A DNA stretch of 64,000 nt from Escherichia coli (GTDB taxonomy: Bacteria > Pseudomonadota > Gammaproteobacteria > Enterobacterales > Enterobacteriaceae). The notes below the pieces were generated by a model, which was not told where the DNA came from, did not search any database, and saw only the letters and a program-made list of their open reading frames with translations. Shown here piece by piece: positions 1 to 64,000 of this stretch (positions within the stretch are counted from its first letter, which is position 1; the number at the start of each line of letters is the position of its first letter). The stretch lies in the NCBI RefSeq assembly GCF_030013205.1, contig NZ_CP122648.1; one strand, given 5' to 3'. Both the position numbers and the translations under genes were made by a program.

Positions 1-571
1 CGGTGACATCACGAGCAGAAACATCGCAGCCGCCAGTGGGCACCACCACATCATTATTGGCGTAAATATTCCACACAAACTGGAAATCATCGCTGTTATA
101 GTTGTTGGTCTGTCGCAAAATAAGCACGGCAATTAATGAGCCAGCTTTAATCACCACCCCGCCCGCACTGCTCACAGGCGTCAAATAAGGCGCCACCGGC
201 CACGGCTTATCCGTTCTCGAATTATAAACAACCCGCGGCGTTTCACTGGTGGTCGGAAATGGATAGCTACTGCCACTATATTTTACGGTCCCGGAAAAAT
301 TAGATAACACGCCGCCATAAGCCGAGCCTCGTTGCAGTGTGACATAATCTGTAATGGTTTCCGGGTAATCGTTATGGCAAAAGATTTGCGTCGAAAGATC
401 CACGACCAGGTTTTGCCCCACATTCACGGCGGGCGCAAGGTTTACATAAACATTGGCGCTGCCACCGCCAATAGGGATAGCGGTGCCATTGGCGGTTTTA
501 CAGGCGAATGACCAGGCATTTACCGACCAGCCCATCAGCAGTACAGCAAACAGGTTAATAACTCGTTTCAT
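1..571 (-). CDS. fimH: FimH type 1 fimbrial adhesin, N-terminal part (3' end lies beyond window start)
   Basis: Reverse-complement translation from ATG at 569-571 gives signal peptide MKRVINLFAVLLMGWSV and later DFQFVWNIYANNDVVVPTGGCDVSARDVT; last gene of fim operon order; no stop before window edge. Confidence 0.9.
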   Translation of the reverse strand, partial: MKRVINLFAVLLMGWSVNAWSFACKTANGTAIPIGGGSANVYVNLAPAVNVGQNLVVDLSTQIFCHNDYPETITDYVTLQRGSAYGGVLSNFSGTVKYSGSSYPFPTTSETPRVVYNSRTDKPWPVAPYLTPVSSAGGVVIKAGSLIAVLILRQTNNYNSDDFQFVWNIYANNDVVVPTGGCDVSARDVT

Positions 572-590
572 TACAATCATCTCTTCGGCT

Positions 591-1094
591 TCAGCTGTAG
601 GTATAGGTGATGCTAATCACTGCCTGAATGGTTCCCTGAGTGGCTCCGCCATTTACCGTCAATGCTCTGACCTGTAACGGGAAGTGCGCTGATTGTGAGG
701 AATCATCCACCTGAACTGTTTTGGTTGCGCCACTATTCAATGTGTTGCCACTGTCATCCTGTAGCTCTAACTGGATGTTTTGCGCGGTCCCCTGGTTTTT
801 ATAATATCCGGTACTGTCGGCTGCCCCGCTGAAGCTGGCAGTGACCCTCGACGTTCCCACCGGACAATTAGTCAACTCAAGCGCAACATCATGCCAGGCC
901 GATGCCGCCCCGGCAGACATCAGACTGAAAGAATAAAGATCGCCGAGATCTACCGTGGCATTGGTGGTGGAAACCGTGCACGGTTTGGCGACGACCTTAC
1001 CGTTCACCGTGATGGTGACATCGGCTGCCTGTATCGTCGCACTTGCGAGCGCCAATATTGCCGCCAATACATACCCACGTTTGCACCATTTCAT
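591..1094 (-). CDS. fimG: FimG minor fimbrial subunit (167 aa)
   Basis: ORF track protein MKWCKRGYVLAAILALASATIQAADVTITVNGKVVAKPCT...; pilin-like signal peptide; position between fimF and fimH. Confidence 0.92.
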   Translation of the reverse strand: MKWCKRGYVLAAILALASATIQAADVTITVNGKVVAKPCTVSTTNATVDLGDLYSFSLMSAGAASAWHDVALELTNCPVGTSRVTASFSGAADSTGYYKNQGTAQNIQLELQDDSGNTLNSGATKTVQVDDSSQSAHFPLQVRALTVNGGATQGTIQAVISITYTYS

Positions 1095-1106
1095 GAGCCT
1101 CTCCAG

Positions 1107-1637
1107 TTACTGATATTCAAGAGTGAAGGTAGCCGTGGCATTGATATGCCCCGCAGTGACAGGCACCTGTGTCGCCATTAGCCGGGCGTAAAAATTCAGC
1201 GTATTTGGTTTACCCGGCGTCAGGGTCGTCCACGAAATCGCGGACGATGGGGCATTAATGGGTATCTGATTTTGTTGCTCATTCAGAAGCTGTATTCCCA
1301 GTCCCGCAACCGCTGACACCGTATTTTCAAGTGCAAGCAGGTTGGCATTGTGGCTATCTGCAACACCGGTAAACCCAACTTTTACGGCAGAAACGGCATT
1401 ACCACAGGGTGACAGCAAAATACGAAATGGAACGACAGGAGTCGTCGCGCCAATGTTGTTAAATTGCTTCGCCGCGTTTTCCATCAGATCAACAGTAAAA
1501 TTGGTTGATTCAGCGGCCACACTACAGCCGTTATCTCTGACATAGCCGCGGATAGTAATCGTGCTATCCGCAGCCAAAGCGTGACTTACCGCCAGCCACA
1601 AAAAAGCGCACAGAAGATAAAAAGGTTTGTTTCTCAT
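1107..1637 (-). CDS. fimF: FimF minor fimbrial subunit (176 aa from second Met)
   Basis: ORF track protein [23 protein letters not shown]...; operon position. Confidence 0.9.
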
Positions 1638-1646
1638 CACGCCCCC

Positions 1647-4283
1647 TTAACGACATTCAGCTGATAGCTGAGTTAATAACTGCTGCTGACTCTCTGGTGG
1701 CAGTTGATAATTGGCGACACAGTGAGCATTTTCCTCTTCTCCCCATTTCACCTGAACTTTTCCCGCTAAAGGCATTCCGCTGAGGTAAACCTGACCATTA
1801 TCCGCAACAATGCCGCTACTCTGGCTACTCTCTGATGTCACCATCGCCCCAAACGGCAGCGGCTTATTATTGTGGGTTAGCGTCATGAGCAGTTTTATCC
1901 CAACGCGCGCTTTAAACTCTGCTCGCACGATCGCCCCACGGGTGGGAACAACGTTAGCGACCGCGTTATCTAAATCGACGTTATCAGCCAGGGTATTGGT
2001 ATCCAGCGCTACTCTGTTCTCCCGATATTCAGTGGCATAAGGCAGCACGGCATAACCGCGCCAGTCGGTACGCACCCCCGTCTGGTTTTCGACTTTTGCA
2101 TCTTTTGCGCCAGGCGCTTTAACAAGCACCACCGTATCGTTTAACGGCTGCCCCAGCGTTACGCCATTGGCATGAGCCAGTACCCCACCGCTGACTCCGT
2201 AATAGAGCTGCTTAATATCATCGCTATGGCTGTAACCGATGTTGGCATTGCCGTAACCACCGCGATAATTCAGCGTGGCGTAGCCTGTACTTCCGCTATT
2301 ACCATCACCTCCCCCGGCGTAACCGGTTTGCACGCTATAGCTGAGGTTGTTGTCTTCCAGCAACGTACCGTATACACCGACCAGATTGGTCATCCGACCG
2401 TTGAGATCGTGTGACATGCTGTAACTGGCACTGGCATGTCGCCACTGAGATTTACTGTCAGAACGCAGCCAGTGGCTGAAAGGAATATTGACGTTAAGCG
2501 CTAACATCTGATCCCGTCCTTTTTGCCAGGCGTTTTTCGTCAGGCTATAGCTGAGCGTCCAGTTGATATCTTCGAATGCAGTATTTAAACCAGCCTGGAA
2601 TTGCTCATCGACATTACTCGTTCCCCAATAAGTTTGATGGCTACCACTCAAATACAGTGTTGATGTGCGCCCGAGTTGCTGAGTAACGGTGAGTTGTAAT
2701 TTCCCGCGTTTGTTATAAGCGAGATTGTAATAGTCGGTGAATTTCGGCTTAACCTGAATAACACCATCCTGTGTTTCGATGTTGTAGCCATTCATTCGAC
2801 TGTATGTTGTATCAGCGAAATTAAAATATCCGCTGGTCGAATAACGGTAACCCACTAACTGAATATTCGTGCCTGATTCATTGAGCGATTTGTTATAGAG
2901 AAAACGCACCGATTGTCCGTCATGCTGACTGTCATCGGGAAGTGTGGAATTAGCCTGCGTCATATCCACAGACAGAGCGCCCAGTGCCCCCATGTTTTTC
3001 CCGATACCGAAATTAAACGCACGATAACGATCCGCCAGTTGCGTTCCACCATATATTGTCCAGCCAGCCGGAAGGCCGTGGAGTAATGTACTCTGGAAAA
3101 AGCGGGGTTTTTCCTGCTGCGCATTTCCACTACGGTATTCTCCTGCCGTAATGGAATAACGAGTATGCCCTTCACGTTGCAAAAGCGGGACTGACGAATA
3201 GGGTACGGTAAAGATCTGCGTGCTGCCGTCAGCCTCTTTAATCGTTACCTGCAAGTCACCACTATTACCTGCGGCATAGATATCGTTGATGGTAAAAGGC
3301 CCCGGCGGCACCGTACTATTATAAATGTCATACCCATTTTGTTTAATAGTGACCTGTGCAGTACCACGAGCAATACCGTGGATCACCGGAGCAAATCCTC
3401 TTTGGCTATCGGGTAACATATTGTCATCTGAGGCCAATTGTGCGCCGCGAAAGTTAATACCATCGAAAATATCGCCCTGGGTATAACCATCACCCAGCGT
3501 CAGCCGGGAACGTAACGGAATTATGTCTCGCTCAAGCCAGGTATTGATATGCTGCCATTTATTTTTGCTACCTGATGAACTGTCGCTACTGTTATAACTC
3601 CAGGTGGTATTGTCGCGTAAACGCCACGCACCAATATTTAACCCACTCTGTAGGTTTAAATATGCATAATGGCTGTTACCCCCAATCCGATTCTGTACAC
3701 TATTTCCGCTGAAATTATAATTGAGCAATCCGGCATTAATACCAGGATCCCATAACTCAGGAGGAATATAACCACGCGCGCGATTACTCATAAATGCCTG
3801 AGGGATCGTCAGGTTGAGTCGCTGCTGACCAACATCCAGATGCGCAGTAGCGTCATGGATCATTGAGGTTAATGGCACGCAGGCATCATCCGCCAGCAGA
3901 TTCATACCGGAGACAGAAGCCGTATTCAGCTCCATACTTGCAAGTTGCGCGCGTGTCAGGCAGGGAACAATCCCTTGTTCACTGTCGCCCGTATTAAATG
4001 TGACATCACGCGTTGCCATATAACCATTATTCAAATAGATATCGACACGATACGTCCCTGGCGGTAATTCTTGCCCATTTTCAAAACGCGATAAATCGGC
4101 CACAGCCTGGGGATCATCCGCTAAAAAGCGCGGATTAAAATAGAGTTCGGCAGATGACAAAGGTGCCTGTGCGGCAAAAGCACAGGCGACAAAGAGCCGG
4201 ACAAAAAAACCAGCCAAACGATGCTTACGAATATGCAAGCATTGTGTGTTTCGCTGGTAAAGTCTTAAATTCAGATATGACAT
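1647..4283 (-). CDS. fimD: FimD outer-membrane fimbrial usher (878 aa)
   Basis: 878-aa ORF MSYLNLRLYQRNTQCLHIRKHRLAGFF...; usher size and position downstream of chaperone gene. Confidence 0.95.
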   Translation of the reverse strand: MSYLNLRLYQRNTQCLHIRKHRLAGFFVRLFVACAFAAQAPLSSAELYFNPRFLADDPQAVADLSRFENGQELPPGTYRVDIYLNNGYMATRDVTFNTGDSEQGIVPCLTRAQLASMELNTASVSGMNLLADDACVPLTSMIHDATAHLDVGQQRLNLTIPQAFMSNRARGYIPPELWDPGINAGLLNYNFSGNSVQNRIGGNSHYAYLNLQSGLNIGAWRLRDNTTWSYNSSDSSSGSKNKWQHINTWLERDIIPLRSRLTLGDGYTQGDIFDGINFRGAQLASDDNMLPDSQRGFAPVIHGIARGTAQVTIKQNGYDIYNSTVPPGPFTINDIYAAGNSGDLQVTIKEADGSTQIFTVPYSSVPLLQREGHTRYSITAGEYRSGNAQQEKPRFFQSTLLHGLPAGWTIYGGTQLADRYRAFNFGIGKNMGALGALSVDMTQANSTLPDDSQHDGQSVRFLYNKSLNESGTNIQLVGYRYSTSGYFNFADTTYSRMNGYNIETQDGVIQVKPKFTDYYNLAYNKRGKLQLTVTQQLGRTSTLYLSGSHQTYWGTSNVDEQFQAGLNTAFEDINWTLSYSLTKNAWQKGRDQMLALNVNIPFSHWLRSDSKSQWRHASASYSMSHDLNGRMTNLVGVYGTLLEDNNLSYSVQTGYAGGGDGNSGSTGYATLNYRGGYGNANIGYSHSDDIKQLYYGVSGGVLAHANGVTLGQPLNDTVVLVKAPGAKDAKVENQTGVRTDWRGYAVLPYATEYRENRVALDTNTLADNVDLDNAVANVVPTRGAIVRAEFKARVGIKLLMTLTHNNKPLPFGAMVTSESSQSSGIVADNGQVYLSGMPLAGKVQVKWGEEENAHCVANYQLPPESQQQLLTQLSAECR

Positions 4284-4349
4284 TATTCCTCCGGTTTAAA
4301 ATCACCCGGCAGTCAATTCTTTTTATTCAGGCGAAAAATTCCCCCTGCG

Positions 4350-5075
4350 TTATTCCATTACGCCCGTCATTTTGGGGGTAAGTGCGCCATAATCATTTAT
4401 TGTTCGGTAAGTAATATTGCTTCCTGCATCAGAAGGCAATTTAACCGTGCTTTCGCCCATTGGAGGCACCAATGCATTTTCAAGAACCCGGGTTCCGGCA
4501 TTCAACTCTGTTACCGTCAGGTAATAGGGTGTCGGGTTAATCAGAGTCAGAGAATTCGCGCTACGACGAAATCTTAATTTTTCTGCGGCCTGATCGGGTG
4601 GCAACGCTAATTTAGCCGGGCGATAGTACAGTTTAATGCGGCTGATAATTGCGAGCTGTAGCGTATTCTCAGTCAATTTTGATTTATCCATTGACGGAAT
4701 CGCTTTAACGTTCATCCAGAATAAACTTTCCCGATCCTGTGGCAATTGGTTATTTGTTGCATCAAGAATACGTAAGGTATTCTCTTTTTTTCCCTTCATC
4801 GCAAACAGAGGTGGCGTCACGATAAAACGACCATCCTTTACACCATCGGCATTTTCCACCCATGATTGAATTAAATAGGTGCTATTTTCATCATTATTTG
4901 TCACGGCAAGTTGCACTTGTTTTTGCCCTGCCGGATAAATTACGCGAGTCGCACCTAAGGCCACTCCCGCTTCGGCGCGTCCGGCAACCATCATTGCCAT
5001 GAACATCAGGATACCTGCCAGCAAGCAGAATGTTATTTCCTGCGATTTCCTTACATTGACGTTTTTATTACTCAC
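4350..5075 (-). CDS. fimC: FimC periplasmic fimbrial chaperone (241 aa)
   Basis: ORF MSNKNVNVRKSQEITFCLLAGILMFMAMMVAGRAEAGVALGATRVIYPAGQKQVQLAVTNN...; PapD-like chaperone. Confidence 0.95.
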   Translation of the reverse strand: MSNKNVNVRKSQEITFCLLAGILMFMAMMVAGRAEAGVALGATRVIYPAGQKQVQLAVTNNDENSTYLIQSWVENADGVKDGRFIVTPPLFAMKGKKENTLRILDATNNQLPQDRESLFWMNVKAIPSMDKSKLTENTLQLAIISRIKLYYRPAKLALPPDQAAEKLRFRRSANSLTLINPTPYYLTVTELNAGTRVLENALVPPMGESTVKLPSDAGSNITYRTINDYGALTPKMTGVME

Positions 5076-5111
5076 TGTCCTGTTCCTGTTATCACATTAT
5101 CTGCTGAACAA

Positions 5112-5651
5112 TTACTGATAGGTTAAAGAGAACCAGGCCTGGGCATTGGCGATGCCGCCAGTAACCCGACGCCCGGTAGCACGATATTTGGCGATGAAAT
5201 GTAGCGAAGTAGAGCCTGAGTAAAGCCGTTTCCAGTTTGCTGGAGGACGATTAATCGGTACGAGGTTTCCTTCATCATCAAACAACGCTACGCCAATATT
5301 GGTGGCTATCCCTGGCCCCTCTCCCACGGAAAGCACATCTGGATTTTTACCATCCGCGACACCGTGAAACGCCACACCCACACGTTCACTCACCACCGTG
5401 CTACATTCCCGTAAATGAATAACAAAAGGCACCGGTGCGCTATCTTCCCCTACCGCATGAAACCGGTTACTGCTGATTTGCCCCATATTGACTGTCATTT
5501 GTTTATCACCGGCTTCAATCCGGCAAGTTTCCGCAATAATGACGCCCTGAAATTGCATATTTCCGCCGGGCAGCGTGGTGTTCCATTTATTTCCGGCCAG
5601 AGCAAACATTGGCAGCAACGACGCTAATAGAAATAATCTCTTCCTTTTCAT
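5112..5651 (-). CDS. fimI: FimI fimbrial protein (179 aa from Met-45 of the track ORF)
   Basis: Track ORF 5112-5783 contains [20 protein letters not shown]...; the upstream extension would overlap fimA, so the internal Met is taken as start. Confidence 0.8.
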
Positions 5652-5715
5652 CGTTATTTTTATCGCACAAGGGTGGGCATCCCTGCCCGTAATGACGTCC
5701 CTGAACCTGGGTAGG

Positions 5716-6270
5716 TTATTGATACTGAACCTTGAAGGTCGCATCCGCATTAGCAGCACCCGGGGTTGCCTCGCCGATTGCATAATAACGCGCCTGGAAC
5801 GGAATGGTGTTGGTACCGTTATTCAGGGTTGTTTGTGCACTAAATGTCGCACCGTCCAGCGTCAGCTCATTTCCTGTTCTGTCCAGTATCTGCACACCAA
5901 CATTTGTTGCGCTACCCGCAGCTGAACTCTGCAGAGCCAGTACTTTAGGATGAGCACTGTCAATCGCAGTCCCCAAGAAGGCAACAGCGGCTTTTGTGGC
6001 AACACTGGTATCGCAATCATTCAGCTGAATGTTAAAACCGACAGCAGAGCTGGTTGCTCCAGTCTGCTTCAGACTAGCGGTACGAACCTGGCCCAACTGA
6101 ACGGTTTGATCAACAGAGCCTGCATCAACTGCGCAAGCGGCGTTAACAACTTCCCCTTTAAAGTGAACGGTCCCACCATTTACCGTCGTGGGTGTAGTTT
6201 CAGCCAGAGCCGCTGTAGAACTCAGGGACAGAGCCGACAGAACAACAATTGCCAGAGTTTTAATTTTCAT
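5716..6270 (-). CDS. fimA: FimA major type 1 fimbrial subunit (184 aa; allele appears to differ from the K-12 sequence as recalled)
   Basis: [26 protein letters not shown]...[10 protein letters not shown]; major pilin signal peptide and C-terminal motif; first gene downstream of fimS. Confidence 0.93.
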
Positions 6271-6389
6271 ACTGCTTTCCTTTCAAAAAACTATTTCTAA
6301 ATCGACATGGGCAGTCGTTCCGTACACTTTGTTTTGTCAACGAGTTTGACTGCCAACACTGCACAGTTTCCCCCCAAAAGATGAAACAT

Positions 6390-6704
6390 TTGGGGCCATT
6401 TTGACTCATAGAGGAAAGCATCGCGCACAAACTTTTTCAGTTTATTTGTTGACTTTATATTCTATTGTTATCTTTATTTATAGATTTTTATATTGCATGA
6501 GGTGGTTTTTGGAGAGAAGAATGAGGAAGTTGCTTCGAGACACAGAAACGTTAGCTTTACATTTAGCGGAGGTGATGTGAAATTAATTTACAAGAGAAAT
6601 GATTTACATATCAAACAGTTAGATGCTTTTTGTCGTTTTATAATATTTTTATGCTTGAGAAAAAATACGTAACTTATTTATGATATGGACAGTTTTGGCC
6701 CCAA
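6390..6704. promoter_or_regulatory. fimS: fimS invertible phase-variation switch flanked by 9-bp inverted repeats TTGGGGCCA (6390-6398) and TGGCCCCAA (6696-6704)
   Basis: Perfect 9-bp inverted repeats about 300 bp apart between fimE and fimA; AT-rich interior. Confidence 0.9.
6655..6685 (+). promoter_or_regulatory. Sigma70-type fimA promoter inside fimS (TTGAGA, 17-18 bp spacer, TATGATA), here pointing toward fimE
   Basis: -35 TTGAGA at 6655-6660 and -10 TATGATA at 6679-6685 on the plus strand, a few bp inside the fimE-proximal inverted repeat. Confidence 0.6.
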
Positions 6705-6751
6705 TTGTCTTGTATTTATTTGTTTTTTACCTTTACTATCAATAAGTTAAA

Positions 6752-7348
6752 TTAAACCTCTTCTCTTTTTAATTTTTCGTTTATAAGATTATTTCTTTCC
6801 CATAATCCGGCAAAACGAGCAGCATTACTGGCGGTATAACGCACAGTATGGCGAATATTTCGATGCCCGAGATAATCCTGAATTAAACGGGTATCTGCAC
6901 CACGCTCCGCCAGTTCATAACCGCAAGCATGCCTTAACATATGAGGATGAGTCTGCGTTACGGTTCCAGCTTCAATACCGGCATCGCGAATAATGCGATA
7001 GGCCTGCTGGCGAGAAAGCCGACTCCCGCGGCGAGAAATAAATATAGCGTCGGTCCGGTCAGCGCCTTTCCAGTTAGCACGTTCCTGGGTCCAGCGTTCC
7101 ACGGCTTCACGCTCATCAAAACGTAACGGGTGAACGGTAGAAAATCCGTTCTTCAGTCGGCGAATATTTATTCGACCTTCATTAAGGTCAAGGTCCTGAT
7201 AATGCAGATCAAGCAGTTCACTAATACGCATCCCATGCCGATATGCCAACAGAATAAGACAATAATCTCTGGCTCCCGTTGCCCCGTAACAAACCGCCTG
7301 CATCATGGCCTGAACTTCTTTACCGGTAAGATAACGACGTTTACTCAC
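6752..7348 (-). CDS. fimE: FimE tyrosine recombinase (198 aa), ON-to-OFF switching
   Basis: ORF MSKRRYLTGKEVQAMMQAVCYGATGARDYCLILLAYRHGMRISELL...HPHMLRHACGYELAERGADTRLIQDYLGHRNIRHTVRYT. Confidence 0.95.
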   Translation of the reverse strand: MSKRRYLTGKEVQAMMQAVCYGATGARDYCLILLAYRHGMRISELLDLHYQDLDLNEGRINIRRLKNGFSTVHPLRFDEREAVERWTQERANWKGADRTDAIFISRRGSRLSRQQAYRIIRDAGIEAGTVTQTHPHMLRHACGYELAERGADTRLIQDYLGHRNIRHTVRYTASNAARFAGLWERNNLINEKLKREEV

Positions 7349-7824
7349 AATAGTAGTACTCCTGACTGAGATATATTTGAATGAATACCTATAGGAAACC
7401 TCAATCGGTCAAAATTAGCCCAATAGATAAAAAGATAACCACACACGAAGTGATGTGGCTATCAGTCAATTACATTAAATATCATACAAAAATAAAATAT
7501 CACTGATGTGATAACATCTATTTTCATTGATTTGATTCAATATAACAATAGATTGCAGTGGATTAACTTCCAGTTGCTTAAAAAATAAAGAAAAAATGTG
7601 AAAACAGATGAATTTAAGTGATGTGTAAATTTATGAATGATTTTGTTTATTTATTTTGAAGAACATAAACCATTGTATTTTGTATGGATATGGTTAACTT
7701 AATGTTTATTATTATAATTAAGAATCACACTTACAATAACATCAATTAATAAATGGTTAATCATTTTTGATATATCGTAAGAATAATGTAGTTTTTAACA
7801 CCATCCCTGGTATCTCAACTATCT

Positions 7825-8427
7825 CTATAAAACAGCGTGACGCTGTCGTCCTCTGGCCCTATCCCAGATGCCGTAAAAACGCCCTGCATTGCTGGCGGTA
7901 TACCAGACAGTATGACGAATATTGCGATGCCCAAGATAATCCTGGATAAGTCGCGTATCTATTCCCATATTCGCCAAAGCAAAACCACACGAATGGCGTA
8001 ACATGTGCGGATGAATCTCCAGTGACAACCCGGCATTACCACCGGAAGTCGAGATAATATGGTAAAACTGTTGCCGAGAAAGCGGATTCCCCTTACGCGA
8101 TAAAAATACCCATTCGCTCTCAGCATGCGGGTACGAAGTACGGATACTCAACCAGTTTTTTAAAGCCTGAACTTCTTTGTTCAATAGCGGGTGCGTTGTT
8201 GAAAAGCCTTTTTTTAATCGATGGATATAGATACACTTTGCCTTAAGATCAATATCCGAAATCCTCAATCGACAAATTTCACTCGCCCGGAAACCATGAA
8301 TAAAACAAAGCAAAGTCAGACAATAATTACGTGCTGCATGAGGCCCGGTATTTGCTGCTTTAAGGAGTGATTCGATTTCACTATGGGTCAGGAAGTTCCT
8401 TTTTTTGTTATCAGCCTTATTCTTCAT
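7825..8427 (-). CDS. fimB: FimB tyrosine recombinase (200 aa)
   Basis: ORF MKNKADNKKRNFLTHSEIESLLKAANTGPHAARNYCLTLLCFIHGFRASEICRL...; paralog of fimE upstream of it. Confidence 0.95.
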   Translation of the reverse strand: MKNKADNKKRNFLTHSEIESLLKAANTGPHAARNYCLTLLCFIHGFRASEICRLRISDIDLKAKCIYIHRLKKGFSTTHPLLNKEVQALKNWLSIRTSYPHAESEWVFLSRKGNPLSRQQFYHIISTSGGNAGLSLEIHPHMLRHSCGFALANMGIDTRLIQDYLGHRNIRHTVWYTASNAGRFYGIWDRARGRQRHAVL

Positions 8428-9440
8428 CGTTTTCCCTTATAATTACAGACGCGCACTAGCTGTGCTGGGTTAGCAATAATCCAACATTTTAATCCTGATT
8501 ATGTTTATAAAAGCGAACGTTTGCTTAATAACTAACGTAAGTGGACCAGTTCTTCTGAGTGAACTTAAATGGAGTAGCGATAGTTACTTATAATAACTTT
8601 GCCATACAAACGCCATGCTCTTGCATGCTATGTACCTTTATATATTTATAAATCTGATACGAATCGAATAATAACCCTCATCATTAATGCAACTAATCTT
8701 ATCTATATATCATGTGATATGTTCTGTAACAAGTAAAATCAACATAAAAAATTCAGCAAAATTTAATATTCGTTCAACTAGCCGTCTCACATATGACATT
8801 ATTAGTCAACTGCATTTGCCACAAAATGGCTATTTCATGGAACGCAGTAATTTCTTAGTGGCTATTATCATGCTAATTCTTAGATCCCTAGCGATTATTC
8901 CTGCCTGGTTCGTCAGCTTAGGCCATGAGATTGTTACATTCCCTTTTATCCTGGAGATATGGGGGAACGCAGGCGACGCTTTTTCATCTACATCCGTTGG
9001 TAACTATGGCTTTGGTCACTACGACTTAAACCTTCCTCAATCACAGCTATTCGCCGGGCGATACGGCAAACAAACTAAGTGAAACATCATCCTGAAAACA
9101 CCAACATCAACAAGCCTCTCCAGATCGACATCAGGAGTGACCAGTTACAAGCCACAAACCAAGAAACATATTTCATGATGAGAATTATACTCAGCCTGAT
9201 GGCGGGTAAACACTTATTTTCACCAAGCTCACTGAGTTAGCTTGCAAAGCTTTCTTTGTTTAGATTCTAAATAAATTATTTACAAAACAGATTGTTAAAA
9301 GAAAACCTTTAGTTTTTGAAGACCAATGCAAGTGTTCGTCTGGCTTCACATGGCATCTGCTTCTTAGGAAAAGATCGACATATTTTGTGACACGAATTGC
9401 AAATCTGGTTTTGTTGTATGGATTGCGTGATTTTTGATCT

Positions 9441-9460
9441 GGTATAACAGGTATAAAGGT
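9441..9460. promoter_or_regulatory. Nan box (GGTATA direct repeats), putative NanR operator in the fimB-nanC intergenic region
   Basis: GGTATAACAGGTATAAAGGT at 9441-9460, matching the GGTATA-repeat operator type of sialic-acid regulated promoters. Confidence 0.6.
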
Positions 9461-9721
9461 GCACCGCGATAGTCAATGAGACTGGGCATCTCGTAATCTA
9501 TGGCAAACATCACTTCAGTTCTTTCTCATCGGGTGATGAAAACGCACTTCAGTCTGAAAGGAATATGAAAATGAGATCAACAGACACTCTATTTTATGAC
9601 TCTGGGTAAAATGGATTGAGTAAGCGATATTAGACTGGCCCCCTGAATCTCCAGACAACCAGTATCACTTAAATAAGTGATAGTCTTAATACTAGTTTTT
9701 AGACTAGTCATTGGAGAACAG

Positions 9722-10087
9722 ATGATTGATGTCTTAGGGCCGGAGAAACGCAGACGGCGTACCACACAGGAAAAGATCGCAATTGTTCAGCAGAGCTTTG
9801 AACCGGGGATGACGGTCTCCCTCGTTGCCCGGCAACATGGTGTAGCAGCCAGCCAGTTATTTCTCTGGCGTAAGCAATACCAGGAAGGAAGTCTTACTGC
9901 TGTCGCCGCCGGAGAACAGGTTGTTCCTGCCTCTGAACTTGCTGCCGCCATGAAGCAGATTAAAGAACTCCAGCGCCTGCTCGGCAAGAAAACGATGGAA
10001 AATGAACTCCTCAAAGAAGCCGTTGAATATGGACGGGCAAAAAAGTGGATAGCGCACGCGCCCTTATTGCCCGGGGATGGGGAGTAA
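9722..10087 (+). CDS. insC: IS2 transposase OrfA (InsC)
   Basis: [56 protein letters not shown]... Confidence 0.9.
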
Positions 10088-10950
10088 GCTTAGTCAGCCG
10101 TTGTCTCCGGGTGTCGCGTGCGCAGTTGCACGTCATTCTCAGACGAACCGATGACTGGATGGATGGCCGCCGCAGTCGTCACACTGATGATACGGATGTG
10201 CTTCTCCGTATACACCATGTTATCGGAGAGCTGCCCACGTATGGTTATCGTCGGGTATGGGCGCTGCTTCGCAGACAGGCAGAACTTGATGGTATGCCTG
10301 CGATCAATGCCAAACGTGTTTACCGGATCATGCGCCAGAATGCGCTGTTGCTTGAGCGAAAACCTGCTGTACCGCCATCGAAACGGGCACATACAGGCAG
10401 AGTGGCCGTGAAAGAAAGCAATCAGCGATGGTGCTCTGACGGGTTCGAGTTCTGCTGTGATAACGGAGAGAGACTGCGTGTCACGTTCGCGCTGGACTGC
10501 TGTGATCGTGAGGCACTGCACTGGGCGGTGACTACCGGCGGCTTCAACAGTGAAACAGTACAGGACGTCATGCTGGGAGCGGTGGAACGCCGCTTCGGCA
10601 ACGATCTTCCGTCGTCTCCAGTGGAGTGGCTGACGGATAATGGTTCATGCTACCGGGCTAATGAAACACGCCAGTTCGCCCGGATGTTGGGACTTGAACC
10701 GAAGAACACGGCGGTGCGGAGTCCGGAGAGTAACGGAATAGCAGAGAGCTTCGTGAAAACGATAAAGCGTGACTACATCAGTATCATGCCCAAACCAGAC
10801 GGGTTAACGGCAGCAAAGAACCTTGCAGAGGCGTTCGAGCATTATAACGAATGGCATCCGCATAGTGCGCTGGGTTATCGCTCGCCACGGGAATATCTGC
10901 GGCAGCGGGCCTGTAATGGGTTAAGTGATAACAGATGTCTGGAAATATAG
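10045..10950 (+). CDS. insD: IS2 transposase OrfB (InsD), 301 aa, overlapping orfA as in the IS3 family
   Basis: [37 protein letters not shown]...DNRCLEI with DDE-type region. Confidence 0.9.
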
Positions 10951-11216
10951 GGGCAAATCCAGATATAGCTTACGAAAATTCAAATCAATTAAACATCAGC
11001 AGAGATTTTATACTCAGGTATTTAATCTGGCCCTCTGTTTATTTAAATAATGTGGAAAGAGATTTTTCACAGGAGATATTATACAAAAAATATAAAATAC
11101 AGCTACCGGTTGCCAAAGACACTATAAGCCTGGCAAAAAAATATTACACAACATAAATGCTAATTGTTTATGCGGGCTTTGTATTGCTTTCTGTATCCTA
11201 CAAATGAGTGAAATTT

Positions 11217-11933
11217 ATGAAAAAGGCTAAAATACTTTCTAGCGTATTATTACTGTGCTTTTCGTCCCCATTAATTTCTCAGGCTGCGACACTGGACGTA
11301 CGTGGTGGATATCGTAGTGGAAGCCACGCCTATGAGACTCGACTCAAAGTCAGTGAGGGATGGCAAAATGGATGGTGGGCAAGCATGGAAAGTAATACCT
11401 GGAATACCATTCATGATAATAAAAAGGAAAATGCCGCACTCAATGATGTTCAGGTTGAAGTTAATTACGCGATTAAACTTGATGATCAATGGACGGTGCG
11501 CCCGGGAATGTTAACGCATTTTAGCAGCAATGGCACACGCTACGGACCCTACGTAAAACTGTCCTGGGACGCGACAAAAGATCTTAATTTTGGCATTCGC
11601 TATCGTTACGACTGGAAAGCTTACCGACAACAAGACTTATCTGGTGATATGTCTCGTGATAACGTTCATCGTTGGGATGGATATGTCACTTACCATATTA
11701 ATAGTGATTTCACCTTCGCATGGCAAACGACGCTATACAGTAAACAGAACGATTATCGCTATGCAAACCATAAGAAATGGGCGACGGAAAATGCATTTGT
11801 TCTACAATACCATATGACGCCCGATATTACGCCATACATAGAATATGACTACCTTGACCGTCAGGGTGTTTACAACGGCAGAGATAATTTATCGGAAAAC
11901 AGTTATCGCATTGGTGTGTCATTTAAACTGTAG
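11217..11933 (+). CDS. nanC: NanC N-acetylneuraminic acid outer-membrane channel (238 aa)
   Basis: MKKAKILSSVLLLCFSSPLISQAATLDVRGGYRSGSHAYETRLKVSEGWQNGWWASMESNTW...; KdgM-family porin, signal peptide. Confidence 0.9.
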   Translation: MKKAKILSSVLLLCFSSPLISQAATLDVRGGYRSGSHAYETRLKVSEGWQNGWWASMESNTWNTIHDNKKENAALNDVQVEVNYAIKLDDQWTVRPGMLTHFSSNGTRYGPYVKLSWDATKDLNFGIRYRYDWKAYRQQDLSGDMSRDNVHRWDGYVTYHINSDFTFAWQTTLYSKQNDYRYANHKKWATENAFVLQYHMTPDITPYIEYDYLDRQGVYNGRDNLSENSYRIGVSFKL

Positions 11934-11952
11934 TAGACAGGAGACAGTCACA

Positions 11953-13059
11953 ATGAATAAAACAATAACGGCGCTTACTATCATAATGGCTTCATTTGCC
12001 GCAAACGCGTCTGTATTACCGGAAACTCCTGTGCCATTTAAAAGTGGTACCGGAGCAATTGATAACGACACTGTCTACATTGGTTTAGGTAGCGCAGGTA
12101 CGGCATGGTACAAGCTGGATACACAGGCCAAAGATAAAAGATGGACAGCGTTAGCTGCATTCCCTGGCGGACCGAGAGATCAAGCAACCTCTGCATTTAT
12201 TGATGGCAATCTGTATGTGTTTGGCGGCATTGGCAAAAACAGCGAGGGCTTGACTCAGGTATTTAATGACGTACACAAATACAACCCCAAAACCAATAGC
12301 TGGGTTAAATTGATGTCGCACGCGCCGATGGGCATGGCGGGCCATGTGACTTTTGTACACAACGGCAAGGCTTATGTTACTGGCGGTGTTAACCAGAATA
12401 TCTTCAATGGCTATTTTGAAGATCTCAACGAAGCTGGAAAAGATTCAACCGCTATAGATAAAATCAACGCCTACTATTTTGACAAAAAAGCAGAAGATTA
12501 TTTCTTCAATAAGTTTCTGTTGTCTTTTGATCCCTCAACACAGCAATGGAGTTACGCTGGCGAATCTCCCTGGTACGGAACGGCTGGTGCGGCGGTTGTG
12601 AATAAAGGTGATAAAACCTGGCTTATTAATGGCGAAGCCAAACCAGGATTGCGAACGGATGCCGTATTTGAACTTGACTTCACCGGTGATAATTTAAAAT
12701 GGAATAAGCTTGATCCCGTCTCATCACCAGATGGCGTCGCTGGCGGTTTTGCGGGGATAAGCAATGATTCTCTTATATTTGCTGGAGGGGCCGGATTCAA
12801 AGGTTCACGAGAAAATTACCAGAACGGTAAGAACTATGCGCATGAAGGCCTGAAAAAATCATATAGCGTTGATATTCATCTTTGGTATAACGGGAAATGG
12901 GATAAATCGGGTGAATTATCGCAAGGTCGGGCCTACGGAGTATCATTGCCCTGGAATAATAGTTTATTAATTATTGGCGGTGAAACTGCAGGCGGCAAAG
13001 CAGTGATGGATTCAGTTTTAATTTCTGTGAAGGATAATAAAGTCACAGTACAAAACTAA
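11953..13059 (+). CDS. nanM: NanM N-acetylneuraminate mutarotase (Kelch-repeat periplasmic protein, 368 aa)
   Basis: ATG at 11953 gives MNKTITALTIIMASFAANASVLPETPVPFKSGTG...; track ORF 11845-13059 is an upstream extension of the same frame. Confidence 0.88.
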   Translation: MNKTITALTIIMASFAANASVLPETPVPFKSGTGAIDNDTVYIGLGSAGTAWYKLDTQAKDKRWTALAAFPGGPRDQATSAFIDGNLYVFGGIGKNSEGLTQVFNDVHKYNPKTNSWVKLMSHAPMGMAGHVTFVHNGKAYVTGGVNQNIFNGYFEDLNEAGKDSTAIDKINAYYFDKKAEDYFFNKFLLSFDPSTQQWSYAGESPWYGTAGAAVVNKGDKTWLINGEAKPGLRTDAVFELDFTGDNLKWNKLDPVSSPDGVAGGFAGISNDSLIFAGGAGFKGSRENYQNGKNYAHEGLKKSYSVDIHLWYNGKWDKSGELSQGRAYGVSLPWNNSLLIIGGETAGGKAVMDSVLISVKDNKVTVQN

Positions 13060-13064
13060 CGCTT

Positions 13065-13088
13065 CAGGGCCCCGGTAAAGGGGCCCTG
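13065..13088 (+). terminator. GC-rich 9-bp-stem hairpin between nanM and nanS (CAGGGCCCC-GGTAAA-GGGGCCCTG)
   Basis: Perfect inverted repeat immediately after the nanM stop; may be an intra-operon attenuator or REP-like hairpin. Confidence 0.4.
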
Positions 13089-13123
13089 CTATCAATTTGT
13101 CATTTCAATTACGCGAAATTTAT

Positions 13124-14104
13124 ATGAACGCAATAATATCGCCTGATTATTACTATATTCTTACCGTTGCTGGTCAGTCTAATGCCATGGCGTATGGCGA
13201 AGGACTGCCATTACCGGACAGGGAAGATGCGCCTCATCCCAGAATTAAACAATTAGCGAGATTTGCGCATACGCATCCCGGAGGCCCGTCATGTCACTTT
13301 AACGACATTATTCCACTGACTCACTGCCCACACGATGTTCAGGATATGCAGGGTTATCACCATCCTCTGGCAACGAATCATCAAACACAGTACGGCACCG
13401 TTGGCCAGGCACTGCATATAGCACGGAAATTACTGCCCTTTATTCCTGATAATGCAGGGGTTCTCATCGTTCCGTGTTGCCGTGGCGGATCGGCTTTTAC
13501 CGCGGGCAGCGAAGGAACATATTCAGAACGGCACGGAGCCAGCCATGATGCTTGTCGTTGGGGAACGGATACTCCGCTATACCAGGATTTAGTCAGCAGA
13601 ACGCGAGCCGCACTGGCAAAAAATCCGCATAACAAATTCCTCGGCGTATGCTGGATGCAAGGCGAATTTGACTTAATGACCAGTGACTACGCGTCACACC
13701 CTCAACACTTTAATCATATGGTTGAAGCCTTTCGTAGGGATCTAAAACAATACCATTCTCAGCTTAATAATATTACTGACGCACCGTGGTTTTGCGGCGA
13801 TACCACCTGGTACTGGAAAGAAAATTTCCCTCATGCGTATGAAGTTATTTATGGCAATTATCAAAATAATGTTTTAGCCAATATTATTTTCGTCGACTTC
13901 CAGCAACAAGGTGAAAGAGGACTGACGAACGCGCCTGATGAAGACCCGGACGATTTAAGCACGGGATATTACGGTTCAGCGTACCGGTCACCGGAGAACT
14001 GGACGACGGCACTGCGAAGCAGTCATTTCAGCACGGCAGCCCGTCGGGGGATTATTTCTGACAAGTTTGTAGAAGCAATTTTGCAGTTTTGGCGCGAAAG
14101 GTGA
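13124..14104 (+). CDS. nanS: NanS 9-O-acetyl-N-acetylneuraminate esterase (326 aa)
   Basis: ATG at 13124 gives MNAIISPDYYYILTVAGQSNAMAYGEGLPLP...; follows nanM. Confidence 0.88.
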   Translation: MNAIISPDYYYILTVAGQSNAMAYGEGLPLPDREDAPHPRIKQLARFAHTHPGGPSCHFNDIIPLTHCPHDVQDMQGYHHPLATNHQTQYGTVGQALHIARKLLPFIPDNAGVLIVPCCRGGSAFTAGSEGTYSERHGASHDACRWGTDTPLYQDLVSRTRAALAKNPHNKFLGVCWMQGEFDLMTSDYASHPQHFNHMVEAFRRDLKQYHSQLNNITDAPWFCGDTTWYWKENFPHAYEVIYGNYQNNVLANIIFVDFQQQGERGLTNAPDEDPDDLSTGYYGSAYRSPENWTTALRSSHFSTAARRGIISDKFVEAILQFWRER

Positions 14105-14111
14105 GCGTTCA

Positions 14112-14762
14112 TTAATTTGATTTATTCGCATCCATCAGCGCTTTTAACTGCTCCGGCGTAAACGGTGGTTTGCGTCGGTGCAACATCGCATGGCAATTAG
14201 GGTACACAGGCAGCAAATCATTAACTGGATCCAGCTGGTAATCCTCTTTAATGGCTGACAGCGGCACCAGGTGATGCACATGGATAAAGCCTTCAGCGAT
14301 ATCACCATAGATCTTCACCAGATCAACACCGCATACGTTGCACTGGCATCCATGATGTTCGACCGCTTTATCTCGGGCCTTTTTATCGCGTTCATAGCGG
14401 TTTACTGTCACCTTTATCGCCGCACCTTCAAGGTATGTCTCCTGCGACGGCAACTCATCCGGGAACAGAACGTCGGCTATGGGAGCCGCAGCGGCTTTAT
14501 CCAGATGAATATGAAATCCCTGCTCTATGAGTAGCTTGACACATTTAGATTTTATTCCGCCGGTGAAATCCGCAGGGGTAAATTGCGTCCCCGTCATCAA
14601 TGTCGCTGCGATGCCAGCAATCGCCTTCGAGGGGTAACGTCGGCCATGATATTCAATCTCATACAACCGCGCAGGCTGGAACTGATGAGTTTCTCCCGCA
14701 TCCCATAAATGGATAGCTTCGATGATATACCGCCGCGGAAGATGATCAGGGAGTTTATTCAT
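14112..14762 (-). CDS. HNH endonuclease-domain protein (216 aa), possibly restriction or defence nuclease
   Basis: C-terminal motif ...CQCNVCGVDLVKIYGDIAEGFIHVHHLVPLS...YPNCHAMLH (Cys pairs and HNH His/Asn residues); N-terminal domain unassigned. Confidence 0.7.
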   Translation of the reverse strand: MNKLPDHLPRRYIIEAIHLWDAGETHQFQPARLYEIEYHGRRYPSKAIAGIAATLMTGTQFTPADFTGGIKSKCVKLLIEQGFHIHLDKAAAAPIADVLFPDELPSQETYLEGAAIKVTVNRYERDKKARDKAVEHHGCQCNVCGVDLVKIYGDIAEGFIHVHHLVPLSAIKEDYQLDPVNDLLPVYPNCHAMLHRRKPPFTPEQLKALMDANKSN

Positions 14763-14841
14763 GGAGAATGTCCTTATACGTTCTCAGAACAGGCAGCAAA
14801 AAAACAAATGAGATCAAGGTAATATATCTTCACTTGCAGGC

Positions 14842-15066
14842 TTGAACAGCAGAAAATTTGCGAGCATGATCGCAATTATTTCACTGCCAGGGATATCAAT
14901 AGCTTCCAGTAAATCGCTACAGCAGGCAATTGCCAATATAAAAATCTGGCACAAGGGTGAACAGCGCGCGCCGCATAAGCCATTGTTATTGCTATACGTA
15001 TTAGCGGGATACCTGAATGGACATCCGCGCCTTTTCGATTATTGTACCTCTGAAGACAGAAGATAA
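14842..15066 (+). CDS. Small hypothetical ORF (74 aa, TTG start), possibly a gene fragment
   Basis: Only an ORF call, divergent from the HNH gene; no recognisable domain. Confidence 0.2.
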   Translation: MNSRKFASMIAIISLPGISIASSKSLQQAIANIKIWHKGEQRAPHKPLLLLYVLAGYLNGHPRLFDYCTSEDRR

Positions 15067-15099
15067 AAGTGAAAACAGGTGTGATGTGGTTGTGACGGG

Positions 15100-15591
15100 T
15101 TAAAGCAGACCATGTTCGGCAAAGGAGAAAACCTGGCTGCCACCGACTATCAGATGGTCCGGCACCCGGATATCCACCAGGCCCAGTGCCTGTACCAGAC
15201 GTTCCGTGATAAGGCGGTCTGCCTTGCTGGGTGTGACTTCACCGGACGGGTGATTGTGTGCCAGCACCACAGCAGCGGCATTGTGATACAGGGCGCGTTT
15301 AATCACTTCACGGGGATGGACTTCCGTGCGGTTGATGGTGCCGGTGAAGAGGGTTTCACCGGCAATCAGCTGATTCTGGTTGTTCAGATACAGCACCCGG
15401 AACTCTTCACGCTCCAGTCCCGCCATGTTCAGAATCAGCCATTCTCGTGCCGCACGGGTGGAGGTGAAGGCCACGCCGGGTTCATGAAGATGGCGGTCCA
15501 GGGTTTTCAGGGCCCGTTGAATGAGGCTGCGCTCGCCGGGCGTCATCTCTCCGGGCAGAAAGGAAAGCTGTTGCATTGTACTTCTCTCCAT
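15100..15591 (-). CDS. RadC-like JAB/MPN-domain protein (163 aa), CP4-type prophage gene
   Basis: JAMM motif ...VVLAHNHPSGEVTPSKADRLITERL...; start codon abuts the stop of the upstream antirestriction gene. Confidence 0.85.
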   Translation of the reverse strand: MERSTMQQLSFLPGEMTPGERSLIQRALKTLDRHLHEPGVAFTSTRAAREWLILNMAGLEREEFRVLYLNNQNQLIAGETLFTGTINRTEVHPREVIKRALYHNAAAVVLAHNHPSGEVTPSKADRLITERLVQALGLVDIRVPDHLIVGGSQVFSFAEHGLL

Positions 15592-16077
15592 TCAGTCGAT
15601 GATGCGCATAATGGCGCTGCATTCCGGATGCTGCAGGGCGTAATCCCGCAGCCGGTAATAATGGACCGTCATGGCATAACACTCCGTACGACAGGCATGA
15701 TGACTGTACGTCATCAGACAGGCAGCAATGCCGGCAGCTTCCGGACTCATTTCAGCGCGGTTACCGTTCATGGCATTGAACAGTACCCATGTTTCGTCAT
15801 CATCGTCATCCGGTTCGGGTGCCATAAATGCCCCGCCGTTGTTCAGGGTGTACAGATTCCAGATACCACCGCAGTAGTCTTCACACAGACGGTCCATCCA
15901 GCCGAAGACACGGGGCTCCAGGGTCACCCACTGTGGAATGAGGCCAAAGTGCTGCGGCCAGAAGCTGATGCGCTGTTCATCAGGGACGAGGGTGGCAACC
16001 AACTGAGGCTGGTCATTCCCTGATGCAGCGGTTACGGAAACAGAAGATGTGGTGGAATTATGTGAAATGGTTTTCAT
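15592..16077 (-). CDS. KlcA/ArdB-family antirestriction protein (161 aa)
   Basis: Family motif FWPQHFG...CEDYCGGIWNLYTLNNGGAFMAP. Confidence 0.85.
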   Translation of the reverse strand: MKTISHNSTTSSVSVTAASGNDQPQLVATLVPDEQRISFWPQHFGLIPQWVTLEPRVFGWMDRLCEDYCGGIWNLYTLNNGGAFMAPEPDDDDDETWVLFNAMNGNRAEMSPEAAGIAACLMTYSHHACRTECYAMTVHYYRLRDYALQHPECSAIMRIID

Positions 16078-16131
16078 GAAATGACTCCTTAAAGGACAAA
16101 TAAATGCGTGGTTTTCAGGGTAATGGCTGAA

Positions 16132-16950
16132 TCAGCGCAGGCTCTCCAGCAGGGTTTCCGCCATCACCCACAATGCGCGGTTGAGCTTAATGTCAGTGTC
16201 AATGCTGTGAATGGCACGGGTATGGATACGTTTTCCTTTAGCGCTGCGACCTGAAATTCCGCCTTTCAGCATATTCTCCTGAATGGTCTGATAAGCACTC
16301 CACAGGTCCTTACCGTAATCCTCCCGGCGTCGTGGCGTCAGAATGTCGGCGGTGGTGACGGGCTGATGTTCGTCACCATAACGGTAAGTCAGTGCCGCCT
16401 GTGCCAGCGCCTGGCGTGCCGGTGGCGGCAGAATCAGCGACTGCATGGCATCACGCTTTTCCTCAATCCGGTCAAACACGCCCACCACCTCGTAAGCCCC
16501 TTCAATGACTCTGTCCACCACATTTCCCCGGTGCGGAACACGCACTTCCCCCAGAGACTGACCACAGACGCATCCGTTCTGGCAGACGAACCTGAAGTAA
16601 CCCGGCAGCATCTGGTAGCTGGAGGTACCGTCATGAGAGTTGAGCAGAATAATTTCAGGGACATGTTCTCCGTTTATCTCTCCGGCCCGCCGCAGACGCA
16701 GCATGTGTTTTGTGTATCCCCGGCGGCCCGGGTCGCGCACACGGGTCTGGCAGGCGAAGAATGGCTGAAAGCCTTCCCGCTGCAGGCTTTCCAGTACGGT
16801 GATGGTGGGGATGTACGTATAGTTCTGGCTTCGGGACGTGTGTTTATCTTCCCCGAAAATCCCCGGCACATAGTGCATCAGTTCTTCGTGTGTCAGCGGA
16901 CGGTCACGGCGTATCTGGTTCGCATAACCAAAACGACTGGCTAGTCGCAT
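16132..16950 (-). CDS. DUF932-family protein (YafZ/YfjQ-like, 272 aa), cryptic-prophage gene
   Basis: 272-aa ORF immediately upstream of the antirestriction-radC pair, as in CP4-type cryptic prophages. Confidence 0.6.
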   Translation of the reverse strand: MRLASRFGYANQIRRDRPLTHEELMHYVPGIFGEDKHTSRSQNYTYIPTITVLESLQREGFQPFFACQTRVRDPGRRGYTKHMLRLRRAGEINGEHVPEIILLNSHDGTSSYQMLPGYFRFVCQNGCVCGQSLGEVRVPHRGNVVDRVIEGAYEVVGVFDRIEEKRDAMQSLILPPPARQALAQAALTYRYGDEHQPVTTADILTPRRREDYGKDLWSAYQTIQENMLKGGISGRSAKGKRIHTRAIHSIDTDIKLNRALWVMAETLLESLR

Positions 16951-17310
16951 AATTTGCTCCTTATCGGTGGTTAAGATTTACTGGTGTAATAAATGAAAAA
17001 GCCACGTCTCCCGGAGAAGACGCGGCCTGATGGGTGAAATGAATGACGTTTATTGTCTGAGAAGACCGTCACTGGCGAGCCGCGTATTAAGCACCTTTCC
17101 GGCATCGGGTTCAGAATTCCGGCAGCGCCAGCGTCGCTGACCTTCCGCGTTGCGGATAACCCGACGGAAATGCATTCCCGGGTCATCCTGGATAAACACA
17201 TTGCGGTAAGCGGTTATGACAGCAACCGCCTGCCCGTATGAGAAAGATCCTTCAGCCAGGACATACTCTGTGTAACCCGGCATATCTGTAAGCGACTCGT
17301 CAGAACCGTA

Positions 17311-17772
17311 TTGATATTTACTGAGAGCTCAGATCAACTTTCCAGGGCAACAGATCGCGTAACGGAAGCTGCCTGCTGGGCTCATGCCCGCCGAAAGATC
17401 CACGATGTGCACGTCCGCATCCCGTCAGCACTGACGGAAGAAGCCCTGGAGCAGATCGGTCAGTTGTACGCCATAGAGGCGGATATAAGGGGAATGCCGG
17501 CAGAGCAGCGGCTTGCTGAACGTCAGCGAAAAACGAAACCGCTGTTGAAATCCCTGGAAAGCTGGTTGCGTGAAAAGATGAAGACCCTGTTCTTCGGCTC
17601 TGGCCATGGTGGTGAGCGGGGAGCGCTACTGTACAGCCTGATCGGGACGTGCAAACTGAATGACGTGGATCCAGAAAGCTACCTTCGCCATGTGCCTGGC
17701 GTCATAGCAGACTGGCCGGTCAACCGGGTCAGCGAACTGCTTCCGTGGCGCATAGCACTGCCAGCTGAATAA
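17311..17772 (+). pseudogene. IS66-family transposase (TnpC) internal/C-terminal fragment
   Basis: ...[16 protein letters not shown]...YAIEADIRG...[29 protein letters not shown]...ELLPW matches IS66 TnpC blocks, but ORF is only 153 aa with no full-length frame. Confidence 0.7.
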
Positions 17773-18010
17773 CACATCCCCGTCAATACGGCCCTCGCTG
17801 TACGCTTACTTTTGTTCGGACTGCTTATGGCCTTTTTCCACTGGTGTAGCAGGAAAGTTAACCGGCTGCCACCATGAGATGACGTGTAAACCGTGCAGGC
17901 ATGTTTTCACGTGGTGACGCTTTCATTGGGGGTCTACGCCGGAACCCCAATATTGTTCACATACATGAATTTGAAAAACTAAGCGATACTGCTGTCCGTA
18001 CCTTATAAAC

Positions 18011-19384
18011 TTATTTCAACGCTTCCGGCAGCGTCACAATCCACAGTTCACTGTCAGACTCCGGTTTCTCCAGTGGCTTCACTCTGAGGGTCGTTTCAAC
18101 CTGCTTGTCGTCAAGCGTCAGCTTTCCTTCCGCGTTCACCCGATAATCCTTGAATGTCTTGCCCTCGACCGGATGTTGCATCGCCACCTTCACGCCAAAG
18201 TCGTTATCGTTCGCCACCGCCAGCGTTTTGCTGTCGATCAGCGCCAACCCTTCAGCCTTCTCCTGCTGCCAGCCCAAGGAGCGCAGATCAACAACCTGCG
18301 TTTTCTGCGCAAGGGTAATGCCGCGCTGTGACAGGGTTTTCTCATCATCAAACTCCGGATACTCACCCGGCTTGTCGAAGCCTGACAGGTCGCTCGCCTT
18401 ATTGAGATCGACCTCGTAAATCAGGTTACGCATTCTGTTGTTTTTATCTCTTCCCTGTTCGATCAGCAGGATGTGCTGGTTATCGAGCGCCACGATGTCT
18501 CCGATTTTAGCGTCGCTGTTTTTGCTGTAGGCCGCGCTGTCGATAGGATAACCGTACATCGCGGTTTTTCCGCTTGCCGGATCGAAGCTCACCAGACGCG
18601 TAAACAGCGCCTTTTTCTTGCTCTTAGCGTCGATATCCAGCGTACTTTGCACGGCGACAATAATACGCCCGTCCGGCATACGGGTGAGGCCTTCAAAGCC
18701 GCGGTTCGCCTGACGCCATTTGAGGATATTTGGCAAACCGCCCGCAATCGCTTTTTCCCCTTCCGCCGCCTGCGGACCGTGGATTGCCAGGATTTTCCCT
18801 TTACTGTCGATGTTAATCAGGAACGGGCCATACTCATCGCACAGCCAGTAACCTCCTTTACCATCCGGAGTGATCCCTTCCGTATCCAGCCCGCGATTAT
18901 CCCCCTTCAGTCTATGTAACGTGTCGCTGAAGGCCACTTCATTGGTGGAGCCAATCACGTCGCTTGCCAGCGGCAGACCGTTGATCGCGCCTTTATCGTC
19001 ATGCAGAGGACGGGGATCGATGGCCTCCGCTTTGCCGTTTTGTACACGAATCGTCATCAGCAGCGGCGCGAAATCTGGCGTAACGAAAATTTTAGTTTCG
19101 TTTTTCCCCTCTTTCGGTGAATCCGCGTTCGGACCGCGATCGGTAATGGTTGCGAATGTCAGGGCATCGCCCTGTTTACCGGTGAACAGCAGGCCAGAAC
19201 CTATCCCAACCGGAAGGCCGTTCGGGAATGCACTGGCAAATGCGCCGGCGTAGTTCACGTGCGTGCCTTCTGGAAAACTGACGACATAGCGCTCAGCCGT
19301 AGGTTGTGCCGCCAGGGCAGAGAAAGAGAGCGTACAACCGATTAGCACGGGAATAATTTTTCTTTTCATATTGTTAGCATCCAT
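18011..19384 (-). CDS. Secreted hypothetical protein (457 aa), possibly phytase-like esterase / beta-propeller family
   Basis: N-terminal signal peptide MKRKIIPVLIGCTLSFSALAAQP; long soluble domain; family assignment tentative. Confidence 0.55.
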   Translation of the reverse strand: MDANNMKRKIIPVLIGCTLSFSALAAQPTAERYVVSFPEGTHVNYAGAFASAFPNGLPVGIGSGLLFTGKQGDALTFATITDRGPNADSPKEGKNETKIFVTPDFAPLLMTIRVQNGKAEAIDPRPLHDDKGAINGLPLASDVIGSTNEVAFSDTLHRLKGDNRGLDTEGITPDGKGGYWLCDEYGPFLINIDSKGKILAIHGPQAAEGEKAIAGGLPNILKWRQANRGFEGLTRMPDGRIIVAVQSTLDIDAKSKKKALFTRLVSFDPASGKTAMYGYPIDSAAYSKNSDAKIGDIVALDNQHILLIEQGRDKNNRMRNLIYEVDLNKASDLSGFDKPGEYPEFDDEKTLSQRGITLAQKTQVVDLRSLGWQQEKAEGLALIDSKTLAVANDNDFGVKVAMQHPVEGKTFKDYRVNAEGKLTLDDKQVETTLRVKPLEKPESDSELWIVTLPEALK

Positions 19385-19639
19385 AAAGTGAAGATCACAC
19401 TACACCATAAAGAAGAAACGAGTCAGGAAAATGACATCGAATGGCAACATGCGCGGGCCTGAGGCCAAAGAAATGTAAAACACTGTTGTTATTTGTAACA
19501 ACGGAAACATTTACGGAAATTATTTGTCTTTCTTCGTGATCAAAAATGCTGTGTCTTGTTGGATTGGAGTGATGAGGGCTGCGTTTAGGAAACGCCCTAT
19601 ATTGTACGGTTGCATTATCGCGGTAGGGGTAATGCACGT

Positions 19640-19859
19640 GTCAGTATGATGAGCTGACCACACTCACGTGGGTGGACTGGTATAACAATCGACGATTGCT
19701 GGAAAGGCAGGGCCATATCCCACCGGCAGAAGCAGAAAAAGCTTATTATGCTTCCATCGGAAACGATGATCTGGCAGCCTGAGTTCACAGATAAAACACT
19801 CTCCAGGAAACCCGGGGCGGTTCACTTAGCCGCGTGTCCATTATTGCTGGATAAGATCA
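19640..19859 (+). mobile_element. IS3-family 3' remnant: last ~46 codons of orfB (19645-19785) plus terminal inverted repeat ending ...GGATAAGATCA
   Basis: Translation ...YDELTTLTWVDWYNNRRLLERQGHIPPAEAEKAYYASIGNDDLAA-stop; reverse complement of the end reads TGATCTTATCCAGCAATAATGGACACGCGGCTAAGTGA, an IS3-type terminus; no upstream remainder. Confidence 0.7.
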
Positions 19860-20005
19860 GTCAATAATAGCAGACCAACCACATCATGAGTCATTCTGAC
19901 CGACACATGCCAGAAGCAGAGGCTCCATCCCATTTTATACCTACCTTATAACACTTAGAAAAACAACATGTTAAAAATGTCTATTGGAAACAATTTTATT
20001 TCCAA

Positions 20006-20028
20006 TTGTAATGATAACCATTCTCATA
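20006..20028. promoter_or_regulatory. Fur box upstream of fecI
   Basis: TTGTAATGATAACCATTCTCATA resembles the GATAATGATAATCATTATC Fur consensus; fecIR is iron-repressed. Confidence 0.6.
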
Positions 20029-20069
20029 TTAATATGACTACGTGATAATTAACTTTTGATGCACTCCGC

Positions 20070-20587
20070 ATGTCTGACCGCGCCACTACCACAGCTTCCT
20101 TAACGTTCGAGTCGCTTTATGGCACACATCACGGCTGGTTGAAAAGCTGGCTGACGCGCAAACTCCAGTCTGCTTTTGATGCAGATGACATTGCCCAGGA
20201 CACTTTTTTGCGGGTAATGGTCAGCGAAACGCTCTCGACGATCCGCGATCCTCGCTCCTTCCTCTGCACTATCGCCAAACGCGTGATGGTGGACCTGTTT
20301 CGCCGAAACGCGCTGGAAAAAGCGTATCTGGAGATGCTGGCGCTTATGCCGGAGGGGGGAGCGTCTTCACCTGAGGAACGCGAAAGCCAACTCGAGACCC
20401 TACAACTCCTCGACAGCATGCTGGACGGGCTAAACGGCAAAACACGTGAAGCGTTTCTGCTTTCGCAACTGGATGGTCTGACATACAGCGAGATTGCGCA
20501 CAAACTCGGTGTTTCCATCAGCTCCGTGAAAAAATACGTGGCGAAAGCCGTCGAGCACTGCCTGCTGTTCCGTCTGGAGTATGGGTT

Positions 20588-20591
<4 letters not shown>
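20070..20591 (+). CDS. fecI: FecI ECF sigma factor (173 aa)
   Basis: [52 protein letters not shown]... Confidence 0.95.
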
Positions 20592-23952
<3,361 letters not shown>

Positions 23953-23960
23953 TGTGTTAA

Positions 23961-23982
23961 CGCCCGGCTTGCCGGGCTTTTA
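23961..23982 (+). terminator. Hairpin between fecA and fecB (CCCGGCTTGCCGGG followed by T-rich run), partial terminator/attenuator
   Basis: Inverted repeat at 23963-23976 directly after the fecA stop. Confidence 0.45.
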
Positions 23983-23996
23983 GCTGGAATGTGATT

Positions 23997-34744: not shown

Positions 34745-35590
34745 TTATTCATTTAAAGATTCAAGAAATGTCCAGCCTTTATGAGTAACATAATACATTT
34801 GTCCTTTTGCCCCTCTTTCAATCACAAAATCAAAGGATAACAGTTCGTTAAGTGCGCCCTCCCAACGGGCTACCTCTCTAGCCGAACTTCCACCAAAGGA
34901 TTGATTTCCCGCTTGAATATCCGTGCCACCTAAATGCCTTATCACATAAATTGTTCCGCTATCATCGACACATGCTAATTTCAGCAAACTGAGTGCATCG
35001 GCGGACAAATTACTTTCTGGCAAAGATTGACTTGTATTCGCATCAGGAGAATTGTTAATGGTAGATATAAGAGAAGACAAATAAGGGCTACTAGAAATAA
35101 TTATCGAAAGTTGCCTACGGACTTTTTCTTTGAAATCAGATAAGTCATTAAAAGACTCTATCAATCCCTTTTGCATGCACTCAGTTTTGAACAATTTAAG
35201 AGACTCATATTGTTCTCTATCAAGGCTTTCAGGGGCAACAGGCTTTGAGGAAAAGTAAATCATTGCCGGTTTTCCCGCATTCAAATGACGGTGGATTTCT
35301 TCGACTGTTCCGCTGGCCTCGTTCCCAGTCGGTGAGCCTAGACGAGTCCAAAACACACCGATTAATAAATCACAATCTACTAATAATCTTTGATTAATCA
35401 ACTCCTGAGGCCTAACTCCTAATTCGGGTGATGTATGAGTTTCCCATCCAATTGGTGTCAACATTACTTTTGAACGAGCTGAATTTATATCATTCCACTC
35501 ATGGATCATTTCACGAATGACTTGTCTCTCTTCAGCGACATCACCAGGAGAAGCAATCATTACAGGGATAACAGTTGCTGTGTAAGCCAT
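34745..35590 (-). CDS. Two-domain hypothetical protein (281 aa) with DUF4062-like N-terminal domain
   Basis: N-terminus VIPVMIASPGDVAEERQVIREMI...VDCDLLIGVFWTRLGSPTGNEASGTVEEIHRHLNAGKPAMIYFSS matches the DUF4062 pattern (S..D..EER ... CD..I.....R.G ... SGT..E ... GKP); C-terminal ~120 aa unassigned; start 13 nt after recombinase stop. Confidence 0.65.
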   Translation of the reverse strand: MAYTATVIPVMIASPGDVAEERQVIREMIHEWNDINSARSKVMLTPIGWETHTSPELGVRPQELINQRLLVDCDLLIGVFWTRLGSPTGNEASGTVEEIHRHLNAGKPAMIYFSSKPVAPESLDREQYESLKLFKTECMQKGLIESFNDLSDFKEKVRRQLSIIISSSPYLSSLISTINNSPDANTSQSLPESNLSADALSLLKLACVDDSGTIYVIRHLGGTDIQAGNQSFGGSSAREVARWEGALNELLSFDFVIERGAKGQMYYVTHKGWTFLESLNE

Positions 35591-35603
35591 AAACTCTCCA
35601 TAT

Positions 35604-36164
35604 TCAATCGGTAATAGCTGCTACAGTCGCTCTTGAAACGCCATATTGACGCGCTAACGCACTGATACTCAAACCGCTATTCTTTTTCTCTAAAATCTCT
35701 CTACGGGCTTCTGACGCGATTTTAGGAGGTCTGCCCAATTTCTTACCTTCGGCTTTTGCTCGTGATAGTCCCGCCTGAGTGCGCTCAATCAGCAGATCAC
35801 GCTCCATCTCCGCAACCGCGGCGAGCATAGATAATAGCAACTTCCCAGCGGCAGAAGTGAGATCTGTGTTACCAAGCTGGTGGACAAGAACCTTGATATT
35901 ACGGTCAGCCAGCGCCCTTACCGTTTGCAAGACGTCAATCGCATCACGCCCCAGACGATCAAGCTTCGCTACCACCAACGTTTCACCATCGCGGATTTTA
36001 TTGAGCATTTCAGAAAATGCTTTACGTTGCATTGCCGGAACCTTCCCGCTAACAACATCGGCAAACCAGTAATCAATTTGCCACCCAGCCTGCCCAAGCT
36101 CCAGCCGTTGGTTCTCAGTATCCTGCTGCGATGTCGAAACACGTCCGTAGCCAAAAGTTGCCAT
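35604..36164 (-). CDS. Small serine recombinase, resolvase/invertase family (186 aa)
   Basis: ATG at 36164 with SD GGAG; MATFGYGRVSTSQQDTENQ... (catalytic Ser region), ...VAKLDRLGRD..., C-terminal HTH LSISALARQYGVSRATV. Confidence 0.85.
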   Translation of the reverse strand: MATFGYGRVSTSQQDTENQRLELGQAGWQIDYWFADVVSGKVPAMQRKAFSEMLNKIRDGETLVVAKLDRLGRDAIDVLQTVRALADRNIKVLVHQLGNTDLTSAAGKLLLSMLAAVAEMERDLLIERTQAGLSRAKAEGKKLGRPPKIASEARREILEKKNSGLSISALARQYGVSRATVAAITD

Positions 36165-36186
36165 TGTTATCTCCCCATCTGACCCC

Positions 36187-36284
36187 TGCCAGAAAACGAG
36201 GCCAACATTAGGATGGCCTGCCAGAAAAGCCAAGGCTATTTTTCCAACAGTGTGAAAGCGTGCGATTGGGAGGTGCCAGAAAAC
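36187..36284. repeat. Three direct copies of TGCCAGAAAA(C/G) upstream of the recombinase gene (candidate res-like site / iterons)
   Basis: Copies at 36187-36197, 36219-36229 and 36274-36284, 23-120 bp upstream of the recombinase start. Confidence 0.5.
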
Positions 36285-36356
36285 GGTCGTTTGTTGGCGC
36301 TTAAAACGGATAAAGACATGTTAGGCTGAAACCATCACTTCATAAGGACAACCGAA

Positions 36357-36823
36357 ATGATTAAAGACGCGATTTTTCACCGTGCGGTCAATATCGCTAC
36401 TCGTTATCACGAGTCTGGGACGAATCAAAACCATATGCCCTTTTCATAGGGCTAAACCCTTCATACGCCGATGCTGAGAAGGATGATCGCACCTTGAGCC
36501 GCTGCATATCGTTTGCCAAAAGCAGGGGCTACGGTGGCGTATACATGGCCAACCTGTTCGCATTCGTTCACACCCAGCGACATGAAATGATGAAAGCGTC
36601 TGATCCCATTGGCAAAGATAACGATAGCCACTTGATACGTCTTGTTAGCGGTGCCGGACTGGTTGTCGCCGCATGGGGAAATGAAGGAAGACACCTCAAA
36701 CGCTCAACGACCGTCCGACAGCTATTGCCAGAGAGCACAATGTGCTTCGTCTTAAACGCTACAGGTGAGCCGAAGCACCCTTTGTATATGAAAAACGACA
36801 GTGTTCTCATACCTTTAGGTTAA
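36357..36823 (+). pseudogene. DUF1643-family gene disrupted by a +1 frameshift in a T5 run
   Basis: ATG at 36357 reads MIKDAIFHRAVN... to a stop after 30 codons; the -1 frame continues ...SPCGQYRYSLSRVWDESKPYALFIGLNPSYADAEKDDRTLSRCISFAKSRGYGGVYMANLFAF... (DUF1643 hallmark); frames join if one T of 36373-36377 is removed. Confidence 0.65.
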
Positions 36824-36832
36824 CATCGATAA

Positions 36833-36855
36833 CTGCGTTCAGAATATGAACGCAG
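36833..36855. terminator. Perfect 9-bp-stem palindrome CTGCGTTCA-GAATA-TGAACGCAG after the DUF1643 gene (terminator or operator)
   Basis: Inverted repeat directly downstream of the stop at 36823. Confidence 0.4.
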
Positions 36856-37828
36856 CCATATGATATATATGACTTTTCTTTAAAATGATGGTGTGCTAGC
36901 TTCTCTCCTGACACCTACCTCATGCGGTAAACCGGTCCGGGTAGGTGGAGATCACCGCTGTTTAGCGGAAGACGTCAGGATGGGAACTCTGCGTAACGTT
37001 GATTGTGGTAGGTAGGGCGCGCAAGCGTTTGATGCAGCCAAGCAGAGGGTGAAAGTAGCTATCGGCGGATTCTTGAGTAGCTTCTTTTGCGCATAATGCA
37101 TCTTTCAAGAAAGGTCGTCACACCACGAGGAAGACTTGATCTTCATCTGGCAAGGGGAACCGAGCAACCTACAGGCTATCTTCTCAGATGGCCTTATGGT
37201 TGATATGTCCGGCTTCCCCCCCGAGGAAGGGTTTACATCTTAAAGAACAAGTTATGTTTTAACATTTTTAACAATTACACTTCTCTGCTGTTTGGTGTCT
37301 TATGGCGTTGCCGTCAAAAGTAAACCTGCCGTTTTTACCTCTCCTGCGTAACAACCAAATACGAACCAGAAGCTGCTAACGTTCAACGTGTTCGCGGTGT
37401 AAATGCAGCCAGATAAGTTGGGAGCGAAAAAGTGGATGCCCTAGGTTTGGAAGCGCCCCTCTCAGGCATAGCGTCCGAAAATTTCCACGGCGGCAGGCTT
37501 ATCCTTATAGAGCCAAACAGACTCAAAAGTTAAGAAGCGCGGTAAAGCTTAAAGCTCGCCCAGATTTCTCATTGATTGCTCGAACTCCGCTACGCTTGTT
37601 TCAACTGGCTTCGCCAGTCACTCTATGAGAGCGCCGCGAATTCTGCACCATGATTTCGACTACCTTCTTTAAAACACTCGCCAGAGAGCCTTACAGCGCG
37701 TTTGAACCGCATATCGCAGCTTTTGCTTACGGATGACTGTCTGATTAGCAGTAGCTTCATGGCCCAGTCCGGTTTACTTTATTGCTATCAACAAGGGAGC
37801 CGTCCAGAGGCGACGCGGAGATAATGCT

Positions 37829-38161
37829 TTGAGAACCGTCGAGATACTGCAATACACCTTACGCAAAGGCAGCGGTGCCGCTTTTCACGCCATTATGCAG
37901 GAAATCAGTGTTCCCCTACACCAACGCCACGGGATCGATGTTGTTTCGTTTGGTAACTCTCTGCATGACCCGGACTGCTATTACCTGATTCGCGCCTTTG
38001 TCAGCCCTAAAAGCATGACTACGGTTCTCGACGCTTTTTACGCAAGCGATGACTGGCGCAGCGGCCCGCGCGAAGACATCATTGGCAACATAGAGGCCAG
38101 CATTAAAACAGTGATAAATCTACCATCAGAAAGCGTAGAAGGGCTGCGGGTGCAATCGTAG
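37829..38161 (+). CDS. NIPSNAP/Dabb-like small protein (110 aa, TTG start inferred)
   Basis: ...VEILQYTLRKGSGAAFHAIMQEISVPLHQRHGIDVVSFGNSLHDPDCYYLIRAFVS... resembles NIPSNAP-type ~100-aa proteins; no in-frame ATG upstream. Confidence 0.45.
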   Translation: MRTVEILQYTLRKGSGAAFHAIMQEISVPLHQRHGIDVVSFGNSLHDPDCYYLIRAFVSPKSMTTVLDAFYASDDWRSGPREDIIGNIEASIKTVINLPSESVEGLRVQS

Positions 38162-38293
38162 GTCATCAAGTTTCACCAAACGTGTTTTGAGCGTCTCCAA
38201 ATTCAGCACTATGAAATCCACCACCCTTAATAAAAAACGCGCCAGGAAGCGTCCCAGCGCATTCAAGCATCACTCAACTGAATAGTAACTGAT

Positions 38294-40204
38294 TCAACCT
38301 GTTTGTTTGCCACGCTTTCTTCGCAACGCATCTCTGACAGCATCCAGCCCGTCAGGAATGTTGAATTCCGCTATATCAGGTAACGAAAAATCAATTTTCT
38401 CCACGACTTCAATCATATGAATTGGTTTGAGGTCTTTGCTATATCGCACTTCCGTTTCAGTTTCGCCGCGCACATGCCCAAGTAGCTGCGCTCGTAATTC
38501 TGAGCTAACGCCCTTCTCCTTGAGCAAAGTCGAAACTGAGTGGCGAAAAGAATGGAAAGATTTGCTTCTGTTCCTCTCGAGTTTCAACCGCCCCGCAAGC
38601 AACGATTCATTGAACCATGCGGAAACTGGCCTACCATAGCCTTTTGTTTTATGTGGTTTAAGCTCCGGGAAGAGACGGGTATACCCTGCATCTTTTAAGG
38701 CGTTCACGTAGTCGATGAAACCGAGACTAATCAGCTTTGAATGGAGCGGAATCTTGCGGCGAGCATTAGCATTTTTGAGTTTCTTTCCGCTTTCATTATC
38801 GCTTTCAAGGTTCAAATAATAGACGCCGTCGTCTGCCAGAACATCACTCAGCAGTAACTGAGCGATTTCATTAACTCGCGCCCCCGTCATCAAGCCCAGC
38901 AAAGGTGCCCAATAGTTAAACGGGCAATATTGATGGAATCGCCCTTGCGCATTGCGTTCAACAGTTCCAGCCTCAAACCACGGTAACGAAAAAATCGCTT
39001 TAATTTCATGCGGTTCAAATATGTCAGTGTGATCCTGATCTCGCTCATCTTTATCATCGGATGGAAAAAAGTTTTCGCATGGCGATTTCAGTAGCTTACC
39101 GTCAGCAACAGCCCACTTCATTGCACCATAAATGCCGTTGATATACTTCCTAACGGATTCCTCAGTCATCAATTTATCGCCGCATTCTGCCGCTTTGGCG
39201 ATTAACTGATCCAGCGTTTTCACTCCATATTTAGCTTTGACTAAATTACGGTTTGCTGGGATCGTGCGCAGTTTGCTCTCATAAGCCCGGAGGAAATCGC
39301 GATCAAAATCTTCCAACTGAATGTCACCCATCGCTTCGATCATAAAGCTGAAATAGTTACGGATATCACTTATAGCCGACTCCGATACCTTGCCCTTGCG
39401 CCGATGCTTTAGATATTCAGAGCATAACCACGACAGATTCTTAGTGTAATACTTTCGATTAACATACTCGTTATCGATAGTAGGGGCAGGAGCGGCAAGA
39501 GGCACGGTAGGATGAACACTAGCGACTGGAGGCGTGGTCTTAGCCAGCCAATCAAGCCTTAGGCTTTCTGCATGGACTTTATTGATCAAAAGCGTATCGG
39601 GTTTAATTACCGGCCAACCGGAGGTGAAAAACCAACCGCCTTTAGCGTCGCTTCCGGCAGTTTTGAACACCGAAGCTTCTGAATAACCGTCGCTAATAAT
39701 GTTACGTAAATGTGCTGGTTGCGCAGTGAGTTGCAGATAGCCTTTAGCAACCCCCTCGATACCCTTCTCTTCGCCATAATTAAGAACGTAACTGCCATCA
39801 AGCGGGTCTAGCTCAGCCTCAGAGAGCGCTGCAACATAAAAGCCAGCCTGCCCCGTCGCCAGCCAGAATACGGGCAGATTACGGTTCATCACCGCCTGTA
39901 TTAATTGCGCAACAGGCAACTCAACTGACTGAGCAAAGTTAGAAAGCGAGATCATACCCTCACCAGCAAGCAGCGGGGCGCAGTCACTTAAAGTTCGATA
40001 ATCCAATTGTTCATACTCTTGTAAGGTCTGATACCAGACCGCCAACAGGAGCGCGGACTTCTGCTTTGCTTCATGAAGATCGTGAGTGCCTGTTGAAGTG
40101 TGAATCTCACACTGTCCTGCGTATCGACGAAAACGTTGGGGAATGCTAATGCGGACAACATAAATGCCGCTGGTTCGACGATAGAGTTTATATCGCTGAG
40201 ACAT
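38294..40204 (-). CDS. Large tyrosine recombinase / integrase (636 aa from first ATG; 650 aa from TTG at 40246)
   Basis: C-terminal catalytic region ...GARVNEIAQLLLSDV...HSFRHSVSTLL...LLGH...EVRYSKD (R, H-x-x-R, H, Y); start adjacent to the 3' end of tRNA-Leu, same orientation. Confidence 0.85.
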   Translation of the reverse strand: MSQRYKLYRRTSGIYVVRISIPQRFRRYAGQCEIHTSTGTHDLHEAKQKSALLLAVWYQTLQEYEQLDYRTLSDCAPLLAGEGMISLSNFAQSVELPVAQLIQAVMNRNLPVFWLATGQAGFYVAALSEAELDPLDGSYVLNYGEEKGIEGVAKGYLQLTAQPAHLRNIISDGYSEASVFKTAGSDAKGGWFFTSGWPVIKPDTLLINKVHAESLRLDWLAKTTPPVASVHPTVPLAAPAPTIDNEYVNRKYYTKNLSWLCSEYLKHRRKGKVSESAISDIRNYFSFMIEAMGDIQLEDFDRDFLRAYESKLRTIPANRNLVKAKYGVKTLDQLIAKAAECGDKLMTEESVRKYINGIYGAMKWAVADGKLLKSPCENFFPSDDKDERDQDHTDIFEPHEIKAIFSLPWFEAGTVERNAQGRFHQYCPFNYWAPLLGLMTGARVNEIAQLLLSDVLADDGVYYLNLESDNESGKKLKNANARRKIPLHSKLISLGFIDYVNALKDAGYTRLFPELKPHKTKGYGRPVSAWFNESLLAGRLKLERNRSKSFHSFRHSVSTLLKEKGVSSELRAQLLGHVRGETETEVRYSKDLKPIHMIEVVEKIDFSLPDIAEFNIPDGLDAVRDALRRKRGKQTG

Positions 40205-40294
40205 CGCCTCGTATACCCTTTTGTAAGAGGGGCTACGCGATTTCAAGCAAAATTATGGATTAAATTGTTTTAAAACAACGACTTAGATAAGACT

Positions 40295-40379
40295 TGGTGC
40301 CGAAGGCCGGACTCGAACCGGCACGTATTTCTACGGTTGATTTTGAATCAACTGCGTCTACCGATTTCGCCACTTCGGC
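40295..40379 (-). tRNA. leuX: tRNA-Leu (CAA anticodon), leuX
   Basis: Reverse complement reads GCCGAAGTGGCGAAATCGGTAGACGCAGTTGATTCAAAATCAACCGTAGAAATACGTGCCGGTTCGAGTCCGGCCTTCGGCACCA with long variable arm and CCA end. Confidence 0.95.
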
Positions 40380-40574
40380 ACTGAAGAGGTATGCGGAAAA
40401 CGTTGTGGATTATACCTGTCGCACGCCACCATGCAAGCGCCAGCTTGCACCCACCTCGCTAAGTGCTGAAATTTTCAGCATTACACTCAGCGATATGTAA
40501 CCTTTGTCACACTCCAGGCACCCCGCCCTGCCATGCTCTACACTTCCCAAACAACACCAGAGAAGGACCCAAAA

Positions 40575-41594
40575 ATGTCGATGATAAAAAGCTATGCCGC
40601 AAAAGAAGCGGGCGGCGAACTGGAAGTTTATGAGTACGATCCCGGTGAGCTGAAGCCACAAGATGTTGAAGTGCAGGTGGATTACTGCGGGATTTGTCAT
40701 TCCGATCTGTCGATGATCGATAACGAATGGGGATTTTCACAATATCCGCTGGTTGCCGGGCATGAGGTGATTGGGCGCGTGGTGGCACTCGGGAGCGCCG
40801 CGCAGGATAAAGGTTTGCAGGTCGGTCAGCGTGTCGGGATTGGCTGGACGGCGCGTAGCTGTGGTCACTGCGACACCTGTATTAGCGGTAATCAGATCAA
40901 CTGCGAGCAAGGTGCGGTGCCGACGATTATGAATCGCGGTGGCTTTGCCGAGAAGTTGCGTGCGGACTGGCAATGGGTGATTCCACTGCCAGAAAATATT
41001 GATATCGAGTCCGCCGGGCCGCTGTTGTGCGGCGGTATCACGGTCTTTAAACCACTGTTGATGCACCATATCACTGCTACCAGCCGCGTTGGGGTAATTG
41101 GTATTGGCGGGCTGGGGCATATCGCTATAAAACTTCTGCACGCAATGGGATGCGAGGTGACGGCCTTTAGTTCTAATCCGGCGAAAGAGCAGGAAGTACT
41201 GGCGATGGGTACCGATAAAGTGGTGAATAGCCGCGATCCGCAGGCACTGAAAGCCCTGTCGGGGCAGTTTGATCTCATTATCAATACTGTGAACGTCAGC
41301 CTCGACTGGCAGCCTTATTTTGAGGCGCTGACCTATGGCGGTAATTTCCATACGGTCGGTGCGGTTCTCACGCCGCTGTCTGTTCCGGCCTTTACGTTAA
41401 TTGCGGGCGACCGCAGCATCTCTGGTTCTGCTACCGGCACGCCTTATGAGCTGCGTAAGCTGATGCGTTTTGCCGCCCGCAGCAAGGTTGCGCCGACCAC
41501 CGAACTGTTCCCGATGTCGAAAATTAACGACGCCATCCAGCATGTACGCGATGGTAAAGCGCGCTACCGCGTGGTCCTGAAAGCCGACTTCTGA
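40575..41594 (+). CDS. ahr: Ahr (YjgB) NADPH-dependent aldehyde reductase, Zn-dependent alcohol dehydrogenase family (339 aa)
   Basis: ATG at 40575: [53 protein letters not shown]...; GHEVIG and GIGGLGH motifs. Confidence 0.93.
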
Positions 41595-41723
41595 TCCCTT
41601 TGCCGGGAGCCTGTCGCCCGGCACTTAAATCTCTTTGGAAGGCGTCTCGCAATCTGCTGAATTTAGCGGTGAAGAGTGCACAGCCGTTGCCTATACTCCA
41701 GGCAGGAAACTGGAGGAAATCTC

Positions 41724-43226
41724 ATGAGCGAACCCCTGTTAATTGCCCGCACGCCGGACACAGAACTGTTTTTACTGCCGGGAATGGCTAACCGTCACGG
41801 GCTGATTACTGGCGCAACGGGGACGGGTAAAACTGTCACGCTGCAAAAACTGGCGGAGTCTCTATCGGAAATCGGCGTGCCGGTGTTTATGGCCGATGTG
41901 AAAGGCGATCTGACCGGTATCGCGCAGGCAGGAACGGCGTCGGAAAAACTGCTCGCAAGGCTTAAAAATATCGGCGTAAATGACTGGCAACCGCATGCTA
42001 ATCCGGTGGTGGTGTGGGATATCTTTGGCGAGAAAGGCCATCCGGTGCGGGCGACGGTTTCGGATCTGGGGCCGCTGTTGCTGGCGCGGCTGTTGAATCT
42101 CAACGATGTGCAATCTGGCGTGCTGAATATCATCTTCCGAATTGCTGACGATCAGGGGCTGTTACTGCTCGACTTTAAAGATCTGCGGGCGATTACCCAG
42201 TACATCGGCGATAACGCCAAATCTTTCCAGAATCAGTACGGAAATATCAGTAGCGCATCGGTTGGTGCCATCCAGCGCGGGCTGTTGTCGCTGGAACAGC
42301 AAGGCGCAGCACACTTCTTTGGTGAGCCGATGCTGGATATCAAAGACTTGATGCGCACCGATGCCAACGGTAAAGGCGTTATTAATATCCTCAGCGCCGA
42401 GAAGCTTTATCAGATGCCGAAACTGTACGCCGCCAGCCTGCTGTGGATGATTTCAGAGTTGTATGAACAATTGCCGGAAGCGGGCGATCTGGAGAAGCCA
42501 AAACTGGTGTTTTTCTTCGACGAAGCACATCTGCTGTTTAACGATGCACCGCAGGTACTGCTGGATAAGATTGAGCAGGTGATAAGGCTTATTCGCTCAA
42601 AAGGCGTGGGCGTCTGGTTCGTTTCGCAAAACCCGTCTGATATTCCGGATAATGTGCTCGGCCAGCTCGGTAATCGCGTTCAGCACGCTTTGCGGGCTTT
42701 TACGCCAAAAGATCAGAAAGCGGTAAAAGCTGCGGCGCAAACCATGCGGGCCAATCCGGCGTTTGATACCGAAAAGGCAATCCAGGAACTGGGGACCGGC
42801 GAGGCGTTAATCTCGTTTCTCGATGCAAAAGGAAGTCCTTCTGTGGTGGAACGGGCGATGGTGATTGCGCCTTGTTCGCGGATGGGACCGGTGACGGAAG
42901 ATGAGCGCAATGGCTTGATTAACCACTCCCCGGTGTATGGCAAGTACGAGGATGACGTGGACCGGGAATCCGCCTATGAGATGTTGCAAAAAGGCGTACA
43001 GGCGAGTATTGAACAGCAAAATAATCCTCCAGCGAAAGGGAAAGAGATAGCGGTAGATGACGGCATTCTTGGTGGATTGAAGGATATTTTGTTCGGCACT
43101 ACCGGACCACGCGGCGGGAAGAAAGATGGTGTGGTGCAGACAATGGCCAAAAGCGCCGCTCGCCAGGTGACGAATCAGATTGTACGCGGGATGTTGGGGA
43201 GTTTGCTGGGAGGGAGAAGAAGGTAA
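41724..43226 (+). CDS. yjgR: YjgR, DUF853 P-loop NTPase (500 aa)
   Basis: ATG at 41724: [43 protein letters not shown]... Confidence 0.9.
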
Positions 43227-43318
43227 GTCAGGCGCGATCTGTCCCCCTCACCCTAACCCTCTCCCCAAAGGGGCGAGGGGACCGATCGAACTCGTATTTG
43301 ACTTTATCAACAATGTGA

Positions 43319-43338
43319 AAGGGAGCTTTCGCTCCCTT
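43319..43338. terminator. Bidirectional terminator hairpin between yjgR and lptG (AAGGGAGC-TTTC-GCTCCCTT)
   Basis: Perfect 8-bp inverted repeat between convergent stops. Confidence 0.55.
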
Positions 43339-43344
43339 GCTTGG

Positions 43345-64000: not shown

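Follow-up and report, generated by a model that had tools for sequence, protein, structure and literature searches.

In which orientation is the type 1 fimbrial switch, fimS, recorded in this Escherichia coli chromosome, can it still invert, and what does the recorded orientation say about the strain? Since 1985 the fim switch has served as a textbook example of phase variation. We addressed these questions in a stretch of 64,000 nucleotides from contig NZ_CP122648.1, hereafter called the window. FimB and FimE cleave and rejoin the DNA within 9-bp repeats on a substrate shaped by IHF and Lrp; FimB acts in both directions, FimE prefers the ON-to-OFF direction, and inversion also links or unlinks fimE and a Rho-dependent terminator that lies inside fimS (PMC9993118).

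As shown in Table 1, the minus strand of the window carries the order fimB-fimE-fimS-fimA-I-C-D-F-G-H, with genes named by NCBIfam matches and with FimB and FimE at full length. The non-coding interval between fimE and fimA, which contains fimS, measures 481 bp, and by alignment it is 98% identical to and collinear with the same interval of MG1655 and UTI89. Within it, two 9-bp inverted repeats enclose 297 bp, giving an element of 315 bp. What was found is thus a repeat-bounded segment of the ~314-bp class in the fimE/fimA position, accompanied by intact fimB and fimE, by homology and by inversion at the repeats. Neither a 9-bp inverted repeat nor a 10/12 promoter match would be significant alone, and further inverted repeats of 8-9 nt are present within the same 700 bp. 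We accept the feature as real because of homology and context, namely the 98% collinear references, the NCBIfam-named flanking genes and the presence of both orientations in public genomes. It is nearly certain that 6390-6704 is the canonical type 1 fimbrial switch, recorded phase OFF and still switchable.

We note two points of gene annotation in the operon. The fimG reading frame encodes 167 aa here, and the RefSeq annotation of identical relatives gives a 147-aa "fimbrial protein" (591-1034) from an internal start. For fimI, the mechanically called open reading frame (5112-5783) begins ahead of the annotated start (5651) and shares sequence with fimA.

Table 1. Features of the fim region and of the adjoining leuX-associated island, in window coordinates
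Feature	Position	Strand	Basis or remark
fimH, cut by the window start	1-571	-	
fimG	591-1094	-	reading frame intact, 167 aa
fimF	1107-1637	-	
fimD	1647-4283	-	
fimC	4350-5075	-	best match is the FimC model, below cut-off (258 vs 327 bits)
fimI	5112-5651	-	NCBIfam score above curated cut-off
fimA, major type 1 fimbrial subunit, first gene of the operon	5716-6270	-	NF011741 equivalog, E 4e-55; NCBIfam score above curated cut-off; RefSeq annotation of identical relatives
fimS invertible element, phase OFF	6390-6704	.	MG1655/UTI89 98% collinear; OFF restriction patterns; exact inversion vs ETEC4070
IRR, fimA-proximal 9-bp inverted repeat TTGGGGCCA	6390-6398	.	limit of naturally observed inversion
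HinfI site GACTC, adjoins IRR in phase OFF	6403-6407	.	assay site, PMC6765310
BstUI site CGCG, unique	6422-6425	.	assay site, PMC9993118
IHF-2 match inside fimS, predicted	6609-6621	+	WATCAANNNNTTR, exact
PfimA -35 hexamer TTGAGA, predicted	6655-6660	+	consensus scan
SnaBI site TACGTA, inside the promoter spacer	6666-6671	.	assay site, PMC4374849
PfimA -10 hexamer TATGAT, predicted	6679-6684	+	consensus scan
Inferred transcription start, A, 7 nt past the -10 hexamer and 5 nt before IRL	6691	+	spacing in sequence
IRL, fimE-proximal 9-bp inverted repeat, reverse complement of IRR, plus strand TGGCCCCAA	6696-6704	.	repeat search; limit of observed inversion
IHF-1 match between IRL and the fimE stop codon, predicted	6737-6749	+	WATCAANNNNTTR, exact
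fimE, tyrosine recombinase biased ON-to-OFF, 198 aa, intact	6752-7348	-	NF007371 1-198/198, E 2e-136
fimB, bidirectional tyrosine recombinase, 200 aa, intact	7825-8427	-	NF007370 1-200/200, E 2e-138
HNH endonuclease, leuX island	14112-14762		
Antirestriction/JAB/DUF932 block, leuX island	15100-16950		
fecIRABCDE operon, leuX island	20070-27615		
IS30, leuX island	29480-30631		
AbiJ_NTD4-domain protein, leuX island	31623-32447		
Island integrase, 636 aa, beside the tRNA gene	38294-40204		

Orientation was tested independently of the promoter prediction by running published PCR-restriction assays in silico, both on the window and on the window with 6399-6695 inverted. For the HinfI assay we used presumed primer sequences, which match the window with 1 and 4 mismatches. 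HinfI cut the window product into 198 + 362 bp (201 + 359 on the other strand) and the inverted product into 482 + 78 bp, against published sizes of 202 + 357 for OFF and 485 + 74 for ON (PMC6765310). With the SnaBI assay (primers from PMC2978726), the window gave 442 + 161 bp and the inverted form 199 + 404 bp; the published fragments are 440 + 161 for OFF and 403 + 198 for ON (PMC4374849, PMC13276309). BstUI digestion of the 728-bp amplicon obtained with the primers of Table 2 in PMC9993118 yielded 188 + 540 bp from the window and 435 + 293 bp from the inverted form, fragments that deviate by no more than 1-2 bp from the sizes published for OFF (187 + 539) and ON (433 + 293) (PMC9993118). 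The primers OL4/OL20 as printed in PMC5293775 and in a 2021 bioRxiv paper produced an amplicon of 709 bp compared to the published 726 bp, and the OFF call was unchanged. In addition, a primer pair that Table 2 of PMC9993118 gives as a gel-retardation probe is convergent only in the window orientation.

Reference sequences pointed the same way. The UTI89 reference, which is OFF (PMC6458436), aligns collinearly with the window, as does an O157-type fimS bearing the 16-bp deletion that locks this switch OFF (PMC6765310). A phase-ON sequence was available in ETEC4070 (NZ_CP122676.1), a porcine ETEC from Belgium that shares its IS2 and its fimS allele with the window and in which TTGAGA/TATGAT lie beside the fimA-proximal repeat. 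Over window positions 1-50000 the two genomes show 223 positional differences, 219 of them in 6399-6695, and reverse-complementing that segment leaves 4 SNPs. The end points of this natural inversion fall inside the 9-bp repeats, as shifting them outside adds mismatches. Because ETEC4070 equals the window apart from 4 SNPs and the inversion, fimS has been captured ON in the same background with the same IS2. The same allele was also found inverted, at 100% identity, in W13-16 and P15-25. The digests, the probe primers and the collinear references all agree and support phase OFF as the orientation of the window. A preliminary description of this DNA had placed the switch at 6390-6704 and read it as apparently OFF. 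Its coordinates are right, with repeats at both ends and homology to MG1655 and UTI89, and its OFF reading is upheld by the fragment sizes of the three digests, by collinearity with UTI89 and the locked-OFF O157-type switch, and by the gel-retardation primer pair.

We then asked how common this orientation is among complete E. coli genomes. In a sample of 5,426 such genomes, 4,725 matched the region; 4,458 had the window orientation at a coverage of at least 80%, and 251 had the inverted one, giving ~94.7% OFF and 5.3% ON of the 4,709 in which the region is intact. Since OFF is the default state by these counts, the capture of OFF in this assembly is not notable. When both recombinases are present, the ON-to-OFF preference of FimE dominates (PMC9993118), and the OFF excess of the census fits such a FimE-driven bias and shows that the assembled state is not random. 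Eight OFF genomes (ETEC1748, 4067, 4069, 4071, 4079, 6333, 6334 and 1701) match the window over 6100-7000 at 100% identity. Among genomes identical over this interval, an apparent excess of ON (3/11 vs 5%, Fisher p = 0.018) was set aside as unreliable, the genomes being few, clonal and drawn from just two studies. As a separate observation, around a dozen complete genomes among the matches listed, most of them from humans, have an IS1 within the fimE-fimS-fimA region, and the switch occurs in both orientations among them.

It is possible, though we lean against it, that little about the strain can be read from the assembled orientation: the culture would have contained both ON and OFF cells, and the assembler would have reported the junctions with more reads. 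fimS switches phase at the level of the population (PMC9993118), and the near-identical porcine isolates ETEC4070 and ETEC4071 (NZ_CP122673.1), from one Belgian study and with chromosome lengths 5 bases apart, were assembled ON and OFF, respectively. A mixed culture, however, leaves the OFF call for a given sequence intact and limits only the conclusions drawn from it, and the 95:5 excess of OFF over 4,709 genomes tracks the known FimE-driven bias. The opposite orientations of ETEC4070 and ETEC4071 show that which orientation is assembled depends on the culture and not on the strain. We retain the reading of a phase-OFF switch for the sequence, taking it as the majority state of the culture from which it was assembled.

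A second alternative is that the switch has been locked OFF by mutation. In Shigella flexneri a fimB nonsense mutation locks the switch OFF; the O157:H7 16-bp deletion or a disrupted recombinase gene would be other routes. Two features of the window could speak for such a lock: upstream of fimB, an IS2 in the regulatory region shared with nanC, at a distance of 1,204 bp from the fimB start codon, could in principle lower fimB expression, and fimS has a 1-bp insertion beside IRL. We nevertheless consider a lock very improbable. Alignment with the O157-type switch showed that the 16-bp deletion is absent from the window fimS, both repeats are perfect, and neither IHF motif is damaged. FimB and FimE are each complete and have the sequence of functional alleles: FimE is 100% identical to that of MG1655 and FimB to that of O139:H1 W13-16, which is phase ON. 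ETEC4070 shares the IS2 and the 1-bp insertion and yet is phase ON, which rules out the IS2 upstream of fimB as a lock.

The insertion itself is an extra A just inside IRL (A-run 6692-6695), which makes fimS 315 bp long compared to 314 bp in K-12. We separated the extra-A and K-12-type alleles in the census genomes with junction-specific queries of 43-44 nt. The extra-A allele, present in ~655 of ~4,650 complete genomes, was OFF in 619 and ON in 36 (36/655, 5.5% ON), and the K-12-type allele was OFF in 3,798 and ON in 197 (197/3,995, 4.9% ON). These fractions do not differ (Fisher p = 0.56), and we reject the extra A as a source of orientation bias. With perfect repeats, intact recombinases, a fimS free of the 16-bp deletion and a sister genome that is ON, the OFF state of the window is, as judged from its sequence, reversible and not locked.

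We further examined the element and its flanks for promoters with a sigma-70 consensus scan of 6250-6800. The best match, at 10/12, is the plus-strand pair TTGAGA and TATGAT with an 18-nt spacer (Table 1), and it is directed at fimE and away from the minus-strand fimA. Three other matches scored 9/12 (plus 6434-6461, plus 6465-6494 and minus 6614-6585). The total of 4 matches compares with 1.8 +/- 1.5 expected and is within chance for AT-rich DNA. The preliminary description had called the TTGAGA pair the only strong promoter of the element, pointing toward fimE and away from fimA. The first point is fair, as this match has the top score of the region and the other three reach only 9/12, and the scan bore out the direction; its TATGATA at 6679-6685 is the TATGAT hexamer plus one base. 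We take the match at 6655-6684 as the putative fimA promoter, PfimA, following the 1994 work of Olsen and Klemm, who reportedly mapped the fimA start. A full-text literature search returned no relevant match for the fimS promoter sequence or for fimA primer extension, and the designation PfimA is a consensus call that agrees with general descriptions in the literature. The legend to Fig. 4 of PMC9096935 gives the mapped fimA start as an A, and the start that we infer from the spacing is likewise an A.

IHF-1 is described as adjoining IRL and IHF-2 as lying within fimS (PMC9993118), and the two predicted IHF motifs of the window, both exact matches to the consensus, are at these expected positions. 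That the window is really ON, with a minus-strand promoter inside the element as the true fimA promoter, is as good as negligible. The 9/12 match at 6614-6585 is indeed directed at fimA, but it scores no better than chance and shares bases with the IHF-2 motif; moreover, each of the three digests yields OFF fragment sizes, references documented as OFF are collinear with the window, and OFF is defined by PfimA being directed away from fimA (PMC9993118, Fig. 8 legend).

For a phase-OFF switch, the parts identified here suggest the following course of events. The recombinases, with IHF and Lrp, would recombine the 9-bp repeats and so invert the 297 bp between them. The inverting segment would bear the sole fimA promoter, which in the window would sit beside the fimE-proximal repeat and fire on the plus strand toward fimE. 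By this account, which draws on the literature, the minus-strand genes fimAICDFGH would be left without a promoter, and cells so arranged would lack type 1 fimbriae. After inversion, the promoter would lie next to the fimA-proximal repeat and transcribe into fimA. OFF is the majority state in ordinary cultures because the ON-to-OFF preference of FimE prevails over FimB wherever a cell has the two recombinases.

An antisense role of the promoter in the OFF state is also conceivable. No plus-strand intrinsic terminator was predicted downstream of ~6691 before ~8180. In the OFF state, PfimA could give rise to a plus-strand transcript that starts at ~6691, passes over IRL and IHF-1 and continues antisense through fimE (6752-7348), and such a transcript could reinforce the orientation-dependent control of FimE and stabilize OFF. 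We regard this as rather unlikely. Similar antisense ideas were raised in the older fim literature.

We compared the window with known switches. MG1655 (NC_000913.3; fimE b4313, fimA b4314) has the same repeats, promoter hexamers, IHF motifs and restriction sites and is likewise OFF by the in-silico assays. The window differs from it by the extra A inside IRL, one A fewer in the fimE-IRL spacer, about a dozen SNPs, and the IS2 in the nanC-fimB intergenic region. UTI89, 98% identical and collinear over fimE-fimA, differs by SNPs and a 1-bp difference in an A-run, and its genome also encodes the accessory recombinase FimX at another locus (PMC6458436). The locked-OFF fimS of O157:H7 has the same orientation and flanks as the window, whereas the 16-bp deletion of the O157-type element, seen in strain 119, is absent from the window. 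More distant systems, hyxS and ipuS of UPEC, hin/hix of Salmonella and the invertible promoters of Bacteroides, share the principle of a repeat-flanked promoter flipped by a site-specific recombinase (PMC6458436), but their repeats, recombinases and target genes differ from those of fimS.

The DNA upstream of fimB holds further features. The GGTATAACAGGTATA repeat at 9441-9455 is presumably a NanR-type operator that activates fimB. A complete IS2 (9631-10961; 1,331 bp, with a 5-bp target duplication) occupies the nanC-fimB intergenic region, 176 bp beyond this repeat and ~256 bp from the nanC start codon. The same insertion is present in ETEC1748 and ETEC4070 and absent in O139:H1 W13-16. It may change how fimB and nanC are controlled by sialic acid or GlcNAc; it is no block to switching, because ETEC4070 is ON.

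A leuX-associated island (8428-40379) lies between fimB and tRNA-Leu(CAA) (40295-40379, minus), with the gene content listed in Table 1 together with IS3 and IS66 remnants. At 34745-36164 (minus) of the island, the gene for a 186-aa serine recombinase (Resolvase + HTH_7) immediately precedes that for a 281-aa protein weakly matching DUF4062. Beyond the island, two kinds of RNA were detected at Rfam gathering scores: Ysr276, antisense within pepA (46352-46546, minus; 175 bits), and two tandem copies of naRNA4 in the pepA-holC spacer (47380-47551, minus).

Taken together, these data describe an ordinary fim switch in its default state, a finding already known. Its significance lies mainly in correct annotation, OFF being the expected orientation in an assembly. 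The assembled orientation is a majority snapshot of one culture and is not proof that the strain cannot make type 1 fimbriae. The census ratio of 94.7% OFF to 5.3% ON, which does not differ between the 314-bp and 315-bp alleles, provides a baseline for judging the orientation of the switch in other windows.

Follow-up and report, generated by a model that had tools for sequence, protein, structure and literature searches.

A close described relative of the locus analyzed here is found at the start of the gal operon, where the galEP3 (gal3) insertion places an IS2 element between the promoter and the first gene. At bgl, flhDC and comparable loci, genes that are cryptic or silenced by H-NS are switched on by IS1 or IS5 elements inserting upstream, phage P1 is an example of a regional hot spot for IS2, and an IS2-generated fusion promoter at ampC was reportedly described by Jaurin and Normark in 1983. 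Such fusion promoters, in which the right end of IS2 with its outward -35 faces the downstream gene, are documented for ampC, acrEF and neoR (PMC9330008). With regard to the element itself, IS2 has regional hot spots and prefers intrinsically bent targets; its left end (IRL, 42 bp) holds a weak promoter, P_IRL, and a region bound by OrfA, and its right end (IRR) measures 41 bp (PMC3299598). IS2 also contains Rho-dependent terminators, and its insertion in gal is a precedent for termination within the element, with a loss of downstream expression that inhibition of Rho reverses (PMC3737525). As for the regulator concerned, NanR operators are defined as tandem GGTATA repeats 2–3 nt apart near a GATC (PMC3658417, PMC8012715), and they form part of the promoter region, where they follow immediately downstream of the RNA polymerase site (PMC8012715). 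In K-12, NanR binding and Neu5Ac-responsive repression of the adjoining operon are known, and the nanCMS operator is located upstream of the putative start (PMC3658417). A study on fim inactivation in Shigella reported IS insertions in fim genes, none of them in the fimB-nanC intergenic region (PMC4374849). It is in this intergenic region, between the Nan box and nanC, that an IS2 is inserted in the window, i.e., the whole stretch of 64,000 nucleotides of Escherichia coli DNA that was analyzed (Table 1).

Table 1. Coordinates of the features of the fimB-nanCMS region in the window.
Feature	Position	Strand	Remarks
fimB	7825..8427	-	Intact; divergent from nanC
Second GATC	9373-9376		Upstream of the Nan box
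CRP-like half sites TGTGA-N6-TTGCA	9386..9401	+	Inside the reported NagC operator O_NC1 region
GATC and Nan box (putative NanR operator O_NR)	9436..9460	+	GGTATA-AC-AGGTATA-AA-GGT(GCA); reads GATCTGGTATAACAGGTATAAAGGT
Putative nanC promoter core	9452..9466	+	-10 TATAAA at 9452-9457; start at ~9455-9466; by homology to nanA
Left palindrome arm GTAAGC	9620..9625		Target palindrome GTAAGC-GATATA-GCTTAC
Left target-site duplication GATAT	9626..9630		From sequence; one copy at the homologous position in K-12
Complete IS2 (IS3 family)	9631..10961	+	1331 bp exactly; transposase reads toward nanC
IRL, left inverted repeat	9631..9672	+	42 bp; alignment of IS2 ends
orfA (InsC/TnpA repressor)	9722..10087	+	121 aa; NCBIfam NF006928 'IS2 repressor TnpA', 276 bits
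AAAAAAG (A6G) programmed -1 frameshift site	10039..10045	+	Joins orfA and orfB; from sequence
orfB (InsD/TnpB catalytic part)	10045..10950	+	301 aa; NCBIfam NF006918 'IS2 transposase TnpB', 728 bits
IRR, right inverted repeat	10921..10961	+	41 bp; alignment of IS2 ends
Candidate outward -35 TGGAAA in IRR	10940-10945	+	Presumed choice of hexamer
Right target-site duplication GATAT	10962..10966		From sequence
Right palindrome arm GCTTAC	10968-10973		Split off by IS2; target palindrome
nanC	11217..11933	+	238 codons, intact; length of K-12 NanC, no internal stop, near-identical
nanM	11953..13059	+	368 codons, intact
nanS	13124..14104	+	326 codons, intact; length of K-12 NanS

The element, which a sequence search identified as the sole IS2 copy within the window, starts with TAGACTGGCCCC (IRL) and finishes with GGGGCAAATCCA (IRR). 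These termini agree with the published end lengths and form imperfect inverted repeats with one indel in their mutual alignment. Both orfA and orfB gave full-length NCBIfam matches with scores over the curated cut-offs, the stop codon of orfB lies 11 bp from the end of the element, and the RefSeq annotation contains an IS2 transposase CDS with a programmed frameshift at 9722-10950. The copy is 100% identical to that of strain K_EC180 and shares at least 99% identity with reference copies in the best matches among thousands of records; several unrelated strains have the same transposase protein, WP_088895425.1, in their annotation. In length, ends, open reading frames, 5-bp duplication and near-identity to known copies, this is an intact IS2. 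The sequence and the comparison of its repeats thus bore out the first-pass annotation, which had described a complete IS2 flanked by a GATAT duplication. The distances given there, namely about 1.2 kb to fimB, about 250 bp to nanC and 171 bp to the Nan box, were likewise correct when remeasured (1204 bp to the fimB ATG, 255 bp from the IS2 end to the nanC ATG, and 171 bp).

The comparison with other E. coli genomes that had been proposed as a check was carried out. K-12 lacks the insertion and has the 5-bp target only once, and the empty site was found in 5022 of the 5426 complete E. coli genomes, while both IS2 junctions were present at 99.9–100% identity in seven complete, independent, pig-derived E. 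coli assemblies. The country of origin was looked up for two of these seven, ETEC4067 (Belgium) and K_EC180 (South Korea), and the sequence of the window matches ETEC4079. Because the empty site is widespread and both junctions recur in seven independent assemblies, an artefact or a chance event was excluded, and the earlier concern that the IS2 might stem from misassembly was thereby dispelled, given the shared junctions and the reconstruction of the empty site. Indeed, an assembly artefact or a misplaced IS copy, in favor of which no specific support was found beyond the general point that IS elements often cause misassembly, is vanishingly improbable in view of the perfect 5-bp duplication at both junctions, the exact reconstruction of the empty site and the occurrence of both junctions in seven complete genomes from different studies and countries. 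The flanks of the element are 100% identical over 800 bp to those of the empty-site strains 89-3156 and CM188245. This identity, together with the fact that nanC, nanM and nanS are still intact, suggests that the insertion is recent, and it was most likely inherited clonally within a pig-associated E. coli clone.

On the other side of the element, the operators through which fimB is activated, O_NR, O_NC1 and O_NC2, all remain on the fimB side of IS2, as the first-pass annotation had claimed for the operator, and control of fimB by NanR and NagC should therefore be unaffected. Decay of the fim/nan locus, suggested by the annotation of K_EC180 with a fimC frameshift and a 'partial' nanS, was also considered and rejected: the window has an uninterrupted fimC frame of 726 bp and a full-length nanS, and the 'partial' label given by PGAP is also found on nanS of K-12.

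In order to place the insertion with respect to transcription of nanCMS, the region around the Nan box was compared with the nanA promoter of K-12. The Nan box at 9441-9460 reads GGTATAACAGGTATAAAGGT and consists of two perfect GGTATA repeats and a third, degenerate one (GGTGCA), with a GATC alongside. Of the 25 bp of GATC and box, 24 (TGATCTGGTATAACAGGTATAAAGGT) are identical to the K-12 nanA operator region, and the segment 9436-9460 qualifies, as judged from its sequence, as a putative NanR operator of the sialoregulon. The similarity extends over the entire K-12 nanA promoter, to which positions 9361-9510 align with a CRP-like site, TGTATGG, GATC and box, the leader and TATGGCAA; the flanks outside the box outscored 1996 of 2000 and 1994 of 2000 shuffles. 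The CRP-like site lies 55 bp upstream of the Nan box, in comparison to 54 bp for its nanA counterpart (AGTGA-N6-TCGCA), and may be assigned to either CRP or NagC. At nanA, the box ends approximately 45 bp before the ATG and, consequently, the nanA promoter must overlap its box. Given this paralogy, and since NanR operators are promoter-proximal, we infer that the nanC promoter overlaps the Nan box as well and thus lies upstream of IS2, which would place the element approximately 170 nt into a nanC leader of about 420 nt. A consensus promoter scan, which returned chance-level matches with none at the Nan box or at the IS2 junction, was unable to decide on this position, and it was hence argued from nanA paralogy. 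When the segment 8400-11400 was scanned against Rfam, the leader gave no match to a known RNA element. The first-pass annotation had stated that the insertion separates nanCMS from the Nan box; this holds for the position, while a separation of nanCMS from its control region is supported indirectly, by the paralogy with nanA and the reported location of NanR operators.

Based on these results, we consider it most likely, with a probability of about 0.62, that IS2 exerts a polar, Rho-dependent block on nanCMS, which would uncouple the operon from NanR and CRP while the control of fimB is spared. According to this model, IS2 would sit in the long 5' leader of nanCMS, about 170 nt past the start and 255 bp ahead of the nanC ATG, and transcripts from the NanR/CRP/NagC-controlled promoter would have to traverse 1.3 kb of IS2. 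Most of orfB would be poorly translated in such transcripts, and, as Rho-dependent terminators are known in IS2, sialic-acid-inducible expression of NanC, NanM and NanS would be expected to be strongly reduced or lost. Any residual expression would amount at most to a low, NanR-independent trickle, arising either from the weak, self-repressed promoter of IS2 or from the sequence at 11053-11082, which resembles a minor promoter. The insertion itself is probably explained by the preference of IS2 for a target that is, like this one, AT-rich and symmetric, and by nanC being dispensable, rather than by a selected new circuit.

Several observations point in the opposite direction. IS2 and nanC are co-oriented, orfB ends close to the end of the element and no intrinsic terminator was predicted in the region, so that some read-through is possible. 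The open reading frames of nanCMS are intact across a clone present on two continents, which fits continued use. Furthermore, polarity is assumed for IS2 in the orientation that it shares with nanC.

If the polar block holds, a widespread porcine ETEC clone would no longer express NanC (a channel), NanM (a mutarotase) and NanS (an O-acetyl esterase) in response to sialic acid. The core nanATEK pathway would be retained, as would the input of sialic acid into type 1 fimbrial switching. The use that this clone makes of O-acetylated sialic acids from mucus could change as a result.

The first-pass annotation had proposed that the insertion may either silence or rewire nanC; of the two, silencing appears to fit better, and read-out from IS2 seems doubtful. 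Constitutive expression of nanCMS driven by IS2, independent of NanR and sialic acid, might come from a hybrid promoter (-35 in IRR, -10 in the flank) or from read-through of P_IRL/orfAB transcription, and would be in keeping with the shared orientation, the short distance from the orfB stop to the end of IS2, the lack of a predicted intrinsic terminator, the intact nanC, nanM and nanS genes and the fusion promoters documented elsewhere (PMC9330008). At the junction, TATAGC (4/6) is present at an 18-bp spacing from the -35 of IRR. However, in the promoter termed Pjunc, the obligatory 17-bp spacing is made up of the last 16 bp of IRR together with a 1-bp spacer, and promoters of this type are non-functional at other spacings (PMC3299598); at 17 bp, the flank here offers ATATAG (1/6 vs TATAAT). 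An outward -35 combined with a -10 in the flank at a functional spacing was hence not found at the junction, nor did the scan show any junction-spanning site. In addition, the 150-bp right end of IS2 was reported to be devoid of detectable promoter activity, and a neighbouring reporter is not driven by promoters that lie over 150 bp into an IS3-family element (PMC12095673), while P_IRL is weak and repressed by OrfA (PMC3299598). Finally, natural equivalents of this insertion go both ways and also interrupt the nanC coding sequence, which disfavors selection for activation. On balance, such rewiring is quite unlikely. We regard as unlikely, too, that nanC is in fact transcribed from a promoter downstream of the element, such as one near 11053-11082, so that the transcript is uninterrupted. 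The mechanism would change in that case, since the NanR, NagC and CRP sites would merely be 1.3 kb farther away, with derepression or lost activation as the outcome. The sequence TGGAAA-18-TATTAT at 11053-11082 is the sole sigma-70-like match on the nanC strand between 9100 and 11300, and NanR and NagC exert their effect on fimB across a distance of over 470 bp, which provides a precedent for long-range action. Nevertheless, the scan match is at chance level (3 found vs 3.2 expected), the paralogy with the compact nanA promoter puts the promoter, together with its operator and a CRP site, at the box, and NanR, as described, represses from a promoter-proximal position (PMC8012715).

In other genomes, IS2-family elements have inserted independently at least 18 times within this 2.9-kb region, in one orientation or the other, in strains from unrelated hosts and countries. 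All 20 mapped insertions in the region show 5-bp duplications; 14 are in the + and 6 in the - orientation, and the nanC coding sequence is interrupted by 6 of the 20. An apparent restriction to the orientation of nanC, taken as a sign of selection for read-out, was rejected as an artefact of query design, since mirror-image queries retrieved 17 genomes with the opposite orientation. Two of the insertions in other genomes lie 1 bp from the present site, and the palindrome GTAAGC-GATATA-GCTTAC has received three independent IS2 insertions in its 6-bp centre. The intergenic region is AT-rich (36% GC), and the number of palindromes in it is not beyond chance (14 vs 9.3 ± 3.8); what is notable is only that three insertions coincide at the centre of one of them. 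The repeated landings of IS2 in this region and their recurrence at the base-pair level at the palindrome are new. Convergent disruption of adaptive value, with loss of NanC being advantageous if, for example, it acts as a surface receptor or a costly channel, could account for at least 18 insertions in 2.9 kb, for the six inside nanC and for the three within 1 bp at the present site. It could also explain the approximately 35 genome instances, where the density of IS2 would crudely lead one to expect about 11, an enrichment of only about threefold, however, in a count that ignores phylogeny and the insertion tolerance of non-essential, AT-rich DNA. Among nanC-inactivating mutations, the survey covered IS2-family insertions alone, and IS2 prefers curved or regional targets (PMC3299598). 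Since the exact-site recurrences sit on the palindrome, target choice rather than selection is indicated, and adaptive disruption is very unlikely. That the nanC leader and gene form a convergent target, hit by insertions that are repeatedly selected in E. coli of animals and humans in order to shut off or uncouple the NanC porin and the sialate-processing enzymes NanM and NanS, while sparing fimB control, is similarly improbable; if it were true, NanC would carry an unrecognised cost, for instance by serving phages or bacteriocins as a receptor or by being targeted by the immune system. In another reading, IS2 may recognize the palindrome as a specific target signal. As a recurrent landing site of IS2 with hot spots at the base-pair level, the region upstream of nanC is of use in the annotation of IS polymorphisms and in the study of IS2 target choice.

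The polar block that we favor for nanCMS is not a new mechanism; the insertion is of an ordinary mutation type, and the polarity of IS2, like its regional hot spots, was recognized decades ago. As in galEP3, IS2 would lie between the promoter and the first gene, albeit in a different operon and within a leader that is naturally much longer at nanC, and the effect on nanC is predicted from the sequence. In the ampC, acrEF and neoR fusion promoters, the right end of IS2 likewise faces the downstream gene with its outward -35, whereas at nanC the flank sequence found at the 17-bp spacing, ATATAG, is not acceptable as a -10, and the end of the element lies 255 bp from the ATG. With the insertions of the bgl and flhDC type, the nanC insertion shares its location in AT-rich, regulatory intergenic DNA before a poorly expressed operon and its recurrence in independent strains; those insertions, however, lie upstream of the promoter and relieve silencing, while the IS2 at nanC would lie downstream of it. 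The insertions near nanC resemble the regional hot spots of IS2 in being clustered, in both orientations and without a strict consensus, in AT-rich and likely curved DNA, yet they differ from them in that the nanC recurrences are precise to the base pair, fall at the centre of a 6-6-6 palindrome and occur in natural isolates.

The element in the window spans 1331 bp (9631–10961; 5′ end TAGACTGGCCCC, 3′ end GGGGCAAATCCA) and is an IS2 on every structural criterion tested. Its ends form imperfect inverted repeats whose alignment requires a single indel, in agreement with the published 42-bp IRL and 41-bp IRR, the left and right inverted repeats (PMC3299598), and identical GATAT pentamers were present on both sides (9626–9630 and 10962–10966). 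Both reading frames matched their NCBIfam models at full length and above the cut-off (frame 1, 'IS2 repressor TnpA', 276 bits; frame 2, 'IS2 transposase TnpB', 728 bits), with an AAAAAAG slippery site at 10039–10045 in their overlap, and RefSeq labels the same CDS a programmed-frameshift IS2 transposase. These features bore out the complete, GATAT-flanked IS2 described in the first-pass annotation, whose distances within the 2.8-kb fimB–nanC gap were also right: the fimB ATG is 1204 bp away, the nanC ATG 255 bp, and the Nan box (9441–9460), the NanR operator, 171 bp. The nanC, nanM and nanS frames are all intact, which fits a recent insertion and is no proof of continued use. With regard to the annotation of this region, a 73-aa PGAP 'hypothetical protein' (10935–11156) begins in the IS2 right end and extends into the nanC leader, and is almost certainly a chimera made by the insertion and not a gene; nanS is labelled 'partial, missing C-terminus' by PGAP both here and in K-12 MG1655 assemblies, a label that seems to be an artefact originating in the reference model.

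The alignment of the window with K-12 broke exactly at the IS2 and the flanks overlapped by the 5-bp target; K-12 therefore has the empty site. Of 5426 complete E. coli genomes, 5022 had the reconstructed empty site (single-piece match to 80% or more of the query), and in strains 89-3156 and CM188245 it was 100% identical over 800 bp. Both IS2 junctions were found at 99.9–100% identity in seven complete genomes, all from pigs (K_EC180; ETEC4067, 4069, 4070, 4071, 4079 and 1748), with South Korea and Belgium as the countries of the two carriers checked, K_EC180 and ETEC4067, respectively. The window was 99.94% identical to K_EC180, except for a 768-bp IS1 at about 55434–56201. An assembly artefact, contemplated in the first-pass annotation, is excluded by the recurrence of both junctions and by the widespread empty site; the insertion is genuine, has been passed down within a single clone and is recent in evolutionary terms.

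Several further observations concern other loci of the window. The 768-bp IS1, located in a yjgL-like region, is without counterpart in K_EC180 and, among the 5426 genomes, is common only to ETEC4079. The type 1 fimbrial genes wholly within the window (fimA to fimG) have intact frames, whereas fimH runs off the window edge; fimC (4350–5075) is an intact 726-bp frame with a GTG start, and its annotated frameshift in K_EC180 (725 bp) is either peculiar to that strain or due to a sequencing error. A mosaic leuX island (window about 14000–40400) contains the fim–nan–fec block and, in addition to the features tabulated, holds IS66, IS3 and IS30 fragments and antirestriction, DUF932 and JAB genes.

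Coordinates of genes in the window and of IS2-family insertions mapped in E. coli genomes (positions after 10966 are window coordinates, beyond the right end of the IS2 that the window itself carries; TSD, target-site duplication)
Feature	Position	Strand	Remark
fimE	6752–7348	-	
fimB	7825–8427	-	
nanC	11217–11933	+	
nanM	11953–13059	+	
nanS	13124–14104	+	326-codon frame intact, the length of characterised K-12 NanS
HNH endonuclease	14112–14762		leuX island
fecIRABCDE operon	~20070–27615		leuX island
AbiJ-like gene	~31800–32440		leuX island
Large site-specific integrase	~38290–40200		adjoins tRNA-Leu(CAA)
tRNA-Leu(CAA) gene	40295–40379		leuX island
IS2 insertion	9004	+	HCP8S3_I1, MSB1_1D; same TSD GTAAA, counted as one event
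IS2 insertion	9023	+	3CM
IS2 insertion	9577	+	Eco_23-2667
IS2 insertion	9630	+	window's clone; TSD GATAT
IS2 insertion	10967 (1 bp along)	+	TOK-001; TSD ATATA
IS2 insertion	10967 (1 bp along)	-	GPEC1176; TSD ATATA
IS2 insertion	11090	+	PK8568
IS2 insertion	11100	-	c1-17
IS2 insertion	11122	-	HCM-22C-2, S30; two different IS2 variants, same GACAC duplication, two events
IS2 insertion	11133	-	40EC
IS2 insertion	11135	-	ECONIH5
IS2 insertion	11179	+	STEC379
IS2 insertion	11257	+	GPEC79-13-647; inside nanC
IS2 insertion	11502	+	AH01; inside nanC
IS2 insertion	11628	+	SCU-112; inside nanC
IS2 insertion	11675	+	LR536430; inside nanC
IS2 insertion	11681	+	MS119-7; inside nanC
IS2 insertion	11849	+	4FM; inside nanC

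The Nan-box part of the nanC–fimB spacer (window 9361–9510) aligned with the whole K-12 nanR–nanA promoter region (nanR–nanA spacer, L019 3078–3198), beyond the operator alone. Common to both are a pair of CRP-like half-sites (TGTGA-N6-TTGCA in nanC, AGTGA-N6-TCGCA in nanA) whose distances upstream from the box are 55 and 54 bp, respectively, the motif TGTATGG, TTGATC followed by GGTATAACAGGTATAAAGGT, and leader fragments, even TATGGCAA, the nanA start codon region. Outside the box, the scores of the upstream and downstream segments were reached by only 4 and 6 of 2000 shuffles, respectively, and these segments are significantly similar in their own right. The nanC control region is paralogous to the nanA promoter in its entirety, possibly a new observation at a small scale, and the resemblance suggests an origin by nanA promoter duplication. 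Since the nanA box ends around 45 bp before the nanA ATG, the nanA promoter has to overlap it; the literature, in which the nanCMS operator lies upstream of the putative start (PMC3658417), agrees with a promoter overlapping the box. By this likeness, we infer a nanC promoter at the Nan box (−10 TATAAA, 9452–9457; start at about 9455–9466), which would give a leader of about 420 nt in IS-free strains; the IS2 would interrupt this leader about 170 nt after the start. A vestigial 22-codon ORF begins at ATG 9501 in this nanA-like leader.

The best explanation, which we hold with a confidence of roughly 0.6, is that the IS2, standing between the putative Nan-box promoter and nanC, would uncouple nanCMS from NanR/CRP control by polarity and spare the control of fimB. 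As the first-pass annotation had stated, the operator remains on the fimB side: the fimB-activating region (window about 9160–9460) lies wholly before 9631. Sequence beyond the NanR operator toward nanC is reportedly dispensable for fimB activation, a result attributed to Sohanpal et al. 2007. The claim that the IS2 parts nanCMS from the Nan box was confirmed as to position, and the separation from the promoter would follow from the nanA paralogy.

Several lines of evidence favour a polar block above the activation of nanCMS from within the IS2, which is co-oriented with nanC. A −35 counted back from the IRR end is TGGAAA (10940–10945); however, the flank 17 bp downstream, where a fusion promoter needs its −10, reads ATATAG (1/6 versus TATAAT), and TATAGC (4/6, without the final T) occurs only at 18-bp spacing. 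A scan found no promoter across the IS2/flank junction. The 150-bp right end of IS2 had no detectable promoter activity in PMC12095673, where IS3-family promoters deeper than 150 bp inside the element also failed to activate an adjacent reporter. The earlier interpretation, that the IS2 silences or rewires nanC, is therefore partly supported, silencing being favoured and rewiring through a fusion promoter not. Some low, NanR-independent expression of nanCMS, leaving the block incomplete, is possible, since no intrinsic terminator is predicted, the orfB stop lies 11 bp before the IS end and a weak promoter-like site is found at 11053–11082, although such hits occurred at chance frequency (3 found versus 3.2 expected).

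Across other genomes, 20 insertions, each with its own 5-bp duplication, were mapped to the base; they represent no fewer than 18 independent events across a stretch of about 2.9 kb, and both orientations occur among them. They come from the junction queries, which also caught nearby copies of IS2 or of IS2-like elements of about 96% identity, and from mirror-image queries, which revealed opposite-orientation insertions in 17 further genomes. The window's site was struck three separate times within 1 bp, in both orientations; the chance of two of about 19 others falling within ±1 bp of the window's event is around 2 in 10,000 under uniform targeting (our own calculation). A perfect palindrome, GTAAGC-GATATA-GCTTAC (9620–9630 plus 10967–10973), has this site as its 6-bp centre; its left arm reads GTAAGT in K-12, TOK-001 and GPEC1176, and a second cluster of four insertions (11122 twice, 11133 and 11135) lies inside TTGCCA-N15-TGGCAA (11110–11136). 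The IS-free spacer has 36.4% GC versus 49.4% for the window, and a preference of IS2 for targets with intrinsic curvature has been reported (PMC3299598).

At the regional level, about 18,600 chromosomal IS2-family copies in the 5426 genomes predict about 11 instances here, and about 35 were observed; this approximately three-fold enrichment, a crude density estimate that counts genome instances and ignores kinship and the insertion tolerance of dispensable DNA, is only suggestive, and the firm evidence for a hot spot comes from the recurrences at the exact site. Both orientations are found among the events, and many of them disrupt nanC itself; target preference together with dispensability of nanC is the simplest reading, ahead of selection for a new regulatory output. 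TOK-001 (record L005, 1521–2443) has lost the fim operon as far as an IS1 adjoining gntP, and thus an independent nanC-leader IS2 exists there where fimB regulation is irrelevant.

An IS2 hot spot of base-pair precision within a palindrome is possibly new at a small scale. Our literature search found no published description of an IS in the nanC–fimB spacer, which makes this insertion a new instance of a familiar type of event; a nanC-leader IS2 is unsurprising to a specialist, and its recurrent, precise targeting deserves mention. While the insertion differs from IS fusion promoters, whose defining requirement is absent, its effect would, by analogy, resemble that of IS2 in the gal leader, the classical polar insertion.

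Follow-up and report, generated by a model that had tools for sequence, protein, structure and literature searches.

The window analysed here, a stretch of 64,000 nt, lies in the fimB–nanCMS–(leuX island)–fec region of E. coli. The features between nanS and the inner part of the island are collected in Table 1, and the open reading frames named in an earlier sequence-only reading are all present where it had placed them. nanS, 98% identical to its K-12 counterpart, is a chromosomal context gene, and a gene for a 216-aa HNH protein converges on it from a distance of 7 bp. A 29-aa ORF runs antisense to the 3' end of nanS and overlaps the stop codon of the HNH gene; it shares homology with the tail of YthB, a small protein of K-12 (MNAHLSRQNCK... 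versus YthB MNKLPAHLSRQNCK...). YthB is detectably made in vivo in K-12 and has the same start codon as the HNH gene.

On its other side the HNH gene is separated by a 136-bp spacer from a divergent restriction-gene stub. The spacer is almost unchanged across the four E. coli loci compared and carries an AAGGA Shine-Dalgarno-like motif 9 nt ahead of the HNH ATG; a consensus scan of it picked out no sigma-70 site that could serve the HNH gene, and overall the number of sites did not exceed that in shuffled sequences. leuX, the busiest E. coli defence hotspot (hotspot 37; PMC12707154), lies together with a tyrosine integrase at window positions 38294-40379; this tyrosine recombinase is 650 aa long and has a DUF6538 domain.

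Table 1. Coordinates of the features between nanS and the IS66 fragment, in window positions
Feature	Position	Strand	Support or remarks
nanS (sialate O-acetylesterase)	13097..14104	+	Pfam SASA E 1.7e-13; EH41 annotation nanS 326 aa
29-aa ORF	14023..14112	-	PGAP WP_418267963.1
Head-HNH protein, 216 aa	14112..14762	-	WP_001037966.1
McrA-type HNH module	14115-14390	-	codons 125-216
Codon 187, TAC (Tyr)	14202..14204	-	first Cys position of second CxxC, structural zinc site
Low-confidence linker			codons 91-124
ScoMcrA-type head domain	14493-14762	-	codons 1-90
Divergent intergenic region, 136 bp	14763..14898	.	between HNH gene and restriction-gene stub
Pseudogene stub, ~48 codons left of a phosphorothioate-dependent restriction endonuclease (EcoWI-like, SBD-HNH)	14899..15046	+	NF045808
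RadC/JAB gene	15100..15591	-	Pfam RadC E 1.5e-44; PGAP JAB domain protein
Antirestriction protein PF03230	15592..16077	-	Pfam E 2.3e-37; WP_000849588.1, also in EH41
DUF932 protein	16132..16950	-	Pfam E 7.4e-52; WP_001234620.1, also in EH41
DUF905 protein	17050..17283	-	Pfam E 9.5e-18
IS66-family transposase, C-terminal fragment	17311..17772	+	Pfam DDE_Tnp_IS66 (profile positions 144-222 of 284) and IS66_C

A 2,907-bp deletion at the end of the CP4-type arm

Beyond the stub, Pfam places DUF905, DUF932, antirestriction and RadC genes in CP4-type order, and this retained arm is 99.6% identical to that of EH41. DUF905, which the sequence-only reading had not listed, is the last arm gene retained, and homology to EH41 stops at window position 17289. 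On the side away from the deletion described below, the arm is truncated by the IS66 fragment, whose identity and place at this end had been correctly recognised and are confirmed by Pfam; PGAP annotates it as a pseudogene without an N-terminus, and it is 100% identical to the 3' end of tnpC in strain N169.

The DUF932, antirestriction and RadC trio had been described as part of a CP4-type arm whose usual continuation is a toxin-antitoxin pair, an end said to be missing here, and the comparison with relatives bears out both points: EH41 shows DUF987, YeeU (CbeA-type) and CbtA at this end, whereas DUF987, the YeeU/CbeA antitoxin and the CbtA toxin are absent from the window though present in near-identical relatives. 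Blastn of the window against the EH41 locus (L004) gives two matches, 13001-15046 and 15045-17289, which flank L004 9943-12849; the window lacks these 2,907 bp, with a 2-bp (TA) overlap at the junction 15045/15046 and 99.6-99.95% identity to EH41 on both flanks. The lost segment holds DUF4942', DUF957, DUF5983, CbtA, YeeU, DUF987, an attR-like leuX repeat and ~490 bp of chromosomal flank. The repeat, matching at 21/23 bases, lies at L004 10433-10454 in EH41 and was not found in window positions 14000-19500. A simple deletion of these 2,907 bp accounts for the missing toxin-antitoxin genes. The breakpoint that the sequence-only reading had proposed to define can thus be placed to the base, and what it marks is this deletion and not a replacement. 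Since the toxin-antitoxin genes were lost by an ordinary 2.9-kb deletion, the case is mostly one of routine genome decay.

The exact layout of the window occurs in only 13 of 5,426 complete genomes, every one of them a swine isolate. Two other accounts of the junction were considered and rejected. The stub junction is not an attR site, as the attR-like leuX copy of EH41 sits ~490 bp further on, and position 15046, where all matches stop, is the window's own deletion endpoint rather than a shared recombination hotspot.

A remnant of a phosphorothioate-dependent restriction gene

The 74-aa ORF (14842-15066), formerly taken for a gene, consists of the stub plus an upstream extension to a TTG. The stub matches NF045808 at E 1.1e-16 and 60.9 bits over profile positions 2-46 of 284, short of the full-length requirement of SBD plus HNH_2 at no less than 180 bits. 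Its start codon has been mutated, ATA replacing ATG, and downstream of it tblastn with full-length proteins from Citrobacter and an integrative element (ICE) found no more SBD-HNH homology in any frame. APEC O2-211 has an intact 290-aa SBD-HNH gene, divergent from the HNH gene, and the full-length SBD-HNH protein matches the sulfur-binding domain of ScoMcrA (5zmo, E 6e-8). Judged by this homology, what was read as a 74-aa gene is a pseudogene stub, the 5' end of a phosphorothioate-dependent restriction endonuclease.

An HNH protein with a ScoMcrA-type head

The N-terminal domain of the HNH protein had been left unassigned, with a suggestion to look for SRA-, EVE- or PUA-like folds. SRA, EVE and PUA β-barrel reader folds were not found in this domain; in both sequence and fold it matches the ScoMcrA_N head (PF26345). 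A relation of the head domain to Mrr_N was rejected (hhalign probability 0.1%). We found the head domain in 2,823 cluster representatives, and among 104 proteins sampled it was fused to HNH (42), HNH_2 (23), EVE (14), NOV_C (8), McrB-type AAA_5 (5), SRA (3) and DUF3427 (3); by domain composition, these partners are the toolkit of Type IV restriction. The head of ScoMcrA has been described as of unknown function (PMC6224610), and a literature search found no experiments on head-HNH proteins. PADLOC gave only weak Type IV matches for the HNH gene (mREase_IV, E 1e-4). Taken together, its domain relationships indicate that the head-HNH protein belongs to the McrA/Type IV restriction world.

The HNH module scores 17.9 against Pfam PF01844, below the gathering cut-off of 21.4, while the relatives tested that have a cysteine at position 187 score 26.9-36.0 bits, except one (L032) at 17.5. 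This sub-gathering score accompanies the replacement of a zinc-ligand cysteine by tyrosine.

A tyrosine at the structural zinc site

Residues H163, H164, H191, H195, C141, C144 and C190 are all intact in the window protein, and the four histidines, the nuclease signature of a catalytic pair on β1 and two metal-binding residues on the helix, are invariant in 84/84 homologues (HNH-module ORFs). Two CxxC motifs hold the Zn2+ around which an HNH domain is built (PMC6182155). The first of these, C141-x-x-C144, is present; the second reads Y187-P-N-C190, so that the two-CxxC pattern is broken. Position 187 is a cysteine in 84/84 HNH-module ORFs from diverse phyla and in 27/27 aligned homologues, and the codon is TGC or TGT in all three other E. 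coli alleles. In TagI, Cys-to-Ala changes in the first CxxC motif drastically cut activity (PMC6212794). Because C187Y falls on a structural zinc ligand, the window's head-HNH nuclease is probably weakened or unstable. In a check for relaxed selection, the window branch carries 6 non-synonymous against 5 synonymous changes, a weak and non-significant excess in small numbers, with two of the states probably ancestral.

Distribution and selection

The full SBD-HNH gene occurs in 1,707 E. coli genomes, 326 of which also have the HNH gene; as single genes, the HNH gene is found in ~900 genomes and SBD-HNH in ~1,380. Between HNH alleles that all lie beside a truncated SBD-HNH neighbour, dN/dS is 0.13-0.14. 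Because purifying selection persists where the neighbour is truncated, head-HNH appears to act without SBD-HNH, and co-occurrence and selection together suggest that it is independent of this neighbour. An obligate partnership with an SBD protein was considered and rejected: in an HMM scan of 80 loci the SBD gene appeared in the enterobacterial subset only.

Proposed history: an orphaned restriction gene on the way to pseudogene

We propose, with a probability of about 0.7, that the HNH gene is an orphaned, Type IV-like gene on its way to becoming a pseudogene, and that two unrelated events, the decay of a cassette and the 2,907-bp deletion, meet at position 15046. An old two-gene restriction cassette would have stood beside nanS, divergently transcribed from the 136-bp spacer. 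One gene would have encoded an EcoWI-like SBD-HNH enzyme, of a family that cuts phosphorothioate-modified DNA, and the other the 216-aa protein with its ScoMcrA-type head, flexible linker and McrA-type HNH module. The SBD-HNH gene would have been reduced to ~48 codons long ago in the lineage of the strain, and its ATG lost later. The leuX-anchored island, ending in the CP4-type arm, would have abutted this cassette until the later deletion took the attR-like repeat and the terminal island genes with DUF987, YeeU and CbtA, and fused the region just downstream of radC to the stub. As to function, we infer that head-HNH is most likely a ββα-Me nuclease that works as a dimer in modification-dependent (Type IV) restriction, and whose head may help to engage DNA. 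The earlier suggestion of a restriction or defence nuclease would stand as far as this McrA/Type IV kinship goes, but the gene is not newly acquired and its zinc ligand is changed.

It is possible, although we think it unlikely, that the window allele instead still encodes a stand-alone nuclease, Type IV or defence, with full activity, Tyr187 or a neighbouring residue substituting for the cysteine or the zinc site being dispensable in this family. The reading frame and the catalytic histidines are intact, and the translation start is in use in K-12. A non-cysteine fourth ligand is tolerated in some HNH enzymes (CxxD in TagI, CxxH in others; PMC6212794), so Y187 might not abolish function. The allele also appears to be common, which is not expected of a strongly deleterious change: at ≥99% identity, a 61-nt probe spanning the codon picks up as many as 942 genomes, a number that is an upper bound only, as partial-probe matches and partially deleted genes confound the count. 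Against full activity stand the absolute conservation of Cys187, which holds for 111 homologues from different phyla as well as for the other E. coli alleles, the Pfam HNH score under gathering, and the absence of tyrosine from the reported variants of the zinc motif (PMC6212794).

A more doubtful alternative is that ScoMcrA has been split, head-HNH and SBD-HNH forming a two-subunit phosphorothioate-dependent system of which the window's HNH gene would be a useless leftover subunit. The two chains together carry the head, SBD and HNH domains of ScoMcrA, where head and SBD are joined in a single chain. The divergent pair is intact in APEC O2-211 and three Citrobacter genomes and is seen with a disrupted SBD gene in one Enterobacter genome, and on an E. 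coli ICE a second head-HNH paralogue (57% identical) and a second SBD-HNH (51% identical) lie 4 kb apart. A tandem arrangement is seen in Enterobacter MGH24 and C. portucalensis, where the SBD-HNH orthologue (76-79% identical) precedes an Mrr_N-HNH protein that shares the HNH module of head-HNH; the pair has thus persisted although one domain was swapped and the orientation changed. However, EcoWI needs no partner either to cut PT-DNA in vitro or to restrict dnd+ plasmids in vivo (PMC7461809), the SBD gene is absent within 10 kb at 8 of 13 distinct head-HNH loci from other species, either gene is retained alone in E. coli, and the HNH gene is under purifying selection beside its truncated neighbour. 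Two of the pairs (L025 and L036) are flanked by Type I R-M genes, and clustering in defence islands could therefore account for the adjacency. The published neighbourhood analysis of EcoWI sought dnd genes only, and our literature search found no description of the SBD-HNH/head-HNH pairing.

The sequence-only reading had the HNH gene and the 74-aa ORF as cargo that replaced the toxin-antitoxin end of a CP4-type element, which we consider highly improbable. Physical adjacency in the window is all that favours it. The same HNH protein (WP_001037966.1) and stub adjoin nanS in EH41 and EC17CM13, where the full toxin-antitoxin end is present, and the HNH gene and stub adjoin nanS in ~1,227 of 5,426 E. 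coli genomes; both are resident there with or without the toxin-antitoxin genes, and a clean deletion distinguishes the window from EH41. Nor did the HNH gene arrive by replacement: it lies outside the island, beyond the attR-like leuX repeat of EH41.

HNH domains are frequent in homing endonucleases, yet a selfish element of that kind, or a fragment of one, is the least probable reading of all, given the fixed chromosomal position beside nanS, the restriction modules that partner the family, the full-length two-domain protein kept at 42-71% identity across Proteobacteria, and a search of 50,697 phage records that gave no full-length match and 8 weak ones, all to the C-terminal part. A homing-endonuclease-like fragment without an intact active site had been named as one finding that would undo the earlier proposal; the zinc site is indeed altered, but the catalytic histidines are intact and, judged by these phage records, the protein is not a phage homing-endonuclease fragment.

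For the window itself, an orphaned and decaying HNH gene means little: it shows how deletion and point mutation wear down the arm of an island and a restriction cassette at the leuX hotspot. Head-HNH proteins, however, form a large family, to judge by the 2,823 head-bearing cluster representatives, and recur beside EcoWI-type enzymes, which are used in biotechnology; the head is the sole ScoMcrA domain without a known function. As C187 and Y187 both occur in nature, a pair of alleles already exists with which the structural zinc site can be tested. A broader idea, which we hold to be rather improbable, is that the enterobacterial EcoWI-type SBD-HNH enzyme forms a two-gene system with a McrA-type HNH partner of interchangeable N-terminus (ScoMcrA head or Mrr_N). 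Three of the four ScoMcrA domains would then be spread over two proteins. The partner would serve to tune phosphorothioate-dependent restriction, to extend it or to safeguard it, and the ScoMcrA head would gain a testable role.

Comparison with known systems

The gene order DUF905, DUF932, antirestriction, RadC matches that of CP4-44, CP4-57 and CP4-6 of K-12, and K-12 strains match 98% over 55 bp downstream of the window's radC. Compared with these elements, the window arm forms the far end of an island anchored at leuX and is cut by the IS66 fragment on one side and the 2.9-kb deletion on the other, whereas the arm of EH41 runs on into DUF987, YeeU, CbtA, DUF5983 and DUF957.

By NF045808 the stub is the N-terminus of the family of EcoWI and SprMcrA, SBD-HNH phosphorothioate-dependent endonucleases, of which the window retains only ~48 codons. 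The intact E. coli orthologue of 290 aa is consistent with the reported 33.4 kDa of EcoWI, the likeness resting on family profile and size. In ScoMcrA, the Type IV PT- and 5mC-dependent endonuclease of Streptomyces coelicolor (PDB 5ZMM), head and SBD are fused in one protein, whereas in E. coli the head and HNH make up one 216-aa protein, SBD and HNH_2 a separate 290-aa protein, and the SRA domain is absent from the two-gene cassette. EcoKMcrA, the McrA of the K-12 e14 element (PDB 6GHC), resembles head-HNH in having a small N-terminal DNA-facing domain as well as an HNH at the C-terminus, and in the alignment of the HNH region (residues 123-198) its H228, H229, H252 and H256 correspond to H163, H164, H191 and H195 of head-HNH.

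Loss of the island end from the CP4-type arm

All ORFs proposed from the sequence alone were found in place, and Pfam confirmed the DUF932, antirestriction (PF03230) and RadC/JAB genes and the IS66 transposase fragment, with an additional match to DUF905. The sequence-only reading had also held that the usual toxin-antitoxin (TA) end was replaced here by a 74-aa ORF and an HNH nuclease gene. This does not stand, as strain EH41 carries both together with the TA genes. EH41 and the window share nanS, the HNH protein WP_001037966.1, the short restriction-gene stub, and the DUF905, DUF932 and antirestriction proteins, and their RadC/JAB proteins are near-identical. Between the stub and radC, EH41 has about 490 bp of flank in which one short ORF lies, partial copies of a regulator gene and of a DUF4942 gene, and genes for DUF957, DUF5983, CbtA, the YeeU antitoxin and DUF987. 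The flanks aligned by blastn are contiguous in the window and apart in EH41; 2,907 bp are therefore absent from the window, and the two flanks overlap by 2 bp where they join.

The missing segment holds a 21/23 copy of the leuX 3' end, which is the island's attR-like repeat; no such copy was found in window 14000-19500. Since this repeat lies inside the missing segment, the HNH gene and the stub lie outside the island, in the flanking chromosome, which refutes the suggestion that the HNH gene was acquired by replacement. The island boundary, the genes at the end of the island and the TA module were all lost in one deletion. The exact 4.2-kb layout is present in only 13 of 5,426 complete genomes, all 13 from swine; chromosomes of porcine ETEC and of O139 strains match positions 13900-18100 at 100% identity. 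The region shows ordinary decay of elements whose kinds are known.

Coordinates of features in the window and in compared loci (L004, strain EH41; L095, K-12; L025, Enterobacter sp. MGH24; L036, Citrobacter portucalensis)
Feature	Window	Other locus	Details
IS2 (IS3 family)	9677-10950		long fimB-nanC intergenic region, ~260 bp upstream of nanC
nanS	13097-14104		
HNH gene	14112-14762 (-)		
Stub	14899-15046 (+)		start codon 14899-14901
DUF905 gene	17050-17283 (-)		
First flank shared with EH41	13001-15046	L004 7897-9942	99.95% identity
Second flank shared with EH41	15045-17289	L004 12850-15094	99.6% identity
leuX 3'-end copy		L004 10433-10454	
Two breakpoints	15042-15046	L004 9938-9943	homology to intact SBD-HNH gene ends at L004 9938; 2,907-bp deletion starts at L004 9943
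leuX-proximal island part	28750-40246		650-aa tyrosine recombinase with DUF6538 domain, serine resolvase
leuX-proximal island part, further genes	28750-40246		AbiJ_NTD4-domain protein, DUF4062 protein, HTH regulator, IS fragments
tRNA-Leu(CAA) leuX	40295-40379		
YthB parts	14748-14762 (codons 1-5) + 14023-14112 (29-aa ORF)	L095 4820-4918	
Tandem SBD-HNH + Mrr_N-HNH		L025 2264-3908; L036 8785-10378	Type I R-M genes alongside

Genomic setting

The genes of the window run in the order fimB, an IS2 element, nanC, nanM, nanS, the HNH/CP4-type region, a phytase-like gene and fecIRA, followed by a tyrosine integrase and leuX. Because this order continues to the integrase and leuX, the HNH/CP4-type region is the far end of a leuX-anchored variable island. 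A recent review names it "hotspot 37" and ranks its occupancy highest among the defence hotspots of E. coli (PMC12707154). It is possible that the genes of its leuX-proximal part include further defence genes.

The IS2 element is inserted between fimB and nanC. This spacer holds regulatory sites for both genes, and the insertion could affect the switching of type 1 fimbriae or the uptake of sialic acid. PGAP calls nanS an incomplete pseudogene in K_EC180, N169 and K-12 RV308 and an intact gene of 326 aa in EH41. Across the compared genomes the sequences are ~98-100% identical, and in the window the frame is open; the differing calls look like an annotation inconsistency.

A ScoMcrA-type head domain joined to an HNH nuclease

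The only Pfam match of the 216-aa protein is to HNH, at 17.9 bits, below the gathering score of 21.4. The N-terminal domain, previously considered unassigned, can now be placed by sequence match: the ScoMcrA head domain (5zmm residues 29-92) aligns with residues 24-86 at E 1e-3, and residues 123-198 match the HNH domain of EcoKMcrA. A homologue search found 1,054 relatives; among the matches listed, most are 207-230 aa long with precomputed PF26345 (ScoMcrA_N) and PF01844. Identities are 42-71% in enterobacteria, Shewanella, Sulfurimonadaceae and other groups. AlphaFold modelling, at pLDDT 79 for the full-length protein and 83 for the isolated head, gives two compact domains with a low-confidence linker at residues 91-124. 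According to the ScoMcrA paper, the head domain is small, has a flexible attachment and no known function (PMC6224610).

A profile search with the head domain found 2,823 cluster representatives. Its fusion partners in 104 sampled proteins were HNH (42), HNH_2 (23), EVE (14), NOV_C (8), McrB-type AAA_5 (5), SRA (3), DUF3427 (3), AspBHI_N (1) and McrB_N (1), which is the domain repertoire of Type IV restriction. A search of 50,697 phage records gave only 8 weak partial matches, indicating that the head-HNH protein is not phage-borne. Plasmids of Klebsiella and Serratia carry distant full-length homologues (37% identical); any match at all was seen in 216 plasmid records (107 Klebsiella, 131 predicted conjugative), many of which may cover the HNH half only.

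A natural tyrosine in the zinc site

The catalytic or metal-binding residues H163, H164, H191 and H195 are intact, as are the zinc cysteines C141, C144 and C190, but residue 187, the first cysteine of the second CxxC motif, is tyrosine (TAC). Cysteine occupies this position in 27/27 aligned homologues, in 84/84 HNH-module ORFs from 80 genomes of many phyla, and in all three other E. coli alleles examined, two of which adjoin an equally truncated neighbour. In HNH domains of the McrA type, Zn2+ is held by two CxxC motifs (PMC6182155). Changing either CxxC cysteine of TagI to alanine drastically lowers activity, and CxxD and CxxH variants of the motif exist (PMC6212794). From this residue change the window nuclease is probably weakened or unstable. 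A C187 form of the protein is WP_001037972.1.

The Y187 allele appears common (>=99% matches to a 61-nt probe spanning the codon in up to 942 genomes), and dN/dS among E. coli HNH alleles is 0.08-0.20; both argue against a dead gene. The private changes of the window branch (6 non-synonymous versus 5 synonymous) are too few for calling relaxed selection. The natural C187Y variant and the head-domain assignment are modestly new.

The neighbouring EcoWI-type remnant

The 74-aa ORF matches NCBIfam NF045808, "phosphorothioated DNA-binding restriction endonuclease" (E 1e-16, profile positions 2-46 of 284). The full-length SBD-HNH protein has 290 aa; in APEC O2-211 its gene lies at the equivalent site, divergent from the HNH gene, and its product matches the sulfur-binding domain structure of ScoMcrA (5zmo, E 6e-8). 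Citrobacter farmeri has an equivalent divergent arrangement, with precomputed Pfam domains DNA-SBD_ScoMcrA and HNH_2 on the SBD-HNH protein. One SBD-HNH accession is WP_000168564.1. By sequence, the full-length protein is assigned to the family of EcoWI, a ~33-kDa E. coli enzyme that needs no partner to cleave GpsAAC-modified DNA or to restrict dnd+ plasmids (PMC7461809). Only ~48 codons of the gene are left in the window and EH41, with no homology beyond them downstream in any frame. The start codon is ATA in these two and ATG in APEC O2-211 and strain GXU-23-25-310; the change came after the truncation, as a second step of decay. The older truncation lies only 4 bp from the start of the newer 2,907-bp deletion. 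This closeness may be coincidental or may mark a fragile spot in the DNA; neither an IS end nor an att site was recognised at this breakpoint pair.

It is conceivable, if unlikely, that the head-HNH and SBD-HNH proteins are functionally linked partners. The divergent pair is kept in E. coli and also in three genomes of Citrobacter and one of Enterobacter; an E. coli ICE carries a 57%-identical head-HNH paralogue 4 kb from a second SBD-HNH gene; and a single ScoMcrA chain contains both head and SBD. Downstream of an orthologous SBD-HNH gene (76-79% identical), Enterobacter sp. MGH24 and C. portucalensis carry a tandem Mrr_N-HNH gene with an equivalent HNH module, 58-59% identical to that of the window. 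However, these tandem pairs have Type I R-M genes as neighbours, which makes the usual clustering of genes in defence islands a possible reason for the adjacency, and EcoWI is active alone (PMC7461809). The SBD gene is absent within 10 kb at 8 of 13 distinct head-HNH loci of other species, and among the 5,426 E. coli genomes ~1,227 have the HNH gene, 1,707 the SBD-HNH gene and only 326 both, showing that either persists without the other. The HNH gene is also under purifying selection even beside a truncated neighbour.

Across the E. coli pangenome the nanS-side locus shows reciprocal decay; in O157:H7-type genomes the SBD-HNH gene is joined directly to nanM, and nanS and the HNH gene are both lost. 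We found no description of head-HNH or Mrr_N-HNH pairing with EcoWI-type enzymes in the literature searched. The published EcoWI neighbourhood analysis covered dnd genes only and hence did not address it. This recurrent pairing is modestly new.

A relic of the HNH gene in K-12

The K-12 small protein YthB (MNKLPAHLSRQNCK...) joins codons 1-5 of the HNH gene to a 29-aa ORF that follows the HNH stop, and on this sequence correspondence is identified as a relic of the HNH gene. Window ~14108-14747 is absent from K-12, and the endpoints of the loss lie in imperfect 15-nt direct repeats (GATCATCTTCCGCGG / GCTCACCTTTCGCGC, 11/15 matching by eye). YthB was detected in MG1655 through chromosomal tagging (bioRxiv 10.1101/511675), which indicates that the HNH start region is translationally active.

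Proposed mechanism

The domain architecture and residue conservation of the head-HNH protein are observed directly and form the basis of the following proposal. The window's copy would be orphaned, its zinc site damaged. Comparison with EcoKMcrA, TagI and ScoMcrA leads us to propose that the head-HNH protein acts as a dimeric ββα-Me nuclease, in which the HNH domains would build both the dimer and the DNA-cleaving site while the flexibly tethered head domain may help to engage DNA. On this comparison, it would be a nucleotide-independent, Type IV-like restriction enzyme.

Follow-up and report, generated by a model that had tools for sequence, protein, structure and literature searches.

The window analyzed in this study is a 64,000-nucleotide stretch of DNA from Escherichia coli, and all positions given below refer to it. 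It contains, on the minus strand, an intact open reading frame of 457 amino acids (18011-19384 in the ORF listing), which an earlier note on this DNA had described as a secreted protein of uncertain, possibly phytase-like or beta-propeller, family. The reading frame is real, and its start required correction. Because all 44 orthologs examined begin at the Met that is residue 6 of this frame (consensus MK[RIL]K), we place the true start at 19369. The resulting coding sequence (18011-19369, minus strand) encodes 452 amino acids plus the stop, agrees with the RefSeq annotation and is identical to WP_000823243.1. The upstream ATG at 19384 lies within the ribosome-binding region.

The gene is flanked by remnants of two insertion sequences. 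Beyond its stop codon lies the 3' fragment of an IS66-family element (17360-17809, plus strand), consisting of the C-terminal part of tnpC, which extends to 17772, and a terminal inverted repeat at 17788-17809. Pfam detected DDE_Tnp_IS66 (E 2.6e-22) and IS66_C (E 6.8e-15) in this fragment, and RefSeq labels it a partial IS66 transposase. A spacer of 201 bp (17810-18010) separates the IS66 end from the stop codon. On the promoter side there is an IS3-family remnant (~19651-19859, plus strand) composed of the last 43 transposase codons (translation ELTTLTWVDWYNNRRLL...) and the element end; RefSeq records 'IS3 family transposase, partial' at ~19651-19782. Positions 19651-19827 match multi-copy IS3-family elements with 92-97% identity, and the next 38 bp, up to 19859, are IR-like. 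Both flanks had been recognized earlier, with coordinates that were right to within a few tens of bases. The next gene, on ORF and RefSeq evidence, is fecI (20070-20591, plus strand), which opens the divergent ferric-citrate locus, belongs to a separate transcription unit and is followed by fecR and fecA; the phytase-like gene and fecI point away from each other with the IS3 remnant in between. In the window, the island that carries these genes is located between the nan/fim side and tRNA-Leu(CAA) at 40295-40379.

The protein is predicted to be exported by the Sec system, as the earlier note had supposed. Its residues 1-20 (19310-19369, minus strand), MKRKIIPVLIGCTLSFSALA, read as a Sec type I signal peptide with a basic n-region, a hydrophobic core and an A-x-A/A cleavage site before AQP. 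A lipoprotein signal was considered, since the region contains an 'LIGC' motif, and was rejected: Buttiauxella, Cronobacter, Serratia and Yersinia have Ala, Ser or Leu in place of Cys12. Because this Cys is unconserved while the A-x-A/A site is kept in the 13 orthologs compared, with an invariant A20, the mature protein is predicted to be soluble and periplasmic.

The match of the protein to PF13449 covers almost the entire profile (E 4.6e-43; 148.6 bits against a cutoff of 27.6; profile positions 4-284 of 284). The Pfam name of this family, "Esterase-like activity of phytase" or 'Phytase-like', is an annotation and not an experimental result. An AF2 model of the protein is a beta-propeller of high confidence (pLDDT 96.2, pTM 0.92), in which the signal-peptide region forms an N-terminal helix with low pLDDT. 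The family and fold that had been offered as possibilities are thus the ones found. A scan against NCBIfam gave no family match, and sequence searches of the PDB, in which the protein or a 91-sequence profile served as query, detected no solved structure for it; the only matches covered single blades and were to designed 'Pizza' propellers, Drp35 and YjiK. Foldseek searches against the PDB yielded uninformative, generic NHL/propeller matches with low TM-scores, and the nearest solved folds were those of non-phosphatases.

Residue conservation was scored across 91 homologs with 30-90% identity. Eighteen polar positions proved invariant or nearly so: D77, R78, N81, E144, D162, E164, E179, N222, R223, E226, R258, D291, E304, E339, K371, E373, D388 and D390. 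The PF13449 motifs TDRGPN, DxEG, DEYGP, NRGFEG, GD, EQG, KAEG and NDNDF are all present in the window protein, and the Asp/Glu-rich motifs are at least 90% conserved among these homologs. A dense invariant set of acidic and basic residues fits what would be expected of a metal-assisted phosphate-binding site. In the same comparison, C177 was conserved among close orthologs only.

PF13449 owes its name to a functional analogy with the Bacillus beta-propeller phytase. Bacillus PhyC/TS-Phy (PF02333) is likewise a beta-propeller that is secreted and rich in acidic residues, and Ca2+-dependent hydrolysis of phosphate esters is the putative common chemistry. Membership in that family was tested and rejected: PF02333 gave no match, and the Bacillus phytase was absent among the top 60 matches. 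The window protein is therefore 'phytase-like' in name only and stands outside PF02333. A parallel in mode of action, by analogy, may be offered by PhoX and Psip1, which are Pho-regulated, exported, metal-dependent beta-propeller alkaline phosphatases used for phosphate scavenging (PMC11098088); the same mode is proposed below for the window protein. Neither gave a sequence match or a top-ranking structural match in the PDB sequence and Foldseek searches, and the iron-ligand Cys of PhoX has no counterpart in the window protein. Psip1 (PNAS 2024) was also considered as a characterized relative and set aside, as its family is another one, in which fusion to a phytase-like domain occurs only in some cases. 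The human soluble calcium-activated nucleotidase SCAN-1 (PDB 2h2n) shares just 12% identity with the protein, a level at which homology is not established, and the C-terminal domain of E. coli YjiK (PDB 3qqz, 'SdiA-regulated' PF06977) shares 17% identity and has no bearing on the chemistry.

Within PF13449, the window protein represents a single-domain, 452-residue enterobacterial form, whereas many members are multi-domain proteins with 5'-nucleotidase, SLH or GDPD domains. Literature searches found no enzymology for close relatives or this subfamily, nor for single-domain or multi-domain forms of PF13449 at large, and searches on fecABCDE together with phytase, on PF13449 and on WP_000823243 returned nothing useful. 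The context of other members provides hints of a role in phosphorus metabolism. Large secreted proteins (P0169, P0154 and P0181) combine PF13449 with Metallophos/5'-nucleotidase domains, and a homolog with 42% identity adjoins a ugp-like ABC transporter and a GDPD phosphodiesterase. In Nodularia, a PF13449 member is induced more than 30-fold by phosphate limitation, which places it among the most strongly induced genes (PMC9846622). The window protein keeps the conserved acidic and basic residues of the family to which this protein, NSP_RS03145 ('atypical alkaline phosphatase'), belongs. Both have a link to phosphate starvation, the Nodularia gene through induction in RNA-seq data and the window gene through the Pho box described below.

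Orthologs of the gene reside on the chromosome and occur widely across Enterobacterales. Those of Enterobacter, Lelliottia and Pseudenterobacter share 86-91% identity with the window protein, those of Pantoea, Pluralibacter and Scandinavium ~80%, those of Serratia, Yersinia, Cronobacter, Buttiauxella and Pectobacterium ~65%, and those of Wohlfahrtiimonas and of metagenome-assembled genomes (MAGs) of Aeromonadaceae and Neisseriaceae ~50%. The genes next to the orthologs vary by genus. The gene thus stands alone, and operon context gives little help with its function. In ~90 non-E. coli loci searched, no fec genes were found within 5 kb of the gene.

Comparison with these loci points to a foreign source for the E. 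coli copy. In blastn against the chromosomal locus of Enterobacter hormaechei, homology was confined to window positions 18010-19524, i.e., to the coding sequence, with its limit precisely at the stop codon, and to ~155 bp upstream of the 19369 start. The native upstream DNA (19385-19524, minus strand; promoter and 5'UTR) was evidently captured with the gene, and comparison with other Enterobacter loci confirmed this. The 201-bp spacer had no convincing match at any ortholog locus compared, and the native 3' flank is missing. On these homology limits, the gene and its ~155-bp promoter are of Enterobacter-like chromosomal origin and foreign to E. coli, and the limits fit capture by an IS-associated rearrangement. 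The ratio dN/dS is 0.09-0.11 against the Enterobacter, Lelliottia and Pseudenterobacter orthologs, and near 1 within E. coli, where it is based on just ~4-5 changes.

The suggestion in the earlier note that the gene is cargo trapped by IS activity holds with respect to foreign origin. The flanking elements do not form a composite transposon: IS66 and IS3 belong to different families and both are truncated in the window. Only the last 450 bp of IS66 remain there. The ST131 chromosome (locus L009) has a complete IS66 at the same place, with inverted repeats at 13576-13597 and 15843-15864, 2.3 kb apart, and collinearity of the window with this locus begins at 17360. In ST131, an IS1 is inserted at the junction 19859/19860 between the IS3 remnant and fecI; the window has no IS1 there. 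A related arrangement has long been on record in Shigella flexneri, whose SRL island carries fec as well as orf34, a 'putative periplasmic protein' (Luck et al. 2001), followed by IS66 orf35-37 (PMC6980539). In 2020, orf34 was re-annotated as this RefSeq family protein, with 99.78% identity (PMC6980539, Table 2). The order of gene and IS66 on a fec island, as given in that published table, is the same as in ST131; the window differs from the SRL island in having IS66 cut to its last 450 bp and in lacking IS1 between the IS3 remnant and fecI.

We identified the gene in 2261 of 5426 complete E. coli genomes (~40%), with every copy at least 99% identical and 66 copies on plasmids. The open reading frame is intact and of full length in 2190 of the 2261 carriers (~97%); truncated variants also occur (H64 and H65; P0072 and P0081). 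In 2153 of the 5426 genomes, the IS66 fragment, the gene and the DNA up to the start of fecI recur together as a 2.9-kb block with at least 99% identity. The description of the gene as isolated, which implied a local event, does not survive these counts: IS66, gene, IS3 remnant and fecI form an old, fixed and widely shared block that travels with fecIRABCDE. Plasmid copies are kept without adjacent fec genes, and one of them had no fecIRA within the surrounding 25 kb. K-12 lacks the gene; its order is fecI-ykiE-IS1F-yjhU, in which IS1 (IS1F) adjoins fecI-ykiE and the block beyond is absent. The lack of the gene in K-12 probably explains why it was never studied. The gene is accessory in E. coli, neither core nor strain-specific, and it is therefore not a core enzyme conserved at this locus in most strains; in this respect the earlier note was right.

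Evidence on regulation came from the captured upstream region. When the upstream sequences of orthologs from seven lineages were aligned, the one visibly conserved island beyond the start region was a direct repeat resembling a Pho box, for which the published consensus is CTGTCAT-A(AT)A(TA)-CTGT(CA)A(CT) (PMC3465305). In the window, this predicted PhoB site (ATGTCAT-TTTC-CTGACTC; ATGTCATTTTCCTGACTC) is located at 19420-19437 on the minus strand and matches 11 of 14 core positions. A predicted -10 hexamer, TATGGT (19404-19409, minus strand), lies 10 nt downstream of the box, and a TAnGnT pattern at this position is conserved in the ortholog alignment. The geometry is that of the pstS promoter, in which the box replaces the -35 element and is followed, after the same 10 nt, by the -10 hexamer. 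A simple sigma-70 scan of the upstream region did not call TATGGT because no -35 element is present, which is what PhoB-dependent promoters would lead one to expect.

We surveyed 250 nt upstream of the start codon at 45 loci, representing ~25 named genera plus unclassified isolates and MAGs. In 40 of the 45 promoters, a sense-strand site at -85 to -58 agreed with the core at 11 or more of its 14 positions, and most of these sites were at or below the floor of a 300-shuffle test (P <= 0.01). With a background for such sites of 1e-4 per position, ~0.1 chance matches would be expected within this interval across the 45 sequences. The box is perfect (14/14) in Cronobacter, Franconibacter and Biostraticola, reaches 13/14 in Serratia, and is 12/14 in Wohlfahrtiimonas, which lies outside Enterobacterales; matrix scores of 15-20 bits were given for these stronger ortholog boxes. 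Among all these boxes, that of E. coli is the weakest (11/14): its promoter-proximal half-site, CTGACTC, has two mismatches, and the box reads CTGACAC in Enterobacter and CTGTCAC in Cronobacter. A matrix derived from 12 PhoB ChIP sites gives the E. coli box -0.8 bits, whereas the sites used for training score 9.5-22.5 bits. Since this matrix favors A-rich spacers and under-scores the T-rich spacers of this gene family, we relied on core-position counts, shuffles and positional conservation. By chance, 13 sites of equal core quality occur in the 64-kb window, so that the window box by itself means little and the case rests on the orthologs. The other E. coli copies compared have the identical box and an intact promoter geometry; the response of the E. 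coli gene to PhoB may be weak. The published PhoB ChIP and expression data were obtained in K-12 (PMC3465305), a strain without the gene. A further direct repeat at ~-150, ATTTCCGTAAAT / GTTTCCGTTGTT, was weighed as a possible additional Pho or PhoP box and rejected: its period is 12 nt, the window copy matches 7 of 14 positions by eye, and the repeat is convincing only as an Enterobacter half-site.

The conserved promoter box suggests that the gene scavenges phosphate rather than iron. On balance, the protein is probably a PhoB-activated, Sec-exported periplasmic phosphoesterase, itself probably Ca2+-dependent, that frees phosphate from organic esters and is a passive passenger of the fec island. 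In this model, the PhoB site would take the place of the -35 element in the gene's native promoter, and under phosphate starvation phosphorylated PhoB would switch the gene on. Sec export would deliver a soluble beta-propeller enzyme to the periplasm, where a ring of invariant Asp/Glu/Asn and Arg/Lys residues suggests probable dependence on a metal (Ca2+). The enzyme would hydrolyze organic phosphate esters, for which phosphodiesters, nucleotides and inositol phosphates are candidate substrates, and the phosphate freed would be available for uptake. The coding sequence and ~155 bp of promoter from an Enterobacter-like chromosome would have become fixed between IS66 and IS3 beside fecIRABCDE, and the gene would then have spread with the fec island on the leuX island, SRL-type islands and plasmids. 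The data establish the family, the export signal, the fold, the foreign origin, the distribution and the conservation of the Pho box among orthologs, whereas we infer PhoB control in E. coli, enzymatic activity, metal dependence and substrate. As to the possible niche-adaptation role raised in the earlier note, the evidence points to phosphate scavenging rather than to a strain-specific trait.

The linkage to fec invites the reading that the protein serves the ferric-citrate system, e.g., by freeing iron or citrate from complexed substrates such as Fe(III)-phytate, and is kept beside fec for that reason. The linkage is indeed tight (gene in 2261, fecIRA in 2769 and the joint block in 2153 genomes), and the arrangement recurs in the SRL island and ST131. 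However, the gene is divergent from fecI with the IS3 remnant, and in many strains also IS1, in between, so that the two share no promoter; together with the ~90 non-E. coli loci in which fec was not found within 5 kb, this led us to reject membership in the fec operon or regulon. A role in support of fec is further weakened by the plasmid copy whose surrounding 25 kb lacks fecIRA, by the K-12 fec system, which works without the gene, and by the promoter motif, which is a Pho box, and we consider such a role highly improbable. A bolder version of the phosphate reading would make the protein an unrecognized Ca2+-dependent periplasmic propeller phosphoesterase of the enterobacterial Pho regulon and its carriage with fec a joint module for scavenging phosphate and iron in ~40% of E. 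coli. We hold this to be decidedly improbable. If true, the module could act on Fe(III)-phytate or on nucleotide-rich host material in the gut, urinary tract or udder, and a Pho-regulon member would have been overlooked because K-12 lacks the gene, in a family without a solved structure.

Two other explanations bear on the enzyme itself and on the E. coli copy. The structural neighbors leave room for a propeller with different chemistry (a lactonase, a cyclase or lyase, or a ligand-binding protein), in which case the 'phytase-like' label would be misleading. This appears unlikely given a Pho box conserved over ~25 named genera, repeated fusions to 5'-nucleotidase and metallophosphoesterase domains, the homolog beside GDPD and ugp genes, the induction of the Nodularia family member by phosphate limitation, and an invariant mix of acidic residues and Arg/Lys that fits metal-assisted phosphate binding. 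Alternatively, the E. coli gene could be a mere hitchhiker, expressed little or not at all, of no benefit, and intact because it was recently acquired. Recent spread is suggested by identity of at least 99% among all E. coli copies, and the hitchhiker reading would agree with a Pho box degraded relative to donor-like sequences, the lost native 3' flank, a within-E. coli dN/dS near 1 (on only ~4-5 changes), the truncated variants H64, H65, P0072 and P0081, and a K-12 that lost or never had the gene at no known cost. Yet the gene is of full length in ~97% of carriers (2190/2261), is kept on plasmids without adjacent fec, and has a promoter whose geometry is intact and identical among copies, which makes a useless passenger rather unlikely. 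A silent hitchhiker in E. coli is nonetheless compatible with the phosphoesterase reading for the family.

The protein, its family assignment and the IS66/fec neighborhood are already present in RefSeq and the literature, and the finding is real, ordinary biology. What is new is the prediction, drawn from the conserved promoter PhoB site, that the stand-alone PF13449 subfamily belongs to the Pho regulon. If this prediction is right, a widespread exported enzyme joins the Pho regulon of Enterobacter, Pantoea, Serratia, Cronobacter and many E. coli, and low-phosphate induction provides a handle for assigning a substrate to a large Pfam family, which, to our knowledge, is named after an activity that nobody has measured. 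Otherwise, the gene is a hitchhiker and routine mobile-element cargo. Current work investigates how the fec island contributes to fitness and virulence in E. coli from mastitis, urinary and bloodstream infections. As the phytase-like gene travels with this island, experiments that delete or transfer the 'fec region' may unknowingly involve a second function: among the 2769 of 5426 complete genomes with fecIRA, about four of five also carry the gene.

The window carries a tRNA-Leu(CAA) gene, presumably leuX, at 40295-40379 on the minus strand, which places fec and the block containing the phytase-like gene (the gene flanked by an IS66 3' fragment and an IS3-family remnant) in a leuX-associated island. 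The other boundary of this island is the nan/fim region, the same layout as that of KpLE2 in K-12. Positions 15100-17283 hold a CP4-type prophage remnant, encoding a RadC-like JAB protein, an antirestriction (KlcA-like) protein, and DUF932 and DUF905 proteins. The DUF932 gene is intact in the window, whereas in strain W13-16 (L001) it is interrupted by a complete IS66; the window strain is therefore related to, but distinct from, W13-16.

The IS66-fragment/gene/IS3-remnant block also occurs on a 66-kb IncFIB plasmid (NZ_CP036204.1, L008), surrounded by P1-like phage genes (C1 repressor, phd/doc) and with IS1 nearby. No fecIRA genes were found within the 25 kb examined around the plasmid block, and the block is thus able to move separately from fec. 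In Serratia quinivorans, a Peripla_BP_2 periplasmic binding protein and a TonB-dependent receptor are encoded approximately 3-4 kb downstream of the ortholog (L012, 10662-13365). As similarity to FecA in other loci is only 21-25%, the proximity of these two genes to the Serratia ortholog is probably a coincidence.

Upstream of the gene, the Enterobacter orthologs (L016, L024 and L026) have a second Pho-box-like element at approximately -150 nt (e.g., AAGTATTTCAACTGTCAC, 13.4 bits). Its window counterpart, AAATGTTTCCGTTGTTAC, at 19470-19520 on the minus strand, is degraded and falls inside a 12-nt direct repeat (ATTTCCGTAAAT/GTTTCCGTTGTT). The predicted 5'UTR of the E. coli copies contains a 5-nt insertion relative to Enterobacter (TAGTGTGATC vs TTG-----GC; window 19387-19393, minus strand), which puts the Pho box, i.e., the predicted PhoB site, at -68 instead of -63, counted from the start codon; the spacing between the Pho box and the -10 hexamer is unchanged by this insertion. 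At the other end, the 201 bp from the IS66 end to the stop codon (17810-18010) matched neither the ortholog loci nor this IS convincingly. Precisely at the stop codon, the gene has lost its native 3' flank, together with any terminator there.

Copies also appeared in assemblies labelled as distant taxa: one in a contig of an "uncultured Ruminococcaceae" MAG labelled Firmicutes (L015), with 99% identity to the E. coli gene, and a 78%-identical, enterobacterial-type one in the "Chryseobacterium sp. 18061" assembly labelled Bacteroidota (L041). Contamination during binning or culture, rather than genuine transfer, most likely explains both.

Finally, E. coli has a second, divergent homolog (P0078; 71-72% identity), which is located on contigs ABHNSZ010000033.1 (L013, 6001-7353) and ABYSVP010000035.1 (L014). 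These contigs, which also encode heat-labile enterotoxin A and B subunits, STb and a ParE toxin and carry a PqaA-like gene of the PhoPQ-activated type, look like an ETEC virulence plasmid. The Pho-box match upstream of P0078 is weak (9/14).

Follow-up and report, generated by a model that had tools for sequence, protein, structure and literature searches.

The DNA between positions 36187 and 36299 of a 64-kb stretch of Escherichia coli sequence (contig NZ_CP122648.1; all 64,000 nucleotides are referred to here as the window) most probably constitutes the res site of an adjacent serine resolvase. Comparison with related loci led us to assign a probability of about 0.8 to this reading, according to which three short repeats upstream of the recombinase gene would be the gene-proximal half-sites of subsites I, II, and III. 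A first-pass annotation of the window had proposed a res-like cognate site at this position, of the kind where resolvases bind and regulate their own gene; this proposal is supported by a fixed geometry found in 69 loci, by co-variation of half-sites and protein, by the position of a candidate promoter, and by the junctions of natural mosaics at site I. The features of the locus are listed in Table 1.

Table 1. Features of the recombinase locus and of the putative res site (positions are those of the window)
Feature	Position	Strand	Remarks
Small serine recombinase gene, 186 aa	35604-36164	minus	intact; RefSeq annotation
Ribosome-binding site GGAGA	36170-36174	minus	found in the sequence
DUF4062-like gene	34745-35590	minus	starts 13 bp past the recombinase stop codon
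Tyrosine integrase gene, 650 aa	38294-40246		tRNA-proximal
Putative res site, complete, 113 bp	36187-36299	minus (read towards the recombinase gene)	profile HMM and subsite map
Site I, putative crossover site	36274-36299		26-bp imperfect palindrome TGCCAGAAAACG-GT-CGTTTGTTGGCG (12+2+12); repeat 3 is the gene-proximal half
Central dinucleotide GT (AC in gene orientation)	36286-36287		staggered cleavage and strand exchange predicted to occur here
Spacer between sites I and II, 24 bp	36250-36273		length conserved, sequence poorly conserved
Site II, putative accessory site	36219-36249		31-bp inverted repeat TGCCAGAAAAGCC-AA-GGCTATTTTTCCAACA; repeat 2 is the gene-proximal half
Site III, putative accessory site, gene-proximal	36187-36218		repeat 1 (36187-36198) is the strong half
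Candidate -35 TTGGCT	36228-36233	minus	centre of site II
Candidate -10 TAATGT	36205-36210	minus	within site III
Repeat 1	36187-36197		TGCCAGAAAAC; exact match
Repeat 2	36219-36229		TGCCAGAAAAG; exact match
Repeat 3	36274-36284		TGCCAGAAAAC; exact match

The recombinase gene and its genomic island

The recombinase contains its catalytic serine within the motif GYGRVSTSQQ and an HTH at the C-terminus; the Pfam domains Resolvase (8.8e-37) and HTH_7 (9.6e-6) were detected. Its best relatives of solved structure are γδ resolvase (1.4e-25), Gin (6.5e-23), and Tn3 resolvase (2.5e-22), and similarity to the γδ/Tn3 resolvases is about equal to that with Gin/Hin. The protein aligns end to end with γδ resolvase, including the motifs GY.RVSTSQQ and LDRLGRD; furthermore, the catalytic motifs are intact and are kept across homologues of 60-100% identity. 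No NCBIfam family scored above its cut-off for this protein, the best being the Mpi master invertase NF009949 with 98.4 bits as compared to a cut-off of 272. The names of the public clusters to which the recombinase belongs are generic only ("recombinase family protein").

The window originates from E. coli, and matches of 100% identity were found in many porcine ETEC chromosomes. The locus is situated in a genomic island at a tRNA-Leu gene (leuX). Leftwards from the tRNA, genes encoding a tyrosine integrase, NIPSNAP, and a frameshifted DUF1643 protein are followed by res, the recombinase gene, and the DUF4062-like gene; further to the left, a membrane protein, an HTH protein, an AbiJ-like gene, and finally IS fragments with the fec operon were identified in this order. 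A Tn3-type transposase was found neither in the annotation of the matching genome nor among the large ORFs. Somewhat at odds with a res site, the island is integrated at a tRNA gene and encodes a tyrosine integrase; it is not a replicative transposon or plasmid.

The DUF4062-like gene is cargo located outside the site and is probably co-transcribed with the recombinase gene from a promoter within res. The same tight spacing of the two genes was observed in four related loci (L011, L021, L024, and L025). Co-transcription with the downstream gene was also considered as a general rule and rejected: neighboring genes are more often convergent, and tight coupling is confined to the DUF4062 cassette.

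Three repeats upstream of the recombinase gene

The sequence TGCCAGAAAA occurs in exact copies starting at 36187, 36219, and 36274 and nowhere else in the 64-kb window, in which three further copies with one mismatch were found as compared to 2.5 expected by chance. No other 10-mer of the window occurs three times within 100 bp without overlap, and such a triple was absent from all of 300 first-order Markov simulations. The copies described in the first-pass annotation were thus confirmed at their coordinates, and both the window scan and the simulations place them far above chance. They are located in non-coding DNA 23-120 bp upstream of the recombinase ATG; this distance had been given correctly, as the ATG is located at 36164 and is preceded by the ribosome-binding site GGAGA. 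An ORF of 209 aa with a TTG start, which covers repeats 1 and 2, was discarded as an artefact in view of the ATG with its ribosome-binding site, the RefSeq length of 186 aa, and indels among the homologues.

An imperfect palindrome beside the middle copy, also noted in the first-pass annotation, proved to be real (36225-36245) and forms the centre of the site II inverted repeat. The idea of a cognate site at the repeats held, but its functional units do not appear to be the three direct repeats themselves; each repeat appears to be the gene-proximal half of a dimer site. The partner halves are degenerate (CGCCAACAAACG and TGTTGGAAAAAT); therefore, they would be missed by a reader of the raw sequence. 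Additionally, the region from 35500 to 37000 was searched for structured RNA, and no Rfam match was obtained at E ≤ 1.

Architecture of the putative res site

A comparison set of approximately 90 related loci encoding recombinases with 60-100% protein identity was compiled; it included seven loci from E. coli genomes (L002-L008) and 80 loci taken from one genome per species (L011-L090). The loci belong to Enterobacteriaceae, Pseudomonas, Oxalobacteraceae, methanotrophs, and Desulfobulbaceae, that is, to gamma-, beta-, and delta-proteobacteria. When the eight E. coli-type loci were aligned, repeats 1 and 3 were found to be kept (TGYCRGAAAAC) within diverged surroundings; repeat 2 degenerates, and the adjoining site II core GCCAAGGCTAWTTTT is invariant.

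Site I was located with a purpose-made palindrome-scoring rule, which was applied to the range of 100-175 bp and demanded at least 8 of 12 symmetric positions. Of 81 sequences, namely the 80 loci and the window, 69 have a palindrome of the form 12+2+12 upstream of the ATG at a distance of 112-141 bp. A half-site map produced later is independent of this rule; here, the gene-side half of site I was used as the only probe, and offsets were counted from the centre of site I. A forward copy of the half-site (II-L) starts at +37 in 53 of the 69 loci, a reverse copy (II-R) ends at +68/69 in 60 loci, and another reverse copy (III-R) ends at +99/100 in 64 loci. Two arrangements were observed for the second half of site III: an inverted copy begins at +68/69 in 17 loci (the TGTTCA group), and alternatively, a direct copy ends at +87 in 22-26 loci. 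This half is degenerate in the window, where an inverted candidate (GGCCATCCTAAT) and a direct candidate (GGCCAACATTAG) each reach 5/10.

The resulting layout comprises a site I of 26 bp, a spacer of 24 bp, a site II of 31-32 bp, and a site III of 31-32 bp, which abuts site II. Site I is the most conserved element and is located upstream of the candidate promoter. Its A-tract half-site resembles hix. Sequence comparison shows this subsite architecture; the same holds for the findings reported below on co-variation, on the position of the promoter, and on the junctions of the mosaics.

Co-variation of half-sites and recombinase

The variable bases of the half-sites differ between lineages (TGCCAG, TGTCAG, TGTTAG, TGTTGG, or TGTTCA) and agree among the subsites within a locus. 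Identity to the I-R half at positions 3-7 amounted to 0.79 for II-R, as compared to a mean of 0.52 and a maximum of 0.63 for shuffled pairings, and to 0.81 for III-R with a shuffled mean of 0.57 and a maximum of 0.68; values of 0.68-0.70 were obtained for I-L and II-L. At every subsite, the observed identity exceeded its own shuffled maximum (all shuffled pairings gave means of 0.47-0.57 and a maximum of 0.68), where the shuffle controls ignore phylogenetic relatedness, which inflates apparent significance, so that these values are to be taken as supportive and not as probabilities.

Furthermore, the recognition helix of the recombinase tracks the type of half-site: VSRAT is found together with CCAG or TCAG, VSRAN with TTAG or TTGG, and ISRASVMR with TTCA. 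It is hard to see how one architecture could occur with three or more specificity classes unless the subsites are bound by the recombinase. The approximately 70 co-varying pairs of protein and site may also serve as a resource for studying and engineering the DNA specificity of serine recombinases.

Mosaic islands and the putative crossover point

Pairs of loci were compared among 26 loci from enterobacteria and Pseudomonas. In 47 pairs, the 113-bp res is at least 90% identical and identity is random (approximately 25%) distal to site I; in 19 pairs the reverse was observed, with a distal flank at least 90% identical and a diverged res. The window and L006 are 67-88% identical per 100-bp bin on the gene side (35123-36322), with 67-76% in the bins adjoining site I, as compared to 99-100% on the distal side (36323-37422). 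Here, the distal side is free of mismatches, and the first ones on the gene side appear at distances of 9 and 11 bp from the site I centre. The window and L002 are 99% identical up to approximately 36290 and then unrelated until the tRNA. Upon comparison of the window with L002, L015, L016, and L092, the gene side was identical, and the first mismatch appeared 4 bp past the centre.

The distal half of L002 and its flank (TGTCATCAATCG...) recur in L009 and L010 beside a different resolvase (47% identity), which has a three-part site of its own with GGTAGCA and TGATGACACC motifs. If the window is written as A-B and L009 as C-D, then L002 corresponds to A-D, joined at the centre. In L016 and L092, the same gene-side half is joined to a third distal half (TGTAAGAAATCG), which in L092 is accompanied by an AAA-ATPase/UvrD pair, and L015 has a fourth distal half on this gene-side half. 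At its outermost base, the distal half shows a C/T variant, which is linked to the DUF1643 flank and not to the recombinase allele.

Indirectly, on evolutionary grounds, these junctions place the exchange point in the interval from -4 to +9 around the centre of site I and mark this centre as the natural crossover point; evidently, related islands have repeatedly exchanged integrase-proximal and cargo modules at one specific dinucleotide. Homologous recombination is unlikely as a general cause because some of the partners share only a few bases at the junction. The presumed parents of L002 differ in their central dinucleotides (AC versus TT), and a core mismatch was shown to block ligation in the recombinant configuration in the case of Hin (PMC4817059); hence, the L002 junction would call for an uncommon event, for a heteroduplex that was replicated or repaired, or for a parent missing from our sample. 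Exchange between elements at res site I is documented for transposons of the Tn3 family (PMC7157771).

A candidate promoter within res

In approximately 60 of 76 loci, the best sigma70-like match consists of a -35 element at +54/55, a 17-bp spacer, and a -10 element at +77/78; the mean best score was 8.5 as compared to 6.8 in control flanks. In the window, the pair TTGGCT-17-TAATGT is weak (score 7.5) and is not the top match, and a generic promoter scan of the window returned none in the intergenic region; the promoter was called from its positional conservation across loci. The -10 element overlaps the degenerate half of site III, and part of the conservation observed there may be due to the promoter and not to a binding site. 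The sequence alone does not allow the promoter to be told apart from the second half of site III.

The res site of Tn3 carries promoters which are repressed by TnpR (PMC7157771). By analogy, recombinase bound at sites II and III would cover the promoter so that the recombinase gene would be autoregulated, and the DUF4062 gene behind it would probably be subject to the same autoregulation.

Search for a partner site

It had further been suggested in the first-pass annotation that a partner site could render the DUF4062 gene invertible or deletable. This suggestion found no support: scans of the 64 kb with the consensus half-site, the 26-bp palindrome, and profile HMMs revealed no second res or site I and matched only 36183-36299. 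The profile HMM of res, built from 26 enterobacterial res sites, matched 36183-36298 with an E-value of 2e-37 and the site I profile matched with 1e-5; the next matches were noise (E ≥ 0.45). Upon scanning for palindromes, site I reached a score of 21/24 and the best other site 17/24.

As to a second repeat array on the element or in the genome, none is present in the 64 kb, and E. coli genomes mostly contain one copy of the region. Using blastn with complete E. coli genomes, it was detected in 744 of 5,426 genomes (approximately 14%) at 747 places; the median was one place per genome, and no genome had more than two. Strain ET745, one of three genomes with two matches, was considered as a tandem-island precursor and rejected, as the locus inspected proved to be an L002-type remnant beside IS1 and fimE; the second copy in ET745 was not located. 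The variants found at the junction (L002, L015, L016, and L092) are module replacements, and no inversion was observed among the loci inspected. Normally, a res-type site requires a second copy just transiently and meets it in a tandem array, in a cointegrate, or in a dimer of the island once excised.

Alternative explanations

The half-sites could merely form an autoregulatory operator, with a recombinase which now mainly or only represses its own gene (and the DUF4062 gene) and does not recombine DNA. The location of the promoter within sites II and III, the missing partner site in the window, and the fact that TnpR of Tn3 was first recognised as a repressor (PMC7157771) are consistent with such a function, which we nevertheless regard as quite improbable: the recombinase and its homologues of 60-100% identity retain intact catalytic motifs, conservation is highest in the distal 26-bp palindrome, which is situated upstream of the promoter, and dozens of natural mosaics switch at the centre of this palindrome. 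An invertase switch is hardly credible. It would require site I to be a hix/gix-like site and a second copy on the island, by which the segment with the DUF4062 gene would become invertible or deletable; however, consensus, palindrome, and profile searches revealed no second site in the 64 kb, E. coli genomes have a median of one copy, and all loci possess two conserved accessory sites, which are absent from invertases. Although site I with 12+2+12 positions and 26 bp matches the published geometry of hix (PMC4817059), although the recombinase is almost as similar to Gin and Hin as to γδ resolvase, and although the best NCBIfam match is the Mpi invertase family, this match is with 98 bits far under the cut-off of 272, and the junction variants inspected (L002, L015, L016, and L092) are all module replacements.

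At least four unrelated distal modules (DUF1643, the L002 flank, AAA-ATPase/UvrD, and the L015 module), each with its own half-site, are attached to the same gene-side half, and defence genes are found on both sides. These observations would also fit a role of site I as an attachment site which captures circular modules by intermolecular fusion, the distal flanks being cassettes, and mobilisation of defence genes by serine recombinases was proposed in a recent preprint (PMC12632615). Yet res systems with accessory sites select strongly against intermolecular fusion (PMC9943657), neither a circular cassette nor a second junction was identified, and deletion between the res sites of tandem islands explains the same mosaics; we consider such a capture of modules improbable. 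Finally, the mosaics might have arisen by RecA-dependent exchange at a hotspot within the short conserved res without involvement of the resolvase. Parts of the enterobacterial site I and res are sufficiently conserved for rare exchange (approximately 21 bp are identical between the window and L006), but L002, L016, and L092 share few bases with their partners around the centre and still have the junction at the same position, and longer identical stretches in the recombinase and HTH genes were not preferred as switch points in the pairs examined, which makes this explanation very unlikely.

Proposed mechanism and role

The preferred reading of the region as a res site suggests the following mechanism, for which binding, topology, cleavage chemistry, autoregulation, and biological substrate were modelled on Tn3, γδ, and Sin. 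Dimers of the recombinase would bind to three subsites, with site I acting as the crossover site and sites II and III as accessory sites. An interwound synaptic complex would be assembled by the accessory sites if one supercoiled molecule contained two directly repeated copies of res; the hypothetical substrates are dimers of the excised island, tandem island arrays, and cointegrates. Using the catalytic serine, the recombinase bound to site I would then make a double-strand cut around the central GT, generating 2-nt 3' overhangs as described for Tn3 resolvase (PMC9943657). Rotation by 180° and religation would then lead to resolution or deletion of the DNA between the two res copies, and selectivity for resolution would be enforced by the accessory sites, again as in Tn3 resolvase (PMC9943657).

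Over the course of evolution, rare exchanges between non-identical res sites have probably exchanged tRNA/integrase-proximal modules relative to recombinase/cargo modules. If two islands were arranged in tandem, a deletion from one res site to the other would yield exactly a hybrid of the L002 type, which combines the tRNA-proximal module of one island with the distal module of the other. By analogy, the likely role of the system on an integrative island is to keep the excised or replicating circle monomeric or to collapse tandem arrays; such a role was suggested for small serine recombinases by the authors of a study on pipolins (PMC11551731).

We tentatively consider a wider role, which we regard as possible but doubtful: res might be the joint at which tRNA islands are re-assorted, which would explain the linkage of recombinase and defence genes, and the res promoter might drive the DUF4062 gene. 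If this were the case, deletion between non-identical tandem res sites would fuse an integrase-proximal module to a recombinase with its defence cargo, and defence expression would be tied to the occupancy of res by the resolvase, for example, by derepression on entering a new cell.

Comparison with known systems

We found no description of this family of resolvase and site in the literature; the res/resolvase kind itself is familiar. Like Tn3 and γδ, the system consists of a small serine recombinase with a C-terminal HTH and a res located directly upstream of its gene; res comprises three putative dimer-binding subsites composed of 12-bp motifs, with the crossover site distal, site III gene-proximal, and a candidate promoter embedded (PMC9943657, PMC7157771). 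The total length of res is 113 bp as compared to 114 bp in Tn3 (PMC9943657), and the distance of approximately 53 bp between the centres of sites I and II also resembles Tn3, as computed from the 22-bp linker given in PMC9943657. However, the subsites are 26, 31-32, and 31-32 bp long with spacers of 24 and 0 bp, whereas those of Tn3 are 28, 34, and 25 bp long with spacers of 22 and 5 bp (PMC9943657). The centre of site I is the non-palindromic AC/GT (AC/GT or AA across the loci) and not AT as in Tn3. Furthermore, there are no tnpA and no transposon ends, the element is a tyrosine-integrase island, and the protein alignment reaches an E-value of only 1e-25. The res described here is outside the Tn3/γδ subfamily because it lacks the Tn3-specific subsite sizes, spacers, and AT centre. 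A transposon module of the Tn3 family would need a linked DDE transposase (tnpA) and terminal inverted repeats, whereas the present locus belongs to a tRNA-Leu island with a tyrosine integrase.

The recombinase shares with Hin, Gin, Cin, and Pin a 26-bp crossover site with a 2-bp core (PMC4817059) and a protein similarity comparable to that with resolvases; it differs by its two conserved accessory sites and by the lack of an inverted partner or an invertible segment in the window. Invertases rely on an enhancer bound by Fis in place of accessory sites for the recombinase. The direct-repeat arrangement of site III in some lineages recalls site II of Sin in the Sin/beta group. Unlike Sin, the present system has three subsites for the recombinase and lacks an evident HU/IHF site; the two are distantly related, with an E-value of 2e-14 for a chain of the Tn552 Bin3/Sin type.

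Islands of the SGI1 family, which are integrative and mobilisable, also contain a resolvase gene with an upstream res in their variable part, rich in defence and TA genes, and complete segments that include res were replaced between these islands (PMC9035990). SGI1 differs in that it integrates at trmE and has another backbone, and its res is known mainly as an insertion target of integrons (Tn402-type). A small serine recombinase beside an anti-phage candidate is likewise found in the case of the RADS bait EF_B0058 and of PinQ/PinR (PMC12632615). No recombination site was given in the RADS report, and inversion was described for PinQ/PinR, whereas the site described here has the architecture of a resolvase site.

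The generically named recombinase can now be regarded as a defined system with predictions at the level of single bases for binding sites, cleavage point, and promoter. This res/resolvase system is unusual in its location on tRNA-integrated islands with defence cargo. A preprint from 2025 reported that small serine recombinases mark defence loci and left their role open (PMC12632615); a resolvase architecture, as opposed to an inversion switch, would offer a testable mechanism for this association of recombinases with phage defence. In the related loci, the neighbors of the recombinase gene include DRT9, type II R-M, PD-Lambda-1, PD-T4-7, SIR2, GmrSD, HipA, and the DUF4062 protein, and DUF4062 was reported to be a TIR-like NADase defence system (bioRxiv 10.64898/2026.05.01.722283).

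Variable cargo on both sides of the proposed recombination site

The interval between the small serine recombinase and an HTH gene carries cargo that varies among the window, two further E. coli islands (L005, L007) and L012-L028, each from a different species. A DUF4062 gene with a membrane protein gene, AIPR, two hypothetical genes and others were found there; the bounding HTH gene is conserved in the same loci (60-93% identity). No half-site-like sequences, i.e., putative recombinase-binding half-motifs, were detected at the interval borders in these islands. With its conserved flanks, the interval behaves like a defence hotspot.

In the window, the DUF4062-like gene directly follows the recombinase gene. 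It matched PADLOC PDC-S60 (6e-27) and scored slightly under the Pfam DUF4062 cut-off. DUF4062 proteins are reported to be TIR-like NADases that make up the anti-phage system 'Swarozyc' (2026 preprint, bioRxiv 10.64898/2026.05.01.722283). The AbiJ-NTD4-like protein is a further defence candidate on this island. In L092, which carries a hybrid of the recombination site res, an AAA-family ATPase and UvrD-helicase pair lies directly distal to res and is possibly a defence system; variable cargo therefore flanks res on both sides.

Islands that match the window at only 67-88% identity on the recombinase side share its DUF1643 flank at 99-100% identity, implying that the flank spread recently among recombinase alleles.

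Features of the window and related loci
Feature	Location	Strand	Remark
Recombinase-HTH interval	window 33485-35600
DUF4062-like gene	window 34745-35590	minus	starts 13 bp past recombinase stop codon
AbiJ-NTD4-like protein	window 31623-32447	minus	PADLOC candidate PDC-S32, 6e-104
DUF1643 flank	window 36300-37422		DUF1643 a frameshifted pseudogene in window
Three-part site	L009 and L010, 5850-6020 each
tRNA-adjacent recombinase end	L068 6746-6820
tRNA-adjacent recombinase end	L085 6667-6743
ATPase/UvrD-helicase pair	L092 4302-8193

Related resolvases and genomic contexts

Beside a second resolvase family (47% identity), L009 and L010 harbor a three-part site analogous to res, with the motifs GGTAGCA (three copies) and TGATGACACC (two copies); their tRNA-to-res interval lacks an integrase.

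Several Oxalobacteraceae (L068, L085, L040, L051, L048) have 100-700 bp between the end of the recombinase gene and the 3' end of a tRNA (Val, Arg, His or Thr), which makes the recombinase gene the last one of the island. In L068, a large serine recombinase also lies upstream of res, at a distance of about 0.8 kb.

Almost identical copies of the enterobacterial locus occurred in assemblies assigned to unrelated phyla, namely Collinsella (L011, MAG), Martelella (L014), Bacillota (L023, MAG) and Chryseobacterium (L026), most likely resulting from contamination or mis-binning.

Follow-up and report, generated by a model that had tools for sequence, protein, structure and literature searches.

A one-base deletion in a T run and the probable inactivation of a DUF1643 gene in the leuX island of Escherichia coli

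How did a conserved gene of the DUF1643 family come to be divided between two reading frames, and can what is left of it still give rise to a protein? In the window, by which we mean the whole 64,000-nucleotide stretch of Escherichia coli DNA analyzed here, this gene occupies 467 nt on the plus strand (36357..36823), the coordinates that PGAP also annotates in K_EC180 and Nissle 1917, and its intact allele has 468 nt and encodes 155 amino acids. A first-pass annotation had attributed the division to a single-base insertion in a T5 homopolymer, leaving pseudogenization, a homopolymer sequencing error, and a slippage-prone switch as options. Our data support the first of these options, with the direction of the mutation reversed. 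We consider it very probable that a DUF1643 accessory gene of the leuX island (SpLE5 in O157:H7 Sakai) lost its function when a T6 run was shortened by one T and that the resulting T5 form is a lineage-fixed pseudogene.

Read directly, the homopolymer at 36373..36377 (plus strand) has exactly five T, flanked by A36372 and C36378. The frame translated from the ATG at 36357 (36357..36449, plus strand) is MIKDAIFHRAVNIATRYHESGTNQNHMPFS. It comprises 7 authentic residues (MIKDAIF) and 23 out-of-frame residues before the TAG at 36447-36449, and the earlier statement that this frame ends after 30 codons was correct. Equally correct was the placement of the remainder of the protein in the -1 frame, where the DUF1643 body, residues 8-155 of the intact protein (36377..36823, plus strand), reads SPCGQYRYSLSRVWDE...GLNPSYADAEKDDRT... 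(in a longer reading, SPCGQYRYSLSRVWDESKPYALFIGLNPSYADAEKDDRT...) and is open without interruption from 36377 to the TAA at 36821-36823. On its 5' side, the -1 frame is closed by a TAA at 36362-36364, and between this codon and the TTG at 36494 it has no ATG, GTG, or TTG. That TTG, the first candidate for a start of its own, lies past residue 46; the invariant residues S8, C10, Y13, R14, R19, W21, and G32-S36 are all encoded 5' of it. Since translation of the -1 frame could begin at TTG 36494 at the earliest, the DUF1643 body cannot start translation on its own.

The start signals of the pseudogene are intact, with a Shine-Dalgarno-like AAGGA (36344..36348, plus strand) located 8 nt 5' of the ATG, as it is in intact alleles. 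Ribosomes initiating at this ATG would be expected to make a 30-residue product of which only 7 residues are authentic, leaving 148 codons, with all of the conserved motifs, out of frame and startless, and no functional protein would result.

To what change the divided frame should be ascribed was evaluated by editing the length of the T run in silico. Adding one T (T6) produced a continuous 155-codon ORF, MIKDAIFSPCGQYRY...SVLIPLG, whereas removing one T (T4) produced MIKDAIFTVRSISLL... with a stop after 39 codons. The claim that a continuous frame of about 155 codons can be restored thus stands, but the restoring edit is the addition of a T and not the proposed removal. Taking away two T (T3) also reopens the frame, and T6 and T3 are the only edits that restore the 155 codons; T3 is without support from any ortholog. 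Because the T6 edit gives a continuous frame and intact orthologs carry T6, the lesion must be the deletion of a single base (T6 to T5), and the insertion originally supposed can be set aside. This is a useful correction. The T6 run arises from codons 6-8, ATT TTT TCA (Ile6-Phe7-Ser8), and we infer that the T was most likely lost by replication slippage within the homopolymer, following the Streisinger model.

The T6-repaired translation confirmed the assignment to DUF1643 made in the first-pass annotation. It matches PF07799 with 142.8 bits, the gathering cut-off being 22.5 bits, over positions 1-134 of the 134 in the HMM, and an E value of 8.8e-42 means that the match of the repaired protein is not a chance one. 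The matched domain, residues 14-143, lies entirely in the -1 frame of the window. The repaired protein also matches phrog_3230 (E = 8.2e-53). Like members of PF07799 and phrog_3230, the copy in the window resides on a mobile element beside recombinases, and its match is full length, but it is not translatable as a whole: the window holds no single uninterrupted ORF of about 155 amino acids with the N-terminal block A5/S8/C10/Y13/R14. When invariant columns were defined from an alignment of 31 homologs, down to 51% identity, 32 of the 33 proved to be kept in the conceptual translation of the window; the exception is W57, which is replaced by R, leaving the set of DUF1643 invariant residues incomplete. 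Judged from its sequence, the copy in the window appears to be a pseudogene of the DUF1643 family and not a functional member.

The 751-bp region around the lesion matches 732 of 5,426 complete E. coli genomes, and eight E. coli loci among these matches were read. K_EC180, Nissle 1917, and MS 124-1 have T5 and a 467-nt gene, which PGAP labels "DUF1643 domain-containing protein, frameshifted" in each case. All five intact loci read (O157:H7 Sakai, H7, FCI55, I4, and PapM-36-2; 96-99.9% nucleotide identity) have T6, the codons ATT TTT TCA, and an intact 468-nt CDS. The wider census relied on probes of 73-76 nt that span the run and differ only in its length, and all four of these run-length probes find the same 584 of the 5,426 complete E. 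coli genomes. Exact matches were obtained for T5 in 295 of these and for T6 in 283; T4 and T7, each sought by exact probe, had 0 matches among the 584. Of the six genomes left over, two were read: one is T6 with an extra C upstream of the run, the other is T5 with a 6-bp deletion upstream, and both of these indels are non-coding. Among the matches listed, T5 is found in all Nissle 1917 assemblies (at least six: CP022686, CP007799, CP058217, CP171242, CM187577, and CM189242) and in all ATCC 25922-type assemblies (ATCC 25922, 25DN, 25POL, ZLWT, JCM 5491, Seattle 1946, and NE88), and T6 is found in all O157:H7 assemblies, including Sakai, EDL933, and EC4115. With T5 in 295 of 584 locus-carrying genomes and the PGAP label "frameshifted," the option of pseudogenization is borne out, and the same interrupted frame recurs widely among orthologs, as a fixed pseudogene would. 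The T5 lesion is ordinary and already known, being flagged as frameshifted in RefSeq annotations of E. coli, including that of Nissle 1917.

The two run lengths sit on different sequence backgrounds. T5 alleles form a near-identical group, with 99.9% identity or more to the window, and T6 alleles mostly belong to haplotypes of 96-98% identity. Since T6 is present on every diverged haplotype that was read, with about 92-98% identity in the gene and its surroundings, and T5 is confined to the near-identical set, T6 is the ancestral state. The closest intact copies, ECs_5248 (NP_313275.1; SpLE5, Sakai) and WP_000588537.1, the latter encoded by the intact gene in strains H7 and FCI55, represent the same gene in the same position of the leuX island (integrase, NIPSNAP, DUF1643, resolvase). 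The Sakai copy differs from the repaired window gene by 6 bases and the WP_000588537.1 CDS by 1 base. Both have T6 and encode an intact 155-amino-acid protein, whereas the window has T5, W57R, and the 30-residue product. Between the Nissle T5 allele and the intact WP_000588537.1 CDS, the missing T is the only difference. We infer from these comparisons that the deletion would have arisen once, on the haplotype whose intact form, WP_000588537.1, persists, and that T5 would now be fixed and inherited in about half of the locus-carrying E. coli genomes. T5 versus T6 offers a simple lineage marker. The Klebsiella ortholog (85% amino-acid identity) reads ATA TTT TCA, that is, T4, and orthologs farther away are without the run; the T run itself appears to be an accident of codon choice.

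FCI55 (NZ_CM172716.1; locus L004, 2158-2625) is the sole T6 genome in a 752-bp stretch that is otherwise identical to the Nissle T5 sequence, and its integrase has a protein accession unlike that of the T5 strains read. Its T6 run may be ancestral, may have arisen by reversion, or may reflect an error of assembly.

A second lesion is present in the window, where A replaces T at 36524 (36524..36524, plus strand), changing TGG to AGG (W57R). Of the alleles read, only those of the window and K_EC180 have this change; every other one, including the Nissle T5 allele, has T at this position, and W57 is invariant in the 31 homologs aligned. The Nissle 1917 (CIW80_RS16540) and K_EC180 (IGX36_RS21240) copies are both PGAP pseudogenes with a T5 lesion identical to that of the window, at the same coordinates. 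Over the 751 bp, K_EC180 matches the window at every position (100%), AGG at codon 57 included, whereas the Nissle 1917 T5 copy keeps TGG (Trp57). Because Nissle T5 retains this Trp57, the change from T6 to T5 appears to have preceded W57R, which would have followed in one sublineage. Fourteen genomes, K_EC180 among them, are 100% identical to the window over the 751 bp, and all come from swine or wild boar; given this identity, the other 13 must carry W57R too, and the substitution marks these 14 genomes. In our model, this swine and wild-boar sublineage would have gained W57R later, in a gene that was already dead. W57R fits decay after inactivation, as expected under relaxed selection.

DUF1643 has also decayed independently elsewhere, in a 5'-truncated chimeric Salmonella form and in another form with an aberrant C terminus. 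Three DUF1643 homologs of 126-129 amino acids (P0019, P0020, and P0024; Salmonella enterica/E. coli) have an unrelated N terminus of 28-31 residues joined to residues ~58-155, and for two of them the records list 153 and 82 contigs. This form appears to be an independent 5' truncation within the same gene family.

Several other explanations of the T5 run have to be weighed. By slipping spontaneously into the -1 frame on the U run, tRNA-Phe could possibly yield traces of full-length protein, and nothing suggests that this is selected for. The T5 form might accordingly be viewed as a hypomorph or a slow switch, through such occasional slippage or through rare reversion of T5 to T6, with FCI55 as a possible revertant. 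If this very unlikely reading were true, a mobile-element protein that is costly and may act on DNA would be kept at a trace level, for instance in Nissle 1917.

Also very unlikely is programmed or leaky -1 frameshifting, in which a slip of tRNA-Phe or the addition of a U by RNA polymerase would make T5 a low-expression form instead of a null. A -1 slip at Phe7 does recreate the exact intact sequence MIKDAIFSPCG..., and the start codon and the SD-like sequence are intact, but the codons at the site, GCG AUU UUU CAC, contain no in-frame slippery heptamer of the form X_XXY_YYZ. The A-site tRNA-His cannot re-pair, and only the P-site tRNA-Phe could; moreover, no internal SD is present 10-14 nt upstream, the AAGGA that serves as the initiation SD being 24-28 nt from the run. 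The 80 nt downstream of the run fold somewhat better than shuffled sequences (-20.4 kcal/mol; z = -2.4); they form only hairpins of 5-6 bp and have the same sequence in T6 alleles. Rfam gave no match. A run of U5 is too short for efficient transcriptional slippage. Nor is the site conserved across diverged orthologs, the frameshift being absent from every one of them and all of them being single-frame.

We regard as similarly improbable a contingency switch, with the run alternating reversibly between T5 (off) and T6 (on) to give phase-variable expression. T5 and T6 are indeed both common, FCI55, with T6 on a T5-type haplotype, could be a revertant, and the locus resembles the phase-variable genes of Haemophilus, Neisseria, and Campylobacter in that a mononucleotide run close to its 5' end bears a frameshift. 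Phase-variable contingency tracts are typically homopolymers of at least 7-8 nt. The tract at this locus, by contrast, has 5-6 nt, well under the lengths known to vary in phase; it has only two states, which follow lineage, and the run is not conserved in orthologs, Klebsiella and more distant ones lacking it. Also weighing against the slippage-prone switch of the first-pass annotation are the absence of T4 and T7 among the 584 genomes and the constancy of run length within the listed clones (T5 in Nissle and ATCC 25922, T6 in O157:H7). T5 and T6 also sit on different haplotypes, and W57R on the T5 background indicates decay, not maintenance.

That the isolate is really T6, with an intact gene hidden by a sequencing or assembly error, is hardly credible, for although some platforms err most often by homopolymer indels and further genes, fimC and IS30, are labeled "frameshifted" in the near-identical K_EC180 record, hundreds of independent assemblies carry T5 (295 complete genomes from many laboratories and platforms, with at least six independent assemblies of Nissle 1917), and the window also has the lineage-specific W57R common to 14 genomes. 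In the K_EC180 record (L009), the annotation of a frameshift applies to fimC and to the IS30 transposase (4356-5080 and 29485-30634), the IS30 ORF of the window (29480-30631; 383 amino acids) is intact, and the K_EC180 positions are displaced by 1-4 bases with respect to those of the window. These features hint at assembly indels in the K_EC180 record.

The locus is a reminder that this widespread family is without an assigned function. An AlphaFold2 model of the DUF1643 protein (pLDDT, 93.7; pTM, 0.90) predicts a small three-layer alpha/beta domain. Foldseek searches with this model gave nothing significant in the PDB and, in BFVD, only phage DUF1643 or uncharacterized proteins, and sequence and profile searches linked DUF1643 to no solved structure or other Pfam family. 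The alpha/beta fold of the uracil-DNA glycosylase (UDG) superfamily has its motif A loop behind the first core strand, and its motif B, which contains HP, lies close to the C terminus. We take the invariant GLNPS and HPLY segments of DUF1643 to be reminiscent of these motifs A and B, respectively. Pfam scans of the 31 DUF1643 members returned no UDG family at E values up to 10, and phmmer and profile searches of the PDB returned no UDG chain at E values up to 10. PADLOC had no match to DUF1643 and assigned it to no defense system. No function is given in the papers found to mention DUF1643, and searches for COG4333 and PF07799 brought up nothing relevant. The family has been described beside SAUGI within the ccr complex of SCC elements (PMC10581047); an ISL3 element carries it as cargo (PMC13231603), and in Stenotrophomonas phages it lies near a DNA ligase (PMC7326821). 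Overall, phages, SCC cassettes, insertion sequences, and islands all carry DUF1643, and recombinases often lie next to it. Very tentatively, DUF1643 may be a DNA-acting enzyme carried by mobile elements.

The surroundings of the pseudogene are those of an integrated island. The integration site is the tRNA-Leu (CAA) gene leuX (40295..40379, minus strand; annotated as leuX in Sakai), adjoined by the tyrosine integrase of the island (38294..40246, minus strand), for which PGAP uses a later start that gives a 1911-nt CDS. The island at leuX adjoins ahr and yjgR. In order away from the tRNA, it carries the tyrosine integrase, a NIPSNAP-family gene (37829-38161), the DUF1643 pseudogene, a small serine recombinase, a DUF4062 protein (34745-35590), a membrane protein, an HTH regulator, an AbiJ-NTD4 protein, and IS30. 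The serine recombinase (Resolvase plus HTH_7; 35604..36164, minus strand; PF00239, E = 8.8e-37) is divergent from the DUF1643 gene and is a conserved neighbor, as the resolvase-DUF1643 pair is kept in Klebsiella quasipneumoniae at 85% nucleotide identity with other cargo alongside. Among other DUF1643 members, the neighbors are recombinases of the large serine or the tyrosine type, or type I restriction genes.

The divergent resolvase/DUF1643 pair and the HTH regulator frame a slot whose contents vary with the host (window, 33485-36823; locus L012, 652-5471; locus L003, 2366-6616). The slot holds the DUF4062 protein and the membrane protein in the window, SIR2_2 and DUF4365 in Klebsiella, and two other hypothetical genes in O157 Sakai. 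The DUF4062 protein of the window has a match to the PADLOC candidate PDC-S60 (N-terminal region; E = 5.8e-27). The slot looks like a variable site for defense-type cargo. On the other side of the pseudogene, the ~1 kb between DUF1643 and NIPSNAP (36824-37828) has no ORF of at least 50 amino acids and no Rfam match at E values up to 1. It lies inside a 2.5-kb alignment to O157 Sakai of ~92% identity. The idea that it is a remnant of the 337-amino-acid gene that follows DUF1643 in Klebsiella was rejected, as no similarity was found.

Over positions 30200-42950, the window and Nissle 1917 (L002) show 6 differences in 10,091 island bases and none (100% identity) in 2,571 bp of the ahr-yjgR core next to it. 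This suggests that the two have the whole chromosomal segment in common. Farther along the window, at 46352-46546 and 47380-47551 (both on the minus strand), Rfam matches above the gathering score were obtained for Ysr276 (175 bits) and two tandem naRNA4 copies (82 and 73 bits), located in and around the pepA-holC region.

Follow-up and report, generated by a model that had tools for sequence, protein, structure and literature searches.

Within a 64,000 nt stretch of the Escherichia coli contig NZ_CP122648.1 (the window), a kilobase without long ORFs contains a strongly conserved module, designated b1, which we consider, with moderate confidence, to be a transcribed non-coding RNA that belongs to the replication or maintenance region of an integrative element, and to be something new, not a decayed gene. 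The kilobase (36856-37828) is the non-coding centre of an element of about 7.4 kb at a tRNA-Leu gene. It is a mosaic of a promoter region, b1, a spacer, two conserved blocks (A and B), the remnant of a gene, and the region upstream of a gene for a NIPSNAP protein (Table 1).

The element is bounded on one side by a 28-nt repeat of the 3′ end of tRNA-Leu (32976-33003), and on the other by the tRNA-Leu(CAA) gene itself (40295-40379, minus strand). The repeat is identical to the tRNA end at 26 of its 28 bases, with 0 such matches expected by chance. The element is a member of a family present in Enterobacterales and Pseudomonas, with a backbone comprising genes for an XRE-type regulator, a small serine recombinase and a 650-aa DUF6538 integrase, and with defence-type cargo carried in two slots. 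No mention of DUF6538 was found in a literature search, while DUF1643 is described chiefly from staphylococcal SCC elements and the genomes of Stenotrophomonas phages. According to RefSeq, the DUF1643 gene of the present element is frameshifted in this strain, and nothing is annotated between it and the NIPSNAP gene.

Table 1. Features of the integrative element and of its non-coding centre (positions in the window).
Feature	Position	Strand	Remarks
Integrative element	32976-40379		Inserted at tRNA-Leu(CAA); encloses the ORF-free kilobase
HTH regulator gene	33485-34042	-	Element backbone
Serine recombinase gene	35604-36170	-	Element backbone
Perfect palindrome	36833-36855		CTGCGTTCA-GAATA-TGAACGCAG; left edge of the conserved unit
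Promoter region	36861-36902	+	TGATATATA at 36861-36869; -35-like TTTTCT at 36874-36879; extended -10 TGcTAGCTT at 36894-36902
Module b1, predicted non-coding RNA	~36910-37235	+	Start predicted from the -10 element; end is the point where conservation falls, not a mapped 3′ end
Hairpin H2	36913-36948	+	Stem ACCUACC/GGUAGGU, 36913-19 with 36940-46
Hairpin H3	36955-36968	+	CCGCU-GUUU-AGCGG
Hairpin H4/5	36971-37000	+	GACGUCAGG with UCUG (36988-36991) and ACGUU (36996-37000)
Invariant body of b1	36973-37235	+	About 260 nt
Spacer b2	37236-37351	+	AU-rich, poorly structured; weak boxA-like TTTTTAACAATT at 37265-37276; T-run at 37331-37335
Block A	37352-37548		Conserved, non-coding; common to Rep-type sister elements, tRNA-Gly islands and plasmids
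Gene remnant	37549-37590	-	Last 13 codons (ending AEFEQSMRNLGEL) and stop of a deleted 69-71-aa gene; phrog_27283, function unknown
Block B	37597-37704		Conserved; flanked in sister elements by the integrase stop codon and the 69-aa gene
NIPSNAP cassette upstream region	37705-37828	+	Homologues only where NIPSNAP is present (L007, L012, L043)
DUF6538 integrase gene, 650 aa	38294-40246	-	Element backbone

A preliminary description, made from the sequence alone, had singled out the kilobase for its lack of any ORF of 60 codons or more, and this is correct, the longest ORF lying wholly inside it being 49 aa. It is unusual only mildly, since 15% of dinucleotide shuffles have no ORF of at least 60 aa and 2.9% have none longer than 49 aa. 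The feature of the kilobase that is clearly above chance is its conservation, which is invisible to a single-sequence reading.

No other part of the element backbone is as conserved as the body of b1. The body is 95.1-99.6% identical to the window in 20 of 22 other versions, a range that carries an ascertainment bias for body identity, the metagenome versions having been retrieved by exact match to a 21-mer of the body. Of the remaining two, L042 carries a tandem duplication of 17 nt (91%), and the contig of L048 ends within the body. Identities over the same sequences were 65-100% for the promoter, 65-100% for the spacer and 66-91% for block A; these parts drop to 65-85%, against 95-99% for the body. 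Between Citrobacter and the window, b1 is 97% identical, compared with 88% for the DUF1643 gene and 80% for the recombinase gene. The module b1 evolves more than ten times slower than its flanks and the element's own genes. The conservation is not the outcome of a recent sweep, because lineage-specific substitutions are shared with the flanks. About 330 nt kept at approximately 98% identity from Escherichia to Yersinia, while the promoter, flanks and genes diverge by 15-35%, points to unusually strong constraint.

Of 5426 complete E. coli genomes, about 595 carry the module, among them Nissle 1917, O157:H7 and ATCC 25922 (the match to Nissle 1917 and ATCC 25922 is 100%), and it also occurs in Citrobacter, Enterobacter and Yersinia. 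Even though these strains, and 042, which also carries it, are very well studied, b1 is unannotated in genomes and lies outside Rfam. An Rfam scan, as proposed in the preliminary description, matched b1 to no family: across 35500-41000, the 4227 models of Rfam 15 detected only tRNA-Leu at E ≤ 1, and across 36820-37830 at E ≤ 10 there were two chance snoRNA matches (16 and 14 bits), both outside b1. Similarity to b1 was likewise absent from 72,556 plasmids (searched in distant mode), 50,697 phages and viral contigs, so that mimicry of a phage cos or pac site, or of a plasmid oriT or origin, was rejected. An exact 22-mer match in L031 and L047 falls within an unrelated, high-GC coding region and is attributed to chance. 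Esr41, a known sRNA of an EHEC island, lies in OI-43 and not at b1 (PMC8565820).

The centre of the palindrome is about 65 nt upstream of the predicted transcription start. The palindrome is almost invariant across 23 versions, and its outer pair has changed from C-G to G-C in seven of them. Sister elements that have a Rep-like gene in place of b1 share it, and it is a candidate operator, or a candidate nick or cruciform site. In the promoter region that follows, the -35-like element is separated by 17 nt from the -10 hexamer. In the TGnTAnnnT motif, none of the 23 b1 versions departs from TG or TA, and at least 90% of them retain the final T; the three Rep-type versions retain all of these bases, despite the promoter regions of the two types being only 65-70% identical overall. 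Conservation alone picks out the bases that characterise a sigma-70 extended -10 element (TG at -15/-14, T at -12, A at -11 and T at -7). A consensus promoter scan did not call this promoter because its -35 element is weak. Homology between b1-type and Rep-type sequences stops about 10 nt past the -10 element. The predicted b1 promoter is best described as being of the extended -10 type, conserved and probably regulated.

At the beginning of the segment, the preliminary description had drawn three nested helices, and all three pairs of complementary sequences do occur there. When versions were compared, ACCTACC/GGTAGGT and CCGCU/AGCGG proved to be compensated, but the outer helix CCTGAC/GTCAGG did not. 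Its 5′ arm (36907-36912) falls in the gap that separates the predicted transcription start from the -10 element, where it changes without compensation, and GUCAGG pairs locally with 36988-37000 instead. In the predicted structure, hairpin H4/5 takes the place of the outer helix; 100% of its cells are paired, with G-U replaced by A-U in eight versions and C-G by U-G in three. The stem of H2 has three pairs changed on both sides and 95% of cells paired (18 distinct versions), and its compensatory changes occurred in separate lineages (C-G to U-A twice, C-G to A-U, and U-A to A-U). A register shifted by 2 nt (36915-27 with 36937-48) fits about equally well, with 98% paired and a U-A to A-U change in three sequences. 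The loop region of H2, GCGGUAAACCGGUCCGG, is almost invariant. In H3, the loop is variable, and the four G-C pairs either do not change or appear as G-U; at the closing position, nine versions have U-A, three have G-U and one has A-U, and five are unpaired.

The structure as originally drawn gave a covariation of 0.129, against 0.079 for shuffles (0 of 500 reached the observed value) and 0.027-0.046 for slid controls. The fold of the 86-nt hairpin region is moderately better than that of shuffles, with a z of -2.7 on either strand. In a set of six sequences, the plus strand showed eight compatible changes and two that break pairs, versus two and seven for the minus strand, and many G-U pairs are present in the 5′ hairpins. 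These patterns indicate that pairing in the 5′ hairpins has been maintained by compensatory substitution, in agreement with the plus strand. The fold of the b1 body is untestable because the body is invariant. When polymorphisms were placed on the single-sequence MFE structure of b1, 27 broke pairs, 16 were compatible and 21 fell on unpaired bases, and in the body helices proposed by RNAalifold singleton changes break pairs more often than they keep them. Both body structures are unsupported, and a global fold of b1 was rejected. The suggestion of a structured RNA is favoured for b1 only, where its structural support consists of the 5′ hairpins, and not for the remainder of the segment. Iteron-like GGTAGG/CCTACC repeats, present in four copies, were unconvincing (family-wise p ~0.06).

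Downstream of b1, the fold of the spacer is no better than that of shuffles in four versions (z about 0) and includes no terminator hairpin, and no intrinsic terminator was found on the plus strand between 36300 and 38300. Cargo cassettes begin after 37509 or after 37593, and variable cassettes are inserted between blocks A and B. In the window the two blocks adjoin, with 3 nt between them, and represent an 'empty' cargo site. An intact 69-aa gene is situated downstream of int in L002, L003, L017, L029 and L040, and the window lacks the 229 nt that hold the 5′ two-thirds of it. An invertible segment between 15-nt inverted repeats at 36927 and 37763 was rejected: a repeat of this kind is at chance level, and the complementary 9-mer upstream of NIPSNAP has not been retained by other NIPSNAP cassettes.

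In sister elements, a gene for a 338-aa protein occupies the position of b1, behind the same promoter and before the same block A, and the two are mutually exclusive; no b1 sequence was found in Rep-type sister elements. The structural model of the 338-aa protein (pLDDT 85) matched RepDE and RepSTK1 in a Foldseek search (E 4e-6, probability 1.0), and its alignment contains an invariant Tyr and acidic residues. By this prediction, the protein has the Rep_trans fold of rolling-circle initiators. In Pseudomonas and Burkholderia, the Rep-like gene is found in an operon beside the genes for a resolvase and a DUF6538 integrase. It was detected in 40 of the 5426 E. coli genomes, compared with about 595 for b1, and neither Nissle nor O157:H7 is among the Rep-positive genomes listed. 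An alternative insert in Yersinia matched no Rfam family. Relatives of the element in Pseudomonas and Pantoea have neither b1 nor the Rep-like gene, so the b1/Rep module is dispensable for the family and is possibly just another cargo. Our own inference is that b1 is part of a replication or maintenance module and not cargo.

Judged from its alignments, b1 is non-coding; a coding function is excluded because one-nucleotide indels are polymorphic, with all four combinations seen, and no ORF is conserved. Six-frame translations of b1 matched no family in Pfam or PHROGs. A tblastn search with the slot proteins of sister elements gave no match in b1, which led to the rejection of a decayed 338-aa, 306-aa, 190-aa or DUF4468 slot gene. 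More generally, it is very improbable that the segment is a decayed protein gene, as the preliminary description had allowed, or neutral junk left by deletions. The idea holds for the remnant beside block A, which really is the 3′ end of the 69-aa gene, and it gains from the frameshift in the neighbouring DUF1643 gene and from the presence of a gene at the b1 position in sister elements. For the hairpin region and b1, however, there are the indels and the lack of translated similarity to the sister slot gene, Pfam or PHROGs, no version has a long ORF, and the module is far more conserved than functional neighbour genes, which is the opposite of decay, so that over 36910-37235 the comparisons largely refute this reading. 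A type I toxin-antitoxin locus, in which a small hydrophobic peptide is paired with an overlapping antisense RNA, would likewise show no ORF at a threshold of 60 codons, and overlapping constraints would fix its sequence. The constraint on b1 seems to be on sequence more than on one fold, and the minus strand carries a 49-aa ORF (36952-37101) with a hydrophobic centre and basic ends. This sole candidate is refuted, however, by a stop at codon 7 in 6 of 20 aligned versions, and Yersinia L060 shares the substitution responsible. Apart from the trivial effect of invariance, conservation of a further small ORF was not seen in b1, and a small protein was rejected; nor was there an Rfam match to known type I systems. 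We regard such a locus as having hardly any probability.

Two further explanations accept that b1 is non-coding. In one, close to the origin-like region that the preliminary description had listed as a possibility, b1 acts as DNA, a cis origin at which the palindrome is the double-strand origin or nick site and b1 a single-strand origin or oriT-like site, so that an element without its own Rep is replicated or mobilised as ssDNA by a Rep or relaxase supplied in trans. Such strong invariance of sequence is equally typical of DNA sites and of RNA, and over the 260-nt body RNA pairing is untestable or unsupported. The module adjoins a hairpin-forming palindrome that also precedes the Rep_trans-like gene of sister elements and whose outer pair co-varies, its hairpins are strand-specific, like those of single-strand origins, and the overall fold of the minus strand is at least as good as that of the plus strand (z of -2.7 versus -1.7). 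We nevertheless think this unlikely. From the genome counts given above, the helper would usually be absent; given the plasmid and phage searches, b1 does not obviously mimic a helper origin; b1 is missing from Rep-type elements and so is not the cis site of that Rep; and the invariance of the promoter key bases in b1 lineages argues that transcription into b1 is selected. In the other explanation, b1 itself is functionless, and the conserved promoter gives either a long untranslated leader ahead of NIPSNAP or other downstream cargo, or a convergent antisense transcript that damps the operon of the integrase and 69-aa genes. It would account for the lack of a terminator between the promoter and NIPSNAP, the plus-strand cargo cassettes that follow block A in many versions, the integrase operon convergent on the b1 unit and the weak boxA-like motif behind b1. 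It cannot explain a body that is 95-99% invariant when the spacer and block A behind it diverge, and in Rep-type elements the same block A follows with no b1 before it. In addition, L029, L040 and L056 have no plus-strand gene after b1, which must therefore be more than a leader for cargo behind it. A role as leader or antisense source is distinctly improbable. A guide RNA for the cassette junctions, similar to a bridge RNA, was rejected, as b1 and five junction windows share only 7-mers, an extent of sharing seen in 61% of shuffles.

We infer that b1 is transcribed and would act as an RNA. The likeliest mechanism, which we put forward tentatively and by analogy, is that the excised circle, for which the element encodes no Rep, would replicate with the help of the untranslated RNA. 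Transcription would enter b1 from the extended -10 promoter preceded by the palindromic site, and the RNA would be a pre-primer or an origin-activating transcript in the manner of ColE1. Overlapping RNA and DNA constraints would freeze the body, while the 5′ stem-loops would be free to vary and co-vary. The second choice within the RNA reading is a regulatory RNA of the element that acts in trans.

Plasmids of the ColE1/pMB1 type produce an untranslated, structured pre-primer (RNA II), whose promoter precedes the origin by several hundred bases, together with an antisense RNA (RNA I) from a separate promoter about 110 nt past the start of the pre-primer. Their replication requires RNase H and DNA polymerase I but no plasmid Rep, and the three 5′ stem-loops of the pre-primer vary with pairing kept, while the longer downstream body is strongly conserved. 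The module is similar in being ORF-free over several hundred bases with a conserved promoter at one end (the RNA being predicted), in having three variable 5′ hairpins and a longer conserved body, and in standing where sisters encode an initiator, in an element that itself encodes none. It differs in lacking sequence or covariance-model similarity (72,556 plasmids; Rfam, including RNAI, RF00106), its arrangement of G-runs and C-runs is unlike that of ColE1, no origin-proximal features were identified in b1, and it resides in an integrative element and not a plasmid. A minus-strand promoter of the RNA I type was not found in b1 by a consensus scan of 36300-38300, and none with 9 of 12 matches was found reading the minus strand of 36985-37140, which is a weak test.

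Satellite phage P4 integrates at leuX, and its leader and CI immunity RNA come from an untranslated region behind the regulated promoter of the replication region, which yields a functional RNA ahead of proteins or in their place. The element described here is also small, integrates at a tRNA-Leu gene and has an untranslated region behind the promoter of a presumed replication region, but its integrase is of the 650-aa DUF6538 type, no C4/IsrK-type Rfam model was matched, no replication genes follow b1, and b1 is about five times longer than CI RNA. With Rep_trans rolling-circle replicons (pT181/pC221, RepC/RepD), in which the double-strand origin is a hairpin and the single-strand origin is structured, the element shares a hairpin-forming palindrome directly upstream and strand-specific hairpins, and its sisters encode a protein of predicted Rep_trans fold at the b1 position. 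However, elements with b1 have no Rep and elements with Rep have no b1, no nick site is identifiable, and the conserved promoter points to transcription over an ssDNA function. The surroundings of b1, and not b1 itself, resemble an integron platform in their conserved non-coding blocks, their very sharp junctions (36298, 36831, 37509 or 37593, and 37597), and the recombinase gene and fixed promoter that adjoin variable cassettes. Integron features that are absent are attC-like sites and IntI, the recombinase being a resolvase-type serine enzyme, and cassette exchange may be simple homologous recombination in the conserved flanks.

More speculatively, and in our view rather unlikely in this full form, b1 would be a new class of RNA that has taken over the task of a rolling-circle Rep in a tRNA-integrating island, providing Rep-independent, RNA-driven replication or copy control of the excised circle, and would also form the hinge between the two cassette slots of an undescribed cargo-exchange platform with a serine recombinase. 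If so, roughly one in ten E. coli strains, Nissle 1917 and O157:H7 among them, would hold an unrecognised RNA replicon module inside a 'genomic island'. The comparisons define a family of elements in which both cargo slots have sharp limits, which helps the annotation of genomic islands, as does a Rep_trans-like family that is recognisable by structure and invisible to profiles. Should b1 prove to be no more than a DNA site or leader, less would be gained, namely the corrected annotation of a recurrent intergenic kilobase. The presence of b1 in the place of a Rep-like gene offers a testable idea of the way in which small integrative 'defence islands' survive or multiply once excised.

RefSeq annotates nothing between the frameshifted DUF1643 gene on the left of the kilobase and the NIPSNAP gene on the right, and the longest ORF lying wholly inside 36856-37828 is 49 aa, so that the preliminary description of an ORF-free kilobase holds. 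The absence of ORFs is by itself only mildly unusual, with no ORF of at least 60 aa in 15% of dinucleotide shuffles and none above 49 aa in 2.9%. The three helices described there are also present at the coordinates claimed, and on both strands the 86 nt fold somewhat better than shuffles do (z about -2.7). Taken alone, ORF absence and a single-sequence fold make a weak finding, and it is the comparison with related sequences that makes it real. Homologues were collected from complete E. coli genomes, plasmids, one genome per species, metagenomes (retrieved by an exact 21-mer taken from the b1 body) and contigs carrying relatives of the recombinase, giving 24 distinct versions (alignments A5, A6 and A9). 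Judged from these alignments, the kilobase consists of pieces of differing history, of which b1, an unannotated module of about 330 nt, is the subject of most of what follows.

Features of the kilobase and of the surrounding element (window coordinates)
Feature	Coordinates	Strand	Basis or remark
28-nt copy of tRNA 3' end	32976-33003		26/28 bases match, 0 expected by chance
Membrane protein gene (phrog_20749)	34133-34684	+	cargo left of recombinase
DUF4062 protein gene	34745-35590	-	cargo left of recombinase
Recombinase-DUF1643 intergenic block	36185-36285		candidate res or operator site
Palindrome and promoter region	36833-36902		comparison of related sequences
b1	~36910-37235	+	comparison of related sequences
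b1 body	36973-37235	+
AU-rich spacer	37236-37351		comparison of related sequences
boxA-like site	37265-37276		~9/12 matches to rrn boxA, weak
Block A	37352-37593		comparison of related sequences
Gene remnant	37549-37590	-	last 13 codons and stop
Block B	37597-37704		comparison of related sequences
Piece travelling with NIPSNAP cassette	37705-37828		comparison of related sequences
Integrase, 650 aa, DUF6538 N-terminus	38294-40246	-
tRNA-Leu(CAA)	40295-40379

The tRNA-Leu gene and the distant copy of its 3' end place the kilobase inside a compact integrative element of about 7.4 kb. The leuX regions of many E. coli strains, among them Nissle 1917, ATCC 25922 and 042, match the segment at 100% identity. 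The 'leuX island' is built in tandem, with the 7.4-kb element (32976-40379) adjoining the tRNA and separate material in 20000-32975 (an AbiJ-like gene, IS elements, the fec operon and a CP4-like segment with Ag43 and cbtA/yeeU). Other versions of the element carry, in the left or right-hand slot, a Shedu-domain protein (PF14082 SduA_C), AAA_13, HNH, AIPR, a reverse transcriptase or a helicase, and this cargo across both slots identifies the family as a carrier of defence-type genes. A literature search found no paper on the element family.

No other stretch of the element backbone is as conserved as b1. The Citrobacter version is 97% identical to the window in b1, 88% in DUF1643 and 80% in the recombinase, and the b1 body is 95.1-99.6% identical in 20 of the 22 other versions, the exceptions being L042, with its tandem duplication, and L048, whose body is cut off by the contig end; across the same set, identity drops to 65-85% in the promoter region, spacer and block A. 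A recent sweep as the cause of this identity was ruled out, as divergent lineages share their own b1 substitutions together with their own flanks, a pattern that denotes slow evolution. Coding is contradicted at several levels. Single-nucleotide indels in the body are polymorphic, all four combinations being seen; the sole sizeable ORF (49 aa, - strand) is interrupted by a stop at codon 7 in 6/20 aligned versions, with the same substitution in a Yersinia locus (L060), and no other b1 ORF is conserved across versions. Six-frame translations gave no family match in Pfam or PHROG, and b1 shows no similarity to the proteins encoded in its slot by sister elements. Thus b1 is non-coding and subject to very strong purifying selection. 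A tandem duplication of 17 nt in b1 is tolerated, being carried by two metagenome versions (L042:5190-5230), and in one O157-like strain an IS1203 insertion (L011:3690-5001) lies exactly at the equivalent of 37229, the end of the invariant body.

The conserved unit starts at about 36831 whatever gene lies upstream, be it DUF1643 or unrelated ORFs of 162-562 aa. From its left edge it presents a perfect palindrome (CTGCGTTCA-GAATA-TGAACGCAG), TGATATATA, a T-tract at the -35 position and TGcTAGCTT. In seven versions the outer pair of the palindrome is G-C in place of C-G. Across versions only 65-70% identical there, the extended -10 keeps its TG, TA and final T invariant or nearly so, a pattern that reads as a signature of selection on promoter function, and from these bases a + strand start is predicted at about 36909-36911. 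A simple consensus promoter scan did not call the extended -10 site.

Variation in the 5' domain of b1 allows its fold to be examined. Among 18 distinct sequences (A9), the ACCTACC/GGTAGGT stem has three pairs changed on both sides (C-G to U-A twice, and C-G to A-U in Yersinia), and the CCGCU/AGCGG hairpin keeps four pairs while its closing pair varies. The structure of the preliminary description has 94.1% paired cells and a covariation of 0.129 (shuffle mean 0.079, with 0/500 reaching 0.129; slid controls 0.027-0.046). A register shifted by 2 nt, together with a local hairpin, gives 98.0% and 0.121 (shuffle mean 0.087, 0/500 reaching 0.121; slid 0.015-0.055), and includes a U-A to A-U change in another lineage; both registers are possible because the CCUACCU/GGUAGGUGG sequence is repeated. 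The + strand is favoured by the many G-U pairs and by the balance of compatible and disruptive changes, which in the first 6-sequence set was 8 to 2 on the + strand and 2 to 7 on the - strand. The alignments thus indicate that the 5' hairpins are kept by compensation on the + strand. The outer helix CCTGAC/GTCAGG is unsupported; its 5' arm, located between the -10 and the predicted start, varies freely, and GUCAGG pairs locally with 36988-37000 in every sequence. Beyond about 37000 there is too little variation for fold testing, and the single-sequence MFE of b1 is contradicted by the positions of polymorphisms. The structured RNA of the preliminary description therefore survives as a claim for the 5' domain only, and b1 falls in no Rfam family.

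A 338-aa ORF stands between this palindrome-promoter unit and block A in tRNA-Gly islands and an IncHI1B plasmid, where homology to b1-type elements stops about 10 nt past the -10 element. The position of b1 is therefore equivalent to that of this gene, and the two are mutually exclusive alternatives. The protein is undetected by any Pfam, PHROG or NCBIfam model, but its AlphaFold model is confident (pLDDT 85, pTM 0.82), and in Foldseek searches of the PDB the predicted structure matches rolling-circle initiators of the Rep_trans family (RepDE, 4cwe and 4cwc; RepSTK1, 4cij; E 4e-6 to 3e-5, probability 1.0); an invariant tyrosine and acidic residues are kept in the family alignment. The family occurs in Enterobacterales, Pseudomonas and Burkholderia (L002:3811-4827, L004:3826-4839, L008:3822-4838; L069-L071), invariably with a resolvase and a DUF6538 integrase as neighbours, and in Pseudomonas and Burkholderia the homologues belong to an operon of three genes that diverges from the resolvase and adjoins the integrase. 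Among 5426 E. coli genomes the Rep-like gene is rare (40) and b1 common (~595); both are absent from the element's relatives in Pseudomonas and Pantoea. One Yersinia locus (L062:6666-7358) has an unrelated ORF-free stretch of about 560 nt in the b1 slot, before block A, with a repeated CCAGAGAAGAGGTT motif and no Rfam match, which may be a second unclassified non-coding module.

Blocks A and B, which abut in the window, are also found in tRNA-Gly islands and plasmids, with variable cassettes inserted between them, following either 37509 or 37593. A 229-nt piece present at 37593|37597 in five loci completes a - strand ORF of 69-71 aa downstream of the integrase (phrog_27283, function unknown), a conserved gene (MATYRQIAD...TCWIAHVK...) seen there in many elements (e.g., L040:10658-10867(-), L002:5186-5401(-)) and deleted in the window lineage; its product may act in recombination directionality or in regulation. 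Small Rop-encoding plasmids carry a two-gene cassette (a 190-aa protein and DUF4468) with block A/B fragments on its two sides (L006, a Klebsiella 6.7-kb ColE1-type plasmid, 553-612 and 2056-2123), and the cassette has therefore moved together with the island junctions. Borders of the cargo slot between recombinase and b1 are razor-sharp: in at least 10 loci homology stops at 36296-36301 (...AAAACGGTCGTTTGTTGGC|) and restarts at 36831 (borders 36270-36300 / 36831 in L009, L029, L034, L040, L043, L045, L049, L056, L058, L060 and L062), and L009 and L060 hold a NUDIX cassette with a 12-nt repeat of 36287-36298 flanking it. Such borders suggest site-specific cassette exchange rather than random indels, perhaps by the serine recombinase. 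The block between recombinase and DUF1643 contains TGCCAGAAAA three times and is conserved across the whole element family. Just 3' of b1, the boxA-like TTTTTAACAATT, whose copy is mismatched differently in divergent versions, could allow a long untranslated transcript to escape Rho.

We infer that b1 is transcribed and acts as an RNA in the replication or maintenance module of the element. The favoured though tentative mechanism is that it would serve the excised circle as a Rep-independent replication transcript, either a pre-primer or an origin activator; an overlap of constraints on RNA and on DNA would then explain an invariance that base-pairing alone leaves unexplained. In ColE1-type replicons the 5' stem-loops are variable and co-varying and the body is frozen, and b1 has a like pattern. 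The resemblance to ColE1 RNA II, as to the P4 leader/CI region, is one of logic only, and b1 lacks the testable features of membership. Against a replication transcript, searches gave no antisense promoter, no similarity of b1 to plasmid origins, and no terminator or origin point.

An origin acting as DNA and used in trans is a rather doubtful alternative, given that Rep is rare, that Rep-type elements lack b1 and that the promoter is conserved. A passive leader or antisense run-through is unlikely, as it leaves the invariant body unexplained and a + strand gene is missing downstream in several elements. The decayed gene of the preliminary description is correct for a small part of the 'empty' kilobase, where the 13 codons and stop retained on the - strand are a genuine remnant, but as an account of b1, which is strongly conserved and has neither a conserved ORF nor translated similarity to Pfam, PHROG or the slot proteins, decay is very improbable, and a type I toxin-antitoxin locus would be more surprising still. 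We rate b1 as a probable mobile-element non-coding RNA or origin module, of note for its degree of conservation, for the strains involved and for a testable link to island replication.

Follow-up and report, generated by a model that had tools for sequence, protein, structure and literature searches.

The question raised by this locus is whether an Escherichia coli chromosome in which ahr and yjgR stand side by side has lost the L-idonate operon that K-12 carries between these genes, or whether it holds a form of the site that was never interrupted. In the window, by which we mean the whole 64-kb stretch of DNA analyzed here, the ahr stop codon (TGA) lies at 41592 to 41594 and the yjgR ATG at 41724 to 41726, which leaves a spacer of 129 bp (41595 to 41723, plus strand), as the first-pass annotation had reported. 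The same annotation had placed idnK-idnDOTR between ahr and yjgR in K-12, in agreement with the gene order of MG1655 (yjgR-idnR-idnT-idnO-idnD-idnK-ahr-leuX), and had considered the operon absent from the junction in the window. This absence is upheld, as none of idnK, idnD, idnO, idnT, and idnR lies between ahr and yjgR in the window, and a tblastn search with the five K-12 Idn proteins returned no idn homologue within its 64 kb. Whether the operon had never been acquired or had been lost was left open by that annotation; the absence stands, and to it can be added that the evidence favors an intact, ancient empty allele over a deletion scar. We assign a probability of about 80% to the reading that the window carries an intact empty-site allele of a long-standing presence/absence polymorphism at ahr-yjgR and not the product of a local deletion.

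The junction belongs to a conserved leuX-ahr-yjgR-lptGF block, the left edge of which is leuX, a tRNA-Leu(CAA) gene at 40295 to 40379 on the minus strand (ARAGORN; Rfam tRNA, 59.4 bits). RefSeq annotation of identical sequence assigns to ahr, on the plus strand, a 339-amino-acid NADPH-dependent aldehyde reductase at 40575 to 41594, the annotated start being the position equivalent to window 40575. The reading frame is open from 40533, and the ORF from 40533 to 41594 scores 550 bits, with a cutoff of 470, against the NCBIfam equivalog NF047908 ("NADPH-dependent aldehyde reductase Ahr"). Similarly, yjgR occupies 41724 to 43226 on the plus strand and encodes a 500-amino-acid HerA-like ATPase (DUF853) according to the annotation of identical sequence in RefSeq, where the ORF bears the yjgR (HerA-like/DUF853) label in all matching genomes; Pfam PF05872 (HerA_C) matches on YjgR homologues. 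The genes lptG, lptF, and pepA follow yjgR in the window in the same order as in K-12.

The surroundings of this block show variation of their own. For most of its length, the window runs nearly collinear with strain YZ_2_2, and an island lies to the left of leuX (20535 to 40246). This island includes a 650-amino-acid site-specific integrase (38294 to 40246, minus strand) that has no NCBIfam match, and it also contains, according to the YZ_2_2 annotation, a small recombinase, an AbiJ-like gene, IS fragments, and the ferric-citrate operon fecIRABCDE; a related integrase is found at the corresponding place left of leuX in O157:H7. On the other side of the block, a copy of IS1 (55434 to 56201, with InsA- and InsB-like ORFs at 55449 to 56146 on the minus strand) splits a large hypothetical gene into halves at 54701 to 55447 and 56197 to 56988. 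The otherwise near-identical YZ_2_2 has no IS1 there, and in that strain the gene is annotated as a frameshifted pseudogene. The spacer between yjgR and lptG (43227 to 43344) measures 118 nt here and in strain 2014C-4423 and 160 nt in K-12, O157:H7, and ST131, a difference that looks like the insertion of a variable repeat element.

Comparison with K-12 places the difference at the ahr-yjgR slot precisely. In BLAST alignments, the ahr stop codon is the exact point at which homology to K-12 breaks off, and it picks up again at 41685, with 39 nt left to the yjgR ATG, so that 90 bp in the window (41595 to 41684, plus strand) takes the place of 5,087 bp in K-12. The K-12 block consists of idnK and idnDOTR, with the idnK stop 3 nt from the ahr stop on the opposite strand; about the first 12 nt of the 90-bp segment is kept in K-12. 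This K-12 GntII, or L-idonate, locus, reportedly described by Bausch et al. in 1998, thus shares with the window its slot and the flanking genes ahr, yjgR, lptG, lptF, and pepA and differs from it by five genes that only K-12 carries. As the first-pass annotation had proposed, we aligned the junction against idn-positive strains, and no idn remnants were found: Smith-Waterman scores of the 90-bp segment against the idn cassette were 21 to 23, compared with a shuffle mean of 20.9 (standard deviation, 2.3), which is chance level and rules out the segment as a decayed piece of the cassette. A search for repeats around the junction likewise found only short ones at chance level. Having a contiguous ahr-spacer-yjgR arrangement together with the 90-bp segment confined to idn-negative alleles, the window represents the empty-site allele in complete form.

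The K-12 cassette itself has little in common with a mobile island. Its gene content is limited to the five idn genes, no integrase, transposase, or IS was found inside it, and no direct repeats were found at its ends. The left end abuts the ahr stop with no target-site duplication, and the string TCTCTTTGCCGG occurs on the right side only. The right-hand breakpoint is identical in the idn-positive loci of E. coli and Citrobacter.

When the two alleles are counted among 5,426 complete E. coli genomes, the state of the window turns out to be the common one. The 90-bp segment is present in 3,222 of these genomes at 90 to 100% identity, the contiguous 2,694-bp ahr-spacer-yjgR stretch in 3,212 in identical or near-identical form, and the idn cassette in 2,055 (38%), which by subtraction leaves about 149 with neither segment nor cassette. 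The empty junction is therefore the majority state in E. coli and K-12 represents the minority state, from which it follows that "absent relative to K-12" does not equate to "lost." Nissle 1917, O157:H7, and ST131 O25b:H4 are idn negative, and K-12, BL21, IHE3034, CFT073, and APEC O2:K1:H5 are idn positive. The spacer has a length of 129 bp in all five idn-negative E. coli sequences aligned. Nearly all carriers have the cassette at a single place (the maximum is two), and it never occurs on a plasmid. In K-12 and in all five other idn-positive E. coli strains inspected, it occupies the ahr-yjgR slot, and in 1,973 of the 2,055 carriers it is at least 99% identical to that of K-12.

A few genomes depart from this pattern. 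Strain MLI104K2 (NZ_CP116925.1, L003:9100-9886) was considered as an intermediate allele and rejected, as it is unique among the 5,426 genomes and its ahr-yjgR interval of about 930 bp is filled with long homopolymer runs (C, G, and T), with chimeric idnT/idnR fragments beside a spacer like that of the window and an annotated, spurious ORF of 180 amino acids. The interval is almost certainly a consensus or assembly artifact. In strain FCI56, a case related to the genomes with neither segment nor cassette, ahr is a truncated pseudogene and just 35 nt of the 90-bp segment remains. The segment also occurs on two plasmid records, and on plasmid NZ_CP172870.1 there is a 395-nt piece of ahr (94.5% identity); all of them have the look of captured chromosomal sequence. 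Finally, the annotation of the idn-positive strain Z0117EC0013 lists its yjgR (L099:8130-9632) as a pseudogene, with an internal stop.

The 129-bp spacer can be divided into several elements. Near its start, CTTTGCCGG (41598 to 41606, plus strand; TCTCTTTGCCGG in O157:H7-type alleles) is a string that idn-positive alleles also carry, 2 nt upstream of the point where their right-hand homology begins. It is followed, with overlap, by a hairpin just 3' of the ahr stop (41601 to 41623, plus strand), for which folding gives a 7-bp stem, a 9-nt loop, and -13.5 kcal/mol (z = -0.8). Stronger hairpins of other sequence stand at the corresponding place in E. albertii (z = -2.9) and Citrobacter werkmanii. 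The window hairpin has no T-run and was not called in a consensus terminator scan; it is a possible weak terminator of ahr. The spacer as a whole has no significant fold (z = -0.08), and an Rfam cmscan at E ≤ 1 over 39500 to 44500 identified the leuX tRNA only, with no known noncoding RNA in the spacer.

The remainder of the spacer is more strongly conserved. Over the 94 noncoding nucleotides from 41630 to 41723, there is a single difference from E. albertii, at identities of 90.0% for ahr and 88.8% for yjgR. The upstream part of this stretch (41630 to 41684, plus strand) is missing in idn-positive alleles, and its conservation in alignments suggests a yjgR upstream or regulatory region. The part that remains (41685 to 41723, plus strand) is common to all alleles in alignments of idn-negative, idn-positive, and dak-type loci, and it includes a -10-like TATACT (41692 to 41697, plus strand) and a GGAGG ribosome-binding site (41712 to 41716, plus strand). 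A promoter role for the spacer and its TATACT box may be proposed from these positions; a consensus scan of the spacer found no full sigma-70 promoter match. The idn-positive alleles lack the distal 45 to 75 nt of the conserved stretch at 41630 to 41723.

Additional insight is gained when the slot is followed into other species, for which about a dozen loci outside E. coli were compared, partly through look-ups of individual proteins. The slot is empty in E. albertii (129-bp spacer, 7 differences) and E. fergusonii (129-bp spacer, about 6 differences), and it is also empty, with a homologous but more diverged junction or spacer, in Escherichia sp. TW14182, C. werkmanii, and Citrobacter koseri. 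The presence of the spacer in these relatives indicates that it is older than E. coli. In TW14182 (L089:7516-8037 and L090:7515-8037), most of ahr has been deleted, leaving leuX-proximal sequence and the last approximately 45 codons, and the empty-site spacer and yjgR are kept despite this deletion.

Other loci have the slot occupied. Citrobacter sp. FP75 and Citrobacter amalonaticus carry idnK-idnDOTR between ahr and yjgR. At locus L094, idnK-idnDOTR is again in the slot, yjgR itself is missing, and idnR is directly followed by lptG; the IdnD of this locus represents a 90% cluster in which the named members, of 343 amino acids, are from Salmonella enterica. The idnR-lptG spacer of this Salmonella-type locus (L094:9340-9544) reads, by eye, like a remnant of the yjgR promoter followed by REP-like sequence and would retain a homologous junction sequence. 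In Enterobacter and Leclercia, the cargo of the slot is a single 548-amino-acid gene on the opposite strand, the product of which appears to be dihydroxyacetone kinase-like. This ahr-dak-yjgR arrangement resembles the idn loci in that the slot holds cargo and yjgR keeps the TATACT core on its upstream side, and differs from them in that the cargo is one gene of opposite orientation. The identical right-hand breakpoint of the cassette across E. coli and Citrobacter, together with the Salmonella-type junction, argues that both alleles are old and that each arose once.

Two signals bear on the direction of the change. Over the 60 nt upstream of TATACT, empty alleles agree in register at 26 of 60 positions with the sequence that precedes yjgR in Enterobacter cloacae, whereas out-of-register comparisons give 15 ± 3.3 with a maximum of 24 (z about 3.3); idn-positive alleles reach 9 to 13 of 60, which is chance level. 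In addition, idn-positive alleles carry just downstream of idnR, and separated by 2 nt from the segment common to all alleles, the string TCTCTTTGCCGG, which makes up the opening 12 nt of the spacer in O157-type alleles. A 12-nt match was not reached in any of 200,000 shuffles, and the 9-nt match of the window itself was reached in 123 of 200,000. Both polarity signals are modest, a z of about 3.3 in the one case and a single 12-nt match in the other, and they suggest, moderately and not conclusively, that the empty site may be the older form.

It can be hypothesized from these comparisons that the 129-bp spacer would be the original intergenic region, comprising the hairpin after ahr, the conserved segment upstream of yjgR, the -10-like box, and the ribosome-binding site, and that an idnK-idnDOTR cassette of about 5.07 kb was probably inserted directly after the ahr stop, ahead of the old spacer. 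In addition, 45 to 75 nt of the yjgR-proximal spacer would have disappeared from the idn-positive allele. Both alleles would then segregate in E. coli and Citrobacter, and they may pass between strains when the flanking genes recombine homologously. Between E. coli and Citrobacter or the Salmonella-type locus, the identity of Idn proteins is 80 to 96% and that of the flanking Ahr and YjgR proteins 91 to 94%; because the divergence of Idn is similar to that of its flanks, the insertion itself appears to be ancient. Similar divergence of Idn and flanks is also compatible with the view that the common ancestor of Escherichia, Citrobacter, and the Salmonella-type locus may have been idn positive.

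Within E. coli, the cassette and its flanks differ in diversity. Six idn-positive strains of different backgrounds have cassettes with a mean divergence of 0.78% (maximum, 1.28%), compared with 4.2% for ahr and 4.6% for yjgR in the same strains, so that the cassette is about five times less diverse than the flanking genes. As an example, K-12 and IHE3034 are 99.15% identical over the cassette, 95.5% over ahr, 95.3% over yjgR, and 97.2 to 98.5% over lptG, lptF, and pepA. A matrix of 13 sequences shows that ahr and yjgR are mosaic and not sorted by idn state. Two deeply diverged flanking haplotypes, one idn positive and one idn negative, had been hinted at near the junction by three strains, and this idea was discarded in view of the mosaic. 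Mean pairwise nucleotide divergence of the mosaic ahr and yjgR within E. coli is about 4 to 4.8% (maximum, 6 to 7%), and E. fergusonii ahr, at 93 to 96% identity to E. coli, is no more distant than E. coli alleles can be from one another, which suggests that recombination or introgression is frequent beside the leuX integration hot spot. Nissle 1917 is idn negative and CFT073 idn positive, and both strains belong to ST73. The low diversity of the cassette, the mosaic flanks, and the contrast between these two strains fit a movement of alleles by homologous recombination in the flanks.

Against this background, several other explanations of the junction can be weighed. A recent local deletion that removed idn from this strain or from its clone, with the 129-bp spacer as the scar, would suit the observation that K-12 and the related ST73 strain CFT073 carry idn here, and the 9- to 12-nt string that the first part of the spacer shares with the last part of the cassette-bearing region is of a kind that can mediate deletions. 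However, about 75 nt of the spacer is absent from idn-positive alleles and not derivable from them by deletion; a change from idn positive to idn negative is disfavored because the missing nucleotides would need to be created from nothing. The same spacer is moreover carried, with 94 to 100% identity, by the 3,222 E. coli genomes, by E. albertii, and by E. fergusonii, and in diverged form by TW14182 and two Citrobacter species; it shows no similarity to idn genes and nothing that marks it as a scar, and the sole apparent intermediate is the almost certain artifact in MLI104K2. We consider a deletion of this kind very unlikely. Still less credit is due to the suggestion that the direct ahr-yjgR junction is an artifact of assembly, which the first-pass annotation had named among the circumstances that could overturn its view: the same contiguous 2,694-bp stretch has been assembled in 3,212 of the 5,426 complete genomes by many laboratories, and misassembly can be dismissed for practical purposes.

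More room is left for a history in which the lineage was once idn positive and received the empty-site allele by homologous replacement through ahr and yjgR. The mosaic structure of both genes would accommodate such an import, and the window is the same as Nissle 1917 (ST73) at this locus and CFT073 (ST73) is idn positive, as expected of an exchange in one direction within a clonal group. But CFT073 could equally have gained the cassette, and we regard the import as a tentative possibility. A last alternative is that idn genes reside elsewhere in this genome. The window covers only 64 kb, and counts of 3,222 for the segment and 2,055 for the cassette do not alone prove that the two sets are disjoint. 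Such a location is nevertheless highly improbable, as nearly all carriers have a single cassette location, never on a plasmid, and this location is the ahr-yjgR slot in K-12 and the five strains inspected; as the two counts add to less than 5,426; and as Nissle 1917, identical across ahr-yjgR, has been reported to lack idnK-idnDOTR altogether (PMC7924626).

The preferred reading of an intact empty-site allele agrees with published precedents. The lack of idnK-idnDOTR in Nissle 1917, in comparison with K-12 and CFT073, has been presented in a figure, and the strain still grows on gluconate and 5-ketogluconate (PMC7924626). The five idn genes have appeared as variable accessory genes in pangenome association studies (PMC8545132; PMC4216125). 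Absence of idnK has been noted for ST131 strains of the H30 and H22 lineages in a study that states other gluconate genes, apparently including idnDOTR, to be present in ST131 JJ1886 (PMC5369007). The empty ahr-yjgR junction that we find in ST131 strain 751 conflicts with this statement on JJ1886, and from PMC5369007 we use the idnK result alone. The absence of idn at this junction is thus an already known and common state of E. coli. Only three points are mildly new here: the junction is conserved from one genus to another, the cassette is less diverse than the genes around it, and idn-positive alleles have lost a conserved element upstream of yjgR.

At the sequence level, the window and Nissle 1917 agree throughout leuX-ahr-spacer-yjgR (100% identity), and the Nissle record CP007799 differs farther out, with a yjgR-lptG spacer of 255 nt instead of 118 nt and a different island left of leuX. 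O157:H7 and ST131 O25b:H4 have the same 129-bp spacer with 2 to 4 substitutions. In the genome comparison of K-12 with O157:H7, strain-specific segments were termed K-islands and O-islands. The idn block is likewise present in K-12 and absent in O157:H7 within a collinear backbone, but it differs from such islands in having no integrase or IS, no target-site duplication, and an insertion common to several genera with a conserved junction. The idn cassette behaves like an old metabolic operon polymorphism and not like a recent mobile island.

A wider picture can be drawn from these observations, although we hold it as speculative: a polymorphism that extends across genera, with both alleles, each having a conserved junction of its own, maintained or exchanged in Escherichia and Citrobacter and the insertion also in Salmonella, in which a single low-diversity cassette has spread across E. 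coli phylogroups by recombination and yjgR has possibly been rewired in idn-positive strains. If this is correct, the cassette insertion, by removing a yjgR element of 45 to 75 nt, may change how yjgR is expressed, for example through read-through from idnR.

In conclusion, the uninterrupted site would leave this strain without L-idonate catabolism by GntII; growth on L-idonate is predicted to fail, and for gluconate the strain would rely on the main GntI system. The practical consequence is small. The locus is a clean textbook case of polymorphism within a species for an accessory metabolic operon, and the little-diverse cassette and the removed yjgR element are minor leads for population genetics and for the uncharacterized HerA-like ATPase YjgR.
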